Positions 1 through 64,000 of a stretch of DNA of 64,000 bases are shown here, piece by piece. This DNA comes from an uncultured cyanobacterium. Its GTDB lineage: Bacteria > Cyanobacteriota > Cyanobacteriia > CAKZMO01. The translations under genes and the position numbers were made by a program. The DNA lies in assembly GCA_963719515.1 (NCBI GenBank), contig CAVRCJ010000014.1, forward strand, positions 215,457-279,456, read 5' to 3'. Numbering within the stretch: the first letter of the stretch is position 1; every line of letters begins with the position of its first letter. The notes under the pieces are model-generated. The model was not told the DNA's origin and did no database searches. It was given only the letters and a program-made list of their open reading frames with translations.

Positions 1-821
1 TTGAGCAGCTCCACCACCTCTTGCGGCGGCATGCTGGACGACATTTGGGTGAAGCCGACGATATCGGCGAACAGCACGGTGGCTTCAGCAAAGCTGTCGG
101 CGATAGTTCCGTCGTAGCGCTTGAGCTTTTCGGCGATCGCATGGGGCAAGATGTTGAGCAACAGCTCCTCTGAGCGGTTTTTTTCTGCTTTGAGCGCCTG
201 CCGAGTCGTAAATTGCTTCCACTGGAGGCGCTCGTAGCAGTACACCGAGAGGGTGGATACCCCGCAAAACCAGAAGATATAGAGCGTTTGCCTGGTGTTC
301 CACTCTAGGGTGTCGTTTGCCAAGGGAAGGTTTAACACCGCGTTGACGCTGTAGTAGTAGGCCAGCACGGTGAGCTGGGAGAGGAGATGAAGCGGCCACC
401 GCAGGGGAATTAGGGTCGCCTGCACGAGGAACACCAATGTCCAAGAGCGGAGGCCAGGGTGGGCAAAGCCGTTGAGCGTGGCCCAGATCTGCTCGACGAG
501 AGTCACCGTTAGGGATGCGGCTAAAAAGATGCGCCCAGGATGCCGTCGGCCCCAGGGGAGATGCAGCAGCCATAGGTAAAACAGGAGTAACCCCTGCACG
601 ACTGTAGCCATCCACAGCCAGTGGGGGGTGTCGCGGATGGAATCTGGGGTGGCAATGAAACGGATGAGGGTAAACGTAATGTAGATGCTCACCGCTAGGG
701 CAAGCGCTGTGACCAGGCGATTGCGCATGAACCGCCGCCGCCACAGGCGATAGCTTGGCTGCACGTCAATGAGCAGCCTACTCCGCCAGTCTGAGAGGAC
801 TTGAGCAAAGAATCGATTCAC
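1..821 (-). CDS. Membrane-bound class III adenylate/guanylate cyclase (runs off the window edge; not in the ORF track)
   Basis: Manual translation from GTG at 821: hydrophobic N-terminal helices, then ...EKNRSEELLLNILPHAIAEKLK...IADSFAEATVLFADIVGFTQMSS...EVVELLN, the canonical cyclase signature. Confidence 0.9.
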   Translation of the reverse strand, partial: MNRFFAQVLSDWRSRLLIDVQPSYRLWRRRFMRNRLVTALALAVSIYITFTLIRFIATPDSIRDTPHWLWMATVVQGLLLFYLWLLHLPWGRRHPGRIFLAASLTVTLVEQIWATLNGFAHPGLRSWTLVFLVQATLIPLRWPLHLLSQLTVLAYYYSVNAVLNLPLANDTLEWNTRQTLYIFWFCGVSTLSVYCYERLQWKQFTTRQALKAEKNRSEELLLNILPHAIAEKLKRYDGTIADSFAEATVLFADIVGFTQMSSSMPPQEVVELL

Positions 822-874
822 AGCACCCCTAAAATAGCTAGCCCAAGCCAAGCCTAGCTTTCCGCCCCGATACC

Positions 875-1423
875 CTATGGGGCGACGCTTGGCGCTTGGC
901 CTACCTCAGTCAATTCAAGCGATCGCCGCAAAGCGGTGAGTTCGTCGCGGTGGCCTGTCACTTCAACGGCGGGCTGACCGGGAATTAAGTCGAGAATGAT
1001 TTGCTCGACTCTCCCCGATCGCCACCAGTAAAACCAGCCCGCTAGCGGCGCGAGCAGCCCTAAGACGAATGCCCAAGAGCCCACCTGCGGCAGCAGCAGG
1101 CTGATTACCAGACCTAAGCACAGTAGCCCTATGACCGCCAAAACCGTCAAGAAAAGCGCCAGGAAGATGCTGGGCTGCACCTGGCCTGACAAGACGATTC
1201 GAGGATGGCTGGGGGAAATCTCTCGCTGCAGGGGCTCGTAAGCCCGCTGGGTGAAGTGGGTGACTAGCGCCTCGACAAGCTGCCGGGGCGTTTGCGCTTC
1301 GCTGACGGTGAATCGAACAGTTTCGAGGCGCTCTTTCGTTGAGGCTCGAATGAAAAACACTAGCCCCACCAGAATGAGTAGGGTGAGCAGCAGTGTGGAG
1401 GACAGGATTGGCGCAGCAGTCAT
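875..1423 (-). CDS. ccb1: Cofactor assembly of complex C subunit B (CCB1/DUF3529-like)
   Basis: N-terminal STLLLTLL..GL.FFIRASTK.R, two further TM helices, C-terminal GHRDEL motif. Confidence 0.8.
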   Translation of the reverse strand: MTAAPILSSTLLLTLLILVGLVFFIRASTKERLETVRFTVSEAQTPRQLVEALVTHFTQRAYEPLQREISPSHPRIVLSGQVQPSIFLALFLTVLAVIGLLCLGLVISLLLPQVGSWAFVLGLLAPLAGWFYWWRSGRVEQIILDLIPGQPAVEVTGHRDELTALRRSLELTEVGQAPSVAP

Positions 1424-1557
1424 ACCGTTAGTGATGGGTTTTCTCTATTATCTCCCAGTAGGTTCATAACCGCGATGGGGCGCTGCTGAATCGGGGGACA
1501 TAGCGGCGCCATGCCCCCACTGCCCGACTCAGCGAGCTAACGCCGAGGGGGGATGCA

Positions 1558-1842
1558 TTAGCGCAGGGACCGCTGCCGGTCGAGGTAGCTGAACACTTTG
1601 CCTAGCTCGGGCCTGAGGGTGATGCCTCTCTCGGTGATGGCCATCAGCTTGGTCCAGTGGATTTGCTCTGAGTAGTTGAGCACGTGCAGCATGTGAATCG
1701 TTTCGCGGACGCCTGCGGGGGAGCCGATGACGATGTGACGAACGCGCTCGTTGTCGGGGCCGGTGGCTTCGGGGTTGGCCAGCAGGATGGGTGCCGCCTC
1801 GCTGCTGGGGCGAGACGACTGGAGGTGAGTTGTTGCGGTCAT
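1558..1842 (-). CDS. Small hypothetical protein (94 aa), homologous to 60641-60988
   Basis: ATG at 1842 preceded by AAGGAACCCAAA; motif RHIVIGSPAGVRETIHMLHVLNY..IHW shared with the 60641-60988 product. Confidence 0.7.
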   Translation of the reverse strand: MTATTHLQSSRPSSEAAPILLANPEATGPDNERVRHIVIGSPAGVRETIHMLHVLNYSEQIHWTKLMAITERGITLRPELGKVFSYLDRQRSLR

Positions 1843-1843
1843 T

Positions 1844-2008
1844 TTGGGTTCCTTTTTGATGTGGATGGGTAGGAAACCCAAGGACTTGGCCATCCCTTCG
1901 ACTTTGGGTGTTCGGGATGGCCGTGGGACAATGCCCATAGCGCCCGGACAGGTTACTTCTGTCTTGGGGGTCAGGCGGCGATCGTCGCGGTTATCGGCGA
2001 TCGCTGCC
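1844..2008. ncRNA. Five-hairpin structured leader with candidate + strand sRNA (about 1939-2010)
   Basis: Stems 1844-53/1871-81, 1888-96/1914-22, 1924-37, 1943-51/1959-68, 1974-87/1995-2008; same order as at 60989-61158. Confidence 0.5.
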
Positions 2009-2062
2009 GTTTATGACCAAATTCTTGGGAGCCAAGCTGCGGGATGCAGCTCTCAGGCATAG

Positions 2063-2091
2063 ACTCTACACTATTGGCGATGAGAGGGCAA
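2063..2091 (-). promoter_or_regulatory. Candidate sigma70 promoter for the 1558-1842 gene
   Basis: Minus strand TTGCCC-N17-TAGAGT. Confidence 0.4.
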
Positions 2092-2255
2092 GCCCGGATT
2101 TTAACTTTTGGGTGATTGGGATTCTGTACCGGCGTCGCGATAGGTGCTCCACACTAGCCTTGCGACAATCGCCAGCTTTTGACGCTTATGGTGTCGGCAT
2201 TGACCCTCGCTTTCGGCTGCAATAGCGGCAACGGCGAGTTTTGAGCCACTGGGTC

Positions 2256-2293
2256 GGAACGGCTGAGGAACGGTTGAGGAACGGTTGAGGAAC
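2256..2293. repeat. Short tandem repeat, 11-bp unit GGAACGGTTGA, about 3 copies
   Basis: ggaacggctga ggaacggttga ggaacggttga ggaac. Confidence 0.8.
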
Positions 2294-2440
2294 AGTCGCT
2301 TCGCTAACTTGAGTTCAGTAAGGCCGGGGAGAACCCATCAGATCTAAGCGTCAGCCCTCAAGGCTTCGCGCGTCAGATAGACATAGAACAAAGCAAATCT
2401 GAACAAGACGAATACCTACCTTCTCAAAAGGAGTCTAGAT

Positions 2441-3790
2441 ATGGCACAAGTATTTGAAACTATAAACAACAACACAGTCGCCACAGCAACCCCGCTAGGC
2501 AACATCCGCAATAATCCGTTTGTTCGAGGATCTTTACCAAGCAACGATGCGGCTGATTTTTTCAAGTTTCAGGTTGATCGCCCGACTAAAGGTGGTGTGA
2601 CCGTTGTGCCCGATGGCCTCAACGTTAATCTAAGCCTGTTAAATGGCAAATTTGAAACGATTAGAACTTCTCTGAATCCCGGTACGGCTGCAGAATCAAT
2701 CTCATTTGAAAATCTGCCGGCAGATGACTATACCTTGCTGGTTAGTAAAGTGGGTGGTGTTGGCAGCGGTAATTATTTTCTGAGCGGGGGTGGTTCTGCG
2801 GTCACTCGGGCCCAATTGAGCGTAACGGTCGATCGGATTAAAGCACTCGAACGCTTTGATTCGCCTGTTCCATTTACGAGATTTGGCGAGGCTGATTTTT
2901 TCATTGAGGTCAACCGCTTTCCCGCCTCTGTGAAGAGCAAAGTCTTTAAAGACAGAAATGATGTCAGACCCAACTTCGTTGGCACTATAGAGGTCGGAAC
3001 CAATCCGTTTGCGAGTGCTACTCTCAGCGCTACTGATCGCGATAGCAGAGTTGATTTTGACGACAGAGCTGACTTGCACCCTATCAGAAATACAAACCAG
3101 CTAAACATTGGATTTGACCCGCTTAAAAACGAAATTAGATCCTTAGATGGGGCATTTGGGCCGCGAAAAGAGAACGCAGTGATTACGGTTCAAGGAGACG
3201 GGGGAGACAGAAATGAACGGGGTTCACTAGGCTTTCACAAAGCAAGAGTCTCTTTCCGCGTCAATTACGACAGCTTTACCTCATCTGTCCCTAGCTTCAA
3301 CAATCGCACACCGATCACAGTTGGCAACAACCGAGGGCAGTTCTTTCGGGGCAGAAGCATTCGCGGGATTATTGACGGCAGGGGCGGTAGAGACGATATC
3401 TCTGGCATGGGTGGCGATGATGTGTTGATTGGCGGCGGCGGCAACGACAAGCTGAATGGAAACACTGGCAAAGATCTGATTTGGGGCGGGCTAGGCCGCG
3501 ATATTCAAACAGGTGGAGCAGGTCGCGACATCTTCGTGCTGGATCTGGGTAAAGGCGTGGATGTGATCAAAGACTTCCAAGATGGCAGAGACAAGCTGGG
3601 TCTGTATGGCGGATTGACCTCTGAGGCTCTAGAAATTACAAGGGAAGGTCGCAACGTCGGCATTTCTGCTGGATCTGACAAGCTAGCTATACTGAAAGAT
3701 CTGCGCCCCAATCAAATCACAGCAGCAGATTTTGTCCAGGTTGACTTCACTCAATTCAAGGGCATTACGACCCCCTACGCCGTTGTCTAG
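2441..3790 (+). CDS. Secreted RTX-type calcium-binding protein with N-terminal PPC-like domain
   Basis: AAGGAG RBS; N-terminal D..DFFKF...NPGTAAESI; GGxGxD nonapeptide repeats; C-terminal [17 protein letters not shown]. Confidence 0.8.
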
Positions 3791-4149
3791 AGATTCAACT
3801 CACTTCGGCTGACTGGGAGGTAACGGTCTCAATCCACACCTCTCACTAAGCTGCTGACGCTATCATTTAGTCCCTCAACCTACCAATCACCCAATCGCGC
3901 TTGGCTTTTGAAGGGTTGAGGGTCTTGTTGAAGCGTTGAGCGGTTTTGCTTGAGTGATTGTTGTTGGCTTGTAGGCGGCTCTAAGATTTGCTTTAGCGTT
4001 TGTTGGGGTCGCTTTAGCATTAATCCATTTCGCTTATATACCTGTTGATAGTTTGCAAGCGTTTGTGGGTTTTGTTGAAGCGTTGTTTTTGAGCGGGTGG
4101 TGTAAGCATATTGGCGGTCTTTCTACTTTGAATAGTACTGCTGTACGAA

Positions 4150-4284
4150 GAAAGCAATCCCACCCTCAAGGCTCGCGTCGTCAACGCCCTCAAAGAAGGC
4201 GGCACCACAGCCCTCGAAGAAGCGATCGATCACCCCGCCGTCAAACCTGTCGTCGCCATGGTCAAGGGATTCATCGACGCTTAA
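4150..4284 (+). pseudogene. Orphan C-terminal gene fragment
   Basis: ESNPTLKARVVNALKEGGTTALEEAIDHPAVKPVVAMVKGFIDA*, resembling a helical C-terminal tail common on cyanobacterial proteins; in-frame TGA at 4129 and no start codon. Confidence 0.55.
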
Positions 4285-4294
4285 CAAGCTTGAC

Positions 4295-7200
4295 CTACGC
4301 CGTCTGCCGCTTAATCAACTGCGCAAACAGCCCCTCCTGTGCCGCCAGCTCATCAAAGCTCCCCTGCTGCACCACTCGCCCCCCCTCCAGCACATAGATG
4401 CGGTCCGCATTGCGAATCGTGCTCAGCCGGTGGGCAATCACAATTCGCGTCACCTGCAGCGCGTCCAAACTCCGGCTGACGATCGCCTGCGTTCGATTAT
4501 CCAAAGCGCTCGTCGCCTCATCCATCAGCAAAATGCGCGGCTCCAGCGCTAAAGAGCGGGCAATCATCAGCCGCTGCCGCTGCCCCCCAGAGAGGTTTCC
4601 CCCCCCTTCGCTAATCACCGTATGCAATCCCATGGGCATGTCTTTCACATCCTCCGCCAGCCCGCTCATCTCCGCCGCTTGCCAGGCGTCGTCCATGGTA
4701 ATCAGCGCCCCGGTGGAAATATTCTCAAACAGCGTCCCCGCGCTGATGCGCCCATTTTGCAGCACCACCCCCAGCTGCCGCCGCACCGCTGTCACGTCTA
4801 GGCCACAGAGATCCTGCCCGTCATAGTACACCGTGCCGGACTGGGGCTCTTCAAAGCCCAACAGCAGGCGAAACGCCGTAGACTTTCCAGAGCCAGAGGG
4901 GCCCACTAAGGCAATAAACTCCCCCGGCTCAGCCTCCACCGAAACGTCATCTAAGATCAGCGGACCGTCCTCCCGGTAGCGAAAGGTGACGTGGTCTAAG
5001 GCCACTCGCCCCTGGAGCTTGCCGGGGTCAGCCATGTAGGGGTTGACCTCGGGCTCGGCGCTGAGGATAGGCCGCGATCGCTGCCACAGGGGAATGATGT
5101 CGAGAATGTCGATGACGCTGTTGCTGAGGCTGACCGTGCCGCTGATGAAGGTGCCGTAGGCCACGCTAAAGGCCAAGAAAATGCCGGTGGATAGCCCGCC
5201 GTCGTCCACTAACCCGCTGGCCAGCCAAAACAGCAGTACGGTAGTGACCACCGGCAGCATCGTGTTCACCACATCTACCCCGTCCTCCAGCCGCTGGGTG
5301 CTCAGCAGCAGGCGCAGCTGCTGCCGGTACTTTTCTCCCCAATGGGCAAAGGCCCGGGCTTCCGCCCCCGCCAGCCGCAGCTTGGGCACGCCGTTAATCA
5401 GCTGCACCACCAAACCGTTCAGCTCTCCAGCGATCTCCATCTGCGGGCGGTGCTTGCGAATCAGCAGCGCCCCGGTCACCGTGGTGAACAGCACAACCAC
5501 CAAAGCCACCCCCAGCGCCAGCAGCGCCAGCAGTGGGCTGTAGTAGAGCAGTAGCCCTAGGTTGAGCAGGGCAAACACCCCCGAAAAAATCGACTGCAGC
5601 GCCGTATCGCTCAGCTGTCGTCGAATTGCGCCCACCGCCGACACCCGACTGCTCAAGTCACCCGTAGGGTACTGGCGGAAGAAGGTTGTCCTGAGGCGCA
5701 GCAGCCGATCCCAGACGGCGGCCTGCAGCGAGGCATCGGATACGGTTTCTACCCGCATAGACGCAACGGCTTGGGCAAAGTGAAAGCTGGCCACCCCAAA
5801 AGCGGCGGCAATCAGACCGATGCCGATTTGGCCAATCATCGCTCGGTTGCCGTAGGGAATGGCGTCGTCGATGAGCAGCGCCGTGGCCTGGGGCACCAGC
5901 ATGCCGATCAGGGTAGCGACCCCGCCGGTAATCACCACGGCCACGACGTCCCGCTGACGGTTCTTTAGGGCAAACTGCATCAGGCTCAGGGCATTGAGGT
6001 TTTCTGGCAGCGGGCGGTAGAACATGTAGGCAGCTGGCTCTAGGGTCTGAGCGATCGCCTTCGTCACGGGCTGGCGCGTGGTGGAGAAGTTGGGGTCGGC
6101 TGGTTCGCTCTGGTTGTCTGGCCCCGGCGCAGATAATTTGCCCAGCGTGGCTAGCTTGGGCGCATGGCCCTCATCCGCTGCCAGCCCTTGCTCTACGGGG
6201 TCAAGGATTTCGTAACGCGCGCCTCGCTGTCGGGAGGGCAGCAGCGCCACAGGCCGGTGGCCCTCACCATAGGCCAAAAGCGGATCGCCGTCCCGCTGCC
6301 ACCAGTCCCCCCGCAGCAGCACCCGCCGCAGCCGCAGCTGCGAGGCTCGGGCGATCGCCTCTAGGGGTTCTTTGAGTCGGGATAGATCCTCTGCGCTAGA
6401 AGGGCCCTGAACGGATACCCCCATGGCCCGGCCCACCGCTCCCGCCGCCACCAGCAGCGCCGAGTCGGTCTGCAGCCAGCGGTCGTCCTCGGGGGTGAGC
6501 ACCGCTGAGAGGTTGCGCAGCGTTGCTTCGGTGGTCCGCTGATCTAGCGCCTGTCGCTGCTGAAACTGGCGGCGATCTAGCAGGTGTCTGCGGGCCGTCG
6601 TCTGCCGCAGATGGTCCATGACGTAGTGGTGCAGCTGCTCTAGCCCATAGATAATAATTATGGGATGCCGCACTTGGGCCGTAGGGCGGGCAAATAGATC
6701 TACCCCCTCCCGCGCTGTAGCCCAGGTTCCGGGGCCGAGGGGAAAGCAGCCGGTTTTCGGGACTACCGGAAAGGGCGATCGCCCCAGCCAGTCGACCCGC
6801 CCCTGCTGCACCTTGATCCACAGCACTTGGCCAGGCTGGGGACGCAGGGGGTCACCGTTTGAGAGCGACAGGTAGTTTTGAGCGGTGCCTCTCCCTTCCG
6901 GCGGCGCGGGCAGGCTATCGATTTGGTTGAGCTTTAGAACCCAGGGGTCAATGCGGGCTTTTAGCTCGGCAAAAGGCATCACCCTACCACAGCCAGCGTT
7001 ATCAGGGCCCGCGGCATCGGGGCCCGTGGCATCAGGGCCAGTGGCATCAGGGCCAGTGTTATCAGGGCCAGTGGCAAGGTCAGCAGAGAGCTTTACCGGC
7101 GTTACGACCGCCGGCTCTGAGGGCACCGCCAGCAGCGCTAGCTGAGGCGTTTCAGCCTCGATGGAATGGCTAAATAAGGTCTCATCAGGGCCAACCGAGA

Positions 7201-7393
7201 AGAGATAGTGGCGCGGCCCTTGGGGCACCCCGCGCAAAATCTCCACCGCGAATACCGAGACCCGCCCCGAACGTACGATCCAGGCGTAATCAGGGTCCGT
7301 CAGCATTAGGGGCTCATGGCCTGTAATGTGGCGATCGCCGGAGACCGCCCCTTTCCTTTTAAGGTCGTTGAGTGGAGTAGGTGTCGTAGCCAT
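4295..7393 (-). CDS. NHLM bacteriocin system ABC transporter, permease/ATP-binding protein
   Basis: cNMP-like N-terminus, EAIARAS.LR.R.V.L.GDWW motif, TM domain, GPSGSGKS, LSGGQRQRL, DEATSALD. Confidence 0.9.
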   Translation of the reverse strand: MATTPTPLNDLKRKGAVSGDRHITGHEPLMLTDPDYAWIVRSGRVSVFAVEILRGVPQGPRHYLFSVGPDETLFSHSIEAETPQLALLAVPSEPAVVTPVKLSADLATGPDNTGPDATGPDATGPDAAGPDNAGCGRVMPFAELKARIDPWVLKLNQIDSLPAPPEGRGTAQNYLSLSNGDPLRPQPGQVLWIKVQQGRVDWLGRSPFPVVPKTGCFPLGPGTWATAREGVDLFARPTAQVRHPIIIIYGLEQLHHYVMDHLRQTTARRHLLDRRQFQQRQALDQRTTEATLRNLSAVLTPEDDRWLQTDSALLVAAGAVGRAMGVSVQGPSSAEDLSRLKEPLEAIARASQLRLRRVLLRGDWWQRDGDPLLAYGEGHRPVALLPSRQRGARYEILDPVEQGLAADEGHAPKLATLGKLSAPGPDNQSEPADPNFSTTRQPVTKAIAQTLEPAAYMFYRPLPENLNALSLMQFALKNRQRDVVAVVITGGVATLIGMLVPQATALLIDDAIPYGNRAMIGQIGIGLIAAAFGVASFHFAQAVASMRVETVSDASLQAAVWDRLLRLRTTFFRQYPTGDLSSRVSAVGAIRRQLSDTALQSIFSGVFALLNLGLLLYYSPLLALLALGVALVVVLFTTVTGALLIRKHRPQMEIAGELNGLVVQLINGVPKLRLAGAEARAFAHWGEKYRQQLRLLLSTQRLEDGVDVVNTMLPVVTTVLLFWLASGLVDDGGLSTGIFLAFSVAYGTFISGTVSLSNSVIDILDIIPLWQRSRPILSAEPEVNPYMADPGKLQGRVALDHVTFRYREDGPLILDDVSVEAEPGEFIALVGPSGSGKSTAFRLLLGFEEPQSGTVYYDGQDLCGLDVTAVRRQLGVVLQNGRISAGTLFENISTGALITMDDAWQAAEMSGLAEDVKDMPMGLHTVISEGGGNLSGGQRQRLMIARSLALEPRILLMDEATSALDNRTQAIVSRSLDALQVTRIVIAHRLSTIRNADRIYVLEGGRVVQQGSFDELAAQEGLFAQLIKRQTA

Positions 7394-7484
7394 CGGTCGC
7401 GGTAGTCAGCAGTGGATAAAGGCCTGTAGAGATAGGGGCAATGCTCTGTCCTCACAGAATGCATACCCAAAATCAGTAGCGCCA

Positions 7485-7524
7485 TAATAAACAGGCCTAG
7501 GCGACCATAGGCTACCTAGACCTG
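7485..7524 (-). terminator. Intrinsic terminator after the precursor peptide gene
   Basis: Minus strand CAGGTCTAGGTAGCC-TAT-GGTCGCCTAGGCCTG followed by TTTATT. Confidence 0.6.
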
Positions 7525-7625
7525 AATCATTGAGGGCCAGCTGCCTGAACTATCTTGCAGGCGCTGGCATTAGAGAGTCAGCAGATGCTCCAGTGAACAT
7601 CCAGCGGAGATCTGAGGCACCAAGA

Positions 7626-7844
7626 TTACTTGTTGCCCAGGCCTTCTTTGAACTCTTCCTCGTGACGACCCGAGAGCTTATTGCCCAGGCCTTCTTTGAA
7701 CTCTTCTGCATGACGACCTGAGAGCTTGTTCCCTAGACCCTCTTCAAACTCTTCTGCATGACGGCCCCGTAGACCACCCGCAACGTCTTGAAGCTGCTCA
7801 TCGGAAAGCTCGGCGTCTTGAGATTTCTTGATATCTTCGCTCAT
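7626..7844 (-). CDS. Double-glycine leader precursor peptide with 3 x 16-aa repeated core
   Basis: AGGAG RBS; leader ELSDEQLQDVAGG; core LRGRHAEEFEEGLGNK LSGRHAEEFKEGLGNK LSGRHEEEFKEGLGNK. Confidence 0.85.
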   Translation of the reverse strand: MSEDIKKSQDAELSDEQLQDVAGGLRGRHAEEFEEGLGNKLSGRHAEEFKEGLGNKLSGRHEEEFKEGLGNK

Positions 7845-8544
7845 AACTAGTCTCCTAAAAAGAGGAATCGACTCAACAACAGAATAGCAAAGATAAAACC
7901 AAAGTGACCGTGGCAGCCGTGGCTATGTATAAGCCGAAATCCACCTTGAAAAATCTATCTCGCCTCTGTTGTATAACACATACCCTAAAGGCCAAAACTT
8001 AAGCTTTCCTTGAGAGGCTGCGAGCAGGAGGTGATGATATTCGGACAAACATCTAGGCAAAAAGCCAGGTTGAGCTACGGCGTTTCTCAGCAGGTTTTAA
8101 TCTAACAGATTACTTGATGTGTAGCTGGCGAGACTAGGCTCCACAAGCCGCCTTCAGTAAACGGTTCCATCGCCCCGAGACAATACTGAGACCCGACGAT
8201 TGACGGACCAAAATAGACAGATTGCGCTGCGTTGACTCTTGACATAGCGCCTGTAGCGTTGACGCTAAAATGCTGAGGTGAGAACAAGTGTTAGAACAGA
8301 AGGACAAAGCACATTTTTGACACTCAAGATATAGGTCTATACGGATCTATGGGGGAGATGGCGGTGTAGAGTAAACCAGGTCACAAAAAGCTGGCGCTGA
8401 GAGCTCTATGCTGCCAGTTTGCGGATTTGATTGTGCATTATTGCTTATTCTAAAAATTAAGTTTCTTTAAGATTTTAGAGCGTTAAGCATTGTTTCAAGG
8501 CAATGCCTCAGCACAACCGCACCGTTCCTACAGGTAACCTCAAC

Positions 8545-9570
8545 ATGACAGAAATTTTGCTCAGAGAGCTCAACAACGCCGACCTGGACTGGATGGTTAG
8601 CGAAGGAGAGCAGCGATCGCTAGCGGTAGGCGATCGCCTATCCCTGGGGTCAGCTGCCGAGGTTTACTGCATCCTAGACGGCACGCTAGAGCAAGCGGAG
8701 CGCGACGACGCTGTCCCCATCCAGTTTGGCGGCGGTGAGATTCTCGGTAGCGAGGTCCTGTTAGACCTTCCGCCCTCTCTAATCAAGGTTCAAGCCACAG
8801 CTGCCGCCACCCTACTGGCCCTGCCTGAGCAAGCTTTGACCTCAAGGCTGGAGCAGAATACTGGCTTTGCCGCCCGCTGCTACCGGGCCTTGGCGCTGGT
8901 GCTCTCTGAACGGCTGCGCCAGATCTACAAGCAGTCGGCAGCGCTGAACCGCCCCCATCAAAAGGCGCTGCAGGAGGCTCTCTTTGTGCTAGGGGAACTG
9001 CGAGACAGCGATATCGACTGGCTCACCGTCGCTGGACACATCAAAACCTTGGCCCCAGGAGACTTTTTGCTGCAGGCGGGTCGCCCCGTCGATGCCCTAC
9101 ACCTGGTTTTAGAGGGCACGTTCTCTGTCCTCTGGCTCGACGGCGAAGTTAATCCCCTCAAAGCGTGCTTCGACTGCCCTATCGAGATGGCGGGCCAGAT
9201 GCAGCAAATTACTACCCTGACGAAAGGGGCAATGGCGGGCACCAGCGCGTTTCTGGATTTTGCCCCCCTATCAGTGACCATCCGCGCCCAGGGTGAAGTC
9301 CTCGTGCTCTCCGTGCCCCGCCAGACTGTGGTCACCCGGCTCCAGCAAGACGTAGAGTTCTCTGCCCGGTTCCACCGCGTCTTGGCCATTCAGCTCTCTA
9401 AGCTGATGCAGGCTGTCGGCGGCGCTGAGATAGCGTCAGAACAGATGCCCGAAAGCGATCGCCTCGATATTCCCCTGGAAGACGGCGAGCTAGACTTAGA
9501 CGCCCTGCAGAATGCCTCCCAGGGGGCCGCCCGGTTTAACTGGATGCTGCAGCGTTTGGGGGTGGGGTAG
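8545..9570 (+). CDS. Bacteriocin-transport-associated tandem cyclic nucleotide-binding domain protein
   Basis: Two repeats (LRELNNADLDW / LGELRDSDIDW; GFAARCYRALA / EFSARFHRVLA); ends GAARFNWMLQRL; located in NHLM cluster. Confidence 0.85.
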   Translation: MTEILLRELNNADLDWMVSEGEQRSLAVGDRLSLGSAAEVYCILDGTLEQAERDDAVPIQFGGGEILGSEVLLDLPPSLIKVQATAAATLLALPEQALTSRLEQNTGFAARCYRALALVLSERLRQIYKQSAALNRPHQKALQEALFVLGELRDSDIDWLTVAGHIKTLAPGDFLLQAGRPVDALHLVLEGTFSVLWLDGEVNPLKACFDCPIEMAGQMQQITTLTKGAMAGTSAFLDFAPLSVTIRAQGEVLVLSVPRQTVVTRLQQDVEFSARFHRVLAIQLSKLMQAVGGAEIASEQMPESDRLDIPLEDGELDLDALQNASQGAARFNWMLQRLGVG

Positions 9571-9624
9571 CGCTGAGGGGTTTAGCGCCTACAGGCTCCG
9601 AAGTACTTTTATAGAAAAACCGCT

Positions 9625-10230
9625 ATGGCTGAGAGAACCGATAAATCTACGCTATTTCGCAAGGAGTCCCTAGAGCGCCTGTCATCTCCTGAGCAGCTCG
9701 ACCAGCTGATGCAAATCGTTCAGCCCCGCCACTGGCTTCCTTTGGCGGCGCTGGGGGTGCTGGTGAGCTTGGGGGTTTTGTGGAGCGTGGTGGCCCGCAT
9801 TCCCATGACCGTCGCCGGGCCGGGGGTGCTGGTGCAGCCCTCTGATGAAGATGAGTCTTTGGTGGGGCTAACCTACATCAGCCGCACCGATGGGGCCAAA
9901 ATTCGCCAGGGGATGCGGGTGTTGATTCTGCCGAGTACGGGGTCCGAGCGCATGGGCGGCGTTATTGGCCGCGTTGAGGAAGTGACGGTGCCCTCAACCA
10001 CAACCCTGGGGATGGCGAGAAAAATGGGCTCGACCGATGACGCAGTTGCGCTCTCCGAGGTGGAGGTGCTGGTGATTCCGGAGACCGACCCCGAGACCGA
10101 GAGCGGCTACCGCTGGTCTTCGGCGAGCGGCGCTGACACCGTGCTGCTGCCCGGTACGGCGGCAACGATGCAAATCACCCTAGACGAGAGTCCCCCGATT
10201 GCGCTAGTCTTTCCTTTCCTAAGGAATTAA
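9625..10230 (+). CDS. NHLM bacteriocin system secretion protein (short HlyD-like form)
   Basis: LFRKESLERLSSPEQLDQL N-terminus, one TM helix, SGYRWSS..G C-terminal motif; no long coiled coil. Confidence 0.8.
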   Translation: MAERTDKSTLFRKESLERLSSPEQLDQLMQIVQPRHWLPLAALGVLVSLGVLWSVVARIPMTVAGPGVLVQPSDEDESLVGLTYISRTDGAKIRQGMRVLILPSTGSERMGGVIGRVEEVTVPSTTTLGMARKMGSTDDAVALSEVEVLVIPETDPETESGYRWSSASGADTVLLPGTAATMQITLDESPPIALVFPFLRN

Positions 10231-10256
10231 GTTTCCGCTCCAATGCCCTGTGAACT

Positions 10257-12482
10257 ATGTTTGTCAATCCCCTGCAGTTTTTAACCCGCTCCCAGGCGCA
10301 CAGAGTCAAAACGCCGACGGTGCTGCAAATGGAGGCGGTGGAATGCGGGGCGGCGGCGCTAGGGATCGTGCTGGGCTATTACGGAAGAACGGTGCCGCTG
10401 GTCGAGCTGAGGCAGGCCTGCGGGGTCTCTCGTGACGGGGTCACCGCCGCCAACGTGCTCAAGGCAGCGCGCCGCTTTAACCTGATCGCCAAGGGCTATA
10501 AGAAATCCCTTGAAGGGCTGCTGGAGATGCCCACTCCCTTCATCGTGTTTTGGCACTTCAACCACTTTTTGGTTGTGGAAGGCTTTGGGAAAGGCCAAGT
10601 CTACCTCAATGACCCAGCTCAGGGACCGCGCACCGTCACTCTAGAAGAATTTGATGAGGGCTACACGGGCATTGTGCTTGTGCTGCAGCCCGGCGATGAC
10701 TTTGAGCCCGGTGGGCAAAAGCCAAACGCGATCGCCTCCCTAAAGCGGCGGCTGAAAAGCTCAACTGGGGCGCTGCTCTACTGCGTGGCGGCAGGTTTTT
10801 TGCTGGTGATTCCCAACCTGGCACTGCCCGCCTTCAGCCAAATCTTTGTAGATACCGTACTGGTGGGCGGCAGGAGAGACTGGCTGCCCTATATTTTGGG
10901 GGCGATGCTGCTCATTGTCGTGCTGCAGGGCATGCTCACCCTACTGCAGCTGCGGTTTCTCCGAGCCCTGAAAATCAAGCTGGCGGTGGTGCTCTCCAGT
11001 CAATTTGTCTGGCACCTGCTGCGGCTACCGGTGGACTTCTACGCCCAGCGCTTTGCCGGAGAGATCAGCAGCCGCATCCGCCTCAACGACAGCGTGGCCA
11101 GCGTCCTGTCGGGGCGACTCACCCTGACGGCCATCAGCACGGTCATGGTGGTGTTCTACGGCGTGGCCATGGCCTACTACGACGTGCCCCTCACCCTCAT
11201 CGTCGTTTTCTTTTCCGCCATCAACGTGATTACCCTGCAGTGGGTATCCCGTCAGCGGGTGGACAGCAACCGGCGGCTGGCCCAGGAATACGGCAAGGTG
11301 TCGGGGACGGCGATCGCGGGCCTGCAAAATATTGAGACCCTCAAGGCGTCGGGCATCGAATCGGACTTTTTTGCCCGCTGGGTGGGCTACTACACCAAGG
11401 CCATCAACGCCCAGCAGGAGCTAGAGCTGGTAAACCGGGCGGTGAATCTGCTGCCGTCCCTGCTGTCGGCCCTAGCGGCGGCCTCGCTGCTGGTGTTTGG
11501 GGGCTGGCGAGTGATCACGGGCGACCTCACCGTGGGCCAGCTGGTGGCTTTTCAGCTGCTAACGGGCAGCTTTCAGCGCCCGGTGAATACCCTAGTGAGC
11601 TTTGGCAGCACCCTGCAAACCCTGCAGGGCAACCTGGAGCGGCTAGATGACATCCTCAATAACCCTGTTGATCCGCAGGTGACCGATGGCGCTGGGCTGG
11701 GCCAGCCCAAGCGCGAGCACGGCCCCAATGCTAGTCCCGCCGTCGATGGCCCTAAGCTGACGGGGTTCATAGAGATTAAGCAGCTCACCTACGGCTATAG
11801 TCCGCTGGATGCGCCGCTAATCGAGAACTTTAGCCTCACGGTGCGCCCAGGTCAGCGGGTGGCCCTGGTGGGGGGCAGCGGCTCGGGCAAATCCACCGTC
11901 GCCAAGCTGGTGGCGGGATTGTATGTGCCCTGGTCAGGAGAAATTTGCTTTGACGGGGCAGGGCGCGATCGCATCCCTCGCAGCGTGCTCACCAACTCTA
12001 TTGCCGTGGTGGAGCAGGAGATTTTGCTGTTTGCCGGCTCCATTCGCGACAACCTCACCCTATGGGACAGCACCATCCCGGAGTCGGCCCTGCGCCAAGC
12101 TTGCCAAGACGCCGACATTGAGGAGGTGATTCTGTCGATACCCGGTGGTTATGACGCTATGCTGCTGGAGGGGGCCTCGAACCTCAGCGGCGGGCAGCGG
12201 CAGCGGCTGGAGATCGCCCGCGCCCTGGTGACGGAGCCGACAATTCTGATTATGGATGAGGCGACGAGCGCCCTAGACACCGAGACGGAGAAGCGCATTG
12301 ACCAGAACCTACGGCGGCGAGGCTGCACCTGCCTGATTGTGGCCCACCGGCTGAGCACAATTCGCGACTGCGACGAGATTATTGTGCTGGAGCGGGGGAA
12401 GGTGGTGCAGCGGGGCACCCACGAGGCGCTGTGGGAGGAAGGAGGTCACTATGCGCGGCTGCTGAACAGTGGGGCGAGTTAG
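10257..12482 (+). CDS. NHLM bacteriocin system ABC transporter, C39 peptidase/ATP-binding protein
   Basis: RVKTPTVLQMEAVECGAAAL (catalytic Cys), HF.VVEG, NDPA; GGSGSGKS; LSGGQRQRL. Confidence 0.95.
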   Translation: MFVNPLQFLTRSQAHRVKTPTVLQMEAVECGAAALGIVLGYYGRTVPLVELRQACGVSRDGVTAANVLKAARRFNLIAKGYKKSLEGLLEMPTPFIVFWHFNHFLVVEGFGKGQVYLNDPAQGPRTVTLEEFDEGYTGIVLVLQPGDDFEPGGQKPNAIASLKRRLKSSTGALLYCVAAGFLLVIPNLALPAFSQIFVDTVLVGGRRDWLPYILGAMLLIVVLQGMLTLLQLRFLRALKIKLAVVLSSQFVWHLLRLPVDFYAQRFAGEISSRIRLNDSVASVLSGRLTLTAISTVMVVFYGVAMAYYDVPLTLIVVFFSAINVITLQWVSRQRVDSNRRLAQEYGKVSGTAIAGLQNIETLKASGIESDFFARWVGYYTKAINAQQELELVNRAVNLLPSLLSALAAASLLVFGGWRVITGDLTVGQLVAFQLLTGSFQRPVNTLVSFGSTLQTLQGNLERLDDILNNPVDPQVTDGAGLGQPKREHGPNASPAVDGPKLTGFIEIKQLTYGYSPLDAPLIENFSLTVRPGQRVALVGGSGSGKSTVAKLVAGLYVPWSGEICFDGAGRDRIPRSVLTNSIAVVEQEILLFAGSIRDNLTLWDSTIPESALRQACQDADIEEVILSIPGGYDAMLLEGASNLSGGQRQRLEIARALVTEPTILIMDEATSALDTETEKRIDQNLRRRGCTCLIVAHRLSTIRDCDEIIVLERGKVVQRGTHEALWEEGGHYARLLNSGAS

Positions 12483-12484
12483 GA

Positions 12485-13563
12485 CTACAGCGATCGCTTT
12501 AGCACTAGCGGTTCCCCTGGCTTTAGGGCCTGCACCTTTGCGGTTAGGTCCAACCACGGCTGCAGCTGTCCCGCCTGATAGGTGCGGCTCATCACCACGT
12601 AGATAGAAGTCTGGTCAGCGGCGATGCCCGCCGCCGTCACGGCGTCCCAGCGCTCAGCCGTCAGCTGGTCGATAATCTGCCACTGCTCCTCCCGCCACTC
12701 AAACCGCCGCTCGAAGCGAAACGGAGCCGCCGCCTTGCCGGTGATTAACACTTTTTGCAGCAGCTGGCGTACTAGATTAGGGAAAAACCGCCCCACCGTC
12801 AGCATCACCACCCGCAGCACCATTAGCTTTAGCGGCGTCATCTGGGTCTGCTTAGCCCAGCCCAGGCTGCCGCTAATTGCGATCTGATCTTCTTCTACCG
12901 CCACGGGGTAGCGCTCCACCAGATGGCCCACCGCGTTCTTGACGCTCCCGTCGGCCATCACCTGCAAAGAGAGCTGTGTGTCGGACACCACCAGGCGATC
13001 GCCCCGAAACAGCTTAAACACGCCGCCTTTATTCAGCGCCACATACAGCGTGGTGTCGGCGCGGCGCTCGACGAGGATACGGGCCTCGGGGAGCCACAGC
13101 CGCTCTTGCGGCAGCGGTAAACCGGGCCTGTGGTCCGCAAAGTTCTGCCAGGCCAGCAGATAGCTCCAGGTGTGGTGGCCCACGATGTGGTCGTCAGCGT
13201 AGCAGGCCCCGCGCCCCGCCGCTAGACCTTCTAAAAACTTGTCGTTGATGCTGAGGGCTTCGGGGAGCCAGCGGCCCACCAGCTCGAACCCGTGGGGAAA
13301 AAAGTTGTAGGTGTTGCGGCTGGTATACTCCCCGCCATAGGAGCCGTCGGGGTGGATGAAGTGGGCGGTGAGCAGCACGGCTTTAGCGATCGCGTCCTTC
13401 AGTTCGCTGCTGGGCTGCAGCTCGTATAGCCGCGCCAGGCAAGCGATGGTCAGGGTTTGGTAGCCGGGGTCGAAGCCTTCGTACTCCTGAAACCAGCCCT
13501 CAGGATTTTGCCAGCTGAGCACCTGGGCTAGGCGATCGCCACTAGCGGGTTGCCAGCGATCGC
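12485..13563 (-). pseudogene. 5'-truncated conserved hypothetical protein (alpha/alpha-barrel, heparinase/lyase-like)
   Basis: WQNPEGWFQEYEG.DPGY and HPDGSYGGEYTSRNT motifs; frame open back to the HIP1 site at 13556-13563 and closed shortly beyond it; no room for a promoter or N-terminal domain. Confidence 0.6.
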
Positions 13564-14403
13564 TTGGCCCTTCAGTTCGTCATCAACTACGAAGAGGGGG
13601 GCGAAAACTGCATTCTTCACGGCGATGCCGCATCGGAATCTTTCTTATCTGAAACCGTAGGGGCCACGCCGCTGCTGGGGGTGCGCAACCTAAACATGGA
13701 ATCGATGTACGAGTACGGCAGCCGGGCCGGGTTTTGGCGGCTGCACCGACTGTTCACCCAGCGCCAAATTCCGGTGACGGTGTACGCCGTGGCCATGGCC
13801 CTAGACCGCCACCGCGAGGCCGCCGCCGCCATGGTAGAGGCCGGGTGGGAGGTGGCCAGCCACGGCTATCGCTGGATTGACTACCAATACGTCAGCGAAG
13901 AGACCGAGCGGGAGCACATCCGCACCGCCATTGAGCTGCATACCCAGGCCACGGGCAGCAGGCCCCTCGGGTTTTACCAGGGGCGCGTCAGCCCCAACAC
14001 CCGGCGACTCGTCATCGAAGAAGGCGGGTTCCTCTACGACGCCGACAGCTACTCAGACGACCTGCCCTACTGGGTACAAGGCGGCGATCGCCCCCATCTG
14101 GTGATTCCCTACACCCTCGACAACAACGACATGCGCTTTGCCAGCTATCAGGGCTTCAATTCGGGCGACCAGTTCTTTGCCTATCTGCGGGACGCCTTTG
14201 ATGTGCTCTACGCCGAGGGGGAAACCGCGCCCAAGCTGATGAGCGTCGGGCTACACTGCCGCTTGGCGGGCCGTCCGGGGCGAACGGCGGCGCTGGCCCG
14301 CTTCCTCGACTACGTGCAGGGCCATGACAAGGTGTGGATTTGCCGCCGAGATGCGATCGCCCGCCACTGGCATGATCACCATTTTCCTTCAGATCACGCC
14401 TAA
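13556..14403 (+). pseudogene. puuE: Allantoinase PuuE (polysaccharide deacetylase family), missing its N-terminal segment
   Basis: ALQFVINYEEGGENCILHGD, ESMYEYGSRAGFWR, SHGYRWIDY, GLHCRL motifs; the usual YPRDLIGYG...WP leader is absent and an in-frame TAG lies just upstream. Confidence 0.75.
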
Positions 14404-14407
14404 AACC

Positions 14408-15361
14408 ATGTCGATCTACCATTCCGGCGACTACGTCATTAGGCCCATGACCCGCCTCGAAGTCGACCTTGCCATCGAGTGGGCGGCGGCGGCGGGCTGG
14501 AATCCGGGCCTGCGCGACGGGGACTGCTTTTACAAGAGCGACCCGGCAGGGTTCTTGGTGGGGCTAAAAGGCGGCGAGCCTGTTGCCACCCTTTCGGCGG
14601 TCAAGTATGGAGAGACTTTTGGGTTTATTGGCTTTTACATCGTTAAGCCAGAGCACCGGGGGCAGGGATACGGCATGCAAATTTGGAACGCCGGTCTTGC
14701 GTATTTGGGCGTAGAGCCCTCGGGTACAGAGCCCCTGGGTGTAGCGTCTTTGGGAACAGGGCGCACCGTTGGTCTGGACGGCGTCGTAGACCAGCAGGAC
14801 AACTACCGGAAATCCGGATTCACCTTGGCCTACTCCAACGTCCGCTACCAGGGCGCTGGCGGGGGCGCTGGCTTGAACGATGACGACATTGTGCCGCTGG
14901 CAACGCTGCCCTTTGAGCAGGTGATCGCCTACGATCGCTCCTTCTTCCCTGGCGATCGCGCTGCGCCTGGTTCCTCTCCTGATTCTGCCTCTGTTTCCCC
15001 CCAGCGCAGGCGGTTTCTGCAGTGCTGGGTAGCCCAGCCCCACATTGCTCTGGGCCTGATGCAGAACGGTGAGCTATTGGGCTACGGGGTGCTGCGCCGC
15101 TGCCGCCTGGGCCACAAGATAGGCCCCCTGTTTGCCGATAGCCCGGAGATTGCAGACCGGCTGTTCGCTGCGCTCCGGGGGCAGGCTCTTGCAGAAGACC
15201 CAATTTTCTTAGACGTACCTGCCGTAAATGCGGCGGCAGTGGATTTGGCGCGCCGCTACGGCATGACGGCTGCTTTCGAAACGGCGCGGATGTACATTGG
15301 TCCCGCCCCCGATTTGCCGATGAATCGACTCTTCGGCGTCACTAGCTTTGAGCTGGGGTAA
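14408..15361 (+). CDS. GNAT family N-acetyltransferase (YitH-like two-domain)
   Basis: WAA..GWNPGL.D, RGQGYG, GLDGV..QQDNY.KSGF, KIGPLFAD, GVTSFELG. Confidence 0.85.
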   Translation: MSIYHSGDYVIRPMTRLEVDLAIEWAAAAGWNPGLRDGDCFYKSDPAGFLVGLKGGEPVATLSAVKYGETFGFIGFYIVKPEHRGQGYGMQIWNAGLAYLGVEPSGTEPLGVASLGTGRTVGLDGVVDQQDNYRKSGFTLAYSNVRYQGAGGGAGLNDDDIVPLATLPFEQVIAYDRSFFPGDRAAPGSSPDSASVSPQRRRFLQCWVAQPHIALGLMQNGELLGYGVLRRCRLGHKIGPLFADSPEIADRLFAALRGQALAEDPIFLDVPAVNAAAVDLARRYGMTAAFETARMYIGPAPDLPMNRLFGVTSFELG

Positions 15362-15476
15362 ATCCTTCCAAGGGTGGTGAAATATAGGCGTTGCCGTGGG
15401 TATGAGCTTTGTGCGGACAGCATCATGTCCGCACCGCCCGATCGTCGCCGAATTTTGCAGGAGCACCGCCGCGTCC

Positions 15477-16436
15477 CTACACCGCTGCTGGAACCCGGCC
15501 ACGAATCTGGTCGTAGTTCTCCACAAACCAGGCGTACATCTCCTCAACCCCTTCCTTCAGCGAGGTCTCAGCCTCCCAGCCTGCCTCCCGCAGTCGGGAG
15601 ACATCCAGGAGCTTGCGCGGCGTGCCGTTGGGCTTGGAGGTGTCAAACACCAGCTCGCCTTCAAAGCCCACCACCGCTTTCATCGTCTCCGCTAGCTCGC
15701 GAATTGAGACCTCTTTGCCGGTGCCCACGTTGACGAAGTCCATCTCGTTGTAGGTCTCCATCAAAAATACCAGGGCCTCCGCCAGGTCATCCACATACAA
15801 AAACTCCCGCAGCGGCGTGCCCGTGCCCCACACCGTCACCGTCGGCTCGCCCGCCAGCTTAGCCTCGTGGAGCTTGCGCATCAGGGCCGGCAGCACGTGG
15901 GAGTTGGCCAGGTCAAAGTTGTCGTTGACGCCGTAGAGGTTGGTAGGCATGGCGGAAATGAAGTTCGCGCCGTACTGCCGGTAGTAGTTTTCGCACAGCT
16001 TCAGCCCCGCGATTTTGGCGATCGCGTAGGGTTCATTGGTGGGCTCTAGAAAGTCCGTCAGCAGGTGCTCTTCCTTCATGGGCTGGGGGCAGAGCTTGGG
16101 GTAAATGCAGGAGGAGCCTAAAAACAGCAGCTTCTTGACGCCAGACTTGTAGGCGCTGTGGATGACGTTGGCCTCAATCATCAAATTGGCGTAGATGAAC
16201 TCACCGCGATAGGTGTTGTTGGCCTGAATGCCACCCACCCGCGCCGCCGCCAAAAACACGTATTCCGGCTTCTCAGCCTCGAAAAAGGCCTCAACCTCAG
16301 CCTGTCGCGTCAGATCTAGCTCACGGCTTGAGCGCACCACCAGGTTGTGGTATCCCTTAGCGTTGAGGGCGCGAATGATAGCGCTGCCTACGAGACCATT
16401 GTGGCCAGCAACATAGATTTTTGCGGTGGATTCCAT
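15477..16436 (-). CDS. fcl: GDP-L-fucose synthase
   Basis: [42 protein letters not shown]. Confidence 0.95.
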
Positions 16437-16628
16437 AGCTGATTATTTAACGGTAAGCAACGGGATTATACAGATATACATAAAGCAATCACAGCTTGAT
16501 TATCTATTGCGGTGAGAGGTTAGTCCTTCGTTCGACTTGATCTTATTCAAAAGTTCAAACTCTTGCCCGTTGGCGCACCGAGCCCGCCGAATCCCTAGTG
16601 GAGAAAGCCAGCAATTCGTTTATCCTTA

Positions 16629-16764
16629 GTATCGACGCGGTGTTGGTATCGACGCGGTGTTGGTATCGACGCGGTGTTGGTATCGACGCGGTGTTGGTAT
16701 CGACGCGGTGTTGGTATCGACGCGGTGTTGGTATCGACGCGGTGTTGGTATCGACACAGTATTG
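16629..16764. repeat. 17-bp tandem repeat GTATCGACGCGGTGTTG, 7 perfect plus 1 degenerate copy
   Basis: Direct reading; no spacers between units. Confidence 0.95.
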
Positions 16765-16838
16765 GCAAGATACCGACTCTACTTGTCTTCAGACGTACCC
16801 CACCCCCCCGGCTCACCCTCAACTTAAGATCAATTCCC

Positions 16839-18248
16839 ATGAAATACGTCAGCACCCGTGGTCATGCCTCCAGCCTTACCTTCACCGAGGCGCTACTCAC
16901 TGGACTGGCTCCAGATGGGGGGCTGTATCTGCCCACGACGCTGCCCCAGGTGAGTCCGGAGACCCTTACGGGCTGGCGGCAGCTGAGCTACGAGCAGCTG
17001 ACAACCGAAGTGTTTCGGCAGTTCGCCGCTGAGAGCACCTTGGACTGCCCAGAACTTCCCGAGCTGATTCACGCCAGCCTCAAGACATTTCGCCACGGGG
17101 CGATCGCACCCCTTGTTCAGCTCGACGACGGCGAAAACTGGCTGTTAGAGCTATTCTATGGTCCCACGCTAGCGTTCAAAGACTACGCCCTCCAGGTGCT
17201 GGGGCAGCTCGTGGGCCACCTGCTCAGGCAAACGGGGGAGCAGATCACGGTGCTAGGGGCCACCAGCGGGGACACGGGGGCGGCGGCGATCGCGGGGATG
17301 GCGGGGGTGCCCAACGCCCAAATTTTTATTCTGCACCCCAAGGGCAGCGTTTCGGAGGTGCAGCGCCGCCAGATGACCACCTGCATTGCCGACAACATTC
17401 ACAATATTGCCATCGAGGGCAGCTTTGACGACTGCCAGGATTTAGTGAAGCGGGGCTTTCGAGATGAAGATCTGCGGCGGCAGGTGGGGCTGACGGCCAT
17501 CAATTCCATCAACATCGCCCGCATCGTGGCCCAGATGGTGTACTACGTGCAGGCCAGCCTGCGGCTCGGCGGAAGCGGCGATCGCCCCATTCACTTCTGC
17601 GTCCCCACGGGTAACTTTGGCAATATCTTCTCGGCCTATTTGGCTAAGCAGCTCGGCGCCCCCGTCGGACAGCTGGTGATTGCCAGCAACCGTAACGACA
17701 TTCTGCCCCGCTCCTACCGGGAGGGCACCATGGTGCTCAGCCGCACGGTCTCCACCCTGTCCATGAGCATGGACATTCAAATCCCCAGCAACTTCGAGCG
17801 GCTGCTCTACCTGCTGGTGGACCGAGACCCAGAGGCTCTGTGCCAGCTGCTGCAGGACTTTCGCGCCAAGGGAGAATGTGCGCTTTCTGACAGCACGGTG
17901 AAGCGCTGGCATCAGGACTTTTTGGCCTACAGCGTAGACGATACGCTCACGACAGCTACTATCGCCGATGTGCACCGGCGCAACGGGACGCTGATTGATC
18001 CCCACACCGCTGTGGGGGTGGCTGCAGCTCGCCAAGCCAGGGCGGAGGGGCTAACCGGGCCGCTGGTGAGCTTAGCCTGCGCTCACCCGGCGAAGTTTCC
18101 CAAGGCGGTGCAGGCGGCGACGGCAAAGAGCCCGAAGCTGCCGGCGTTCATGGCGGACCTGTTTGACCGCGAGGAGCGACTGGAGGTGCTGCCCAACTCG
18201 TTTGAGGCGCTGAAGCAGCGGATTCAGTCGGCGGCAGGGCAGTCCTAG
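16839..18248 (+). CDS. thrC: Threonine synthase (long form)
   Basis: MKYVSTRG, GLAPDGGLY.P, LELFYGPTLAFKD (PLP Lys), GATSGDTG, VPTGNFGN, DPHTAVG, AHPAKF. Confidence 0.93.
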   Translation: MKYVSTRGHASSLTFTEALLTGLAPDGGLYLPTTLPQVSPETLTGWRQLSYEQLTTEVFRQFAAESTLDCPELPELIHASLKTFRHGAIAPLVQLDDGENWLLELFYGPTLAFKDYALQVLGQLVGHLLRQTGEQITVLGATSGDTGAAAIAGMAGVPNAQIFILHPKGSVSEVQRRQMTTCIADNIHNIAIEGSFDDCQDLVKRGFRDEDLRRQVGLTAINSINIARIVAQMVYYVQASLRLGGSGDRPIHFCVPTGNFGNIFSAYLAKQLGAPVGQLVIASNRNDILPRSYREGTMVLSRTVSTLSMSMDIQIPSNFERLLYLLVDRDPEALCQLLQDFRAKGECALSDSTVKRWHQDFLAYSVDDTLTTATIADVHRRNGTLIDPHTAVGVAAARQARAEGLTGPLVSLACAHPAKFPKAVQAATAKSPKLPAFMADLFDREERLEVLPNSFEALKQRIQSAAGQS

Positions 18249-19006
18249 GAGGGCAAGAAGGCGAGCGGATTGCTCATGTTCTCCGCAAAGCCTAGAACAC
18301 CGGGATCGCGGTGCTCGTACAGCAGCTTTCCCTGGGCGTCAAACAAAAACGTGCCGCCCCGCTGGGTGAGGTAAGCCGCATCGGGCACATAGGTCTTCCA
18401 GTGGCCCAGCACTTCCGTCATATTGCGCAGCCGCAGCGTCGCCAGCTCAAAAGGCCGCTGAAACCCTCTTCCCCCCGCCAGCTTGAAGAAGTCTCCCTTT
18501 AAGGGCGGCAGCGGCCCGGCCTGCACCGTCTCCTCGTCACCAATAAGCTGGGGCGCTTGGCGATCGCCCCGATAGCCGCGCAACACCTCCCCCAGGGTGC
18601 CGGGACTCCCGACGCCCGCACACATTATCATCAGGTTTAGCCAAGCAGACTGCCCCGGCTTGAGCCCCGGTAGGGCAATCGATAGGCCTTCGTATAGCCC
18701 CAGCTCTTGGTGCAGCGACGCTTCGGGGTCCACAAACAGATGCTCTGCCGGAAAGCCCGTGTACTTGCAGAACTGCTGACCAGAACCGCGATCGCCGATG
18801 CCCACGGCCCGCACCGCGATGTTTTCTTTCTGAAGGCGATCGCGTTCTCGACACAGCCACCAGGCGTATTCCAAGCTGTCAAAGTCCCCAAGCTGGGGCC
18901 AAAGTAGGACAAGCTGACGGGCACTGTGCTGTGCCAGAATGGACGTCAGCTGACCGTCGCTGACGCGCTGGCGCTGGGCTTGGGACAATTGGGCGTAGAT
19001 ATCCAT
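18245..19006 (-). CDS. Peroxiredoxin-like family protein (AhpC/TSA_2)
   Basis: PQLGDFDSLEYAWW, RPFELATLRLRNM, TQRGGTFLF. Confidence 0.8.
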   Translation of the reverse strand: MDIYAQLSQAQRQRVSDGQLTSILAQHSARQLVLLWPQLGDFDSLEYAWWLCRERDRLQKENIAVRAVGIGDRGSGQQFCKYTGFPAEHLFVDPEASLHQELGLYEGLSIALPGLKPGQSAWLNLMIMCAGVGSPGTLGEVLRGYRGDRQAPQLIGDEETVQAGPLPPLKGDFFKLAGGRGFQRPFELATLRLRNMTEVLGHWKTYVPDAAYLTQRGGTFLFDAQGKLLYEHRDPGVLGFAENMSNPLAFLPS

Positions 19007-19225
19007 AGGAATGATTTGCGCAAAGGCTTAAAGCGGTCGCCAAGTCCTTTTACTGTAGCGCTATCCCCTGCTCTGGCTTAGCCGCCCTAGCCTGATTGCG
19101 ATCGCTGTTTGGCTCACGAGCTGGGCCAGAGTGTTAAACTGTGTATCGGTTGCAACAGTTTGAGCGGGAACCAGTCGCGTTCACCGGTTGCGCACGCTAA
19201 TACCCCTCAGCTGGCTCTTGAGTTT

Positions 19226-20110
19226 ATGACTGCAGCGCTCTCTCGTGAACCAACCCCTTGGCAGCACGTCTTTGTGCAGACCAACAATATTCGCCTCCAC
19301 TGCGTCACTCAAGGAGAGGGAGAGCTAGTGGTTCTGCTTCACGGATTTCCAGAGTTTTGGTACTCTTGGCGACATCAAATTCCGGCCTTAGCGCGGCACT
19401 TTAAGGTCGTTGTTCCCGATCTGCGCGGCTACAACGACTCCGATAAGCCCAAGACCGGCTACGACCTTGATACCCTAGCGGCCGATATTCGCGGGCTTGT
19501 GCAGGGGATGGGCTACTCTAAAGCTCACATTGTGGGGCACGACTGGGGCGGGGCGATCGCCTGGCATATGGCCCAGCAGTTTCCTCAAATGCTGCATCGG
19601 CTGGCCATCCTCAATGCGCCCCATCCGCAGGCCTTTCTTCAAGCGCTGACAAGCAACCTAGATCAGCTACGGCGAAGCTGGTACGTGGTGGCTTTCCAGG
19701 TTCCTGGTCTCCCAGAACGCCTGATTCGCATGAACCTCAAGAACTTCGTCAAGATAGTCTTCCAAGAGCAGTCCATTCGCAAAGGCGCATTCACCCGTCA
19801 AGATACGGAAATCTACCAGGCGGCGCTCGAAAAGCCAGGGGTGCTCTCCGCCGCCATCAGCTACTACCGGCAGGTCCTCACGCCTCAACTTTGGCTGCGG
19901 CAGTGGCGCGGTTCCATCCCCATAACGGCTCCGACCCTAGTATTGTGGGGTGAAGACGACCATTTTCTCAGCCAGCGGCTGACCGAGAATCTGGGCGACC
20001 TGGTCAAGGCACCCTTTCGTCTGAAGCTTATTCCGCAGTGCGGACATTGGATCCAGCAGGAAGTTCCACACACGGTCAACCGTGAGCTGCTAGCGTTTTT
20101 GCGCAGCTGA
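19226..20110 (+). CDS. Alpha/beta hydrolase (epoxide hydrolase-like)
   Basis: LLHGFPEFWYSWRHQ, DLRGY, GHDWGG, GHW.QQE. Confidence 0.9.
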   Translation: MTAALSREPTPWQHVFVQTNNIRLHCVTQGEGELVVLLHGFPEFWYSWRHQIPALARHFKVVVPDLRGYNDSDKPKTGYDLDTLAADIRGLVQGMGYSKAHIVGHDWGGAIAWHMAQQFPQMLHRLAILNAPHPQAFLQALTSNLDQLRRSWYVVAFQVPGLPERLIRMNLKNFVKIVFQEQSIRKGAFTRQDTEIYQAALEKPGVLSAAISYYRQVLTPQLWLRQWRGSIPITAPTLVLWGEDDHFLSQRLTENLGDLVKAPFRLKLIPQCGHWIQQEVPHTVNRELLAFLRS

Positions 20111-20634
20111 GGGTAGACCTAGGCGGCTAGCGGCCCGCGCGTGGTCGCCCTGCTGGCCCATACCTCGTCGCATTTAGTACCTTTTCGTAAACCTACACGA
20201 AAACTTCAACGATCTTTCACAGTAGAGACTCAAGATGCCGACTAAGGTAGAGGGAGCCTCTACACAGATTGCCATGGCTTGGATCTGAATATCCACAAAG
20301 GGGGCTTGCCTCTTCTGCGGCTGTAGCTCACTTTCGAGAGTACAACTCACGACTCTAGCCCGGATTACGTCTGATCTGTGATACCACCCTGAGACAGATT
20401 CCTAGTTTTCAGCCCTGAGTTGTGGAGACTTCTCAAATTATGTGAAGACTAGCTGATGGGTATAGCGTGATTTTGGCGTGAATCAAATATTCAATCTAGA
20501 CTAAGTACTCTAAATCTAAGGCAGACAGGGCTTCTACTGTTTTTAACCACTGCTTCAAAGTATTTACAAACTACCCTAGGCTAAAGCGTCTGTACTAACT
20601 GTTGTCAATATAAGAAAAGCGCATTACAAGCCCA

Positions 20635-21609
20635 ATGATCCAAACAACGGTCTCAGATAAGTTGTGCTCCATTAAGATTCCACCGTTATTCACGGTAGTC
20701 GAGACGGTTCAGTTTGTAGAAAAGTTCAAGGAGATCTGCGAAAGCAACGACTCAATTTCCAGAATAAATCTTGACTTTAATCAGACTAATTTCATGGACA
20801 GCAGCGGTATTGGAACGCTGGTTGTCTGCCGTAAAATAGCGCAGCAAGAGAAAATAGACCTCGTACTGATCAATGTCTCAGCGCCGGTGATGATGGCGCT
20901 TTCTCTAACGGCCTTAGACCAAATATTTACCATTGAGAAAGCTCAGAACGTCTCAGACCTGCCGGTTTCTCGCCAAAATACCGAGCAACTCATCGCCACC
21001 CATCCATCGGTGAAGTCTAGGGCCAAGCGGCTGATTGACATTATAGGAGCCTTGGTGGGTCTAGGAATCACGGCAATACTATTTATTCCGATTACGCTGG
21101 CAATTTTGATCGACAACCCCGGCCCTATTTTCTTTCGGCAGGAGCGCTGCTCTTGGATGGGGCAACGGTTTAAGATTTGGAAGTTTCGCTCCATGGTCAT
21201 TGACGCCGAGGCGCTCAAGGAGCAGGTCAAAAATGAGGTTGATGGACCACTATTCAAAAACAAGAACGACCCCCGAATCACTCAGGTGGGTCGATTTTTG
21301 CGGAAGTCGAGCCTCGACGAGCTCCCTCAATTTTGGAACGTTCTGAAAGGGGAAATGAGCCTGGTGGGGACGCGCCCTCCCACCCCAAGTGAGCTAGAGG
21401 CCTATGAGGTTTCTCAGTGGCAGCGGCTTGACGTCAAGCCGGGCATGACCGGCGAATGGCAGGTCAACGGACGGTCAAGCGTCACAAGCTTTGAGGACGT
21501 TATCAAAATGGACCTGCAATACCAGGAAAACTGGAGTCTGATGTACGATCTCAAGCTGATTTTTAGGACGGTTGCCGTTCTTTTTGACAAGCGAAGCGGC
21601 GCGTACTAG
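20635..21609 (+). CDS. STAS (anti-sigma antagonist) domain fused to bacterial sugar transferase
   Basis: FMDSSGIG STAS motif; KFRSM, DPRIT.VG.FLRK.SLDELPQF.NVLKGEMSLVGTRP. Confidence 0.9.
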   Translation: MIQTTVSDKLCSIKIPPLFTVVETVQFVEKFKEICESNDSISRINLDFNQTNFMDSSGIGTLVVCRKIAQQEKIDLVLINVSAPVMMALSLTALDQIFTIEKAQNVSDLPVSRQNTEQLIATHPSVKSRAKRLIDIIGALVGLGITAILFIPITLAILIDNPGPIFFRQERCSWMGQRFKIWKFRSMVIDAEALKEQVKNEVDGPLFKNKNDPRITQVGRFLRKSSLDELPQFWNVLKGEMSLVGTRPPTPSELEAYEVSQWQRLDVKPGMTGEWQVNGRSSVTSFEDVIKMDLQYQENWSLMYDLKLIFRTVAVLFDKRSGAY

Positions 21610-21641
21610 ACAAGCTACTAAAGAGCTAAGTGCGTGGCTAA

Positions 21642-21681
21642 AACTAAACCTGTGGGGGGCGACCTCTCCACAGGTTTAGTT
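21642..21681. terminator. Stem-loop after the sugar transferase gene
   Basis: AACTAAACCTGTGG / CCACAGGTTTAGTT 14-bp inverted repeat. Confidence 0.6.
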
Positions 21682-21807
21682 CTGGCTATCTACCTATAGG
21701 TAAATGGTGATATTAGGTAAAACGTAGGGCCGTCGCTGTTGCGAAGTATACCAGCTGTCCCCTGCCTTAGCACTCTCGCCACCACAATAAGACTGTGCGC
21801 TCAGAAT

Positions 21808-21850
21808 GACGCCGCTGATCCTGGCACACCAAGATCAGCGGCGTCGTTTT
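21808..21850 (+). terminator. Terminator-like hairpin upstream of wzc
   Basis: GACGCCGCTGATC / GATCAGCGGCGTC followed by GTTTT. Confidence 0.55.
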
Positions 21851-22101
21851 GTATGGCTTGTGCCGCTGGGGATCAAGGGTTCGGCTCAAAGCATTACGGT
21901 AAATAAGCCCCAGGATAAGTAAATGTTCTAGGACCTCAGGGCACTTGCTATACTGCCCTGCCGAAGGATTATACCAATTGTTCGGGTTTAGTGAACCAAG
22001 GTTGTAAAACGTACAGAAGGGGCTGCTACAGCTGCCCAGTAGTCTATGTTCTTCTGACAGGATGTCAGCCGTCCAAATGACCTCAATCCGTAAGGGTTCC
22101 T

Positions 22102-25062
22102 ATGCCAGTACCAACCAATCGTCCTCCTTTTCAGCCTTCCTACCCAGGTGTGCCCCTATCCCCTCCTGTCGCGGATCCCAGTACGGATTTGGACTTGATT
22201 CACATCCTGAAGATTCTCAAGCGACGTGCGCTTGTTGTGGGCGGCGCGGCCCTGACGGTGACGGCTGCGATTTGGGCCTGGACAGCAACGCAAACTCCGA
22301 TATATCGGGGTGAGTTCCGAGTCCTCGTGGAGTCAGCTGCGGAGGTATCGCCTTCACAGCAGCTTTTGGCAGAAGCAGGAAGAATGCCCACAACTGACTA
22401 TGATACGCAGATCGAAGTCCTGAGAAGTCAGGCCCTATTGAGCCCTGTCGCTCAAGCGCTGCAGCAGCAGTATCCTGAGATCGACTCTCGTATTCTGGCC
22501 GCCAATTTGTCAATTAATCGTGTTCGAGACACCAAAATTTTGGCGGTGGCCTATCAAGGCACAGACCCAGACATCATTCAGGCGATTTTAGAAGAAGTCT
22601 CGCAGCAGTTTCTAGACTACAGCTTTGAGCAGCGTCAGGTGAGCCTGCAGCAGGGCGTTGACTTCGTCGACGGACAGCTTCCTGAGCTGAGAGAGCGTGT
22701 CGACAGCCTCCAAGCCCGTCTAGAGCGATTTCGGCAGCAGTATAGTCTTTTCGACCCCGAGTCTCGGGGGGGTGACTTGTCAGGATTGCTCAGCTCTGTC
22801 GAAGCACAGCGGCAAGATCTGCAGAGCGATCTCGCTCAGGCAAGATCGCTCTTTCAAACGCTCCAAAGCCAGCTCGGTACGTCGCCGTCAGATGCCCTTG
22901 CTTCCGCTGCATTGAGCGAGTCGTCGCGCTACCAGTCATTACTGACCCAAATTAAAGACCTCGAAGCTCAAATTGCCGTAGATTCGGCGCGCTACCAGCC
23001 TGACAGCCCTCAAATTGAGGCCCTAGAAGAGAAACGAGATAACCTGCTTCCTTTACTAGAGCAGCAGGCCAGCCAAACGCTGGGGGGACGGGTTGGGGCA
23101 TCAGCAGACAGCAACCTGACGCCCACCTCGCTAGATTTGAGCCGCCAGCTGATCGAGGTCGCCAACCAGATCGAAACCCTGCAGGCGCGCAGTCAGTCGC
23201 TCGCCCAAGTCGAACAAAATCTGAAGCAGGAATTTGAGCTGGTGCCCTCCTTGTCCCGGGAGTACACCGAACTTCAGCGAGAGCTAGGGGTGGCGACCCA
23301 GAGCCTCAACCGCTTTTTAGAAACTCGTGAGACGCTGCAAATCGACGCGGCGCAAAAGTCAGTGCCGTGGGAACTGATCGCCCGACCTCAAACGTCAAGT
23401 CGTCCAATATCTCCCGATGTCTCGCGTAATATCACCTTGGGGGTGGTTGCTGGCCTTTTGCTCGGCGTTGCCGCCGCTCTGCTAATGGAGAAGCTAGATC
23501 AGGTCTTCCACTCCACTGAAGAGCTTAAATCGGCGACGAAGCTCCCTGTCCTCGGAACGATTCCTTACTTACCTGAACTCCAGCGGCAAGCGCCATTTTT
23601 GGGTCGCGTTTCAGAAGGCCCACAAAACCAGCAAAGCCGCCCCGAAGAGAGGGCTAGCTTTCGGGGGGCGATGTTTTTTGAAGGGTTCCGCTCACTCTAT
23701 ACCAGTATTCGCTTTGTTGAGGTAGACCAGGCCATTGGCTCTGTCGTTGTGACATCGGCCATCCCCGGCGAGGGAAAATCCACCGTCGCCGTAGGCTTAG
23801 CCCACGCCGCTGCCGCCATGGGGCAGCGGGTTTTACTTGTGGATGCCGATCTAAGAGCGCCCCGGCAGCATACGCATATGGGATTGCCCAACTACCATGG
23901 CTTGAGCAATGTCATTTCTGACGCGGCAGAGATCAGCGCTGCCATCCAGCAGTCCTCATTGGATCCCAACTTGTCTGTCTTGACCGCCGGGACAACGCCG
24001 CCCGATCCAGTCAAGCTGCTGTCCTCGCAGCGGATGGAAACCATCATGCAGCAGCTTCAGCAAGCCTACGATTTCGTCGTTTACGATACCCCACCCACAA
24101 GCGGCTTCACCGACAGTAGCCTACTCGCAGCCCACGCGGGCGGACTCGTCCTAGTCGTCGGGCTCGGAAAGACGGAGCGATCGCTCGTCGAGCAAACTCT
24201 GGAGAGACTGGAGCGCTTACCGATTTCGCTTCTGGGATTGGTAGCTAACGGGATCAAGCAGTACACAACTCAGCTCCAGCGGCACGATCAGTACTATCAG
24301 TACTACCAAACGCCAGCTGCCAGCGCCGCTCCCGCCCCATCGCCACCGGTCGCCGCCAGCAGCCAGATAGAACCGTCCGGTTCATCTTTCGCCCTGCGGA
24401 GCGGTGCAAAAGCCTATAGCGCCTCAACCTCTATCAGCAATGTCCCCGTCAAAGTAGATAACCCCGCGCCCAACTTTGACCCTTCGCCCGACGCCAGCTC
24501 CAGCAGCATTGCGATCGCCTCGGAAACGCGGTTGGGGTGGCCCTGGTTTGCGGTGGGACTGGCCTCCGTCGCCATGTTGACCGTGATCTGCTCAATTGCG
24601 CTGATTCGCATTGCAAACAACCGAGGCATGGACGGCGAAGAGACGCTAGATTTGAGTGATTCTCCGGCTGAAGTAGAGGACTCTGCCGGGGCGGACGCCG
24701 CGCTGCCCGCCCCAGAACCCAATGCTGCGGACCCCAACGACACGAGGGCCACGGACCAGGCACCCACAGGCGAACCCACGCCGCGCCCAAATGCTGCGTT
24801 TGGGGCCAACGTCGTCGCCCAGGACCCCTTTGAAGAGGCCGTTCAGGTTGCCCAGGACGCCGTTTCGGCAGGGAATGAGGCGCAAACCCCTCAAGAATGG
24901 TCCCAGATTACCGATTTGTGGCAAAGGGCATCGGCGCTGATGGCCGTTGTCCCCGAAGACGACCCTCGTTTTGAGCTAGCCCGCGATCGCAGCGTCACTT
25001 ATCGCAGCAATGGCGAATATGCCCGGCAGCGCACCCTATCGCTGCAGCTAGAGTCTCGCTGA
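22102..25062 (+). CDS. Wzc/GumC-like polysaccharide co-polymerase and tyrosine autokinase with long C-terminal extension
   Basis: Wzz-like N-terminus, coiled coils, TSAIPGEGKST Walker A, VDADLR, YDTPP, Tyr cluster QYYQYY. Confidence 0.9.
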   Translation: MPVPTNRPPFQPSYPGVPLSPPVADPSTDLDLIHILKILKRRALVVGGAALTVTAAIWAWTATQTPIYRGEFRVLVESAAEVSPSQQLLAEAGRMPTTDYDTQIEVLRSQALLSPVAQALQQQYPEIDSRILAANLSINRVRDTKILAVAYQGTDPDIIQAILEEVSQQFLDYSFEQRQVSLQQGVDFVDGQLPELRERVDSLQARLERFRQQYSLFDPESRGGDLSGLLSSVEAQRQDLQSDLAQARSLFQTLQSQLGTSPSDALASAALSESSRYQSLLTQIKDLEAQIAVDSARYQPDSPQIEALEEKRDNLLPLLEQQASQTLGGRVGASADSNLTPTSLDLSRQLIEVANQIETLQARSQSLAQVEQNLKQEFELVPSLSREYTELQRELGVATQSLNRFLETRETLQIDAAQKSVPWELIARPQTSSRPISPDVSRNITLGVVAGLLLGVAAALLMEKLDQVFHSTEELKSATKLPVLGTIPYLPELQRQAPFLGRVSEGPQNQQSRPEERASFRGAMFFEGFRSLYTSIRFVEVDQAIGSVVVTSAIPGEGKSTVAVGLAHAAAAMGQRVLLVDADLRAPRQHTHMGLPNYHGLSNVISDAAEISAAIQQSSLDPNLSVLTAGTTPPDPVKLLSSQRMETIMQQLQQAYDFVVYDTPPTSGFTDSSLLAAHAGGLVLVVGLGKTERSLVEQTLERLERLPISLLGLVANGIKQYTTQLQRHDQYYQYYQTPAASAAPAPSPPVAASSQIEPSGSSFALRSGAKAYSASTSISNVPVKVDNPAPNFDPSPDASSSSIAIASETRLGWPWFAVGLASVAMLTVICSIALIRIANNRGMDGEETLDLSDSPAEVEDSAGADAALPAPEPNAADPNDTRATDQAPTGEPTPRPNAAFGANVVAQDPFEEAVQVAQDAVSAGNEAQTPQEWSQITDLWQRASALMAVVPEDDPRFELARDRSVTYRSNGEYARQRTLSLQLESR

Positions 25063-25100
25063 GGGGGCAGCGGGGTAGTCGGGGCTATCTCTACGGCGGT

Positions 25101-25316
25101 CTACTCGAAAGCCTCAAGCTGATCGGCCCGCAGCCAGATGTTAGACGTGGGCACATGGCCAAACTTCACCAAGACGTAGTCCCCTTCTGCCTCCACAATC
25201 TCTCCTTTAGTTTCAAAGAGATAGGACGGCAGCCGTCCGTCGCTCGCCTGAGCCTCTAAGCTATTCTCCAGCTTGTCGCGAACGGCGCGAACGATATCGC
25301 CTTTTTTAACAGCCAT
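25101..25316 (-). CDS. ndhO: NAD(P)H-quinone oxidoreductase subunit O
   Basis: [32 protein letters not shown]...[12 protein letters not shown]. Confidence 0.92.
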
Positions 25317-25424
25317 AGAAAAAGAGTTCCATAGAAAATTTCAGCGCACGATGGCTTCAAGGACCGATATCTCCTCTGGAGAGACGCTGTCAGTGCCCCC
25401 CGTGCCCGACGATTATACCCGACC

Positions 25425-26360
25425 CTATTGCTTACGGCTAAACAGGCCGAATAGTCCCCCTTTCGCCCCCTTTCCTTGCGGCTTGGAGGTCCTTGAAAGC
25501 TGCGGTGAGGCATCGCTAGCGGAGGGCTCGACATGAATGCCGAGCTTCTTAGCGCAGGAGATGGCGAGGCGATCGCCGGGATCTAGCTTCAGGGCCTGAC
25601 GGCAGTAGGCTTTAGCCGCACCCGGCAGATTTTGGCTCAGGTACGCTCGCGCCAGCAGGGCGTGGTATTTCCCAATTTGAGGATTGATCTTGATGGCATC
25701 CCGCAGCTCTTGAACAGAGAGCGTGGCATTCCCTTTTTTGAGATATTCTTGGGCCCGCAGGTAATGTCGCTCGGCGTAGCTGACAGATTGAGCTTCGGGA
25801 TTACCCGGTTGAGAAAGGCGAACCTTAGGAACCTGCGGAGCCGAGACTAGGCCAGTCCGCTTTTCCCGAATCATCGGCTCTCCCATCTTGAGGTGTAGGT
25901 AAACCAGATTGAGTTCTGCGAGTTCCTGGGTGACGACTTCAAAGCGCGATAGAGGCTGATATTGAAGCTCAGCGAGCTTGCTAACCGCCTGTTCATAGAA
26001 GATATCGACGTCTGCAATTGTCGTACTCAGGAGACGGCGGGCGGCTTCATTTTTTGGGGAAAGTGACTCGTCTCGGGCCAAGCGGCGGACGCGGAACCTC
26101 AGCATAGCCACGGTTTCGGCCCGTCCTTTATCCTGCTTAAGTCGTTGGTAGCCGGGGTTGACTAGCTTCGCGAAGAGCTGGTTGGCCAAGGCTCGCTCTT
26201 GGGAATCCTTGCGCTCTTGACTGTCGGGGTGGAGCTGTTTGGCGATGGTGCGATAGCGTTTGAGTACCCGGCGGTCATCCGCAGAAACCGATAGCCCCAA
26301 CACAGCGTAGGGGTCAGTAAATTGACCAATCCAGTCAGCGGAGAAAGCGGGGTAGGACAT
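25425..26360 (-). CDS. DnaJ-domain protein with C-terminal TPR
   Basis: DPYAVLG, HPD motif, TPR-like C-terminal helices. Confidence 0.85.
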   Translation of the reverse strand: MSYPAFSADWIGQFTDPYAVLGLSVSADDRRVLKRYRTIAKQLHPDSQERKDSQERALANQLFAKLVNPGYQRLKQDKGRAETVAMLRFRVRRLARDESLSPKNEAARRLLSTTIADVDIFYEQAVSKLAELQYQPLSRFEVVTQELAELNLVYLHLKMGEPMIREKRTGLVSAPQVPKVRLSQPGNPEAQSVSYAERHYLRAQEYLKKGNATLSVQELRDAIKINPQIGKYHALLARAYLSQNLPGAAKAYCRQALKLDPGDRLAISCAKKLGIHVEPSASDASPQLSRTSKPQGKGAKGGLFGLFSRKQ

Positions 26361-26602
26361 GAGCAAATGGGGGCTTTAGTGCTGCAACACAAAAGTCTCG
26401 CCACAGGCGAACTCTAGTCGAACCAGACATGACCCCCTTGAGTCATCGGAACCTTTGAAGAGTTGGCTTTGGCGGAGCATGGCACCGATGCACAGCGGCT
26501 TCTTTACGCTGTTATAGCGGTTACGGTGCTATGGCGATTACAGTGTGGTAGCGATTTTATAACTCTAGTCTAGCTCCAACCTACCGGCTCTGTGTGCCGA
26601 AA

Positions 26603-28852
26603 CTAGTACCCAATCTGCCGCATATAGTCGCCCCACAGCTGAGCTGCTTGGGCACTGCTGCCACCCGTGGGCGTATTGTCGTCATTGCCAAGCCAAACGC
26701 CGGTGGCAATCGCCTGTGCTGGAACGTACCCCACAAACCACGAGTCGATGTTGTCGTTGGTCGTTCCCGTTTTCCCGGCCTCCCCAAGACCCACATAAGC
26801 CGCCCGCCCTGTCCCGCTTTCGACAACTCCTCGCAGCAGCGTCGTCATTTGAGCCGCAGTCTCTGGGGAGAGCGCGGTTCGCGTCGCGCTGGTGTCGGTG
26901 CTGTAGTCATAGATGACGCGGCAGCTGCTGCGGTTGCTAGTGTCGCAATTACTGCCGTCAAACACCCGCTGGATCAGGTGGGGCCGTTGGTAGACGCCCC
27001 CATTTGCCAAGGTAGAAAACGCCCCTGTGATTTCCAGCATCGTTGTCTCGCTTTGACCCAAAACCAGACCCGGCACGCGGTTTAGCTCGGAGCTAATGCC
27101 CAACCGTTTTGCCATCTGGGCGACGCTATCTAGCCCCACATCTTGAGCCACCCGCAGCGCCACCACGTTTTCAGAGAGGGCAACGCCGTCGTAAAAATTT
27201 AGAGCCGAGGCCGCCGAACGACAGCCCTCAAAATATTGCCCCTGCCAGGTTAATGGAGCGCAGGAGTAAGCGGTAGCGGGAGAGATTCCCTGTTCTAGCG
27301 CCGCTAAGTACGCGAAGATCTTGAAGGTAGAGCCGGGCTGCCTGAGCGCCTGGGTTGCCCGGTTGAACTGACTTTGCTCGTAGTCACGGCCACCTACGAT
27401 CGCCAGCACGCCGCCGGTTTGAGTGTTGAGGGTGGCGATCGCCCCTTGAGAGATGCCTAGGGCAGCGCCGGAGTTGGCAAGGTCAGTCTCTAATGCCTCC
27501 TCAGCTCTGGACTGCATCGCGGGAGCCAGAGTGCTCTCGACGATGAAGTTTCCCTCTTGGGCCAGCTCGCGGCCCAGCAAGGTTTCCAGCTCGTTAAAAA
27601 CTTGGGCATAGAAGTAGGGCGCGAGGGTACCCCGCAGCTCTTCTAGGGCGGCAGGATTGACGGTTAGCCGCGATCGCCGGGCTTCTTGGGCATCTGCCGA
27701 ACTCACCATCCCTAAGACCACCATGCGGTTAAGCACTCGGTTGCGATAGCCAATCGCAGCCTCGTAGTCTTCGATGGGATTAAAGCTGTTGGGGGCCGGC
27801 AGGATGCCCACCAGGGTTGCGGCTTCTGAGAGGGTTAGCTCTCCCGCCGTTTTGCCGAAATAAAACTGAGCCGCGTCCTCAAACCCGTAGTTGCCGTTGC
27901 CCAGGTAGACGCGGTTGAGGTACGTCAGCATCAGGGCGTCTTTGCTGTAGAACGTCTCCATTTTGAGGGCGACGACCGCCTCCCTCAGCTTTCGCGTCGC
28001 CGAATCTTCCGTGCCTACATAGTCTCGGAAGATGTTGCGCGCCAGCTGCTGGGTGAGGGTGCTTCCCCCCTCGCGAATTCCTCCGCCTTGAATATTGGTG
28101 ACCAGCGCCCTCAAAATGCCCAGCGGGTCGACCCCCAAATGCCAGTAGTAGCGGGAGTCTTCTGAGGCAATTACCGCGTCCTGGAGGTAGCGCGGATAGG
28201 CTGAGAGCTGCTCGTTTTCTCGGTGGGACTGGGTGGTGGCCTGGCGCAGAGGCGTCTCGCCATCGCGGGCGTAGATAACCACCGGACCTTGAACCGACAG
28301 GGGTAGGGGCCTGACCGAGAATCGCTGCCACTCCATAACGATCCACAGGGCCACTAGAGCGGTCATCCCCGTAAATCCGTACAGCCCGTAGCGAACGCCT
28401 TTCACGTACCAGGGCGGCGGGTTTTGGTACTTGAGAAGGACAGCATCGGCGAGATCGGGGGGACCCAGGGTAAGGGTGTCGCCGTGACGCAGCTCTAAGG
28501 TTTTGATGCGGCGCTTGCCAATGTAGACGCCGTTGGTGGACTTCTCGTCGCGAATCGTAAAGTTTGAGCCAGGCCGCTTGCTGTCGCGCACGAGGGAGCC
28601 ATGCACCTGGCTGACAATCGGGGTCTGCACCACGATGTCGCACTGCTTCGAGCTACGGCCCATGACGTAGCGATCGCCTAGCAGCGGATAGGCCCGCGCC
28701 TGGGGCGTCTCGGCCTCCTGCACCAGCAGATGGGGAACTCGGGCATTGGGCTTGAGCGCGAGCCGAGAAAAGTCGACGCGATCGCGGACAGCGTCAATGG
28801 CTTGAGTCAGCGTATTGAGGAGCGTTTTGGGGCGGTCAGGGGGTTGAGCCAT
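26603..28852 (-). CDS. FHA-domain class A penicillin-binding protein
   Basis: FHA (GR, S..H, STNG), transglycosylase (EDSRY..H.G.D, GGSTLTQQL), transpeptidase (PGSTFK, SEN, KTG). Confidence 0.93.
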   Translation of the reverse strand: MAQPPDRPKTLLNTLTQAIDAVRDRVDFSRLALKPNARVPHLLVQEAETPQARAYPLLGDRYVMGRSSKQCDIVVQTPIVSQVHGSLVRDSKRPGSNFTIRDEKSTNGVYIGKRRIKTLELRHGDTLTLGPPDLADAVLLKYQNPPPWYVKGVRYGLYGFTGMTALVALWIVMEWQRFSVRPLPLSVQGPVVIYARDGETPLRQATTQSHRENEQLSAYPRYLQDAVIASEDSRYYWHLGVDPLGILRALVTNIQGGGIREGGSTLTQQLARNIFRDYVGTEDSATRKLREAVVALKMETFYSKDALMLTYLNRVYLGNGNYGFEDAAQFYFGKTAGELTLSEAATLVGILPAPNSFNPIEDYEAAIGYRNRVLNRMVVLGMVSSADAQEARRSRLTVNPAALEELRGTLAPYFYAQVFNELETLLGRELAQEGNFIVESTLAPAMQSRAEEALETDLANSGAALGISQGAIATLNTQTGGVLAIVGGRDYEQSQFNRATQALRQPGSTFKIFAYLAALEQGISPATAYSCAPLTWQGQYFEGCRSAASALNFYDGVALSENVVALRVAQDVGLDSVAQMAKRLGISSELNRVPGLVLGQSETTMLEITGAFSTLANGGVYQRPHLIQRVFDGSNCDTSNRSSCRVIYDYSTDTSATRTALSPETAAQMTTLLRGVVESGTGRAAYVGLGEAGKTGTTNDNIDSWFVGYVPAQAIATGVWLGNDDNTPTGGSSAQAAQLWGDYMRQIGY

Positions 28853-28960
28853 AGAGGAAAATACCAGGCGCGTATCGCTATTTTAATAGCTGAGCTAGCG
28901 GCTCGCCGCTAATTTAAGGGACCTAATTTGAGAGGCCCAAATTTATAAGCTGAGTGTGGT

Positions 28961-29143
28961 CTACCAGCGACGAGTCCGCTGGATGATGTCAAAGACAGCA
29001 GTGCCCACCGTCAACAGCAGCAAGAGCCACAGCAACCCACCCGGAATAAAGGTTAAAACCCCTAACCCTCGTGCCACCCAGATCAAGAGCGTCAGACCCA
29101 AGCAAATTAAAAAAGCTGTGGTGCGAGGAACAGTTTTGAGCAT
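28961..29143 (-). CDS. Small two-TM conserved hypothetical membrane protein
   Basis: GGAG-less ATG at 29143; W..RGLG.LTFIPGG motif between two hydrophobic helices. Confidence 0.6.
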   Translation of the reverse strand: MLKTVPRTTAFLICLGLTLLIWVARGLGVLTFIPGGLLWLLLLLTVGTAVFDIIQRTRRW

Positions 29144-29460
29144 GGCAATGCGGAGGATGCAATTGTTTGAAAGACAGCAAAAACTTAAGTATAAATTACT
29201 ACCTTTTGTAGCGCAGTTAGACGCATTAATGGTAGCAGTAAAACTCACGCTTCGAGCCATTGAGTCATATTAGCCGTAACCTATGTCTTAGGGTAGATAG
29301 AGCAACCTGGAAGCTTATCCCAAACTTCATCCTAAGAAGGCCTAATTCACCAATCCTTTTCTATTCAATTGATATGGTTGAATCGTAGGGTTCTGGACCT
29401 AGGTTTAATTTGACACCTCCTTCAGAATCAGTTAGCTCTAACGATGAACGGTTATCTCAT

Positions 29461-30036
29461 ATGACAGCACTCACAGCCAACGCAGCTCGTCCCGCTTCAT
29501 TCGTCTCTAGCACGCCCTGCTCTAAAGAGAGTTCCGCCCTCATCAACGGCGATGTTCTGCTTCAAACCCACGACCACTCCGCCTGGGGCGGGGCCGTCAC
29601 AGCTCAGATGTTCCTGCCGCGCCACCGCACCAACGTTTGGGAGCAAATCACCAACTACTCTCGCTGGGTCGAATTTTTTCCCGATGTGGTCCGCAGCGAG
29701 ATTGTTAGCGTCAGCCATGGGAAAAAGCGTCTCTATCAGCTGGCCCGCAAGGCCTTCCTGTTTTTTACTGCCGAAGCCGAAGTTCAGCTGAGCGTTGTGG
29801 AGCTGATGACCCAAACCGGCCAGCGACTCCAGTTCATCATGGAGCGAGGCACCTTCAAAGATTTTTCAGCCACCCTAGAGCTGCAGGACTACGGCGACGG
29901 AACGCTCCTCACCTACTCCGTCAAGGCGACGCCTAGCTTCCCGGTTCCTAGCCCCGTCATTCAGCAGGCCATGCGCCTCGACCTGCCCGCTAACATGCGG
30001 CAGATGCGCCGGGTCATCTGCGGCGCATCGCGCTAA
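29461..30036 (+). CDS. SRPBCC/polyketide cyclase family protein
   Basis: HSAWGGAVTAQMFLP, VW.Q.TNY.RW..FFPD, GTLLTYSV.ATP. Confidence 0.8.
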   Translation: MTALTANAARPASFVSSTPCSKESSALINGDVLLQTHDHSAWGGAVTAQMFLPRHRTNVWEQITNYSRWVEFFPDVVRSEIVSVSHGKKRLYQLARKAFLFFTAEAEVQLSVVELMTQTGQRLQFIMERGTFKDFSATLELQDYGDGTLLTYSVKATPSFPVPSPVIQQAMRLDLPANMRQMRRVICGASR

Positions 30037-30139
30037 GGCTCCCTCTCCCAGTACAATAGCCCCAGACTTAATTCTCCTGGTCTAAGGAGCGCTCTGAAGC
30101 GCCCTGTTAGAGGAGAGACCATTACTGAGGGGAAAGCTC

Positions 30140-31069
30140 ATGCGGCTATTGGTTATGGGAGGCACACGCTTTATCGGCCTGTACCTCGTCAAGCGACTGC
30201 TTGATCTAAACCACGAGGTTGTGCTGTTCAATCGCGGCAATCAGCCGCCCCCGAGCCCCAAGGTGCAGCAGATTCATGGCGATCGCAAGGATGCCAGACA
30301 AGTTGCGAAGCTATCGGGCGAGCGCTTTGACGCCGTGTTCGACAATAATGGGCGCAGCCTGAGCGACACTCAGACCCTGCTCGACGCGCTAGGCGGCAAT
30401 TTCCAGCAGTTTATCTACGTTAGCTCAGCGGGGGTCTACCAAAAATCTGACCAGATGCCCCACGTTGAGGGGGATGCCGTCGACCCCAAAAGTCGCCACA
30501 TTGGCAAGCACGAAACCGAAGAATACCTAGCGGCGCAAAACATTCCCTTCACTTCCCTGCGCCCCGTCTATATCTACGGACCGCAAAACTACAACCCGCT
30601 AGAAGCCTGGTTTTTCGACCGCATTGTGCGCGATCGCCCCATTCCAATTCCCGGCAACGGCATGCACATCACCCAAATGGGCCACATCGATGACCTAGCG
30701 GCGGCGATGGTCGCGGTGCTGGGGTGCAAAACAGCCCAGGGCCAAATCTACAACCTCTCTGGGGAGCGGGCGGTGACCTTTGACGGATTGGCGCGGGCCT
30801 GCGCTGCGGCAGCGGGTAAATCTTCTGAAGAGCTGGCCCTGGTCCATTACGATCCCGGTCAGTTCGATTTCGGTAAGCGTAAGGCCTTCCCGCTGCGGAT
30901 GCAGCACTTTTTTACCGATATCCATAAAGCTAAGCAAGACCTGGACTGGACGCCCCACTATGACCTGGTGCCTGGCCTTAAGGACTCGTTTACGCGAGAT
31001 TATCTGGCCTCGGGCGGCGACAAGGCTGAGGTGGATTTTGCCCTGGACGACATGATACTGAACGCGTGA
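30140..31069 (+). CDS. NAD-dependent epimerase/dehydratase (CSP41b-like RNA-binding)
   Basis: MGGTRFIG, FDNNGR, VSSAGVY, KSRH.GK, RP.YIYGPQNYN.LE.WFFDR. Confidence 0.88.
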   Translation: MRLLVMGGTRFIGLYLVKRLLDLNHEVVLFNRGNQPPPSPKVQQIHGDRKDARQVAKLSGERFDAVFDNNGRSLSDTQTLLDALGGNFQQFIYVSSAGVYQKSDQMPHVEGDAVDPKSRHIGKHETEEYLAAQNIPFTSLRPVYIYGPQNYNPLEAWFFDRIVRDRPIPIPGNGMHITQMGHIDDLAAAMVAVLGCKTAQGQIYNLSGERAVTFDGLARACAAAAGKSSEELALVHYDPGQFDFGKRKAFPLRMQHFFTDIHKAKQDLDWTPHYDLVPGLKDSFTRDYLASGGDKAEVDFALDDMILNA

Positions 31070-31111
31070 CATCCTCCCGACGCTGATGCTACGCATACAG
31101 CGCGGGCTTCC

Positions 31112-32308
31112 TCAGTGACTCCCAGCTACCGCTGAGACATTTCCTGAGAGATTAAGGGCTTGATGTCCCACAGCCCTATTCAATAGGTTGATAGCCGCGT
31201 TGTGGTCGCGACAGATCGTTAAGCCGCATGACGGGCAACTATGGACCCGATCGGCCAGCGTCTTTGGTACCCGCTCACCACAACCCGAGCAATCAATGCT
31301 GGTTCCGCGTGGGTTCTCAGCGATGGTCATCTTTCCAGCTTTCGCGGCTTTGAAAGAGCCTATCTCCAAGAATGTACCCCATGCGGCATCAGCGATTGAC
31401 TTTGCCAGTCTGGTTCGAGCAAGTCCTTTGATGTTGAGCTTTTCATGAGCGACAACATCGTACTTTGAAAACAGCCAATCCCACACCTTAGAAAAGAAAT
31501 CACGACGTTGACGCGATATCTTCAGATGCAGTTTGGCGATGCGATTCACCTGCTTACGCCAGCGGTTAGAGCCCTTCTTCTGTCTCGATAGCTGCCGCTG
31601 CAGCTTGGATAGCTGCCGCTCTGAGCGTCGAAAGAACTGAGGGATAGGAACGCTCTCACCGTCACTGGTAACCAAGAAATCCTTCAGCCCAACATCAACA
31701 CCGACAGACTTAGCCCTATCGACATCCGGAGTAAGCATCGGAACGGCATTGTTTTCCAGTAACAGGCTCACATACCAACCATCTGCTTTGCGAGTCACCT
31801 TGGCCGTTTTGACAGTAAACCCATCAGGTATCGGGCGATGAAGGATTAGCTTCACCTGGCCAATCTTAGGCAGGGTAATACGACTTCCATCGATGCAGTC
31901 AGGTTTCATCTGCGGGAACGTGAACGTCCTGTAGCGCCCCGCGCCTTTGAACCGAGGCTTGCCGCTACGCTTACCGTTTTTATCACCTTTGATGAAACGC
32001 TCGAACGTCTGCTTTACCTGCTTCGTCACCTCCTGAAGCGCTTGTGAATGCAAATCCTTGTACCAGGGTCGCTCTCGCTTGAGAGGCACTAGGCTAGCCT
32101 TCTGGCTGTAGTAATTAGGATTATCTTTGAGTGGCGCAAGGCTACAGGTGAGTGGGCAGGCGTTGACCGAACAGCGGTTCATCTCCCACCAGTCGAATCG
32201 CTCAGCCAGCAACCAGTTGTACTGTGCCCGAAGCATATCTAGCCATCGGGTCATGGTAACCGTTTGCTCAGCCGCTGGACGCAACTTGTACTGATGAGTG
32301 ACTTTCAT
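31112..32308 (-). CDS. tnpB: RNA-guided endonuclease TnpB
   Basis: HTH_OrfB N-terminus; RuvC D (GVDVG), E (HEKL), D (RDHNAAIN); CSGC/CPSC zinc ribbon. Confidence 0.92.
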   Translation of the reverse strand: MKVTHQYKLRPAAEQTVTMTRWLDMLRAQYNWLLAERFDWWEMNRCSVNACPLTCSLAPLKDNPNYYSQKASLVPLKRERPWYKDLHSQALQEVTKQVKQTFERFIKGDKNGKRSGKPRFKGAGRYRTFTFPQMKPDCIDGSRITLPKIGQVKLILHRPIPDGFTVKTAKVTRKADGWYVSLLLENNAVPMLTPDVDRAKSVGVDVGLKDFLVTSDGESVPIPQFFRRSERQLSKLQRQLSRQKKGSNRWRKQVNRIAKLHLKISRQRRDFFSKVWDWLFSKYDVVAHEKLNIKGLARTRLAKSIADAAWGTFLEIGSFKAAKAGKMTIAENPRGTSIDCSGCGERVPKTLADRVHSCPSCGLTICRDHNAAINLLNRAVGHQALNLSGNVSAVAGSH

Positions 32309-32341
32309 GCAATAATGATAGCATATTGACATCAGAACGAC

Positions 32342-32524
32342 ATGCAGCAAATAACTATTAGAGCCGCTGACAGAGAAAAGCAGCATCTTGACAAGTATTG
32401 TGAGATGACCGAAAGAACTATCAACGATGTCCTTAGGGAGTACATCCGAAGTTTGGCCGTCTCCGGGGCATTGAGCCCCATCGACGACCGCGACTCTCAT
32501 CCCGACGCTCACCCTGACGGGTAG
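32342..32524 (+). CDS. Small ribbon-helix-helix (CopG-like) protein inside the IS
   Basis: MQQITIR...EKQHLDKYC..TERT.NDVLREYIRSL has a beta-alpha-alpha pattern. Confidence 0.65.
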   Translation: MQQITIRAADREKQHLDKYCEMTERTINDVLREYIRSLAVSGALSPIDDRDSHPDAHPDG

Positions 32525-32548
32525 AGCGCGGGGCTTCCTGTCTAGTAG

Positions 32549-33091
32549 CTAACCTTGAGCCTCGGCCTGAGGTGAGGAGGACGGCACCACGTAGAGTACG
32601 CCCGAGATGACCGTGAGGGCAACAGCCGCCCAAAAGGTGACCACCGCGATGGTCTGCCCTGCGGGGGGTAGCGGGGCCAAGAGGAGGGCGATCGCCCCAA
32701 TCTGGCTCACCGTTTTCAGCTTGCCCCAAATGTTGGCTCCGCTGATTTTGGTGCGGTTGACCCGCCAGCCGGCGATGGTCAGCTCCCGCGCTAAGATAAC
32801 GCTGACGCCCCAAGCTGGGACGCTGCCCATTTCAATCAGCGCCAAGAGGACACAGAGCACTAGCAGCTTATCGACTAGGGGATCAAGGAACTTGCCCAGA
32901 TCGGTGACCTGGTTCATGCGGCGTGCGAGGTAGCCATCTAGCCAATCGGTTGCCGCCACGATTAAGAAAATTGCGACGCTCCACCAGCGCGCGGTTGGAG
33001 TCGGGTGCAGCAGCAGCACCAAGATAATTGGGATACCGAACAGCCGCGAGATTGTAATCCAGCTGGCTAGCGTGATGGCCGGAGCAGTCAT
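32549..33091 (-). CDS. pgsA: CDP-diacylglycerol--glycerol-3-phosphate 3-phosphatidyltransferase
   Basis: TDWLDGYLARR..QVTDLGKFLDPLVDK; GKLKTVSQ. Confidence 0.93.
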   Translation of the reverse strand: MTAPAITLASWITISRLFGIPIILVLLLHPTPTARWWSVAIFLIVAATDWLDGYLARRMNQVTDLGKFLDPLVDKLLVLCVLLALIEMGSVPAWGVSVILARELTIAGWRVNRTKISGANIWGKLKTVSQIGAIALLLAPLPPAGQTIAVVTFWAAVALTVISGVLYVVPSSSPQAEAQG

Positions 33092-33198
33092 AGGTCTTGT
33101 TGGGTGAAGAGGATCACCCTATTGTCCAGCAAGCGCTGCAGGATGAAACCTACTACAGGTTAGACATTTTGCCTCGCCGTCAGCGCGCCGCTGGTCTA

Positions 33199-33882
33199 CT
33201 AATACGCGCCGTCGACTCTCACCACAGCCCCAATTGTCTTCCACAAGATGTGGAGGTCATACCAGAGCGACCATTTCTCCTGGTAGGCCAGATCTAACTT
33301 GACAATGTCCTCGAAGTCTTCGACGCGCGATCGTCCGCTGACCTGCCACTCTCCGGTAATGCCCGGTTTCACCTGGAGACGCTGCCAGTGGTGAGGCTCG
33401 TATTGGCAGACTTCATCTGGCGTGGGGGGACGGGTGCCCACCAAACTCATCTCTCCCTTCAGCACGTTCCAGAGCTGAGGCAGCTCATCTAGGCTCGTCT
33501 TACGGATGAAGCGGCCCACCCTAGTGACGCGGGGATCGCGATCGTTTTTGAAGATGAAGCCTTTGGCCTGGTTGAGAACCTGGTGTTTGAGCTGGTCTGC
33601 ATCAACGACCATGGAGCGAAACTTTCCCATCAAAAACGGCTTGCCGTTGAGACCACATCGAGTCTGCCAGTAAAACACCGGTCCAGGGTCGTCAAACTGG
33701 ATGGCTACGGCAACGATTAGCCCGATGGGCAAAGCGATCGCCAGACCCACTAGCGCTCCTACCACATCAATCAGCCGCTTTACTTTGCTGGTAATGGAGG
33801 GATGGGCCGGGGCTAGAAGCGCCATATCAGCCCTATGGTGGGATGTGCAAACGGAACCATCAGAACTAGAGCTAGTAACCAC
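33199..33882 (-). CDS. Bacterial sugar transferase (priming glycosyltransferase)
   Basis: KFRSMV, DPRVTRVGRFIRKTSLDELPQ, VKPGITG.WQVSGRS; start uncertain. Confidence 0.9.
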   Translation of the reverse strand: MVTSSSSDGSVCTSHHRADMALLAPAHPSITSKVKRLIDVVGALVGLAIALPIGLIVAVAIQFDDPGPVFYWQTRCGLNGKPFLMGKFRSMVVDADQLKHQVLNQAKGFIFKNDRDPRVTRVGRFIRKTSLDELPQLWNVLKGEMSLVGTRPPTPDEVCQYEPHHWQRLQVKPGITGEWQVSGRSRVEDFEDIVKLDLAYQEKWSLWYDLHILWKTIGAVVRVDGAY

Positions 33883-34113
33883 GACTTAACCTCTGATAGA
33901 TCAAATGCCGCCAACTCTATGCGGTAGCATTGGCTGCTCACCTATCCAAGAATATACGGAGCTACTATGGAAGTGAAAAGGCCGATGGCGCTCCCTTTAT
34001 CTAATCTTTAGCCCTTCTATGCCGCAGATGAACGTGGGAAAAACTTCAGTTTTACAGCAGTTTCTCGCGGGTTACGACTCCCTGCGCGATCGCTGTATCT
34101 GTATTAAAAAGCA

Positions 34114-34503
34114 CTAGGCTGCGCAGATTTGGAGCGAGAGGCGACCTAGAAGCTGCGCGATCGCATCAACGCTAAAGGGTTTGATGAGGTACTCATCGAC
34201 TCCGGCATGGTATGCCGCTTTTCGCCTGCTGACATCGTCATAGGCCGTCATCATAACAACGGGAGTTAGGGTCTGCTGTGCCCGCAGCCGCTGGCAGATT
34301 TCTAGTCCCGAAAGCTGAGGCAGATTCCAGTCGAGAACCACCAGATCGAACCACTGCGTCATCAGAGCGTTTAGACCCTCCGGACCGCTGTGGGCTATGG
34401 TGACATCGTATCCCGCATCTTGAAGCTCTAGAGAAAGGCACTGTGCCAGTCGGAGTTCGTCTTCAATCACTAGGACGCAGGGTCTTGCTGTGCGCATCTG
34501 CAT
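34114..34503 (-). CDS. Single-domain response regulator
   Basis: VIEDE, LDWNLP..SG, TA, KPF receiver motifs. Confidence 0.88.
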   Translation of the reverse strand: MQMRTARPCVLVIEDELRLAQCLSLELQDAGYDVTIAHSGPEGLNALMTQWFDLVVLDWNLPQLSGLEICQRLRAQQTLTPVVMMTAYDDVSRRKAAYHAGVDEYLIKPFSVDAIAQLLGRLSLQICAA

Positions 34504-34721
34504 GGACGGTCTCCTCAACTGTTTCTATGTTGACTGGCTAAGCTGAATCTCTTCCCTCAGCGCGCTGAGAAGACCCTAAGAATTATGCGACAGGTAAAAA
34601 GCGACGGGCGGGAGCCGTGGGCACCGATCCGCAAACTGGCCGTATTGCTTGGGCAAGCGTCAAACAGATATTGATACAGTCAGTGAAGACTCCCCCACGC
34701 CACTTTCCCTGAACTAAGCTT

Positions 34722-36128
34722 ATGACTGCTGCTGATCTGACCAAACTGACAGCTCTAGAACAGGCTCAACTCATTCGTACCCGGCAGCTCTCCCCGGTAA
34801 CGCTCACGCAGCACTACCTCAAGCGAATTGAGCACATCGATCCTCAGTTGAACAGCTATGTAACGGTCACAGAAGAGTCTGCTCTTGAGCAGGCGCAGTC
34901 AGCGGCAGCCCGTCTCAGCAGCCCCTCCGGCGATCTGCCCCCCTTTTTTGGCGTTCCCATCGCGATCAAAGACCTATCCCCAGTCGAGGGAGTCCGGTTT
35001 ACTTTGGGCTGCGCGGCGCTCAAGGACAACGTCGCAGCCTTCGATAGCGCTATTGTGGCCCACCTCAAGCGGGCCGGTTTCGTCCTCCTCGGCAAAACCG
35101 CAACCCCAGAACTGGGGACGCTCCCCTACACCGAACCCCCCGGCTTCCCCCCCACGCGTAACCCTTGGAACCCAGGCTATACGCCGGGAGGTTCGAGCGG
35201 CGGGGCCGCAGCGGCGGTTGCGGCAGGGCTAGCTCCCATCGCTCAGGGATCTGATGGGGGAGGGTCAATTCGAGGACCGGCACATTGCTGCGGGCTAGTG
35301 GGTATCAAGCCCGCTAGAGGGAGAGTTTCCGCTGCGCCCTTGGGCTATACCCCCGGCAGTATTGCCACAGGAGGACCGCTGGCCCGGACGGTGGCGGATG
35401 CTGCTGCATTTTTGGATGTCGTCGAAGGCTACGTCCCTGGCGATCCCTATTGGCTGCCCTCTCCCCAGCCCTCATTCGAAGCGATCGCCCGCCAGGGCGC
35501 TCAGGGCGACGTTGTGCCTAAGCGGGTGGGTCTGCTGACAGAGTTTAAGGCGATTAGGCCCACCCACCCCGACTGCTTAAAGCCCGTCCTGGAAACGGCG
35601 CGCCGCCTAGAGGCCCTGGGCCATACTGTGGAGCCCATCGACGCCGAGCTGAACTGCGGCGACCTCATAGACCCGTTTACGGTGGTGTTTCGCTCTGGCA
35701 TTGGCGCGGCGGGTATTCCGGCTGAAGCGCTGAGCCCTATGAATCAGTGGTTTCTCAATCATCAAGACTTAGCGGGGGAATTCCTCAGCGCACTGTGGAA
35801 AATGCAGGGGGTTGCGCGGCGGCTGGTGCAGCAGCTCAGTCCATTTGATGTGGTGCTCTTGCCCACGTACCTGCATCCGACGATTCGGGTGGGGGAATGG
35901 GCCGCGCTAGAGCCCGAAGCCGTTCTGGCTAAGGTGTTGGAGTGGATTTTTCCCTGTCCGCTGTTCAACGCCACGGGGCAGCCGGTGGTGTCCTTGCCGG
36001 TGAGCCTTGATGGCAATGGGCTTCCTGTCGGGGTACAGCTCGTGGGGCGCCCAGCGGATGAGGCCACGCTGATTGCGATCGCAGCCCAGCTAGAAGCGGC
36101 ACATCCTTGGACCCATATGGCTCTGTAG
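34722..36128 (+). CDS. Amidase signature family protein
   Basis: GVPIAIKDL, GGSSGGAAAAVAAG, GSDGGGSIRGPA. Confidence 0.92.
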   Translation: MTAADLTKLTALEQAQLIRTRQLSPVTLTQHYLKRIEHIDPQLNSYVTVTEESALEQAQSAAARLSSPSGDLPPFFGVPIAIKDLSPVEGVRFTLGCAALKDNVAAFDSAIVAHLKRAGFVLLGKTATPELGTLPYTEPPGFPPTRNPWNPGYTPGGSSGGAAAAVAAGLAPIAQGSDGGGSIRGPAHCCGLVGIKPARGRVSAAPLGYTPGSIATGGPLARTVADAAAFLDVVEGYVPGDPYWLPSPQPSFEAIARQGAQGDVVPKRVGLLTEFKAIRPTHPDCLKPVLETARRLEALGHTVEPIDAELNCGDLIDPFTVVFRSGIGAAGIPAEALSPMNQWFLNHQDLAGEFLSALWKMQGVARRLVQQLSPFDVVLLPTYLHPTIRVGEWAALEPEAVLAKVLEWIFPCPLFNATGQPVVSLPVSLDGNGLPVGVQLVGRPADEATLIAIAAQLEAAHPWTHMAL

Positions 36129-36365
36129 TTCAGGCTCTATGGGCTCAAGCGAGACGAGGGCCATGACCCGCATCTTGCTGCCGTCTGCTGGGCCACTGTG
36201 ACGATTATCACGGCCTACAGGGACTAAGGGCACAAACCTGCATCCGAAATCTTGCGGATGATAGGTGAAGCTATAGATATCACCTGAGCCGGAAGGATTC
36301 CAAAAAAGCCCCCAAATGGAAGCCAACTGTCAGCTGATATCTCGAGTACCCCTTAGGCAAGTGTC

Positions 36366-36396
36366 CAGCCCCCCGATGTCAGACATCTGGGGGCTG
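36366..36396. terminator. Stem-loop downstream of carB
   Basis: CAGCCCCC..GATGTC / GACATC..GGGGGCTG. Confidence 0.5.
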
Positions 36397-36400
36397 TTTC

Positions 36401-39400
36401 TTACCCAAAAGACGAGCCAATGTAATCCTGAATAGCCTTAACGCTCAGCAGCTGGGACTGCAAAGAGCGAATCGCCGCTGTCGCGGCCTTCCCCCCCGCG
36501 ATGGTGGTGATGGTGGGAATTTTGTAGACCAGTGCCGTTCGCCGAATCAGGCGATCGTCTACCTGCGCCCGCTCCCCAATCGGCGTGTTGAGCACTAGCT
36601 GAATCGCGCCGTTTTTCATCTCATCTACGATATTGGGGCGGCCCTCATGCACCTTGAGCACGGGGTCAACAGCCAGATTGTTCTCCTGAAGCACAGCTTG
36701 GGTTCCCGCCGTGGCCACGATGGTGAAGCCGAGATCGATCAAGTCTTTGACCACCGGCACCACTGCCTGCTTGTTGCGATCGTTCATAGAGACAAACACG
36801 GTGCCCTTTAGGGGCAGCTTTTGAGAGGCAGCCAGTTCTGCTTTGGCAAAGGCCGTCCCAAACTCGGTATCTATTCCCATCACTTCCCCGGTGGAGCGCA
36901 TTTCAGGCCCCAGCAGGGTATCTGTACCCGCAAACTTCTCAAAGGGGAATACGGCCTCTTTGACGGCCACATGATTAGGAATCACCTCTTGGGTGAAATT
37001 CAACTCCTGTAGGGACTGGCCTGCCATAGCGCGGACCGCCATCTTCGCCAGAGGAACACCGATCGCCTTAGAGACGAAGGGTACCGTGCGAGAAGCTCGG
37101 GGGTTGGCCTCTAGGATATAGACGCTGCTCCCCTGAACCGCAAATTGGATATTCATCAGGCCCACCACGTTCAGCGCTTGGGCAAGCTGGATAGTCCAGG
37201 CGCGGATGGTGTCTAGCGCCTCGCGGGGCAGGGAGATGGTAGGGATGGAGCAGGCCGAATCGCCCGAGTGGATGCCCGCTTGCTCGATGTGCTCCATGAT
37301 GCCGCCGATGACAACCTGGCCCGTTTGATCGGCGATCGCGTCCACATCTACCTCGATAGCGTTGGCCAAAAACTTGTCGATCAAGATGGGGTGGTCAGGC
37401 TCGATCTGTACCGCATAGGTCATGTAGCGCTCTAGATCCGCGTCGGAGTAGACGATTTCCATAGCCCGTCCCCCCAGCACGTAGCTGGGCCGCACCATCA
37501 CCGGGTAGTCGATTTGGCGAGCAACCTTTTGGGCCTCCTCGGTGCTGCGAGCAATGCCGTTGGGAGGCTGCTTGATGTCCAGCTTGCGCAAGATCTGCTC
37601 AAACCGCTCCCGATCCTCCGCCATGTCAATAGAGTCGGGACTAGTGCCCCAAATCTTAGTGTTTTTAGGGGCCTGCTCGGTCTCTAGATAGCGCTGCAGC
37701 GACATCGCCAGCTTCAAGGGCGTTTGCCCCCCAAACTGGATGATGATGCCCTCGGGCTGCTCCGCCTCAATAATATTGAGCACGTCTTCCTGGGTGAGCG
37801 GCTCAAAGTAGAGGCGATCGCTGGTGTCGTAGTCGGTGGAGACCGTCTCCGGGTTGGAATTAACCATGATCGTCTCCATGTCGTCCTCTCGTAGGGCGTA
37901 GGAGGCGTGGCAGCAGCAGTAGTCAAACTCGATGCCCTGGCCAATGCGGTTGGGGCCGCCGCCCAAAATCATCACCTTGCGGCGGCTGGAGGCCAAGACC
38001 TCGGTTTCGGTGACGGCGATGATTTCTTCATCTGGATCGCCCACCTGTTCTACGGGTCGCTCGTAGGTGGAGTAGTAGTAAGGAGTCAGGGCCTCAAATT
38101 CTGCGGCGCAGGTGTCTACGGTTTTGTAGACGGGCGTCACGCCCAGCTGCTGCCGGGTGGCTCGCACCGTCAGCTCGTCGATCTTAGTGGCGTAGGCAAT
38201 CTGGCGATCGCTAAAGCCCAGCTGCTTCACCATCAGCATTTGGTCCGCCGTGATGTTATTCAGGGGCGTGCGCTTCAGCAGCTTCTCGGCGTCCAAAAGC
38301 TCCTTGAGCTTGCCCAAAAACCAGGGATCAATGGCCGTCAGCTCGTAGATTTCCTCAATGTCCATTCCCATCTGCAGGGCGTGGCGCACGGCGAAGATGC
38401 GGTCTGGGCTAGGGGTTCGCAGCCGAGAGCGAATCTGGGCGAGGTTGGGTAACTTCTCATCGCGATCGCAGCCCCAGCCCGCCCGGCCCGTCTCCAGAGA
38501 GCGCATCGCTTTTTGAAACGATTCCTGAAAGGTGCGGCCAATGGCCATGGCCTCGCCCACCGACTTCATTTGGGTGGTGAGGATTTCTTGAGTCCCTGGG
38601 AACTTCTCGAAGGCGAAGCGGGGAATTTTGGTGACCACGTAGTCGATGGTGGGCTCAAAGCTGGCCGGAGTCTTCTTGGTGATGTCGTTAGGAATTTCAT
38701 CTAGGGTGTAGCCCACCGCCAGCTTGGCGGCAAATTTAGCAATAGGAAACCCGGTGGCCTTAGAGGCCAAAGCCGAGCTGCGGGATACCCTGGGGTTCAT
38801 CTCAATGACCACCACCTCCCCCGTGTCGGGGTTGACGGCAAACTGAATGTTAGACCCACCGGTCTCAACGCCAATCTCTCGAATGATGCGAATAGAGGCA
38901 TCCCGCAGCCGCTGGTATTCTTTGTCGGTGAGGGTTTGGGCGGGAGCTACCGTAATTGAGTCCCCGGTGTGAATGCCCATGGGATCCAAGTTCTCAATGG
39001 AGCAGATGATCACCACATTGTCGGCCAAATCCCGCATCACCTCCAGCTCGTACTCTTTCCACCCTAGCAGCGACTGCTCGACTAGAATCTGCGACATTGG
39101 GCTGGCGTCGAGACCCGACTGAGAGATCTCCTCAAACTCCTCCTGGTTATAGGCAATGCCGCCCCCCGAGCCCCCCATCGTAAAAGCAGGACGGATAATC
39201 AGGGGATAGCTCCCAATACGAGCGCCAATTTCTCGCGCCTCCTGCATGGTGTGAGCCAACCCCGACGGGCACACCCCAACGCCAATGCGCTCCATAGCCT
39301 CTTTAAAAAGCTTGCGGTCCTCCGCCATCTCAATGGCGTCTAGCTTTGCTCCAATCAGCTCTACGCCATGCTTCTCTAGCACGCCCGTTTTAGCCAGGGT

Positions 39401-39700
39401 CACCGCTAGGTTGAGAGCGGTCTGTCCTCCCATGGTCGGCAGCAGCGCGTCGGGCTTTTCCGCCTCGATGACCTTCTCTACGATCTCCGGCGTCAGCGGC
39501 TCGATGTAGGTGCGATTGGCGGTCTCCGGATCCGTCATGATGGTTGCGGGATTGGAGTTGACCAGCACGACTTCAAAGCCTTCTTCCCGCAGCGCCTTGC
39601 AGGCCTGAGTGCCCGAATAGTCGAACTCACAGGCCTGTCCGATGACGATAGGTCCAGAGCCGATGAGTAGAATTTTGTGAATGTCAGTGCGACGCGGCAT
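36401..39700 (-). CDS. carB: Carbamoyl-phosphate synthase large subunit
   Basis: [28 protein letters not shown]; duplicated ATP-grasp domains; MGS C-terminus. Confidence 0.98.
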
Positions 39701-39993
39701 AGACGTATCTCGTGAGTAGCCTTTGAAAGTCGCCCTTATTGTAGAGGGTTTCTTCCCCCAGATTGCATCTAAATCGCGCCCAGATCGCGGCGATGCCCCT
39801 AAATCCCAACATTCGTTGACCTAGAGATGTCCAAGAGAAAGCTCGCAAAAGTAATGAAAACAAATGCCGTTAGCCCAACACAGAGCGACAGATTCAGATT
39901 GCTCACACTTGACAGTCAAATTCAGCTTGCGTAAACAGCATCACACCAGTATTGACTAGAAATCAGGCTTGCTGACTGAAGCGCTGCGTTTGT

Positions 39994-40008
39994 TGACAAC
40001 GATTATCA
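39994..40008. promoter_or_regulatory. Candidate Fur box
   Basis: TGACAAC-G-ATTATCA, two mismatches to the 7-1-7 consensus TGATAAT-N-ATTATCA, about 135 bp upstream of an iron-binding protein gene. Confidence 0.6.
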
Positions 40009-40142
40009 ACTTGTCTATAGTCGAAATCGTTGGGCTAGTTGGCAAAAATTTTCAATAAGCTTTGATGAGCTCTAGCCCGGTAGCAAGAATACGACTGCAG
40101 TATTTCTTTCAGTAGTTTCAGTAAAAGGAGTAACGGCGAGTA

Positions 40143-41207
40143 ATGATTACCAAGCGTTATGCGATCGCAGCAGCTGTACTAGCGGCCACCGTAGCCAGCT
40201 GTACAAGCTCTTCAGCCCCCCCCACCGGTTCGCCCTCCGCTGAGGGGAGTGGCGATGGCGTCGTCAACGTCTATTCTTCACGTCACTATGACACCGACGA
40301 CCAAGTCTACGACAGCTTCACCGAGGAGACAGGCATCGAGGTCAACCTCATTGAGGGTGATGCCGATGAGCTAATCAGCCGCCTAGAAAGTGAGGGGAGC
40401 AATAGCCCTGGGGACGTTTTCATCACCGTTGATGCCAGCCGACTCTGGCGAGCTGAAGAGGCGGGTCTATTCCAGCCCACTAGCTCCGAGACCCTAGAAG
40501 ACTCTATCCCCGAAGCTTTGCAGCACCCGGATGGCCTCTGGTTTGGCCTTACCCAGCGCGCCAGGGTAATTGTATATAATCTAGACAAAGTAGCTCCCAG
40601 CGATATCTCTACCTACGAAGACCTTGCCCTGCCGGAGTGGCAGGGGCGCGTCTGCATTCGTAGCTCATCTAATATCTACAACCAGTCGCTGCTCGGCTCG
40701 ATGATCGAGTCTGAGGGAGTTGAGGAAACCGAGGCCTGGGCCGATGGACTAGTGGACAACCTAGCCCGAGAGCCAGAGGGGGGAGATACGGACCAAATTA
40801 AGGCCGTGGCGGCAGGGCAGTGCGACGTGGCTGTGGTGAATCACTACTACTGGGCACGGTTGGCGAAGTCGGAAGACGCCACAGAGCAGGCGATCGCTGA
40901 GCAAACAGGGATTATTTTCCCTAATCAAGGCGATCGCGGCACCCACATCAACATCAGCGGAGCCGGGGTTTTGGCAAATGCACCCCATCCGGAAAACGCG
41001 GTGGCGTTCATTGAGTATCTGGTCAGCCCCGAAGCCCAAGAGACGTTTGCAGTGGGCAACAATGAGTATCCTGCCCTAGAAGGGGTCGCAGTCGATGATG
41101 TTGTTGCCGAGCTAGGGGACTTTAAGCGGGACACCGTGAATGTCAGTGCCTATGGCCGCAACAACCCTGAGGCTATCAAGCTATCAGACCGCGTTGGCTG
41201 GAAGTAA
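40143..41207 (+). CDS. futA: Fe(III) ABC transporter substrate-binding lipoprotein (FutA/IdiA)
   Basis: Lipobox VASC; VNVYSSRHYDTD, CIRSSSNIYNQSL, NHYY, GTHINISG. Confidence 0.92.
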   Translation: MITKRYAIAAAVLAATVASCTSSSAPPTGSPSAEGSGDGVVNVYSSRHYDTDDQVYDSFTEETGIEVNLIEGDADELISRLESEGSNSPGDVFITVDASRLWRAEEAGLFQPTSSETLEDSIPEALQHPDGLWFGLTQRARVIVYNLDKVAPSDISTYEDLALPEWQGRVCIRSSSNIYNQSLLGSMIESEGVEETEAWADGLVDNLAREPEGGDTDQIKAVAAGQCDVAVVNHYYWARLAKSEDATEQAIAEQTGIIFPNQGDRGTHINISGAGVLANAPHPENAVAFIEYLVSPEAQETFAVGNNEYPALEGVAVDDVVAELGDFKRDTVNVSAYGRNNPEAIKLSDRVGWK

Positions 41208-41226
41208 TCCTTTAGCTTCCTCAGAG

Positions 41227-41269
41227 TTCACCAGCGATCGGCTCTATGTCAGCGCCGATCGCTGGTGAA
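41227..41269. terminator. 16-bp perfect stem between convergent genes
   Basis: TTCACCAGCGATCGGC / GCCGATCGCTGGTGAA; loop contains the stop codon of the minus-strand gene. Confidence 0.6.
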
Positions 41270-41738
41270 TGTCTTCTGCTACCCGTTTGAGTCGCCGCAG
41301 CTGGGCCTGCATATCCTGGCTAGTCCAGCCAGCGGCGAACCAGTTAAATCCTGCATTGACTAAGGGATTGGGAACCCGAAATTCAAATCGATTCACCAGC
41401 AGCGTGCCGTTAGATTGGGGAAAGCACTCCCAGCGATCGCGCCCTTTGAAAAACCCGTCAAACTGCCAGACGATCAGCCCTGGCTCCCGCCGCGCCACCA
41501 CACTTTTCAGCGTTGGGCGGACGAGCGGTACCTGAATCACAAAGCGGCAGCGACTGCCTACAGCCGTGCTCCATAGCCCAATAGGCTCACACTGTAGGGC
41601 AGGATTGAGCCAGCGATGCATGAGGTCTAACTCGCTAAAGCACCGCTCTACCGTCGTGGCGCTCGCTCGAATTAAGATCTCGTTTTCGATCCGCTGAGGG
41701 GCCGACTGCTTGGAGGACTGTTCCATACCGCAATTCAT
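41244..41738 (-). CDS. SRPBCC family protein
   Basis: LMHRWLNP.L.CEP.G.W, F.GFFKGRDRWEC, DMQAQLRRLK. Confidence 0.75.
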   Translation of the reverse strand: MNCGMEQSSKQSAPQRIENEILIRASATTVERCFSELDLMHRWLNPALQCEPIGLWSTAVGSRCRFVIQVPLVRPTLKSVVARREPGLIVWQFDGFFKGRDRWECFPQSNGTLLVNRFEFRVPNPLVNAGFNWFAAGWTSQDMQAQLRRLKRVAEDIHQRSALT

Positions 41739-42029
41739 ACCGGTGTCTATTGCTACTCTAACGAAATTCTGAGGCGGCCTCAGGAGCCGACCCCACCTCT
41801 AGACGCGATGCTAAAGGTGGGCCATATGTCACAACCTGTGAACAAACCGACAGATAAATGGTTCAATAAGCAATCCGTAGGGAAGAATTCTGCCTTGATC
41901 TGTTAAATCCCGTGTGAAGATCCGCTCAATCTATAGGAAAATGCACGTGGTCGCTGTGGGCTGGACCGGCTAAACCTGGATCCATCCTGACTTTCGATCT
42001 GATGCATCCATATAGTGAAGAGAACTCAC

Positions 42030-43865
42030 ATGAACGAAACTTGGTTAACAGCGCTGTCGCTGTCGCCGCATCCTCTCACTCAACAAGGGTATCTGTTTGC
42101 CCAAGAGAACGTCGGGACAGCAACAGCCAACTTTGTCGAGAATACAACAGCGGGCTTTGCAAGCTTTCTGCCTAACCTGCTGGGTGCGATCGCCATCCTC
42201 ATTATTGGCTGGCTTTTGGCAACCGTCGTCGCATCGGCCATCAAAGGTCTACTAAACCGGACCGAAATAGATGATCGCCTGGGACGTTGGGTTACCGGAC
42301 GCGACTCCACTGAAGAGTCCCCTCCCGTTGAAAAATGGGTCGCAGCCGCCGTCTACTGGCTGATTATCGTTTTCACGCTGCTGGCGGTATTCAATGCACT
42401 GGACCTCGACATCGTCTCAGGGCCAATTGAAAACTTCCTCGGTCAGATCTTCGAGTATATTCCTCGTATTGGTGGGGCGCTGCTGCTGCTGGGTTTGGCC
42501 TGGGTGGTCGCGACCGTAGCTCGCCTTGCGATCACTCGAGGGCTGGCACGCTTCAACTTAGATGATCGGCTCGCCAGTCAGACTGGGACTTCCACGGCAG
42601 ATAGTCCGTTCTTGGTGAACGAGACTCTAGGAAATATCGTCTACTGGTTCATCTTTCTAATTTTCCTGCCGCTGATTCTAGAGGCGCTGGATCTTCAAGA
42701 TGGGACTCTAGGCCCCATTCAGAACCTTATTGATGAGGTTCTCTCCGTCCTGCCCAACATCTTTGGCGCGATTCTCATTGGCCTGATTGGCTGGATTATT
42801 GCCCGTGTTGTACGCGGTATTGTCACCAACCTGCTGGCTTCAATGGGGGCCGATCGGTTGGGAGAGCGCTTTGGTCTCAGCAGCGGCACGACGCGCACAA
42901 CGGCTTCCACTGGGACAGGCCCCACGAGCACGACAGGCCCCACGAGCACGGCCCGCACCACAAGCACGACGGGCCCCACCGGTACAGCGAGCGCCACCAG
43001 TACGACAGGCGGCAGTGGCTTACAGCTCTCTAATCTGATCGGCACCCTCGTCTACGTGCTGATTCTGATTCCGGTCGCCATTGAGGCTCTCAACACCCTC
43101 GACATTGATGCGATTTCCGATCCGGCTACCAACATGCTGGAGCTGGCCATCACGTTCATTCCCCGCATCTTTGCCGCCGCCCTAATTATGGTGGCGTTCT
43201 ACGTGATCGGGCGCTTTTTGTCTGAGCTTGCTACTACGCTGCTCACCGGTATCGGCTTCAACCGCGTGTTTGAATGGCTGGGTCTGCACGGTATCCAGCG
43301 CAACGTTCAATCTGAGCCTCAAGAGCCTGTTGTTCCCCCTGTCGACCCCAGCGCGGATTTCGGCAGTACGTCCGGGGTCACTGCGCGCACGACCTCCGGA
43401 AGCCCGAGCTTCAACAAGCGCCGCACGCCCTCTGAGATTGTGGGCATTTCTATCTTGATCGGTACCCTGATCGTGGGCGCGGTAGCGGCTTCGGATGCCC
43501 TCGGCTTTGATCAGCTGACCAATATCTTCCAGGCCGTGCTCGCAGTTGCCCTACGGGTGCTCAGCGGCGTCGTGGTATTCGCGATCGGCCTCTACTTTGC
43601 CAACTTGGCGTTCAACTTGATCAGCAGCACGGGCTCGTCGCAGTCACGCATTTTGGCGCAAACCGCTCGCATTGCCATCATTGGCCTCGTTAGCGCTATG
43701 GCACTGCAGCAGATGGGAGTTGCCACCAACATCGTCAATTTGGCCTTTGGCCTACTGCTGGGCGCGATCGCCGTCGCGATTGCGATCGCCTTTGGTCTAG
43801 GGGGCCGCGATATTGCCTCTGAGGAGATTCGCAGCTGGCTGAGTTCGTTTAAGAGCCGCCAGTAG
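42030..43865 (+). CDS. Conserved-TM-helix repeat protein (CmpX / small mechanosensitive channel-associated)
   Basis: Repeated LPN..GA..IL.IGW..A helices; ends IVNLAFGLLLGAIAVAIAIAFGLGGR; Thr-rich insert. Confidence 0.8.
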   Translation: MNETWLTALSLSPHPLTQQGYLFAQENVGTATANFVENTTAGFASFLPNLLGAIAILIIGWLLATVVASAIKGLLNRTEIDDRLGRWVTGRDSTEESPPVEKWVAAAVYWLIIVFTLLAVFNALDLDIVSGPIENFLGQIFEYIPRIGGALLLLGLAWVVATVARLAITRGLARFNLDDRLASQTGTSTADSPFLVNETLGNIVYWFIFLIFLPLILEALDLQDGTLGPIQNLIDEVLSVLPNIFGAILIGLIGWIIARVVRGIVTNLLASMGADRLGERFGLSSGTTRTTASTGTGPTSTTGPTSTARTTSTTGPTGTASATSTTGGSGLQLSNLIGTLVYVLILIPVAIEALNTLDIDAISDPATNMLELAITFIPRIFAAALIMVAFYVIGRFLSELATTLLTGIGFNRVFEWLGLHGIQRNVQSEPQEPVVPPVDPSADFGSTSGVTARTTSGSPSFNKRRTPSEIVGISILIGTLIVGAVAASDALGFDQLTNIFQAVLAVALRVLSGVVVFAIGLYFANLAFNLISSTGSSQSRILAQTARIAIIGLVSAMALQQMGVATNIVNLAFGLLLGAIAVAIAIAFGLGGRDIASEEIRSWLSSFKSRQ

Positions 43866-43976
43866 GCGGGTAGCGTAGCGCCCACGGGCGCTGCGGTCAA
43901 ACCAATCAATACCTGGATTGGGGAAAAGGCGGCTTCTCAACAAGCTCCACCTCTTTCAATCTAGGGTCTATAGGCG

Positions 43977-44005
43977 AAAGGGATGCAGCAGCATCCCTTT
44001 TCTTT
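43977..44005. terminator. Intrinsic terminator, possibly bidirectional
   Basis: AAAGGGATGC-AGCA-GCATCCCTTTTCTTT. Confidence 0.65.
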
Positions 44006-44061
44006 GAGCCCCAAGTTCGGTGCCCCATCTGCGCCTGGCTGAGTACCCTGGCAGCAGCAGG

Positions 44062-44535
44062 CTACTCGAACACGATCTTTCCGTTGGGCATGAGCGTGTT
44101 GTTGAAGCGGCAGTCTGTCAACTGACTGTCCGCGATGCGAACCCCAAACAGGTCGCTGTTTCTAAAATCAATTGCCGTCAGCTGCGCTTGGCTGAAATCC
44201 GTACCGTAGAATTGTCCTCCCCGACAGTTCGTGCGGCAGAACTCTGCGCCTTCGATACGAAGATGCTGGGCGAGCACGTTTCTGAGAATGGCATCTGTCA
44301 AATCAGCGTCGTCTAGCGTTGCGCCGACCAACGTTGCTCTGGTTAAGTCAGCGTTCGCTAGGTTGGCTCCGGTCAAGTCGGCACCCGCTAGGTTGGCTCC
44401 GCGCAGATTGGCTTCTCTAAAGTCAGCGCCTCTCAGGATCTTGCCTCGCAGATTTTCACCCGCTAGGTTGCTCGCTCAAAACGATAAACCGTCCGGAGCG
44501 GGGAGAATAGAGAGGGGGCGCAGAAGGTAATTCAT
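44062..44535 (-). pseudogene. Pentapeptide repeat protein with an in-frame TGA at codon 20
   Basis: MNYLLRPLSILPAPDGLSF*ASNLAGENLRGKILRGADFREANLRGANLAGADLTGANL...; stop at 44476-44478. Confidence 0.75.
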
Positions 44536-44732
44536 AGGAACTCACTGGGTAATGGTTTGGCGTAATGGTTTGGCTTTGTTGCGAGATGTATATTGACTGC
44601 GGGCTAAAACGCATTATACGTAATACACATTTCTCGTAATATATCCTCTTATCCAGTCTAAATATCTAAAGGTGCTATAAACCCGCGCGAACCCAACGTA
44701 AACTTAGTGCAAACTCTTTTAGTCATTTATAA

Positions 44733-45434
44733 ATGCACGTACGACCCTGGGATGACCTACTGCACCGGTACACCGACGGGAGTCAAGTCGACTATCTGCG
44801 GTGGCAGCAAGAAGGCAGAACGCAGCTGCGGGACTGGCTGAGCAGTGCTACGGCAGAGCCTGTCGTGGGTGAAGAAGATGAGCAACTTGCCGCCTGGATT
44901 AACCTCTACAACGCGCTGGTGGTGGCCCACATTCTTGGCAGCTATCCCATGCGCTCTATTCGCCCAAGATTCCTTGGCCTACCCAACTGGATAGCATTCT
45001 GGTGGTTTTTTATGGGTCCAACCCACGCCGTGGGCGATCGCCGCTACAGCCTCAACCACATCGAGCAGCACATTCTCAAAAAGCGCTTTAGCGACCCTCG
45101 AATTCACTTTGCCCTCGCCTGTGGGGCCATCGGATCCCCGAGGCTCCGCCCAGAGGCCTACCGGCCCGACCGCGTGCGACAGCAGCTTGAGGATGACGCC
45201 AGTCGGTTCATCAATGACCCCACCAACGTGGTCTATGACCCGGAAGCAAATTTACTCAGCTGCAGCAAAATTTTTAAGTGGCACCGGCGCCACTTTTTGC
45301 AGACGGCGGCATCAATACCGGCCTACATTTCGCGCTATCTAACCTCCGACGTCACCATCAAGGCCTCTACCCCACTGCGCTACCTGCCCTATGATCTGGG
45401 CCTAAATGACGGGCGCGGGGGCAATCAACAATGA
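44733..45434 (+). CDS. DUF547 domain protein
   Basis: QLA.WINLYNA, SLN.IE..IL, DPRIHFAL.C.A, S.SKIFKW. Confidence 0.85.
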   Translation: MHVRPWDDLLHRYTDGSQVDYLRWQQEGRTQLRDWLSSATAEPVVGEEDEQLAAWINLYNALVVAHILGSYPMRSIRPRFLGLPNWIAFWWFFMGPTHAVGDRRYSLNHIEQHILKKRFSDPRIHFALACGAIGSPRLRPEAYRPDRVRQQLEDDASRFINDPTNVVYDPEANLLSCSKIFKWHRRHFLQTAASIPAYISRYLTSDVTIKASTPLRYLPYDLGLNDGRGGNQQ

Positions 45435-45548
45435 AGATTTGACTGAAGGACTCAAAGAAGCTGCGTAGAGCAAAACAAAACTAGACGCCGTACGTCTGTT
45501 ATCTCAGCGACTTAACGTAAGATTTAGCGTAAGGCTTTAACAGTGGCG

Positions 45549-45935
45549 ATGGGGCAATACTCTCAGATTAGCGCTGAGCGATCACAATATATTCAAGGTC
45601 TTTCGTCGAGTCTGACCCAGGACGTCACCATGTCAGATGCAGTCTACAATGCCATATGCCAGGCGACGCCCTATTTGGTGCAAGAGCGGCGGCTTCCAGG
45701 GGCTAGGCAAGATCAAACGTACACTCTGGTAATCTCCCTAGGGAAAATACAGGGTGAGGCGGCGGTGGAGGAAGGGGAAGGGGCAGAGGATAATGAAATC
45801 CGGTTTCAGTATCCTGTGGTTAGCCCTGAGGAGGCTACCCGAAAGTACAAGGAGTTTTGTCTGCACGAAACGCAATATTACTACTACGTGCAGCACCACG
45901 GCGGCGGGGAAAGTCAATCTCCCGTTTTGGAGTGA
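45549..45935 (+). CDS. Hypothetical protein
   Basis: Open frame with plausible composition; no recognised motif; start uncertain. Confidence 0.45.
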   Translation: MGQYSQISAERSQYIQGLSSSLTQDVTMSDAVYNAICQATPYLVQERRLPGARQDQTYTLVISLGKIQGEAAVEEGEGAEDNEIRFQYPVVSPEEATRKYKEFCLHETQYYYYVQHHGGGESQSPVLE

Positions 45936-46125
45936 GCAATGGCCTAGTTGACCGGCAGAGATTCTGCCGCCGTAAAGACCCTACTGCCGTAAACGCCCTG
46001 TTGCTGTAAAACTATTGCTGTAAAAAACTATTGCCGTGAGAGATCTATAAGCAGACTGATGTCCGAGGGACAGCAGCTCAGTACTATAGAGAGATCACTC
46101 ACCTGACAGTACTTTAGGACGCTAC

Positions 46126-48843
46126 GTGATACAAACTAAGCTTCAGCGCCACGAGGCCGGGGTGCAGCCCGCTGAAGTCCTCTTAGGGCAGCTTTCCGTT
46201 CAAGCTGCGCAGGGCCTCAGCGAGACCGAGGTTCAGCGACGTCGGGAAACCTACGGCTTAAACAGACTTCAGGAAACCGTGGGTCGCAGTAGCTGGCAAA
46301 TTTTTGCCGCTCAGTTTAAGAGCCCAATCATTGCGCTGCTGGTAGCTGCCGCCGCGTTGTCTGCCGCTTTTCAAGAATGGGTCGAGGCGATCGCTATTGT
46401 TATTGCCATCTTGCTCAATGCCACAATCGGCTTTTTGACAGAGATGCAGGCCGTCAGGTCCATGGAGTCGCTGAAGGCGCTGAGCGAGACTCAAGCGAAC
46501 GTGCGGCGCAAGGGAGCGGTTCAAACGGTGGCGGCAGAGCAGCTGGTGCCGGGGGATATCCTGGTGTTTGAAGGGGGCGATCTGATCGCCGCCGATGCCC
46601 GGGTCATAGCCGCCTCCAAGCTGCAGATCGATGAATCTGCCCTCACAGGGGAGTCTCTGCCGGTGAGTAAAACGGCTGGGGCGATCGCCGCCGAGGTTGC
46701 CTTGGCCGAGCAAACCAACGTTTTGTTCAAAGGAACGGCGGTGACCCGAGGCTCGGGTGAAGCCGTCGTGTTTGCCACCGGGATGGAGACGGAGCTGGGA
46801 CACATTTCAGCGCTGACGGCCCAGGCCCAAGAAGAGGTGACCCCGCTAGAGCAGCGGCTAGACGATCTAGGACGCCGCCTAATCTGGATCACGCTGGCGA
46901 TCGTGGCGGTGGTGGCGGTGTTTGGGGTGGTGGGGGGCAATGACCTCTTTCTAATGATTGAGACAGCGATCGCCCTGGCGGTGGGAGCAGTGCCCGAAGG
47001 GCTGCCCATCGTGGCGACGGTGGCCCTAGCGCGCGGCATGCGGCGGATGGCTCAGCAAGACGCCCTCATCAACCGGCTGTCGGCGGTGGAGACCCTAGGA
47101 GCCACCAGCATCATCTGCACCGATAAGACCGGAACCCTGACCGAGAACCGCATGACGGCCCGCCGTCTGCTGCTGCAGGAGGACCAGATCACCGTTAGCG
47201 GCGAGGGGCTCTACGATAAGGGTGAGTTTCGCGGGGATGGCGCTGATGTGGCGGTGCATCAGCACGACGCCTTACGCTCACTGCTAGAGGTGGGGGTACT
47301 GTGCAACAACGCCACCCTGCCCCCAAACAGAGACGACGCGCCGATTGGCGATCCGATGGAGGTGGCCCTGCTGGTGCTGGGAGCCAAAGCCAACATGAAC
47401 CGCAGCGCGCTAGTGAAGCGTTCTCCAGAAGTTCGGGAGGTCGCCTTTGACTCCGAAACAAAGATGATGGCGACGGTGCATGAGGCCGGTAGCCTGCAGT
47501 ACCGCGTCGCCGTTAAAGGAGCCCCTGAGGCGGTGCTGAGCTGCTGCTCTAAGGTACATACGTCAGACGGGGTGCAGCCCCTGCGAGACTCTCTTGATCG
47601 CTGGCAGGAGCGCGGCGCAGCCTTAGCTGAAGAAGGGCTGAGGACGCTGGCCTTTGCCCAAAAGCAGGTAGACCATCCTGACGCGGAGCCTTACGAAGAC
47701 CTTGTTCTGTTGGGATTAGTGGGGCTGCTAGACCCGCCGCGTCAGCAGGTGAGCGAGGCGATCGCCGCCTGCCATAAGGCAGGGGTGCGCGTGGTGATGG
47801 TGACCGGCGACCAGGCGATTACGGCCCGTAACGTGGGCCGGGCTGTGGGTCTCGTGGCGGCAGAAGAGCGCGTCGCGGCAGGCAGCGAGCTGCGATCGCT
47901 AAAGAGCCTGGATGCTGCAGAGCGCTCTCGCCTACAGCAGGTCTCTATTTTCTCTCGGGTTAGCCCGGAGCAAAAGCTCAACCTCATTGAGCTGCATCAA
48001 AAGAACGGCGCGATTGTTGCTATGACCGGGGATGGCGTCAACGACGCGCCCGCTTTGAAGAAGGCGGACATCGGCGTGGCTATGGGACAGCGGGGCACCC
48101 AGGTGGCCCGCGAGGCAGCGGATATGGTGTTGGAAGACGATTCATTCTCCTCCATCATTGATGCGATCGCTCAGGGCCGCGCCATTTTTCTCAACATCCG
48201 CAAATTTACCCTCTATCTCCTCTCGGGCAATGTAGGCGAGATTATAGCGGTGGCGGTGGCGGCCCTCGTCGGCGCTCCGCTGCCCCTACTGCCGCTGCAA
48301 ATTCTCTATCTCAACGCCGTCAACGACGTCTTTCCGGCGCTGGCCTTGGGGGTCGGTGAAGGCAGCGAGAGCCTGATGAGCCGCCCCCCTCGCCCGTCTG
48401 ATGAGGCCGTTCTGACCCCGCAGCATTGGTGGGCCATTGGCGCTTACGGAGCCGTCATTGCTGCTGTGACCCTAATAGCGTTTGCGATCGCCGCAGGCCC
48501 GCTCAACAAGGGCGGCACGGAAGCCGTTACCATTTCGTTTCTCACTCTGGCGCTGGGTCGGCTTTGGCATGTGTTCAACATGCGCGACGCCTCTAGTCAG
48601 GGCAGCGGACGTCTGCCAACCAGCGTGCTTCGCAATGAGATCACTCAAAATCCATACGTCTGGGGAGCGCTGGCCCTCTGCAGCCTCATTCTGGTGAGCA
48701 CCCCTTATCTGCCCGGTCTCTCCAGCGTCCTAGACTTAACTCACCCTGGTTTAGACGGCTGGATCTTGATTCTTCTGGGTAGCTTGGTGCCGCTGCTAAC
48801 GGGACAGCTCTGGATCATTGGGCGAGAGGTGCGTCACCGTTAA
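46126..48843 (+). CDS. Cation-translocating P-type ATPase (type IIA-like)
   Basis: TGES, PEGL, DKTGT, KGAPE, MVTGD, TGDGVNDAPALK. Confidence 0.95.
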   Translation: MIQTKLQRHEAGVQPAEVLLGQLSVQAAQGLSETEVQRRRETYGLNRLQETVGRSSWQIFAAQFKSPIIALLVAAAALSAAFQEWVEAIAIVIAILLNATIGFLTEMQAVRSMESLKALSETQANVRRKGAVQTVAAEQLVPGDILVFEGGDLIAADARVIAASKLQIDESALTGESLPVSKTAGAIAAEVALAEQTNVLFKGTAVTRGSGEAVVFATGMETELGHISALTAQAQEEVTPLEQRLDDLGRRLIWITLAIVAVVAVFGVVGGNDLFLMIETAIALAVGAVPEGLPIVATVALARGMRRMAQQDALINRLSAVETLGATSIICTDKTGTLTENRMTARRLLLQEDQITVSGEGLYDKGEFRGDGADVAVHQHDALRSLLEVGVLCNNATLPPNRDDAPIGDPMEVALLVLGAKANMNRSALVKRSPEVREVAFDSETKMMATVHEAGSLQYRVAVKGAPEAVLSCCSKVHTSDGVQPLRDSLDRWQERGAALAEEGLRTLAFAQKQVDHPDAEPYEDLVLLGLVGLLDPPRQQVSEAIAACHKAGVRVVMVTGDQAITARNVGRAVGLVAAEERVAAGSELRSLKSLDAAERSRLQQVSIFSRVSPEQKLNLIELHQKNGAIVAMTGDGVNDAPALKKADIGVAMGQRGTQVAREAADMVLEDDSFSSIIDAIAQGRAIFLNIRKFTLYLLSGNVGEIIAVAVAALVGAPLPLLPLQILYLNAVNDVFPALALGVGEGSESLMSRPPRPSDEAVLTPQHWWAIGAYGAVIAAVTLIAFAIAAGPLNKGGTEAVTISFLTLALGRLWHVFNMRDASSQGSGRLPTSVLRNEITQNPYVWGALALCSLILVSTPYLPGLSSVLDLTHPGLDGWILILLGSLVPLLTGQLWIIGREVRHR

Positions 48844-49060
48844 GGGCGTGCTCTTGGGGGATCAACCGCCGCCCAAGGCGAGACTTACAAGGCAGGACCT
48901 ATACAGAACCGGCCTATACAGAACCGGCCTAGAGCCGAAACTGTTGCTGGCTCAGACGATTGCTAAAGATATTTACCAGGATGGGTGTAGGTGTCCAGGC
49001 ATTCTGGTAGGGTGTGAAAACTTGGTAGTGTGTGAAAACCTAAAGAGATGAGGTTCTTTT

Positions 49061-49291
49061 ATGACAAGTGCATTTAATCTATTAGCAGCTGATGTAGCCC
49101 TAGACACGGCCGCCGGCTCTAGTTTTCCTATCTCCGCCACGCTGGTTTTGGTGGTTGGCTTTATCGCGGCGGTCACCATCGGTTCCATCGCTTGGTACAA
49201 CTCTAAGCGTCCGACCGGTTGGGAAGACAAGGAGCGCCCTGATGTTGTTCCCAACGTTGAGAAGTCAAAGAACCCTGGTCTGGGCGACTAA
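49061..49291 (+). CDS. psb35: Photosystem II assembly protein Psb35-like
   Basis: FP....LV.VVGFIAAVTIGSIAWYNSKRP.GWEDKERPD.VP. Confidence 0.75.
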   Translation: MTSAFNLLAADVALDTAAGSSFPISATLVLVVGFIAAVTIGSIAWYNSKRPTGWEDKERPDVVPNVEKSKNPGLGD

Positions 49292-49372
49292 ACGTTTCGT
49301 CACCCGGCAGAGAGTACCTGCGGGCCTCCCTCTTGAATGGCCCCCAGGTCAATAACCAGTAAGCTTCCTGGC

Positions 49373-49720
49373 TCACCGATGGAGGAGCCGGCAAATAAGC
49401 CCTCCAGCCCCGTTCGTCTCGAAAGGAACTTGCGCACCATCAGAGGTGATGCGCTTCTTAGTTTTGCAGTTGTATAGCTCTCGCGGTCGGCGATCGCCGT
49501 CTACAGTCACTACTGCCCGGTATTCCCAGTAGTTTTTGGCGCTACGCTCAACGCTGATCAGGCAGATGCGGCGCGCGTCGACGTTACGGCAGGTGGCGGC
49601 GATTGCTACCCCCGACGTCAAAAATAGCGCCCCGCCCAAAATTGCCGGCAGGACCGCGCACCGGACTAATGCTGTCACTGCGGGAGGTAATAGAGTGCGA
49701 ATAATCGATATTCGGGCCAT
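49373..49720 (-). CDS. Conserved hypothetical secreted protein
   Basis: Signal peptide; CR.....IC..S..RSAKNYWEYRA...YNC motif. Confidence 0.65.
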   Translation of the reverse strand: MARISIIRTLLPPAVTALVRCAVLPAILGGALFLTSGVAIAATCRNVDARRICLISVERSAKNYWEYRAVVTVDGDRRPRELYNCKTKKRITSDGAQVPFETNGAGGLICRLLHR

Positions 49721-49961
49721 AATTGCGACGCGCTTTGGGCGAGCTTGCTTCTGTCAATTGTTTGCATTGTCTCACGTCGCTTCCCTGCTCTTCTCTCCTA
49801 GACGCTGGCCTAGCGTCCGCCGTCACAGCCTGTATCTTGAGCCGTCAGGTAATATAGCATTGGCGAGGCTGGCATTAGCGAGCTGAGCGGTATTGATATC
49901 AACGTGATCTAGAATTGCGTTGTTGACGCACTCCCCGCCCTGAAGAGCGGGGATTCTGGAA

Positions 49962-51086
49962 TCAAGCAGCGATCGCAGGCTGAGCCTGTCTGACATCGCC
50001 TAGCCCACGGGTTGACGCCCCAACCCGTTGAATGTTTATTGCAGCATTCAAGTCTCGATCGTGATGTTCGTTGCAAATAGGGCAATCCCACTGCCGTTGT
50101 TTTAGATCTAACTCCTTCAGTACGTGCCCACAACAGCTACAAGTTTTAGAGCTGGGATACCACTGGTCGATGAATGCTACGGTCTTGCCTTTTTTCTTTG
50201 CCACCCACTGAAGGATTTCGAGAAATTCAGCTAGGGCTAGGTCCGATATCTTCCGGCCCCATAGCCGCTGCATCCCTTTCAGGTTCAGCGTCTCAAAGTA
50301 GAGCGCATCGTAGGTATCGGTTAGCCGGTGGGCAAGCTTCCAAAACCAATCTCGTCGCCTATTGGCTATGGCCTCATGGCAGCGAGCTAGATTTAGTCTT
50401 GCCCTGTGCCAGTTTGCCGACTTTTTTCGCTTGCGCGATAGGTTGCGGCTAGCTCGGCAAAGGTCTTTGAGCGATGCTTTCAGGAATTCAGGAGACTCGA
50501 TTTGAGTACCATCTGACAAAGTGAGAAACGTCTTCAGTCCAAAATCAGCACCAGCGGTTTTACCCGTCTCGATGCCTTGAACTGGTTCAGCTTCCTGGTC
50601 CACCACAACGGCTAAAAACAGCTCACCCAAAGGCGATCGCTTCACCGTGACGGTCTTAACCTTGCCCTCTATCTCCCTTGAATTCCAATACTGGTAGACC
50701 CTGCTGCCTATCTTGATACGACCACCATTGAGCAGCTTGTATCCCGCCTGTTTTAGGGTGAACGACTTGTATCGCCTTACCTTCTGAAAGCTAGGCGGCC
50801 TATAGCCTTTGCCGTGATGCTTAAAGAACAGCTGGTATGCCTTTTCAATTCGCTGGCAGATGTCCTGCACAGCCTGAGACCCCACCAACTGCCAAAACGG
50901 ATTGCGCCTCCGTAGCTTGGCAATATGAGACTGAAGTTTAGAGCAATTGAGGTGTTTGCCCCACATACGGTAGTACCGTTTGTGGAGAGCAATGCAGTGG
51001 TTCCAAATCACCCCAGCAGCATTAATAGTGCGCTTTAGGTGCCGGTTCCGCTTGTGCTCGTATATCTTAAACTTCAATGTTCTCAT
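49962..51086 (-). CDS. tnpB: RNA-guided endonuclease TnpB
   Basis: GADFGLK, FETLNL, DRDLNAAINI RuvC motifs; CSCC/CPIC zinc ribbon. Confidence 0.92.
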   Translation of the reverse strand: MRTLKFKIYEHKRNRHLKRTINAAGVIWNHCIALHKRYYRMWGKHLNCSKLQSHIAKLRRRNPFWQLVGSQAVQDICQRIEKAYQLFFKHHGKGYRPPSFQKVRRYKSFTLKQAGYKLLNGGRIKIGSRVYQYWNSREIEGKVKTVTVKRSPLGELFLAVVVDQEAEPVQGIETGKTAGADFGLKTFLTLSDGTQIESPEFLKASLKDLCRASRNLSRKRKKSANWHRARLNLARCHEAIANRRRDWFWKLAHRLTDTYDALYFETLNLKGMQRLWGRKISDLALAEFLEILQWVAKKKGKTVAFIDQWYPSSKTCSCCGHVLKELDLKQRQWDCPICNEHHDRDLNAAINIQRVGASTRGLGDVRQAQPAIAA

Positions 51087-51129
51087 ACTGTTTATGTTAG
51101 CATAGATGCGTAGGCATTGTGTAGGCAGT

Positions 51130-51270
51130 ATGGCAAAAGGACAGCTTAATTTAAGAGTCTCTATTAAAAGATTGCAAAAGCTTAGGGCGATTGCAAAAGA
51201 GAGGGACAAGACCATGACTCAACTGGTAGAAGATTGGATAGATCGCCTACATTTAGAGAAGCCGTCCTGA
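51130..51270 (+). CDS. Small ribbon-helix-helix protein inside the IS (46 aa; not in the ORF track)
   Basis: MAKGQLNLRVSIKRLQKLRAIAKERDKTMTQLVEDWIDRLHLEKPS. Confidence 0.65.
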   Translation: MAKGQLNLRVSIKRLQKLRAIAKERDKTMTQLVEDWIDRLHLEKPS

Positions 51271-51438
51271 AGGACGGGGCTTTAGACCCATGATTTTTGG
51301 TAAAATCGACCGCTATCAGCGTCGCCCCAAAGAAATCGGCGTTGCAGAGGTGAGCCCCCCGAAGATTGGCGTGCTGCAGGGAGGCATTGGCGAAACTAAC
51401 GCCCTCCATGTAGGCATTTCTGAAAATAGTATTGTTGA

Positions 51439-52773
51439 CAATAGTCCGGACAGTTTTACCGGGGAGTAGCAAGAAAGCCGCCCACCGTATAGAGTGCAAC
51501 TGTAACAAACAGGTCACACCGATGGACAGCCTCACAAAGATTCTAACCGGTCTGCTGGACACAGCAGGCCATTTCACAAACCTCAAAAGCAGTTTTTGCT
51601 GACGCTGATGACGACCATCTTCGTGGTGTGCGGCAAGGTGAACTACACCAACCTCAGTCGCTACAGCGGTTTGTCAGAGCGCAGCTACCGCCGCCACTTT
51701 CAGCGAGGATACGGGTTTGAGTGCCTCAATCAGAGCCTCATTGAGCAGGTGAAACCGGTAGAAAGTGCTCAAATTGCTGTCGTGGACTGTACCTTCGTTG
51801 AGAAGAGCGGCCAGCGTACCCCCGGGCTGGACTGGTTCTACAACGGCAAAACGCAGCGGGCTGAACGTGGCTTGGAACTGTCGGTGGTGGCCATTGTCGA
51901 CCTAGCGCAAAACACCGGCTACACCCTGTCCGTCCAGCAAACCGAAGCGGGGCTGAGCACCCAGTCAAAGGCAGGAGCTGAGGCAAGTGTCGCCAAGGGA
52001 AATCGGATAGAGTTCTATCTCGCTCACCTGGCGTACTGCACGCGCTACTTCCCGAGCTGGGTGCGCTATGTGGTCGCTGACGGCTTCTACAGCAAGTACA
52101 AGTGGGTGAGCGGGGTGGGGCAACTAGGGCTTGATGCCATCGGCAAACTGCGCTGTGATGCCAACCTCAAGTACCTCTATGACGGTCCCTACGCTGGAAG
52201 AGGCGCACCGCGCCGCTACGACGGTAAGGTAGACCTCACTGACCCCACTCGCTTTGAGTTCGTAGCCCAACTGGAGAAGGGTGTGAGTCTCTATAGCGCA
52301 GTGGTTTGGTCTGTCAGTCTCAAACGCAAAGTCCGTCTGGCGTACCTCCTCAAAGAGCACCAAGGCCAGCGGCGCTACGTCGTCCTATTCTCTACTGACA
52401 CCGAAATTGACCCGGTGTTTCTCTATCAGTGCTACACCGCTCGATTTCAAATTGAGTTTATCTTCCGTGATGCCCGCCAGTACACAGGCTTAGCTCACTG
52501 CCAAGCGCGTTCTGCTGAAGCCATCGATACCCATGTCAATGCCAGCTTGACGGCCCTAAACTTAGCCAAAGCTGCCCTGCAGACGTCTCAGGATGACGCC
52601 CAACCCCTGAGCTTTTCGATAGCCTCCCTCAAGCGATCGGCGCTTAATGAGCATCTTTTGGACTTATTTATTGAGCTGTTTGAGTTGGAGCCGACTTTGA
52701 TAAAATCCCATGCCAACTACCGAAACCTGCTTGAATACGGCGCGATAGCCTCCTAGATCTGTCCGGAGTGTTG
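51439..52773 (+). mobile_element. DDE insertion sequence (IS4-superfamily / IS701-like)
   Basis: TIRs CAATAGTCCGGACAG / CTGTCCGGAGTGTTG; 6-bp target duplication TGTTGA (51433-38, 52774-79). Confidence 0.92.
51596..52756 (+). CDS. DDE transposase; probable true start at 51522 with a frameshift near 51578
   Basis: VVDCTFVEKSG, VVADGFYS, Y.ARFQIEFIFRDARQ.TGL motifs; ATG at 51522 is in another frame that stops at 51600. Confidence 0.8.
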   Translation: MLTLMTTIFVVCGKVNYTNLSRYSGLSERSYRRHFQRGYGFECLNQSLIEQVKPVESAQIAVVDCTFVEKSGQRTPGLDWFYNGKTQRAERGLELSVVAIVDLAQNTGYTLSVQQTEAGLSTQSKAGAEASVAKGNRIEFYLAHLAYCTRYFPSWVRYVVADGFYSKYKWVSGVGQLGLDAIGKLRCDANLKYLYDGPYAGRGAPRRYDGKVDLTDPTRFEFVAQLEKGVSLYSAVVWSVSLKRKVRLAYLLKEHQGQRRYVVLFSTDTEIDPVFLYQCYTARFQIEFIFRDARQYTGLAHCQARSAEAIDTHVNASLTALNLAKAALQTSQDDAQPLSFSIASLKRSALNEHLLDLFIELFELEPTLIKSHANYRNLLEYGAIAS

Positions 52774-52969
52774 TGTTGAGCTTAGCGCCCGTGAAGTTGG
52801 CGCCGTTGATTTTAGCGCCGCTCAGGTCTGCGTTCGACAAGTCCGCGTAGGAAAAGTTAGCGTCGACGAGTACAGCCTTGCGGAAGTTAGTTTCAGTCAA
52901 ATCTGCGCCGCTGAAATTTTCACCTCTGAGGTCAGCGCCAGCAAAATGTAACATGGTGAGAGCCATAGT

Positions 52970-53093
52970 CAATAGTCCGGACACTTTTCTGGACAAGCGC
53001 TGAAACCCTCGATTTCTCGTTGGCCAAGCTGCCGTGGAAGAGGCCTGAAACCCGCATTCCACCGTTAGCCATCAAAAACTGTCCGGAGTGTTG
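52970..53093. mobile_element. 124-bp MITE sharing TIRs with the adjacent IS
   Basis: Ends CAATAGTCCGGACA / CTGTCCGGAGTGTTG; 6-bp duplication CATAGT (52964-69, 53094-99). Confidence 0.92.
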
Positions 53094-53397
53094 CATAGTA
53101 TCAAAGCTAAGTAAGTTTTCAGGTGAGTTGCACAGTCGGAAGATGCTGAGGCTTTACTTTCTTGTTTGCAGATTATGCAAAATGCTCTAAACCCGCCGTT
53201 ATTTATGAGCTTGTTCAAGAGTGACTGTGCTTGAAGCTACCTTATGTGAGTGAGCAGGTATATCTATTAGGCTATCTCTCTTAATGTAAAGCAATGTAAA
53301 GTCTCTAATAAGTAAATACCTTTATCGATGAATGCATTGCAACGATTGCGGCTGGCAGGTGATTGGACAGCGCCAAGTGGGAACTGATTTTCAGGGA

Positions 53398-54660
53398 CTA
53401 GCACGGCGTTGGCTCCATTACGGTGAGGAGATGGGCGGCAATTCGTTCGGCCGCCCCTGGCGGTCCCAATCGCCGTCTACCGCTGCGGGCGATCGCCTGC
53501 CGACGGGGCATATCCGCCCACAGCTGTGACAGCGCCGCGCCCACTTCACTCGGAGAGGTCACTAGCTGAACTGACGGCCCCAGCAGTCTGGTTTGGGCTT
53601 CGGCAAAGGCTGGGGTAAACTGCGGGCCTGTTCCCGGTAGCGTGATCACAGGCTTTCCCAACCCCACAAACTGCTCGGTTGCCGTCCCGGCCATGGCGAT
53701 CGCTGCCTCAGCCTCTTGAAGACAATCGTGGAAGCGACTGCCGATCTCCAAGACAGCCTCGCCATGGAGGTAGGTTTGGCCCGCCGTAGGACCGTCTGCC
53801 GCGCGCCAGCCCTGCCGCTGAGCCTGCCGACAAAATGCCGCTAGCTCCAGGTGAGGGGCGATCGCCGCTCTAAATCGAACGTGGCTCCAGACCTGGCGCA
53901 CGGCGTCCGCTGCAGCCAGCATCAGCTCCCAGTTTCGCTCCGCTTCAGGGCTGCGAGAGCCGGGAAGCAGCAGAATGGCTGCGGGCTGCGGAGCCTTGGG
54001 GCGATCGCGCTGAGCAGGGCGGGGGCGATCGCCCCCATCGTCAGGATCTAGCCCGTCCATCATCGGATTGCCTAGATCTACCGCTGGAATCGGCCACTGC
54101 CGCAGCGTCTCAGTCGTCAGGCTGTCGCGGGGAAACACCGCCCGACAGCGAGAGCGGCTCATGAGCCAGCGTTCCCACGGCAGATAGTCCGAGCCGGACC
54201 ACCCCTCAAACTGCTCGAACCACGAGCGGCGGGTCAAGGGCCCCAACTCGTCCCGCAGGTAGTACTCAGACTTGGCGGTGCCCACAAAGGCATAGGGCGC
54301 GCCGCTGGCCCAGGCAAACAGCAGCGGCACAATATCCCCCACCGCCAGAATGCAGCCCCCGGCCCGCCCCCATTGGCGGGCAACCTGCAGCTGCGATCGC
54401 GTCAGCGAGAGCAAGCCGCCCTGGACGTCTCTCCAGAGCTGCGCCCCATCCATGTAGACAAAGCCCCCAGATGGCATCACTTGAGTGGGGCCGGCCAGGG
54501 GAATATTGGCGCTGCGGTAGGCATGGCCCTCGCCCACAATGGGCAGCGCCATCAGCTCTAGCGGCTGACTCGAATAGCGAGCTTTGTGCTGCAGCGCCTC
54601 CAGCACCCGGAGGGCGATCGCGTCTTCCCCATGGCCATTACTGAGGCACAGTAGTTTCAC
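53398..54660 (-). CDS. Lipid-A-disaccharide synthase-related protein
   Basis: LCLSNGHGED, LP.VGEG.AY, MPSGGF, AVGDIVP, LLPGSR.PEA, AMAGTATEQ..GLGKP. Confidence 0.85.
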   Translation of the reverse strand: MKLLCLSNGHGEDAIALRVLEALQHKARYSSQPLELMALPIVGEGHAYRSANIPLAGPTQVMPSGGFVYMDGAQLWRDVQGGLLSLTRSQLQVARQWGRAGGCILAVGDIVPLLFAWASGAPYAFVGTAKSEYYLRDELGPLTRRSWFEQFEGWSGSDYLPWERWLMSRSRCRAVFPRDSLTTETLRQWPIPAVDLGNPMMDGLDPDDGGDRPRPAQRDRPKAPQPAAILLLPGSRSPEAERNWELMLAAADAVRQVWSHVRFRAAIAPHLELAAFCRQAQRQGWRAADGPTAGQTYLHGEAVLEIGSRFHDCLQEAEAAIAMAGTATEQFVGLGKPVITLPGTGPQFTPAFAEAQTRLLGPSVQLVTSPSEVGAALSQLWADMPRRQAIARSGRRRLGPPGAAERIAAHLLTVMEPTPC

Positions 54661-56785
54661 TGGGCGGCCCCTCTGAACTGTCGTCTGAGTCTACCTCCAA
54701 ATCGGGGCTTTCCTCTGGCTCTTCAGCCTCTTCCTCTACTTCAGGTTCCGCAGCGGGCTCCACTTCGGATTCCGCTTCAGAGTCTATCTCGGGGTCTATC
54801 GGCTCGCCGTTCTCATCTAGCTCCAGCAGCACTCCGGCCTGGATGAGAATGCGCCGCACTCGGTCTTGAATGCGCTGATGCTCCTCCACCCCCTCATAGG
54901 CGTAGCGATTGTAGCCGTTTTCCTCAATCAGGCTGTTGAGGCGGCGGATGCGCTCGGGCGCGTCGGGGTGGCTAGAGAGCCAGTCAAATCGCCCCTGAGG
55001 AGCTTCTTCGTTGAGGGTTTCCATAAGCCGCGCCATCCCGTCAGCTGCGTAGGGGGACGCCGCCAAAATACGGGTGCCGAGGCGGTCGGCCTGACGCTCC
55101 ATATCGCGGCTATAGCTCAGCACCGCCAGGTTGGTAGCGATGCCCCCATAGGGCACCACCCGCATGACGTTGGCCATGAGGTTTCCCCCGGTCATGAGCT
55201 GAAACCCGTGGGAGAGTAGGGCGTGGGATATTTCGTGGGCCAGAAGCCCCGCGAGCTCCGCTGTTGTCTCGGTTTTGAGGATTGCTCCGGCGTTGACGAA
55301 AACTTTGCCGCCGGGCAGGGCGAATGCGTTGAGCTCGTTTTCGGCCACGACGTAAAACTCGTACTCAAATTCGTCACGCCCGCCCAGCTGAGCGAGTTCT
55401 TGGCCGAGATCATCAACGTAGGTCACCACCTGCTCGTCTGTAATCAGCTCTAGCTCCGAGGCCGCCCGCTGCGCGGTGCGCTCTCCCACCGCTGATTCTC
55501 CCCGCATCAGCAGAATGCTGGTTTGCAGGGCCGAGAGGGGGCCAAAAATATTGCCCGTGAGCGCAAACCCGACGCCGCCGGCCAAGACGTTACCGATAGC
55601 GTTGCGGGTGATGCGCGATCGCATCCGGCGGCGAAAGCGATCTTGGTACTCGTCAGCAGAGAGGAGGAGGGGTTCCGCCGCTGGGTCGTCCGGGTTTATT
55701 AGGGCAAACTGCCTGGCGGCGATCGCCGCCTGCAGCCACTCTTCCTGTGCAACTAGGGCATCAATACGGGCCTGGGTGAGCGCCAAATCGTTGGGATAGA
55801 GGGTTGCGGCCCGCTCCAGCACCGCGAGGGCCGCTTCTGGCTGCTCCTGCGCTTCTAGGCGCTCGGCGTAGCTCAGGTGACCCGGGACGAACTCCGGGTT
55901 CTCCTCGGTCAGCAGCTGTAGCGGCACATCAATGCGCGTGTCGAGCCCAGACTCTAGTCCGGCCTGATATTCCCGCCAGTAGACCTGGCCCGCAGGAGAA
56001 AGCTTCGCTGGGTCAGAAATAGGCTCAATGGGCTCAAGACTATTCCCCTCGAAGGTTCCCTTGGCGAGCCGGTAGGTTTCCTCTGCGTCGGTGTAGCGGC
56101 CCGTTTCGAACAGGCGATCGCCCTCGGAAAATAGCGACAGACGGCGCTGCCGAGCCGCCTCTGCGGCAGCTTCAGGGTCTTCTGCGGTGTCGGCGTCGGC
56201 GTCGGCGCTGACCTCTGCGCTGGCCTCTTCGTCCTGTTCTTCTGCGGCAGGTTCCTCTGAAGTGGCCTCTTCGTCTTGTTCTGTGGCGTCGTCTGGGACG
56301 GCCTCTACAGCCGTTCCGTCTGAGCTATCAAGAGGAGACTCCGGTAAATCAGGGGCGGCGTCCGGCGACTCTTCTGCAGCGCCTGCGCCAGAGCGGTCTT
56401 GGGCCAAGATCGCTTCTTCACCGTCGGCCTCAAAACCCGCCCATAGAGTTAAGTCAGACAGGCTGGCGCGAGGCAGTGTGGAGTAGGACGGTGTTGGGAA
56501 AGGCAGAGCGACAGTAGACGGAAGACTTTGGGCGTCAAATTCGGGCAGACTGATAGCCGCCGTTACGGAAACGGTCGCCGCTGTCTCTACCGGCTCGATG
56601 GCTGGGGGGTCAGATTCGGCAAGCGGGGCAGGGACCGCCGCGAGACTGGCCTCCGAATCGTTGAGCGATTGCTCCTCTGATCGCTCCTCCGAAGGAGATT
56701 CAGCGATCGCCGGCGGAGACATCACCGTCAAGAGACCAAAGGCGATCGCCCCGCCGAGAAAAGCCGTAGACCGATGGGTTGCCAT
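54638..56785 (-). CDS. M48 family metallopeptidase with TPR-like region and acidic linkers
   Basis: NAFALPGG, LAHEISH, YSRDMERQAD, SSHP...ERI. Confidence 0.9.
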   Translation of the reverse strand: MATHRSTAFLGGAIAFGLLTVMSPPAIAESPSEERSEEQSLNDSEASLAAVPAPLAESDPPAIEPVETAATVSVTAAISLPEFDAQSLPSTVALPFPTPSYSTLPRASLSDLTLWAGFEADGEEAILAQDRSGAGAAEESPDAAPDLPESPLDSSDGTAVEAVPDDATEQDEEATSEEPAAEEQDEEASAEVSADADADTAEDPEAAAEAARQRRLSLFSEGDRLFETGRYTDAEETYRLAKGTFEGNSLEPIEPISDPAKLSPAGQVYWREYQAGLESGLDTRIDVPLQLLTEENPEFVPGHLSYAERLEAQEQPEAALAVLERAATLYPNDLALTQARIDALVAQEEWLQAAIAARQFALINPDDPAAEPLLLSADEYQDRFRRRMRSRITRNAIGNVLAGGVGFALTGNIFGPLSALQTSILLMRGESAVGERTAQRAASELELITDEQVVTYVDDLGQELAQLGGRDEFEYEFYVVAENELNAFALPGGKVFVNAGAILKTETTAELAGLLAHEISHALLSHGFQLMTGGNLMANVMRVVPYGGIATNLAVLSYSRDMERQADRLGTRILAASPYAADGMARLMETLNEEAPQGRFDWLSSHPDAPERIRRLNSLIEENGYNRYAYEGVEEHQRIQDRVRRILIQAGVLLELDENGEPIDPEIDSEAESEVEPAAEPEVEEEAEEPEESPDLEVDSDDSSEGPPSETTVPQ

Positions 56786-56897
56786 GACTTTGCCCTTTCC
56801 CAGATGTTTAGAAGACCTCATTTCAGTTTAGCTTGGCTTTAGACCTGGATATGGCCGCTGTTAGCGGCGCTAGAAGCTCAGCCGCTAAGGTAGAAGC

Positions 56898-58733
56898 ATG
56901 AATAGTCTTCTCAATCAGATTCGTCTTCCCTGGCAACGGCTCCGCCAGTCTACCTCCATCTTTCGCTACTGCGGACGGGCGATTGTCCTGGTTTGGCAGA
57001 CCCACCGCGCCTATACTCTATTTTTCGCCCTGCTTACCCTGGTGGCGGGCCTCCTCCCGGCTGCAGTGGCCTACGTGGGCAAGCTGATTGTTGATGCGGT
57101 CGTGCAGGCGGCCCAATCAGGGCTAGAGACGGACCGCTGGCTGGCCCTCCGCTATCTGGGGGTGGAGGCGCTCTTAGTGGCGGTACTCAGCGGCTGTCAA
57201 CAGGGCATTGCCCTATGCCGCAACCTGCTGAGGGTGCTGCTAGCCCAGCGGGTGAACGAGATGATTTTGGAGAAGGCGCTCACCCTGAGCCTGATGCAGT
57301 TTGAGGACTCGGAGTTCTACGACAAGATGTCCCGCGCCCGCCGGGAGGCCTCTAGCCGCCCGCTGAGTATGGTGAGCCGCATCTTTGGGCTTGTGCGCGA
57401 CGTCATCTCGCTGATTACCTTCTCGGGGCTGCTGCTCAAATTTTCGGTGTGGGCGGTGCTGGTGCTGATGCTGGCTTCGGTGCCCGCCTTTGTGGCCGAG
57501 ACCCAGTTTGCCGAGCAGGCCTTTCGGCTGTTTCGCTGGCGCGCCCCTGAGACCCGCGAGCAGACTTACCTAGAGGTGCTGGTTGCCCGAGAAGACTATG
57601 CCAAAGAGGTCAAGCTCTATCAGCTGGGCGATCTGTTTTTAGAGCGCTACCGCAATATCTTTCAGCGACTGTACGCCGAGGACCGAGATTTGACGGTGAG
57701 ACGCAGCGGCTGGAGCTACGGCTTAGGTCTGCTGAGCAGTTTGGCTTTTTACGGGGCCTACACCTGGATTGTGCTGGAGGCGATCGCCAGCCGCATCTCT
57801 CTGGGAGACCTGACCATGTATCTGGTGGTGTTTCGCCAAGGCCAGGCCACCTTTGCCAATATTCTCACCTCGGTGGGCGGCATGTATGAAGACAGCCTCT
57901 ATCTCTCTACCCTCTACAGCTTTTTAGAAGAAGAGACCCCGCAACCCACCGGCTACGCCACGCGGGGCACCGACCCCGGCGACGGTATTCGCTTCGAGGG
58001 CGTCAGTTTTGCCTACCCCGACAGCGATACCCCGGCCCTGCAGGACATCTCTCTGCACCTGAAGCCGGGAGACAAGCTGGCGATCGTTGGGGAAAACGGC
58101 TCGGGGAAGACGACGCTGATCAAGCTGCTCACAAGGCTGTATATTCCCACGGCGGGGCATATCTTGCTGGACGGTTTGGACCTAAACAAGTGGGACCGGG
58201 AGGTGCTGCAGCGGCGCATCGGCGTCATCTTTCAAGACTTTGTCCGCTACCAGTTCACCGTGGGGGAGAACATCGGCGTAGGGAATGTAGCGGCGATAGG
58301 GGACCGCGATCGCTGGAAAGAGGCGGCGGAGAAAGGCATCGCCCGCCCCTTTATCGAGGCGCTGCCGGAGAGCTTCGACACCCGGCTTGGAAAGTGGTTT
58401 CGCAATGGGCGGGAGCTGTCGGGCGGCCAGTGGCAAAAGATCGCCCTGTCGCGGGCTTTTATGCGATCGCAGGCGGACATTTTGGTGCTCGACGAGCCGA
58501 CCTCAGCCATGGATGCAGCGGCAGAAGTCGAGGTGTTTAACCACGTCAGAGAGGCCACTCAAGATCAGACGGTGATTCTAATTTCCCACCGCTTTTCTAC
58601 GGTGCGGATGGCAGATCGGATCATCGTTTTATCTCAAGGACAGCTAAAGGAGCAGGGCAGCCATGAGGAGCTCGTGGCGCAAGAGGGTCGGTATGCGCAC
58701 CTGTTTGCCCTCCAGGCTGCGGGGTATCAGTAG
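56898..58733 (+). CDS. ABC transporter permease/ATP-binding protein
   Basis: TM domain, GENGSGKT, LSGGQWQK, DEPTS. Confidence 0.92.
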   Translation: MNSLLNQIRLPWQRLRQSTSIFRYCGRAIVLVWQTHRAYTLFFALLTLVAGLLPAAVAYVGKLIVDAVVQAAQSGLETDRWLALRYLGVEALLVAVLSGCQQGIALCRNLLRVLLAQRVNEMILEKALTLSLMQFEDSEFYDKMSRARREASSRPLSMVSRIFGLVRDVISLITFSGLLLKFSVWAVLVLMLASVPAFVAETQFAEQAFRLFRWRAPETREQTYLEVLVAREDYAKEVKLYQLGDLFLERYRNIFQRLYAEDRDLTVRRSGWSYGLGLLSSLAFYGAYTWIVLEAIASRISLGDLTMYLVVFRQGQATFANILTSVGGMYEDSLYLSTLYSFLEEETPQPTGYATRGTDPGDGIRFEGVSFAYPDSDTPALQDISLHLKPGDKLAIVGENGSGKTTLIKLLTRLYIPTAGHILLDGLDLNKWDREVLQRRIGVIFQDFVRYQFTVGENIGVGNVAAIGDRDRWKEAAEKGIARPFIEALPESFDTRLGKWFRNGRELSGGQWQKIALSRAFMRSQADILVLDEPTSAMDAAAEVEVFNHVREATQDQTVILISHRFSTVRMADRIIVLSQGQLKEQGSHEELVAQEGRYAHLFALQAAGYQ

Positions 58734-58810
58734 GGCGATCGCCTTTATAGAGGGTCAGTCTTTTGGCCTATACAAATCTGAACAAAAGCTTAAACCTGCG
58801 ACACAAGCGC

Positions 58811-58839
58811 TTTACTTTTGTTTACAAAGCCTGTAATGT
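58811..58839 (+). promoter_or_regulatory. psbA promoter with overlapping HLR1 (RpaB-type) direct repeat
   Basis: TTTACT-N17-TAATGT; TTTACTTT-TG-TTTACAAA matches the HLR1 repeat with one mismatch. Confidence 0.6.
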
Positions 58840-58914
58840 TAAATCAGTGGGAAGCAACCAAACGGTTACAGACCTCCCACCTAATACATCCAATCAATAA
58901 CACCAACCGCAATT

Positions 58915-59976
58915 ATGACAACTACCCTACAGCAGCGCTCTAGCGCTAACGTATGGCAGCAGTTCTGCGAGTGGGTCACCAGCACCAACAACCGCCTCTA
59001 CGTAGGCTGGTTCGGCGTCCTGATGATTCCGACTCTCTTAGCTGCCACCACCTGCTTCCTCATCGCCTTCGTCGCGGCTCCTCCTGTGGACATCGACGGC
59101 ATCCGCGAGCCCGTTGCAGGTTCACTGATGTACGGCAACAACATCATCTCTGGTGCAATTGTTCCGTCATCCAACGCAATTGGTCTACACTTCTACCCCA
59201 TCTGGGAAGCAGCGTCTCTTGACGAGTGGCTGTACAACGGCGGACCTTACCAGCTGGTGGTATTCCACTTCCTGATTGGCGTCTTCTGCTACATGGGCCG
59301 CGAGTGGGAACTATCCTACCGTCTGGGCATGCGCCCCTGGATTTGCGTTGCCTACTCTGCACCTGTTGCAGCAGCATCCGCAGTCTTCCTCATCTACCCC
59401 ATCGGACAGGGTTCATTCTCTGACGGCATGCCATTGGGCATCTCGGGTACGTTCAACTTCATGTTTGTGTTCCAGGCAGAGCACAACATCCTGATGCACC
59501 CCTTCCACATGCTGGGTGTGGCAGGCGTCTTCGGCGGCGCGCTGTTCAGCGCCATGCACGGTTCACTAGTGACCTCTTCATTGGTGCGTGAGACGACTGA
59601 GAGCGAGAGCCAGAACTACGGCTACAAGTTCGGGCAAGAAGAAGAGACCTACAACATCGTTGCAGCGCACGGCTACTTCGGCCGCCTCATCTTCCAATAC
59701 GCATCGTTCAACAACTCCCGCGCACTGCACTTCTTCTTGGGTGCATGGCCTGTAGTAGGCATCTGGTTCACGGCGCTGGGCATCAGCACGATGGCGTTCA
59801 ACCTGAACGGGTTCAACTTCAACCAGTCTGTGCTAGACAGCCAGGGCCGGGTCATCAACACCTGGGCGGACATCATCAACCGCGCCAACCTGGGTATGGA
59901 AGTGATGCACGAGCGCAACGCTCACAACTTCCCGCTTGACCTTGCTGCTGCTGAGGCACCTGCCATCAACGGCTAG
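58915..59976 (+). CDS. psbA: Photosystem II D1 protein, 353 aa, Glu130 form
   Basis: Full D1 sequence: [31 protein letters not shown]. Confidence 0.99.
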
Positions 59977-60014
59977 GACCCCTCGACTCCAGCTAATCGT
60001 AAGCTAGCTTGAAT

Positions 60015-60049
60015 AAAAGCTTCCCTCCGACTTGGAGGGGAGCTTTTTT
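60015..60049 (+). terminator. psbA intrinsic terminator
   Basis: AAAAGCTTCCCTCC-GACTT-GGAGGGGAGCTTTTTT. Confidence 0.85.
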
Positions 60050-60384
60050 GGTGTATGTTGCCGTCTGGTTTTCCGGCATGTGAGGGCAATCGCTATGGGG
60101 GGAGACATGGTATTTGGGGGCGCTGCCCCCAAGCCCCCTGGCTGGGGGAGGCATTCCGTCCCCCAGCAGCCCCCTGCATAAGGCGTTGCTTAGGGGGGCT
60201 TGCGAGTTTTGGCGCAGCTCGGCTAAGAACGAGGGCTAGAGCGATCGCATTAGCGAAGGCTTTACCTTATCGATTCCTTAATACCATGTGCGGATTTTGG
60301 TGGTCTTTAATGTAGCGATACTGCTCTGAGAATCGGACTGTCTACCCTTAAATACGATCACGCTACTTTGGGAGCAAGACCCTG

Positions 60385-60531
60385 TGCTTTTAGATGCGAT
60401 GCCGCTGCTCTTAGGTGCGATCGCTTTGCTCTTAGGTGTGATGGGGCGGTTCTAAAAGCAAGGCCTTATGCCCTCAGATGTGATGGCGCTGCTTCAAAAG
60501 TCGCACCTAGTGCGCTCAAACAATAGCCTCT
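60385..60531. repeat. Degenerate 21-bp tandem repeat, about 7 units
   Basis: TGCTTTTAGATGCGATGCCGC / TGCTCTTAGGTGCGATCGCTT / TGCTCTTAGGTGTGATGGGGC / ... / TGCCCTCAGATGTGATGGCGC. Confidence 0.6.
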
Positions 60532-60640
60532 TGAGCTAGGTTAGCGAAAAGCGCCTTTCTGTGTGGAAGGCGCTTTCCTATTGTTTAAGGCGCGCTTGCC
60601 CAGACTGATATGGCTTCAGCTCCTATAGTGAGGGCGATCG

Positions 60641-60988
60641 CTATTGCTGAGGCAGGCGGATGCGCTTGGTGAGAATGCGCATAACGTCGGTGGGGGTGAG
60701 ACCCTGGAGGATCCCGCTGTTGCCTGCTAGAGGAATAGCGGCGGACCATTCGCTGGGGTGGGCGTAGCCGAGCTTGTGCAGGGCGTCGCGGCAGTTGTTG
60801 ACGGCATACAGGGAGCCGATAGCGAGCAGCCGCAGGGTGTGGTAGCCGGTTTCGCTATGGTCGCCGATTTGGTAGTCGCCGGTTTGGGGGTTGATGCCGA
60901 GGTCGTAGCTATCCCAGCTATCCTGGGCGGGATTGGCCACGGTGAGGCTGTGGTCAGCGATGGGCTGGCCGGAGAGGTCGTATGTCAT
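60641..60988 (-). CDS. Small hypothetical protein (115 aa), homologous to 1558-1842
   Basis: AGGAG RBS; LRLLAIGSLYAVNNCRDALHKLGYAHPSEWS..IP...VMRILTKR. Confidence 0.75.
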   Translation of the reverse strand: MTYDLSGQPIADHSLTVANPAQDSWDSYDLGINPQTGDYQIGDHSETGYHTLRLLAIGSLYAVNNCRDALHKLGYAHPSEWSAAIPLAGNSGILQGLTPTDVMRILTKRIRLPQQ

Positions 60989-61158
60989 TTTGGGGTTGTC
61001 TCCTAGATTTGCTTTTGAAGTAGGAAAGACAACCCAAACGCTCAGCCACCCCGCAAATTAAGGCGAGGTGGCTAGTCTGGGATAAAATCCCATTAGCTCT
61101 CGCTGGTCTGCTCAGCGGGGGTTAGCCGTCTGGAAGTGGTAGGACACGACCAGGCGGC
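60989..61158. ncRNA. Five-hairpin structured leader with candidate + strand sRNA (about 61094-61165)
   Basis: Stems 60989-61005/61021-38, 61044-54/61063-73, 61078-92, 61094-105/61113-124, 61125-33/61150-58. Confidence 0.55.
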
Positions 61159-61290
61159 GCGGCTAAATATTTGGGTGTCGGAATCTGGACGCGGTGTGAT
61201 TTGCGTCCATGGCTTGGTATGGTAGCGGAGTTTTGGCTCTAGTGCAACCGTACGATGGAAAAATGTTTTTTGAGTAGACAGCCCATACGT

Positions 61291-61406
61291 CGTAGGTTGG
61301 GTTAGAGCGATCGCGAAACCCAATAAATTCAAGGCATTAGATAAGTTTTTAGGGATGTTTGATGACAATGTCAGTGTTGGGTTTCCCTACGTCAACCCAA
61401 CCTACG
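61291..61406. repeat. REP/REPIN-like inverted element
   Basis: CGTAGGTTGGGTT...AAACCCAA and TTGGGTTT...AACCCAACCTACG in inverted orientation around an AT-rich spacer; GTAG start. Confidence 0.7.
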
Positions 61407-61495
61407 GTGATTTGCGATCGCACTGCACTACCAAGGTAATCACGCCACGCAACTTGCCCTTAAGCGACAGATTTATTCGAATATTTAGCTGCCTA

Positions 61496-61909
61496 TTACT
61501 GAACTTGGACAATGTCAAAAGTCCCTTTATTGTCAATACGATAAAACAGAAAATCTGAGTCAAGCGTGAGAATTTTCTGAAAACCTGTCCTCTCAGCTAC
61601 CAGCACCAACGACGCATCAGCCAAATCCATTGGCCGATCCTGATATTGCTCCATCAGCTCCAACAAACGACCATGATCGCCCTCTTCAACTTCGTAAACC
61701 ACCAACAGCTTATCTAAAAGCAGTTGCCCTATCTGTTTTTGCATCGCCCAACCGCCTCGATGAAGAGCCAAATACATCGCTTCTGTCAGGCAAGACCAAG
61801 TCGTAAGAAGCGGCGAAGCAAGCTGAACAACGGCATCTCTATACGATGTATGCTTTGGCTGGGTGCGGTCGACTAGGCAAAGCAAGACTCCTGCATCACA
61901 AAGAATCAC
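61496..61909 (-). CDS. PIN-domain toxin (VapC family)
   Basis: ILCDAG, TW.CLTEAMYL, Y.DRPMDLADASLV..AE, TLDSDF. Confidence 0.9.
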   Translation of the reverse strand: MILCDAGVLLCLVDRTQPKHTSYRDAVVQLASPLLTTWSCLTEAMYLALHRGGWAMQKQIGQLLLDKLLVVYEVEEGDHGRLLELMEQYQDRPMDLADASLVLVAERTGFQKILTLDSDFLFYRIDNKGTFDIVQVQ

Positions 61910-62166
61910 AGGTCCAGGCCCTGCTGCCGATACTTGGATAACAGGTGTTGCTGATAATTACGAACTGAGCGATTTGGAGTGACCTCTAGGTGGTCAACAG
62001 ACTCAAACCAGCTTGTCCATTTTTTGGCAAGTTCGTCCTGGTGATCATCAGAGAAAGTGCTGTGCCGACATCGAGATAGCAAAAGATCAATAAAATCGCT
62101 GACCTTCTGAAGGAGCGAGTCGGGCAACTGCTGCAATTTGGAAATGGCGTTTTCGCGAATTGTCAT
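61906..62166 (-). CDS. Putative antitoxin (DUF2281-like)
   Basis: KLQQLPDSLLQKVSDFIDLL; 4-bp overlap with the PIN gene. Confidence 0.65.
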   Translation of the reverse strand: MTIRENAISKLQQLPDSLLQKVSDFIDLLLSRCRHSTFSDDHQDELAKKWTSWFESVDHLEVTPNRSVRNYQQHLLSKYRQQGLDL

Positions 62167-62791
62167 AAGAGTAAGTCCCTCCAACATTCATCTCTGCCGC
62201 GTGCCCCTTAGCTCTTGAGGCATTACCTATCACCTCTAACATACGACCTCCCAGAGCAGCCGCTCCCCATGTTGCCGTTTGCTAGCGGCCTCAAACTCAA
62301 CATCAGTACTGTATTCGGCCAACTATTCGAGCAAATGACCTACCGCACCAGCCTCTCCACCTCGACGCTTACCGCCGGAAAGCTCACCGGGCGAATCGCC
62401 CCATTGGCCGTGACCTGCCGCGACTTATACCCCTCCCCCACCGGATCGCGAAAGACAGTCAGCTCCCGCGTCCTTAAGTTAACCACCCAATACTCCGCGA
62501 TCGCTGCCTGAGCATAAACCTTCGTCTTGAGCTGCAGATCCTTCTCCAAGCTCGTATCAGAATACTCAATCACCCAGAAGATATCCGCCACCCCCGGATG
62601 GCGCTCCGTCCTGTAAACCTCGCCCAAAGGTTTTACAACCGCAATATCAGGCTCCAGCTCCGAGTCATTCGGCAGCGTAATGGGCTTCGCCTCCCGAATT
62701 TTCACCCGCCCGCCTAGAAGCGCCCGTAGATAATCCGCCCCATCGCCACTTAACCCAGCATGGGCAATACCCTCCGAAACCCTCTCAATTA

Positions 62792-63980
62792 AGTAGGTAG
62801 GGCTAGAAAAGCTGAGCTATGCAACGGATTGTAAAGGGTCCAGTTTGGAGGGGAATCTAAAGCGCTGTGCTTCATATCCGCCCGCCTGCGCTCTGGCACC
62901 AATGCCATCGATGGCCGCATAGCAAAGATCTAATTCATCCTCGAACATCTGCCCTGCAAGTTCGTGCGCCTTGAGCTGATGCCACTCGCCCTCAATCGGA
63001 TTCATCTCGGAGCAATACTTGGGCAAGAAGAACAGATACAGTCCCTGTGATTCCCACTGGGCTCGTTTCTGCTGCACCTGCTTACAGGTATGGATTGGAG
63101 CATTGTCCTGCACAATCACTCTTATGCGTCCGGTTTTCTCCATCACCTTTTGGGCCTGGCGAGCCTGCTCGTCCATCACGGTGATGTAGCGCTGCGCGTC
63201 GAAACTACCAATCACTAAGGCATAGACAAACTTGATGCCTCCTTGGAGCAGCCCCAATATACTGACGCGTCTGCCCTTTCGCTTCGTTTGCTCTTGCCGC
63301 TTCTGCTCACCCCGGAAATAGTAGCTGTAACCTACGGGCATCCACTGGCAGAAACCAGACTCATCCGTGTAGAAAAGGTCAATATCCCCTGCCGCCGCTG
63401 CCCACTCCAGCATATCCAAGTCTGCTTGCTTCTTTGCCTTCTCCTCTGGGTCTTGCTTGTTGCGGTGAGAGTGGCGCGTCCTCTTCCATATCACCCCCTT
63501 TTTTCCAGTACCCGTCTGAGATGGTCTGCGCTCAACTGTACTCCTCGCTCTTCTGCTAGCTTTTGCGCTAGCTGGCGACTATTGTAGGTTCGTGGCTCTT
63601 CCCTCAGGCATGATTCTAGATGTTCCATATCCTCGTTCTGCCATCGCCGCTTGGCACCGGGGTGAGGGCCATCCCACAGCCCGCCTAACCCTCTCTCTTG
63701 CCACCGACGTAGCGTCTGGCGCACCGTTTGCACGTTCTGGCCAAAGTGAGCGGCTATCTTCTCCACGTACATCCCCTGATGGCTCAAACGAACCGCTTGG
63801 GCTCGGTCTTTGACTCTTTGAGGAACCGTCTTGGCTTTGCGCAGTTCAAATAAGGTGCGATCCTCTTCAGGATTGAGGAAGATACGTAAGCGTGCGCCCA
63901 TGACATGATGCCTCCCACTGACGATAGAGTTGTTCCTTCATAGAACTACATGTTGCTAAGCTTTTCAAGGCCGAACTACT
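62792..63980 (-). mobile_element. IS630-family element
   Basis: TIRs AGTAGGTAGGGCTAGAAAAGCT / AGCTTTTCAAGGCCGAACTACT; TA duplication at 62790-91 and 63981-82. Confidence 0.93.
62817..63901 (-). CDS. IS630 transposase in two ORFs (HTH 63491-63901, DDE 62817-63494), probable programmed frameshift
   Basis: DESGF, QDNAPIH, LPKYCSEMNPIE; AAAAAAGGGGG run at the ORF junction. Confidence 0.88.
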
Positions 63981-64000
63981 TAGCGCTCCATCCAAAAATT

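Follow-up and report, generated by a model that had tools for sequence, protein, structure and literature searches.

Background

Type I toxins are usually hydrophobic membrane peptides of fewer than 60 aa, and those of hok/sok and tisB/istR-1 are hydrophobic peptides of about 30–50 aa. In the type I toxin-antitoxin (TA) pair SymE/SymR of E. coli, the toxin is soluble and has about 113 aa. In R1 (CopA/CopT), ColE1 (RNA I/RNA II), and IS10 (RNA-OUT), copy number or transposition is controlled by kissing hairpins.

Within the cyanobacteria, msoT1/msoA1 of Microcystis aeruginosa was described as a candidate antisense-controlled toxin locus and presented as the phylum's first type I candidate, with ten loci predicted in one Microcystis genome (PMC12390103). 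The part of that report considered here describes neither a multi-helix leader nor a large paralogous family, which sets msoT1/msoA1 apart by description. Conserved RNA structures were screened elsewhere across 202 cyanobacterial genomes, anchored on KEGG-annotated orthologue groups (PMC12873609); as far as the part of that study considered here goes, this anchoring may account for the screen's missing a leader that precedes genes of hypothetical proteins.

The module described here, a small-protein gene behind a structured leader with a predicted antisense RNA, appears to resemble type I TA systems in logic only. With SymE/SymR it shares a soluble protein of ~100 aa, an antisense sRNA in cis over the 5′ part of the mRNA (here predicted), and control of translation and mRNA stability (here proposed). 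It differs in having no sequence relation to that pair (Pfam empty for 57/57 family members), in a predicted sRNA lying ~100 nt upstream of the Shine-Dalgarno sequence (SD) and not over it, and in a seven-helix leader present in ~75 copies per genome; the SymR model of Rfam matched one of seven leaders at chance level (29.5 bits vs a gathering score of 61, E 0.033). Hok/sok and tisB/istR-1 likewise have a primary mRNA kept inert through SD sequestration, long-range 5′–3′ pairings that set activity, and antisense RNA binding well 5′ of the toxin SD (the last two predicted here), but the proteins here have 79–158 aa without a hydrophobic segment, the window holds no Rfam match at gathering score, and copies are more numerous by an order of magnitude. 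CopA/CopT, RNA I/RNA II, and RNA-OUT resemble the module in a stable two-hairpin or stem-loop antisense RNA with its promoter inside the target leader (here predicted) and in loop-borne specificity (here proposed), where loop changes make non-cross-reacting pairs (compare the fast-evolving P2 and P3 loops below); unlike them, the modules here are chromosomal, unlinked to a replicon or transposase, and the gene encodes a small protein.

Features of the two loci

The window, i.e., the whole stretch of 64,000 nucleotides of an uncultured cyanobacterium that was analysed, carries two copies of the module, locus A and locus B. All elements that the earlier note had listed for both loci were recovered where it had placed them, including the promoter TTGCCC-N17-TAGAGT on the minus strand (2086–2091 / 2063–2068), which yields a leader of ~214 nt at locus A. 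Its hairpins H1, H2, and H3 correspond to P6, P5, and P4 below. The start of gene A was assigned to the SD-linked ATG at 1842 and not to the ATG at 1938 upstream. The features are as follows.

Locus A
2086..2091, minus strand: sense −35 box TTGCCC, N17 to the −10 box
2063..2068, minus strand: sense −10 box TAGAGT; by spacing, the mRNA would start near 2056
2029..2054, minus strand: hairpin P1 of the mRNA leader, by gene-strand wobble counts
2017..2029, minus strand: 5′ strand of P0, CCCAAGAAUUUGG, long-range pairing with 1877–1889
1969..2018, plus strand: long hairpin P2, helix selected on the antisense strand, likely the sRNA terminator hairpin
1944..1967, plus strand: hairpin P3, GACAG-N7-CUGUC with flanks, selected on the plus strand, 5′ hairpin of the predicted sRNA
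1939..2028, plus strand: predicted cis-antisense sRNA, ~90 nt, ends predicted, start set 7 nt past the −10-like box
1924..1937, minus strand: hairpin P4 (H3), TGGG..CCCA, loop with the antisense −10-like box GACAAT (1927–1932, plus strand)
1888..1922, minus strand: hairpin P5, GCCATCCC/GGGATGGC (H2), GGCCAUCCC...GGGAUGGCC, basal 8 pairs counted
1871..1889, minus strand: 3′ strand of P0 (1877–1889), sharing nucleotides with the anti-SD (1871–1881)
1840..1853, minus strand: SD AGGAACCCAA and start codon, sequestered in P6 by its wobble counts; the SD (1844–1853) pairs with 1871–1881 (H1)
1558..1842, minus strand: gene A, 94 aa, family member by profile

Locus B
61242..61247, minus strand: sense −35 box
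61219..61224, minus strand: sense −10 box; the mRNA would start near 61212
60993..61247, minus strand: promoter and leader, element order as in locus A
61187..61208, minus strand: P1
61161..61176, minus strand: 5′ strand of P0
61125..61158, leader on the minus strand: P2
61102..61116, leader on the minus strand: P3
61095..61176, plus strand: predicted cis-antisense sRNA, −10 box TAAAAT at 61083–61088 (plus strand)
61079..61091, minus strand: P4
61045..61072, minus strand: P5
61032..61047, minus strand: 3′ strand of P0
61023..61035, minus strand: anti-SD
60993..61003, minus strand: SD
60641..60988, minus strand: gene B, 115 aa, of the B-type, placed in the family of gene A by profile match

Copy number and distribution

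The repetition first seen at these two loci extends far beyond them, with 74 loci of the protein family in the genome by tblastn (78 matches by profile). Leaders were located with nhmmer directly 5′ of the gene at 64 of the 74 loci, and four further leaders in the genome were orphans. The paralogues are old copies (40–60% protein identity), a few of which have decayed through in-frame stops or fragmentation, and they are kin to each other, so that all counts given here overstate independence.

The protein family was present in 22 of 41 related genomes, patchily and in multiple copies; a search for related loci with 14 closer sequences placed members in Nodosilinea nodulosa PCC 7104 and Sphaerothrix gracilis. 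The leader model matched in 10 of the 41, all within the 22 protein-bearing genomes, and had zero matches in the 19 related genomes without the protein. Elainellaceae, Nodosilinea, Sphaerothrix, and others carry the family, usually in several copies. Across the phylum, it is present in 31 of 251 genomes, and 707 clusters at 50% identity were found in a library of 1.8 billion representatives; a single plasmid record held a relative. Each copy is taken, at the slightly better than even odds of the overall explanation of which this is a part, to be an autonomous monocistronic unit of a sigma-70-type promoter, a ~215–235-nt leader, and a soluble-protein gene of ~80–160 aa.

Leader fold and the ribosome-binding site

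An alignment spanning all 58 upstream regions contained too many gaps to be folded, and model calibration covered 133 positions in the 5′ half of the leader. Of 49 aligned leaders, 48 have a promoter of the form TTGnnn-N17/18-TAnnnT 5′ of P1, and the leader comprises seven helices, among them P1, the long-range P0 that closes the junction of P2–P5, and P6, which pairs the SD region. Covariation upstream of homologues, which had been proposed as a check, was found in 37 aligned leaders: 87.4% of cells were paired (76.1% in shuffles, 35–44% when slid), and 23 of 35 pairs had changed on both sides, a number reached by none of 500 shuffles. By helix, both-side changes occurred at 6/11 pairs of P1 and 12/14 pairs of P2. 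A consensus promoter/terminator scan gave no call in leader A or leader B, and no 3′ element or terminator was conserved, a hairpin with U-run within 110 nt being present in only 6 of 58 copies.

Of 49 leaders, 47 have P0 and P6 overlapping by at least 3 nt (6.4 nt on average), and the two helices are therefore mutually exclusive. Neither the long-range P0 competing with the SD helix nor the copy number had been part of the earlier note. Its start-sequestering leader is supported by P6, which covaries across subfamilies (GGGUUUUCU/AGAAAACCC, GGGGGACUCC/GGAGUCCCUC, UUGGGUUUCCU/AGGAACCCAA, and GGGUUGUCUUUCC/GGAGACAACCC) and forms stronger cognate than non-cognate duplexes (means of −15.8 vs −10.8 kcal/mol); the same holds for P0 (−17.0 vs −13.6 kcal/mol). 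In equilibrium folding, P6 wins almost everywhere, and the mean unpaired probability of the SD was 0.31 (39 folded leaders).

When the sRNA target was blocked in folding, SD accessibility was unchanged (0.31 vs 0.29, 39 leaders). A purely thermodynamic switch was dropped on this result, and the proposed switch would have to be kinetic or factor-dependent. The best reading of the locus, to which we give a probability of roughly 0.55 as a whole, is that the mRNA is translationally locked and controlled by the predicted cis-antisense sRNA.

Strand-specific selection on wobble pairs

An A–C mismatch on the gene strand is a G–U pair on the antisense strand, and the two were counted separately for each helix. 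Fixed-register counts from a plain MAFFT alignment of full leaders were unreliable for P0, P4, and P5 because of register shifts (P0 81.6% vs 78.3%, P5 59.5% vs 68.2%, P4 73.6% vs 68.9%); preference was given to registers picked per sequence in 49 leaders by a scoring that treats G–U and A–C alike. The resulting G–U:A–C counts on the gene strand were 100:21 for P0, 63:39 for P1, and 46:11 for P4, against 58:113 for P2 and 6:44 for P3. In fixed register (37 leaders), P1 was 87.9% paired on the gene strand vs 74.0% on the other (G–U 59 vs A–C 7), and the 14-bp stem of P2 was 96.7% paired on the antisense strand vs 87.3% on the sense strand (A–C 61 vs G–U 12). Basal pairs of P3 gave A–C:G–U counts of 24:5 in A-type and 17:1 in B-type leaders, and the basal eight pairs of P6 in A-type leaders held 22 G–U vs 3 A–C. 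B-type leaders counted by themselves (G–U:A–C) gave 24:8 for P0, 10:0 for P4, 3:31 for P2, and 1:17 for P3, and an opposite lean for P1 (9:25; 12 related sequences). Among 48 model-aligned rows, 44 of them from other genomes, the counts were 85:10 for P1, 8:73 for P2 (outer P2 8:42), and 5:14 for P3. P0, P1, P4, and P6 tolerate G–U on the gene strand; P2 and P3, in this genome as in other genera, do so only on the opposite strand. Mutational strand bias is excluded by opposite asymmetries within one 200-nt stretch.

The earlier note had remarked that the stems of the opposite-strand RNA close with G–U pairs on the plus strand only, which was borne out at both window loci: the plus-strand RNA folds at −45.4 (locus A) and −40.5 kcal/mol (locus B) vs −33.2 and −24.0 kcal/mol for the minus strand, an advantage of 12–16 kcal/mol, with plus-strand z-scores of −4.86 at locus A and −4.55 at locus B (vs −2.25 on the other strand of locus B).

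The basal eight pairs of P5 were strand-neutral in A-type leaders (G–U 7, A–C 12) and favoured the sense strand in B-type leaders (11:1), and antisense-strand folding of P5 was better in 32 of 37 A-type copies; P5 may act either as an RNA helix or, at the DNA level, as an inverted repeat 5′ of the predicted antisense promoter. P5, an inverted repeat close to perfect and with hardly any strand preference in A-type leaders, together with the high copy number and the GCGATCGC palindromes inside many P2 stems, would suit a repeat acting at the DNA level, such as a mobile-element remnant or recombination sites, whose palindromes merely resemble RNA helices. The opposite-sign G–U/A–C asymmetries in adjacent helices are RNA signatures, though, and the flanks past the −35 box and past the stop codon show no relation between copies, transposase or recombinase genes do not recur consistently beside them, and the copies are old and under purifying selection; the DNA-level reading is already disfavoured and is given next to no weight.

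Predicted antisense promoter and sRNA, and loop evolution

The plus-strand −10-like box noted at the two loci is a family trait. On the antisense strand, the P4 segment holds TAnnnT in 39 of 49 copies (0.25 of shuffles; 15/49 on the sense strand), and nine of the remaining ten copies hold GAnAAT. In other genomes, an antisense −10 box occurred at a fixed offset of 11–17 in 33 of 46 rows. No −35 box could be recognised for the predicted antisense promoter. After P2′ the tail is only moderately U-rich (mean of 4.2 T in 12 nt); at locus A it corresponds to the P0 5′ strand (2017–2029) read on the plus strand. Together with the A–C retention and G–U avoidance of P2 and P3, reversed in P0, P1, P4, and P6, the conserved −10 box supports the opposite-strand two-hairpin RNA proposed before, and a cis-antisense two-hairpin sRNA of about 85–90 nt is probably encoded opposite the leader.

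Between close paralogues, the loops of P4 and P5 are conserved (3/48 and 4/63 positions differ), while those of P2 and P3 diverge (24/47 and 18/36) in comparison with four-fold sites (223/690); this excess is modest (uncorrected p values of 0.011 and 0.044, after 6 and 8 of 15 pairs had been skipped).

The conserved P4 and P5 loops and the gene-strand selection on P0, P1, P4, and P6 would also be expected of a leader that works on the sense strand only, in which the P0-closed junction binds a ligand or protein (riboswitch-like or autoregulated) and so picks P0 or P6, with no antisense RNA; a four-way junction with an overlapping SD sequestrator does resemble an aptamer with its expression platform. 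Such a leader leaves unexplained the A–C retention of P2 and P3 in several genera and the opposite-strand TAnnnT in the P4 loop, its P2 and P3 loops change as fast as neutral sites or faster, unlike a common ligand pocket, and Rfam holds no match, which makes this explanation unlikely. The two-hairpin RNA with its G-rich linker is the best-folding portion of the locus and has its own strand-specific selection, as it would if it were the main product, i.e., a multicopy family of trans-acting or independent sRNAs whose overlap with the leader is incidental. We regard this as very improbable: the RNA occurs only upstream of family genes (4 orphan vs 64 linked leaders, none in the 19 genomes without the protein), and its loops are its most variable part, which fits private pairing in cis over a shared target in trans.

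Encoded protein and gene neighbourhood

The motif shared by the two window proteins is real, as a profile of 57 paralogues matched both gene A and gene B. In the AlphaFold model of the gene A protein, the N-terminal ~25 residues are predicted to be disordered and residues 30–94 to form a beta-alpha-beta-beta domain; across the family, the N-terminus varies and a predicted fold spans the conserved C-terminal 60 residues. Members have 79–158 aa (n = 57), and the highest 19-aa Kyte-Doolittle window was 1.20, none reaching 1.6. Codon positions 1+2 differ by 0.110 vs 0.289 at four-fold sites between close paralogues, i.e., the ORF is under purifying selection.

As the earlier note had stated, the protein is soluble by these measures and belongs to no named family: Pfam gave no family for 57/57 members, NCBIfam no match, and PADLOC and PHROGs matched 0/57 members. 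A PDB profile search (best E 1.4) and Foldseek (best E 0.24) returned no match, no row stood out in VIA-align wide (best Z 4.1), and the ESM Atlas contained only unnamed cyanobacterial clusters. RiPP precursors of the Nif11 / NHLP leader type were unmatched in NCBIfam, and the conserved C-terminus with a variable N-terminus is the reverse of their layout. Rfam 15 had no match at gathering score in the 64-kb window, and at E up to 1 only two chance hits, both in one of the seven loci tested; neither Rfam nor Pfam thus points to an already described system, and a description of the module was not found in full-text literature under the terms used. No partner gene is conserved, the largest neighbour cluster being present at 13 of 74 loci with neither position nor strand fixed; frequent neighbours are of conflict type (CHAT-TPR at 13, Uma2 at 9, and Roc-COR at 8 of the 74 loci).

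These neighbours, the predicted antisense RNA and locked SD that fit the logic of the class, the patchy and multicopy distribution (22/41 relatives, 31/251 genomes of the phylum), the autonomy of units without a partner gene, and the decay of some copies would all suit a true type I TA system with a growth-arresting toxin and an antisense antitoxin, i.e., ~75 addiction or defence loci. The protein, however, is not a short hydrophobic peptide in any of the 57 members, toxin models of PADLOC, Pfam, and NCBIfam are unmatched, only one plasmid record holds a relative, and the neighbour families are very large, so that proximity may be chance. This remains a tentative reading of doubtful standing.

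Proposed mechanism

What the sequence analysis shows is the module with its promoter and helices, the strand-specific selection on these helices, conservation of the antisense −10 box, and an ORF under purifying selection. For the preferred reading of a locked, antisense-controlled mRNA, we infer sRNA production, the sRNA ends, and the direction of control from the sequence. The mRNA leader would fold into P1, the four-hairpin junction P2–P5 closed by P0, and the 3′ hairpin P6 on the SD region, and it would alternate between a state with P0 formed (SD free) and one with P6 formed (SD locked), as the 3′ strand of P0 overlaps the anti-SD. From the −10 box in the P4 loop, an opposite-strand sRNA of ~85–90 nt would be made, in which a G-rich linker joins the P3′ hairpin to the P2′ hairpin and a U-rich tail follows, and this RNA would be the full complement of the 5′ half of the leader, the P0 5′ strand included. 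Its pairing would take away the P0 5′ strand, and the duplex would probably invite cleavage. The anti-SD thus freed would lock the ribosome site, so that translation could proceed only where the sRNA is missing or outcompeted. Variation in the loops of P2 and P3 may provide private sRNA–mRNA recognition for each of the ~75 paralogues.

Significance

Should the antisense RNA be real, one genome would hold ~75 parallel and insulated sense/antisense switches built on one scaffold, a natural experiment on the diversification of RNA–RNA specificity, and an RNA motif and a protein family would have been defined that neither Rfam nor Pfam contains. Cyanobacteria would then have a candidate for their first large antisense-controlled, type-I-like family; as far as the considered part of PMC12390103 goes, such systems are barely known in the phylum. 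Taken further, and only as a speculative possibility, the module may exceed in size every family of type-I-like sense/antisense circuits seen so far and be the first such family to be widespread in cyanobacteria. Dozens of insulated units per genome would then each carry a private kissing-loop address (the fast-evolving P2 and P3 loops) on a conserved scaffold and gate a soluble effector, which in filamentous cyanobacteria would be a toxin or would switch cell fate or defence.

A large paralogous family with a shared leader

The window is of cyanobacterial origin: it carries psbA, and its nearest protein matches bear the name Elainellaceae. The genes concerned are:

1558-1842, minus strand: gene A, a 94-aa ORF, start taken as the ATG after AAGGAACCCAAA
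58915-59976, plus strand: psbA (Photo_RC)
60641-60988, minus strand: gene B, 115 aa

An earlier note had described genes A and B as alike and preceded by the same ordered elements; every one of these elements was located upstream of both genes, on the gene strand, and both loci proved to belong to a very large family of paralogues. Searches with the two proteins (tblastn, 49 and 26 places) gave 74 loci after merging, in a genome of 5.28 Mb; a profile built from 57 members gave 78 matches, and an SD-linked ATG was assignable at 58 loci. The leader profile (nhmmer) matched 68 places, of which 64 immediately precede a family gene and four are orphans; ten family genes, mostly divergent B-type copies or fragments, lacked a leader match, and a few copies were fragments or contained in-frame stops. 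Between close paralogues (33 non-independent pairs), codon positions 1+2 differed at a rate of 0.110 versus 0.289 at four-fold sites, and hence the family ORF is genuinely coding and subject to purifying selection. One orphan leader 5' half (contig C1 of the genome under study, 181065-181205, plus strand) was situated ~840 nt upstream of a family gene (C1:182044) without a leader of its own, and the two may represent a module split by insertion. Directly upstream of the locus A promoter region, at 2255-2300 of the window, lies a direct-repeat array of three to four GAACGGTTGAG-like units.

Proteins A and B had no match in Pfam or NCBIfam, and no match was found for any of 57 members in sequence searches of the PDB, PADLOC, PHROGs, and Pfam. 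An AlphaFold prediction made with 57 sequences (mean pLDDT 73.5) consisted of disordered residues 1-23 and a confident beta-alpha-beta-beta domain at residues 30-94, for which no match stood out in fold searches (Foldseek best E 0.24, VIA best Z 4.1). Among 1.84 billion representatives, 707 clusters were matched at E ≤0.001, of which 190 also passed E ≤1e-10, and every cluster was of small proteins; the four names found in ten clusters looked up were all "hypothetical protein," and in the Atlas only unnamed cyanobacterial clusters were matched. Profile, fold, and PDB searches agree with the initial impression of a protein without a named family.

Leader architecture

A sense promoter (TTGnnn-N17/18-TAnnnT) was found ahead of hairpin P1 in 48 of 49 aligned leaders and is followed by a fixed series of elements.

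Leader elements on the gene strand, in order
1: P1 hairpin, after the promoter
2: conserved stretch CCCAARAWUUYGG
3: P2, long hairpin with GGUC/GACC base
4: C-rich linker
5: P3, GACAG-N7-CUGUC
6: P4, loop A/U-rich
7: P5, GCCAYCCC/GGGRUGGC
8: stretch CCAAR..UUUGGG, then a loop
9: SD and AUG

Two further helices were recognised. P6 joins the SD to the segment right after P5 and covaries between subfamilies (cognate duplexes, mean -15.8 kcal/mol; non-cognate, -10.8). P0 is a helix of 12-16 bp between the stretches that follow P1 and P5, and closes a junction that contains P2-P5; part of P0 was recovered by RNAalifold (cognate duplexes, mean -17.0 kcal/mol; non-cognate, -13.6). Since at least three nucleotides are common to P0 and P6 in 47 of the 49 leaders, they are mutually alternative pairings. 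In a 37-sequence alignment of the leader 5' half, 87.4% of cells were paired, whereas shuffling gave 76.1% and sliding 35-44%, with both-sided changes at 23 of 35 pairs, including 12 of 14 in P2.

Strand under selection

A transition in a Watson-Crick pair leaves G-U or A-C, A-C on one strand being G-U on the other, and RNA selection retains G-U on the transcribed strand. Wobbles were counted in helix registers obtained by a scoring that treats G-U and A-C alike.

Wobble pairs on the gene strand, 49 leaders
P0: G-U 100, A-C 21
P1: G-U 63, A-C 39
P4: G-U 46, A-C 11
P2: G-U 58, A-C 113
P3: G-U 6, A-C 44

Limiting the count to the eight basal pairs, which removed spurious apical extensions, yielded G-U:A-C ratios of 22:3 for A-type P6 and, for P5, of 7:12 (A-type) and 11:1 (B-type). 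In fixed registers, P2 was paired at 96.7% on the opposite strand versus 87.3% on the gene strand, and P1 at 74.0% versus 87.9%. R1, a covariance model of the leader 5' half, aligned 58 matches in 98 loci; its 48 distinct full-length rows (44 from other genomes, two own B-type, and two opposite-strand chance rows left in the count) gave G-U:A-C of 85:10 in P1, 8:73 in P2, 8:42 in outer P2, and 5:14 in P3. When hairpins were folded individually, P1 was better on the gene strand in 30 of 37 and P2 on the opposite strand in 32 of 37. On the plus strand, where the earlier note had placed the last two stems, both window loci likewise folded far better (-45.4 versus -33.2 kcal/mol on the minus strand for locus A; -40.5 versus -24.0 for locus B). 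Because asymmetries of opposite sign occur within 200 nt, they cannot stem from mutational strand bias.

Predicted antisense promoter and sRNA

On the opposite strand of the P4 segment, TAnnnT was present in 39 of 49 leaders versus 0.25 of shuffles, and on the gene strand in 15 of 49; nine of the ten leaders without it read GAnAAT (locus A included) and the tenth TAATAAT. In other genomes, the antisense box occurred in 42 of 46 sixty-nt windows (0.41 of shuffles; gene strand, 32 of 46), and by our own count 33 of 46 rows place it at offsets 11-17. Its T, A, and T are fixed and the middle positions variable, as in a -10 hexamer. No -35 was recognisable for the predicted antisense promoter in the leaders, and a simple promoter scan called neither promoter in either leader. 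The predicted cis-antisense RNA (sRNA) would start ~7 nt downstream of this box and comprise P3' (the opposite-strand version of P3), the linker GGGGGUYAG, P2', and a tail, GACCAAAUUUUUGGGG or variants, which averages 4.2 T in 12 nt and is not a canonical terminator.

Rfam gave no match at gathering score within the window. At one of seven loci (L097:1830-1902, plus strand), a sub-threshold match to the SymR antitoxin RNA (29.5 bits, gathering score 61, E 0.033) was located inside a family-gene leader on the strand opposite the gene, and is probably due to chance. Two B-type leaders (C1:368174 and C9:4049) have a minimum-energy fold in which one long helix joins the P4 region, antisense -10 box included, to the SD and AUG, in place of the usual anti-SD after P5.

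Difference rates per region, 33 close pairs
P2 loop: 0.61
P3 loop: 0.45
P1 loop: 0.40
four-fold sites: 0.289
P5 loop: 0.16
P4: 0.10

Across 15 disjoint pairs, loop differences were 24/47 (P2), 18/36 (P3), 3/48 (P4), and 4/63 (P5), and 223/690 four-fold sites differed. Fisher p values against four-fold sites were 0.011 for P2 and 0.044 for P3, with 6 and 8 of the 15 pairs, respectively, skipped for unequal loop length. The antisense-hairpin loops thus evolve no slower than the neutral rate, and nominally above it, and the P4 loop carrying the -10 box is frozen. Private kissing-loop recognition would predict such a pattern, but the excess is modest.

Genomic neighbourhood and distribution

No partner gene was found among the 74 family loci. 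Position and strand of the commonest neighbour families were never fixed, and flanks outside the -35 and the stop codon were unrelated between copies.

Neighbours of family genes, 74 loci
CHAT-TPR: 13
ABC transporters: 10
Uma2: 9
Roc-COR-LRR: 8
psbA: 5

At the five psbA loci (locus B plus four others in the genome), ~470 nt separate the Photo_RC gene, which is on the opposite strand, from the family gene's 3' end. Further genes of the window were observed as follows:

2441-3790, plus strand: 449-aa protein with RTX calcium-binding repeats, adjoining the ABC transporter; relatives near four family loci
4295-7393, minus strand: 1031-aa ABC transporter with a long N-terminal extension; relatives near ten family loci
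61496-62187, minus strand: two small ORFs (137 and 93 aa, 4-base overlap), arranged as is typical for type II toxin-antitoxin pairs
62817-63901, minus strand: two overlapping ORFs (136 and 225 aa) that resemble a transposase divided between two frames

Family members were detected in 22 of 41 relatives, with between 1 and 59 matches per genome, and across the phylum in 31 of 251 genomes (E ≤1e-8), named hosts including Elainellaceae MAGs, Nodosilinea, Sphaerothrix, Trichocoleus, and Leptolyngbyaceae. R1 matched in ten of the 41 relatives, all holding the family protein; leaders of the same build were seen by eye in further genera, and some distant homologues lack a leader. In two distant genomes (L091:922-1431 and L102:878-1378), the family gene (oriented plus) has no structured leader. 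Upstream of it, on the same strand, is a conserved gene encoding ~166-169 aa; the C-terminal part of its product resembles an XRE-type helix-turn-helix (HTH) by eye on the translation rather than by profile match. At a third locus (L101), a divergent gene reads HTH-like. The arrangement may be a protein-regulated version of the module.

Proposed mechanism and relation to known systems

The leader is proposed to toggle between P0, which would leave the SD free, and P6, which would lock it; the sRNA would pair with P3, P2, and the P0 5' strand, pushing the leader to P6, probably with cleavage of the duplex. A simple equilibrium switch between P0 and P6 is opposed by equilibrium folding, in which P6 forms in nearly all copies and SD accessibility does not change when the sRNA target is blocked (0.31 versus 0.29; 39 leaders, ten of 49 being dropped as an anchor motif was not found). 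A switch, if there is one, would need to act during transcription or with the help of a factor.

In its proposed logic of a sequestered SD, long-range alternative pairing, and a cis-antisense hairpin RNA, the module follows type I toxin-antitoxin systems and plasmid antisense control. Type I systems are defined by a small hydrophobic toxin, whereas the family proteins contain no hydrophobic segment. The module matched none of the family models tested, and no description of it was found in a literature search; a published RNA-structure screen of 202 cyanobacterial genomes was anchored on KEGG orthologue groups (PMC12873609). The module itself is real, its sRNA and mode of control being predictions from sequence.
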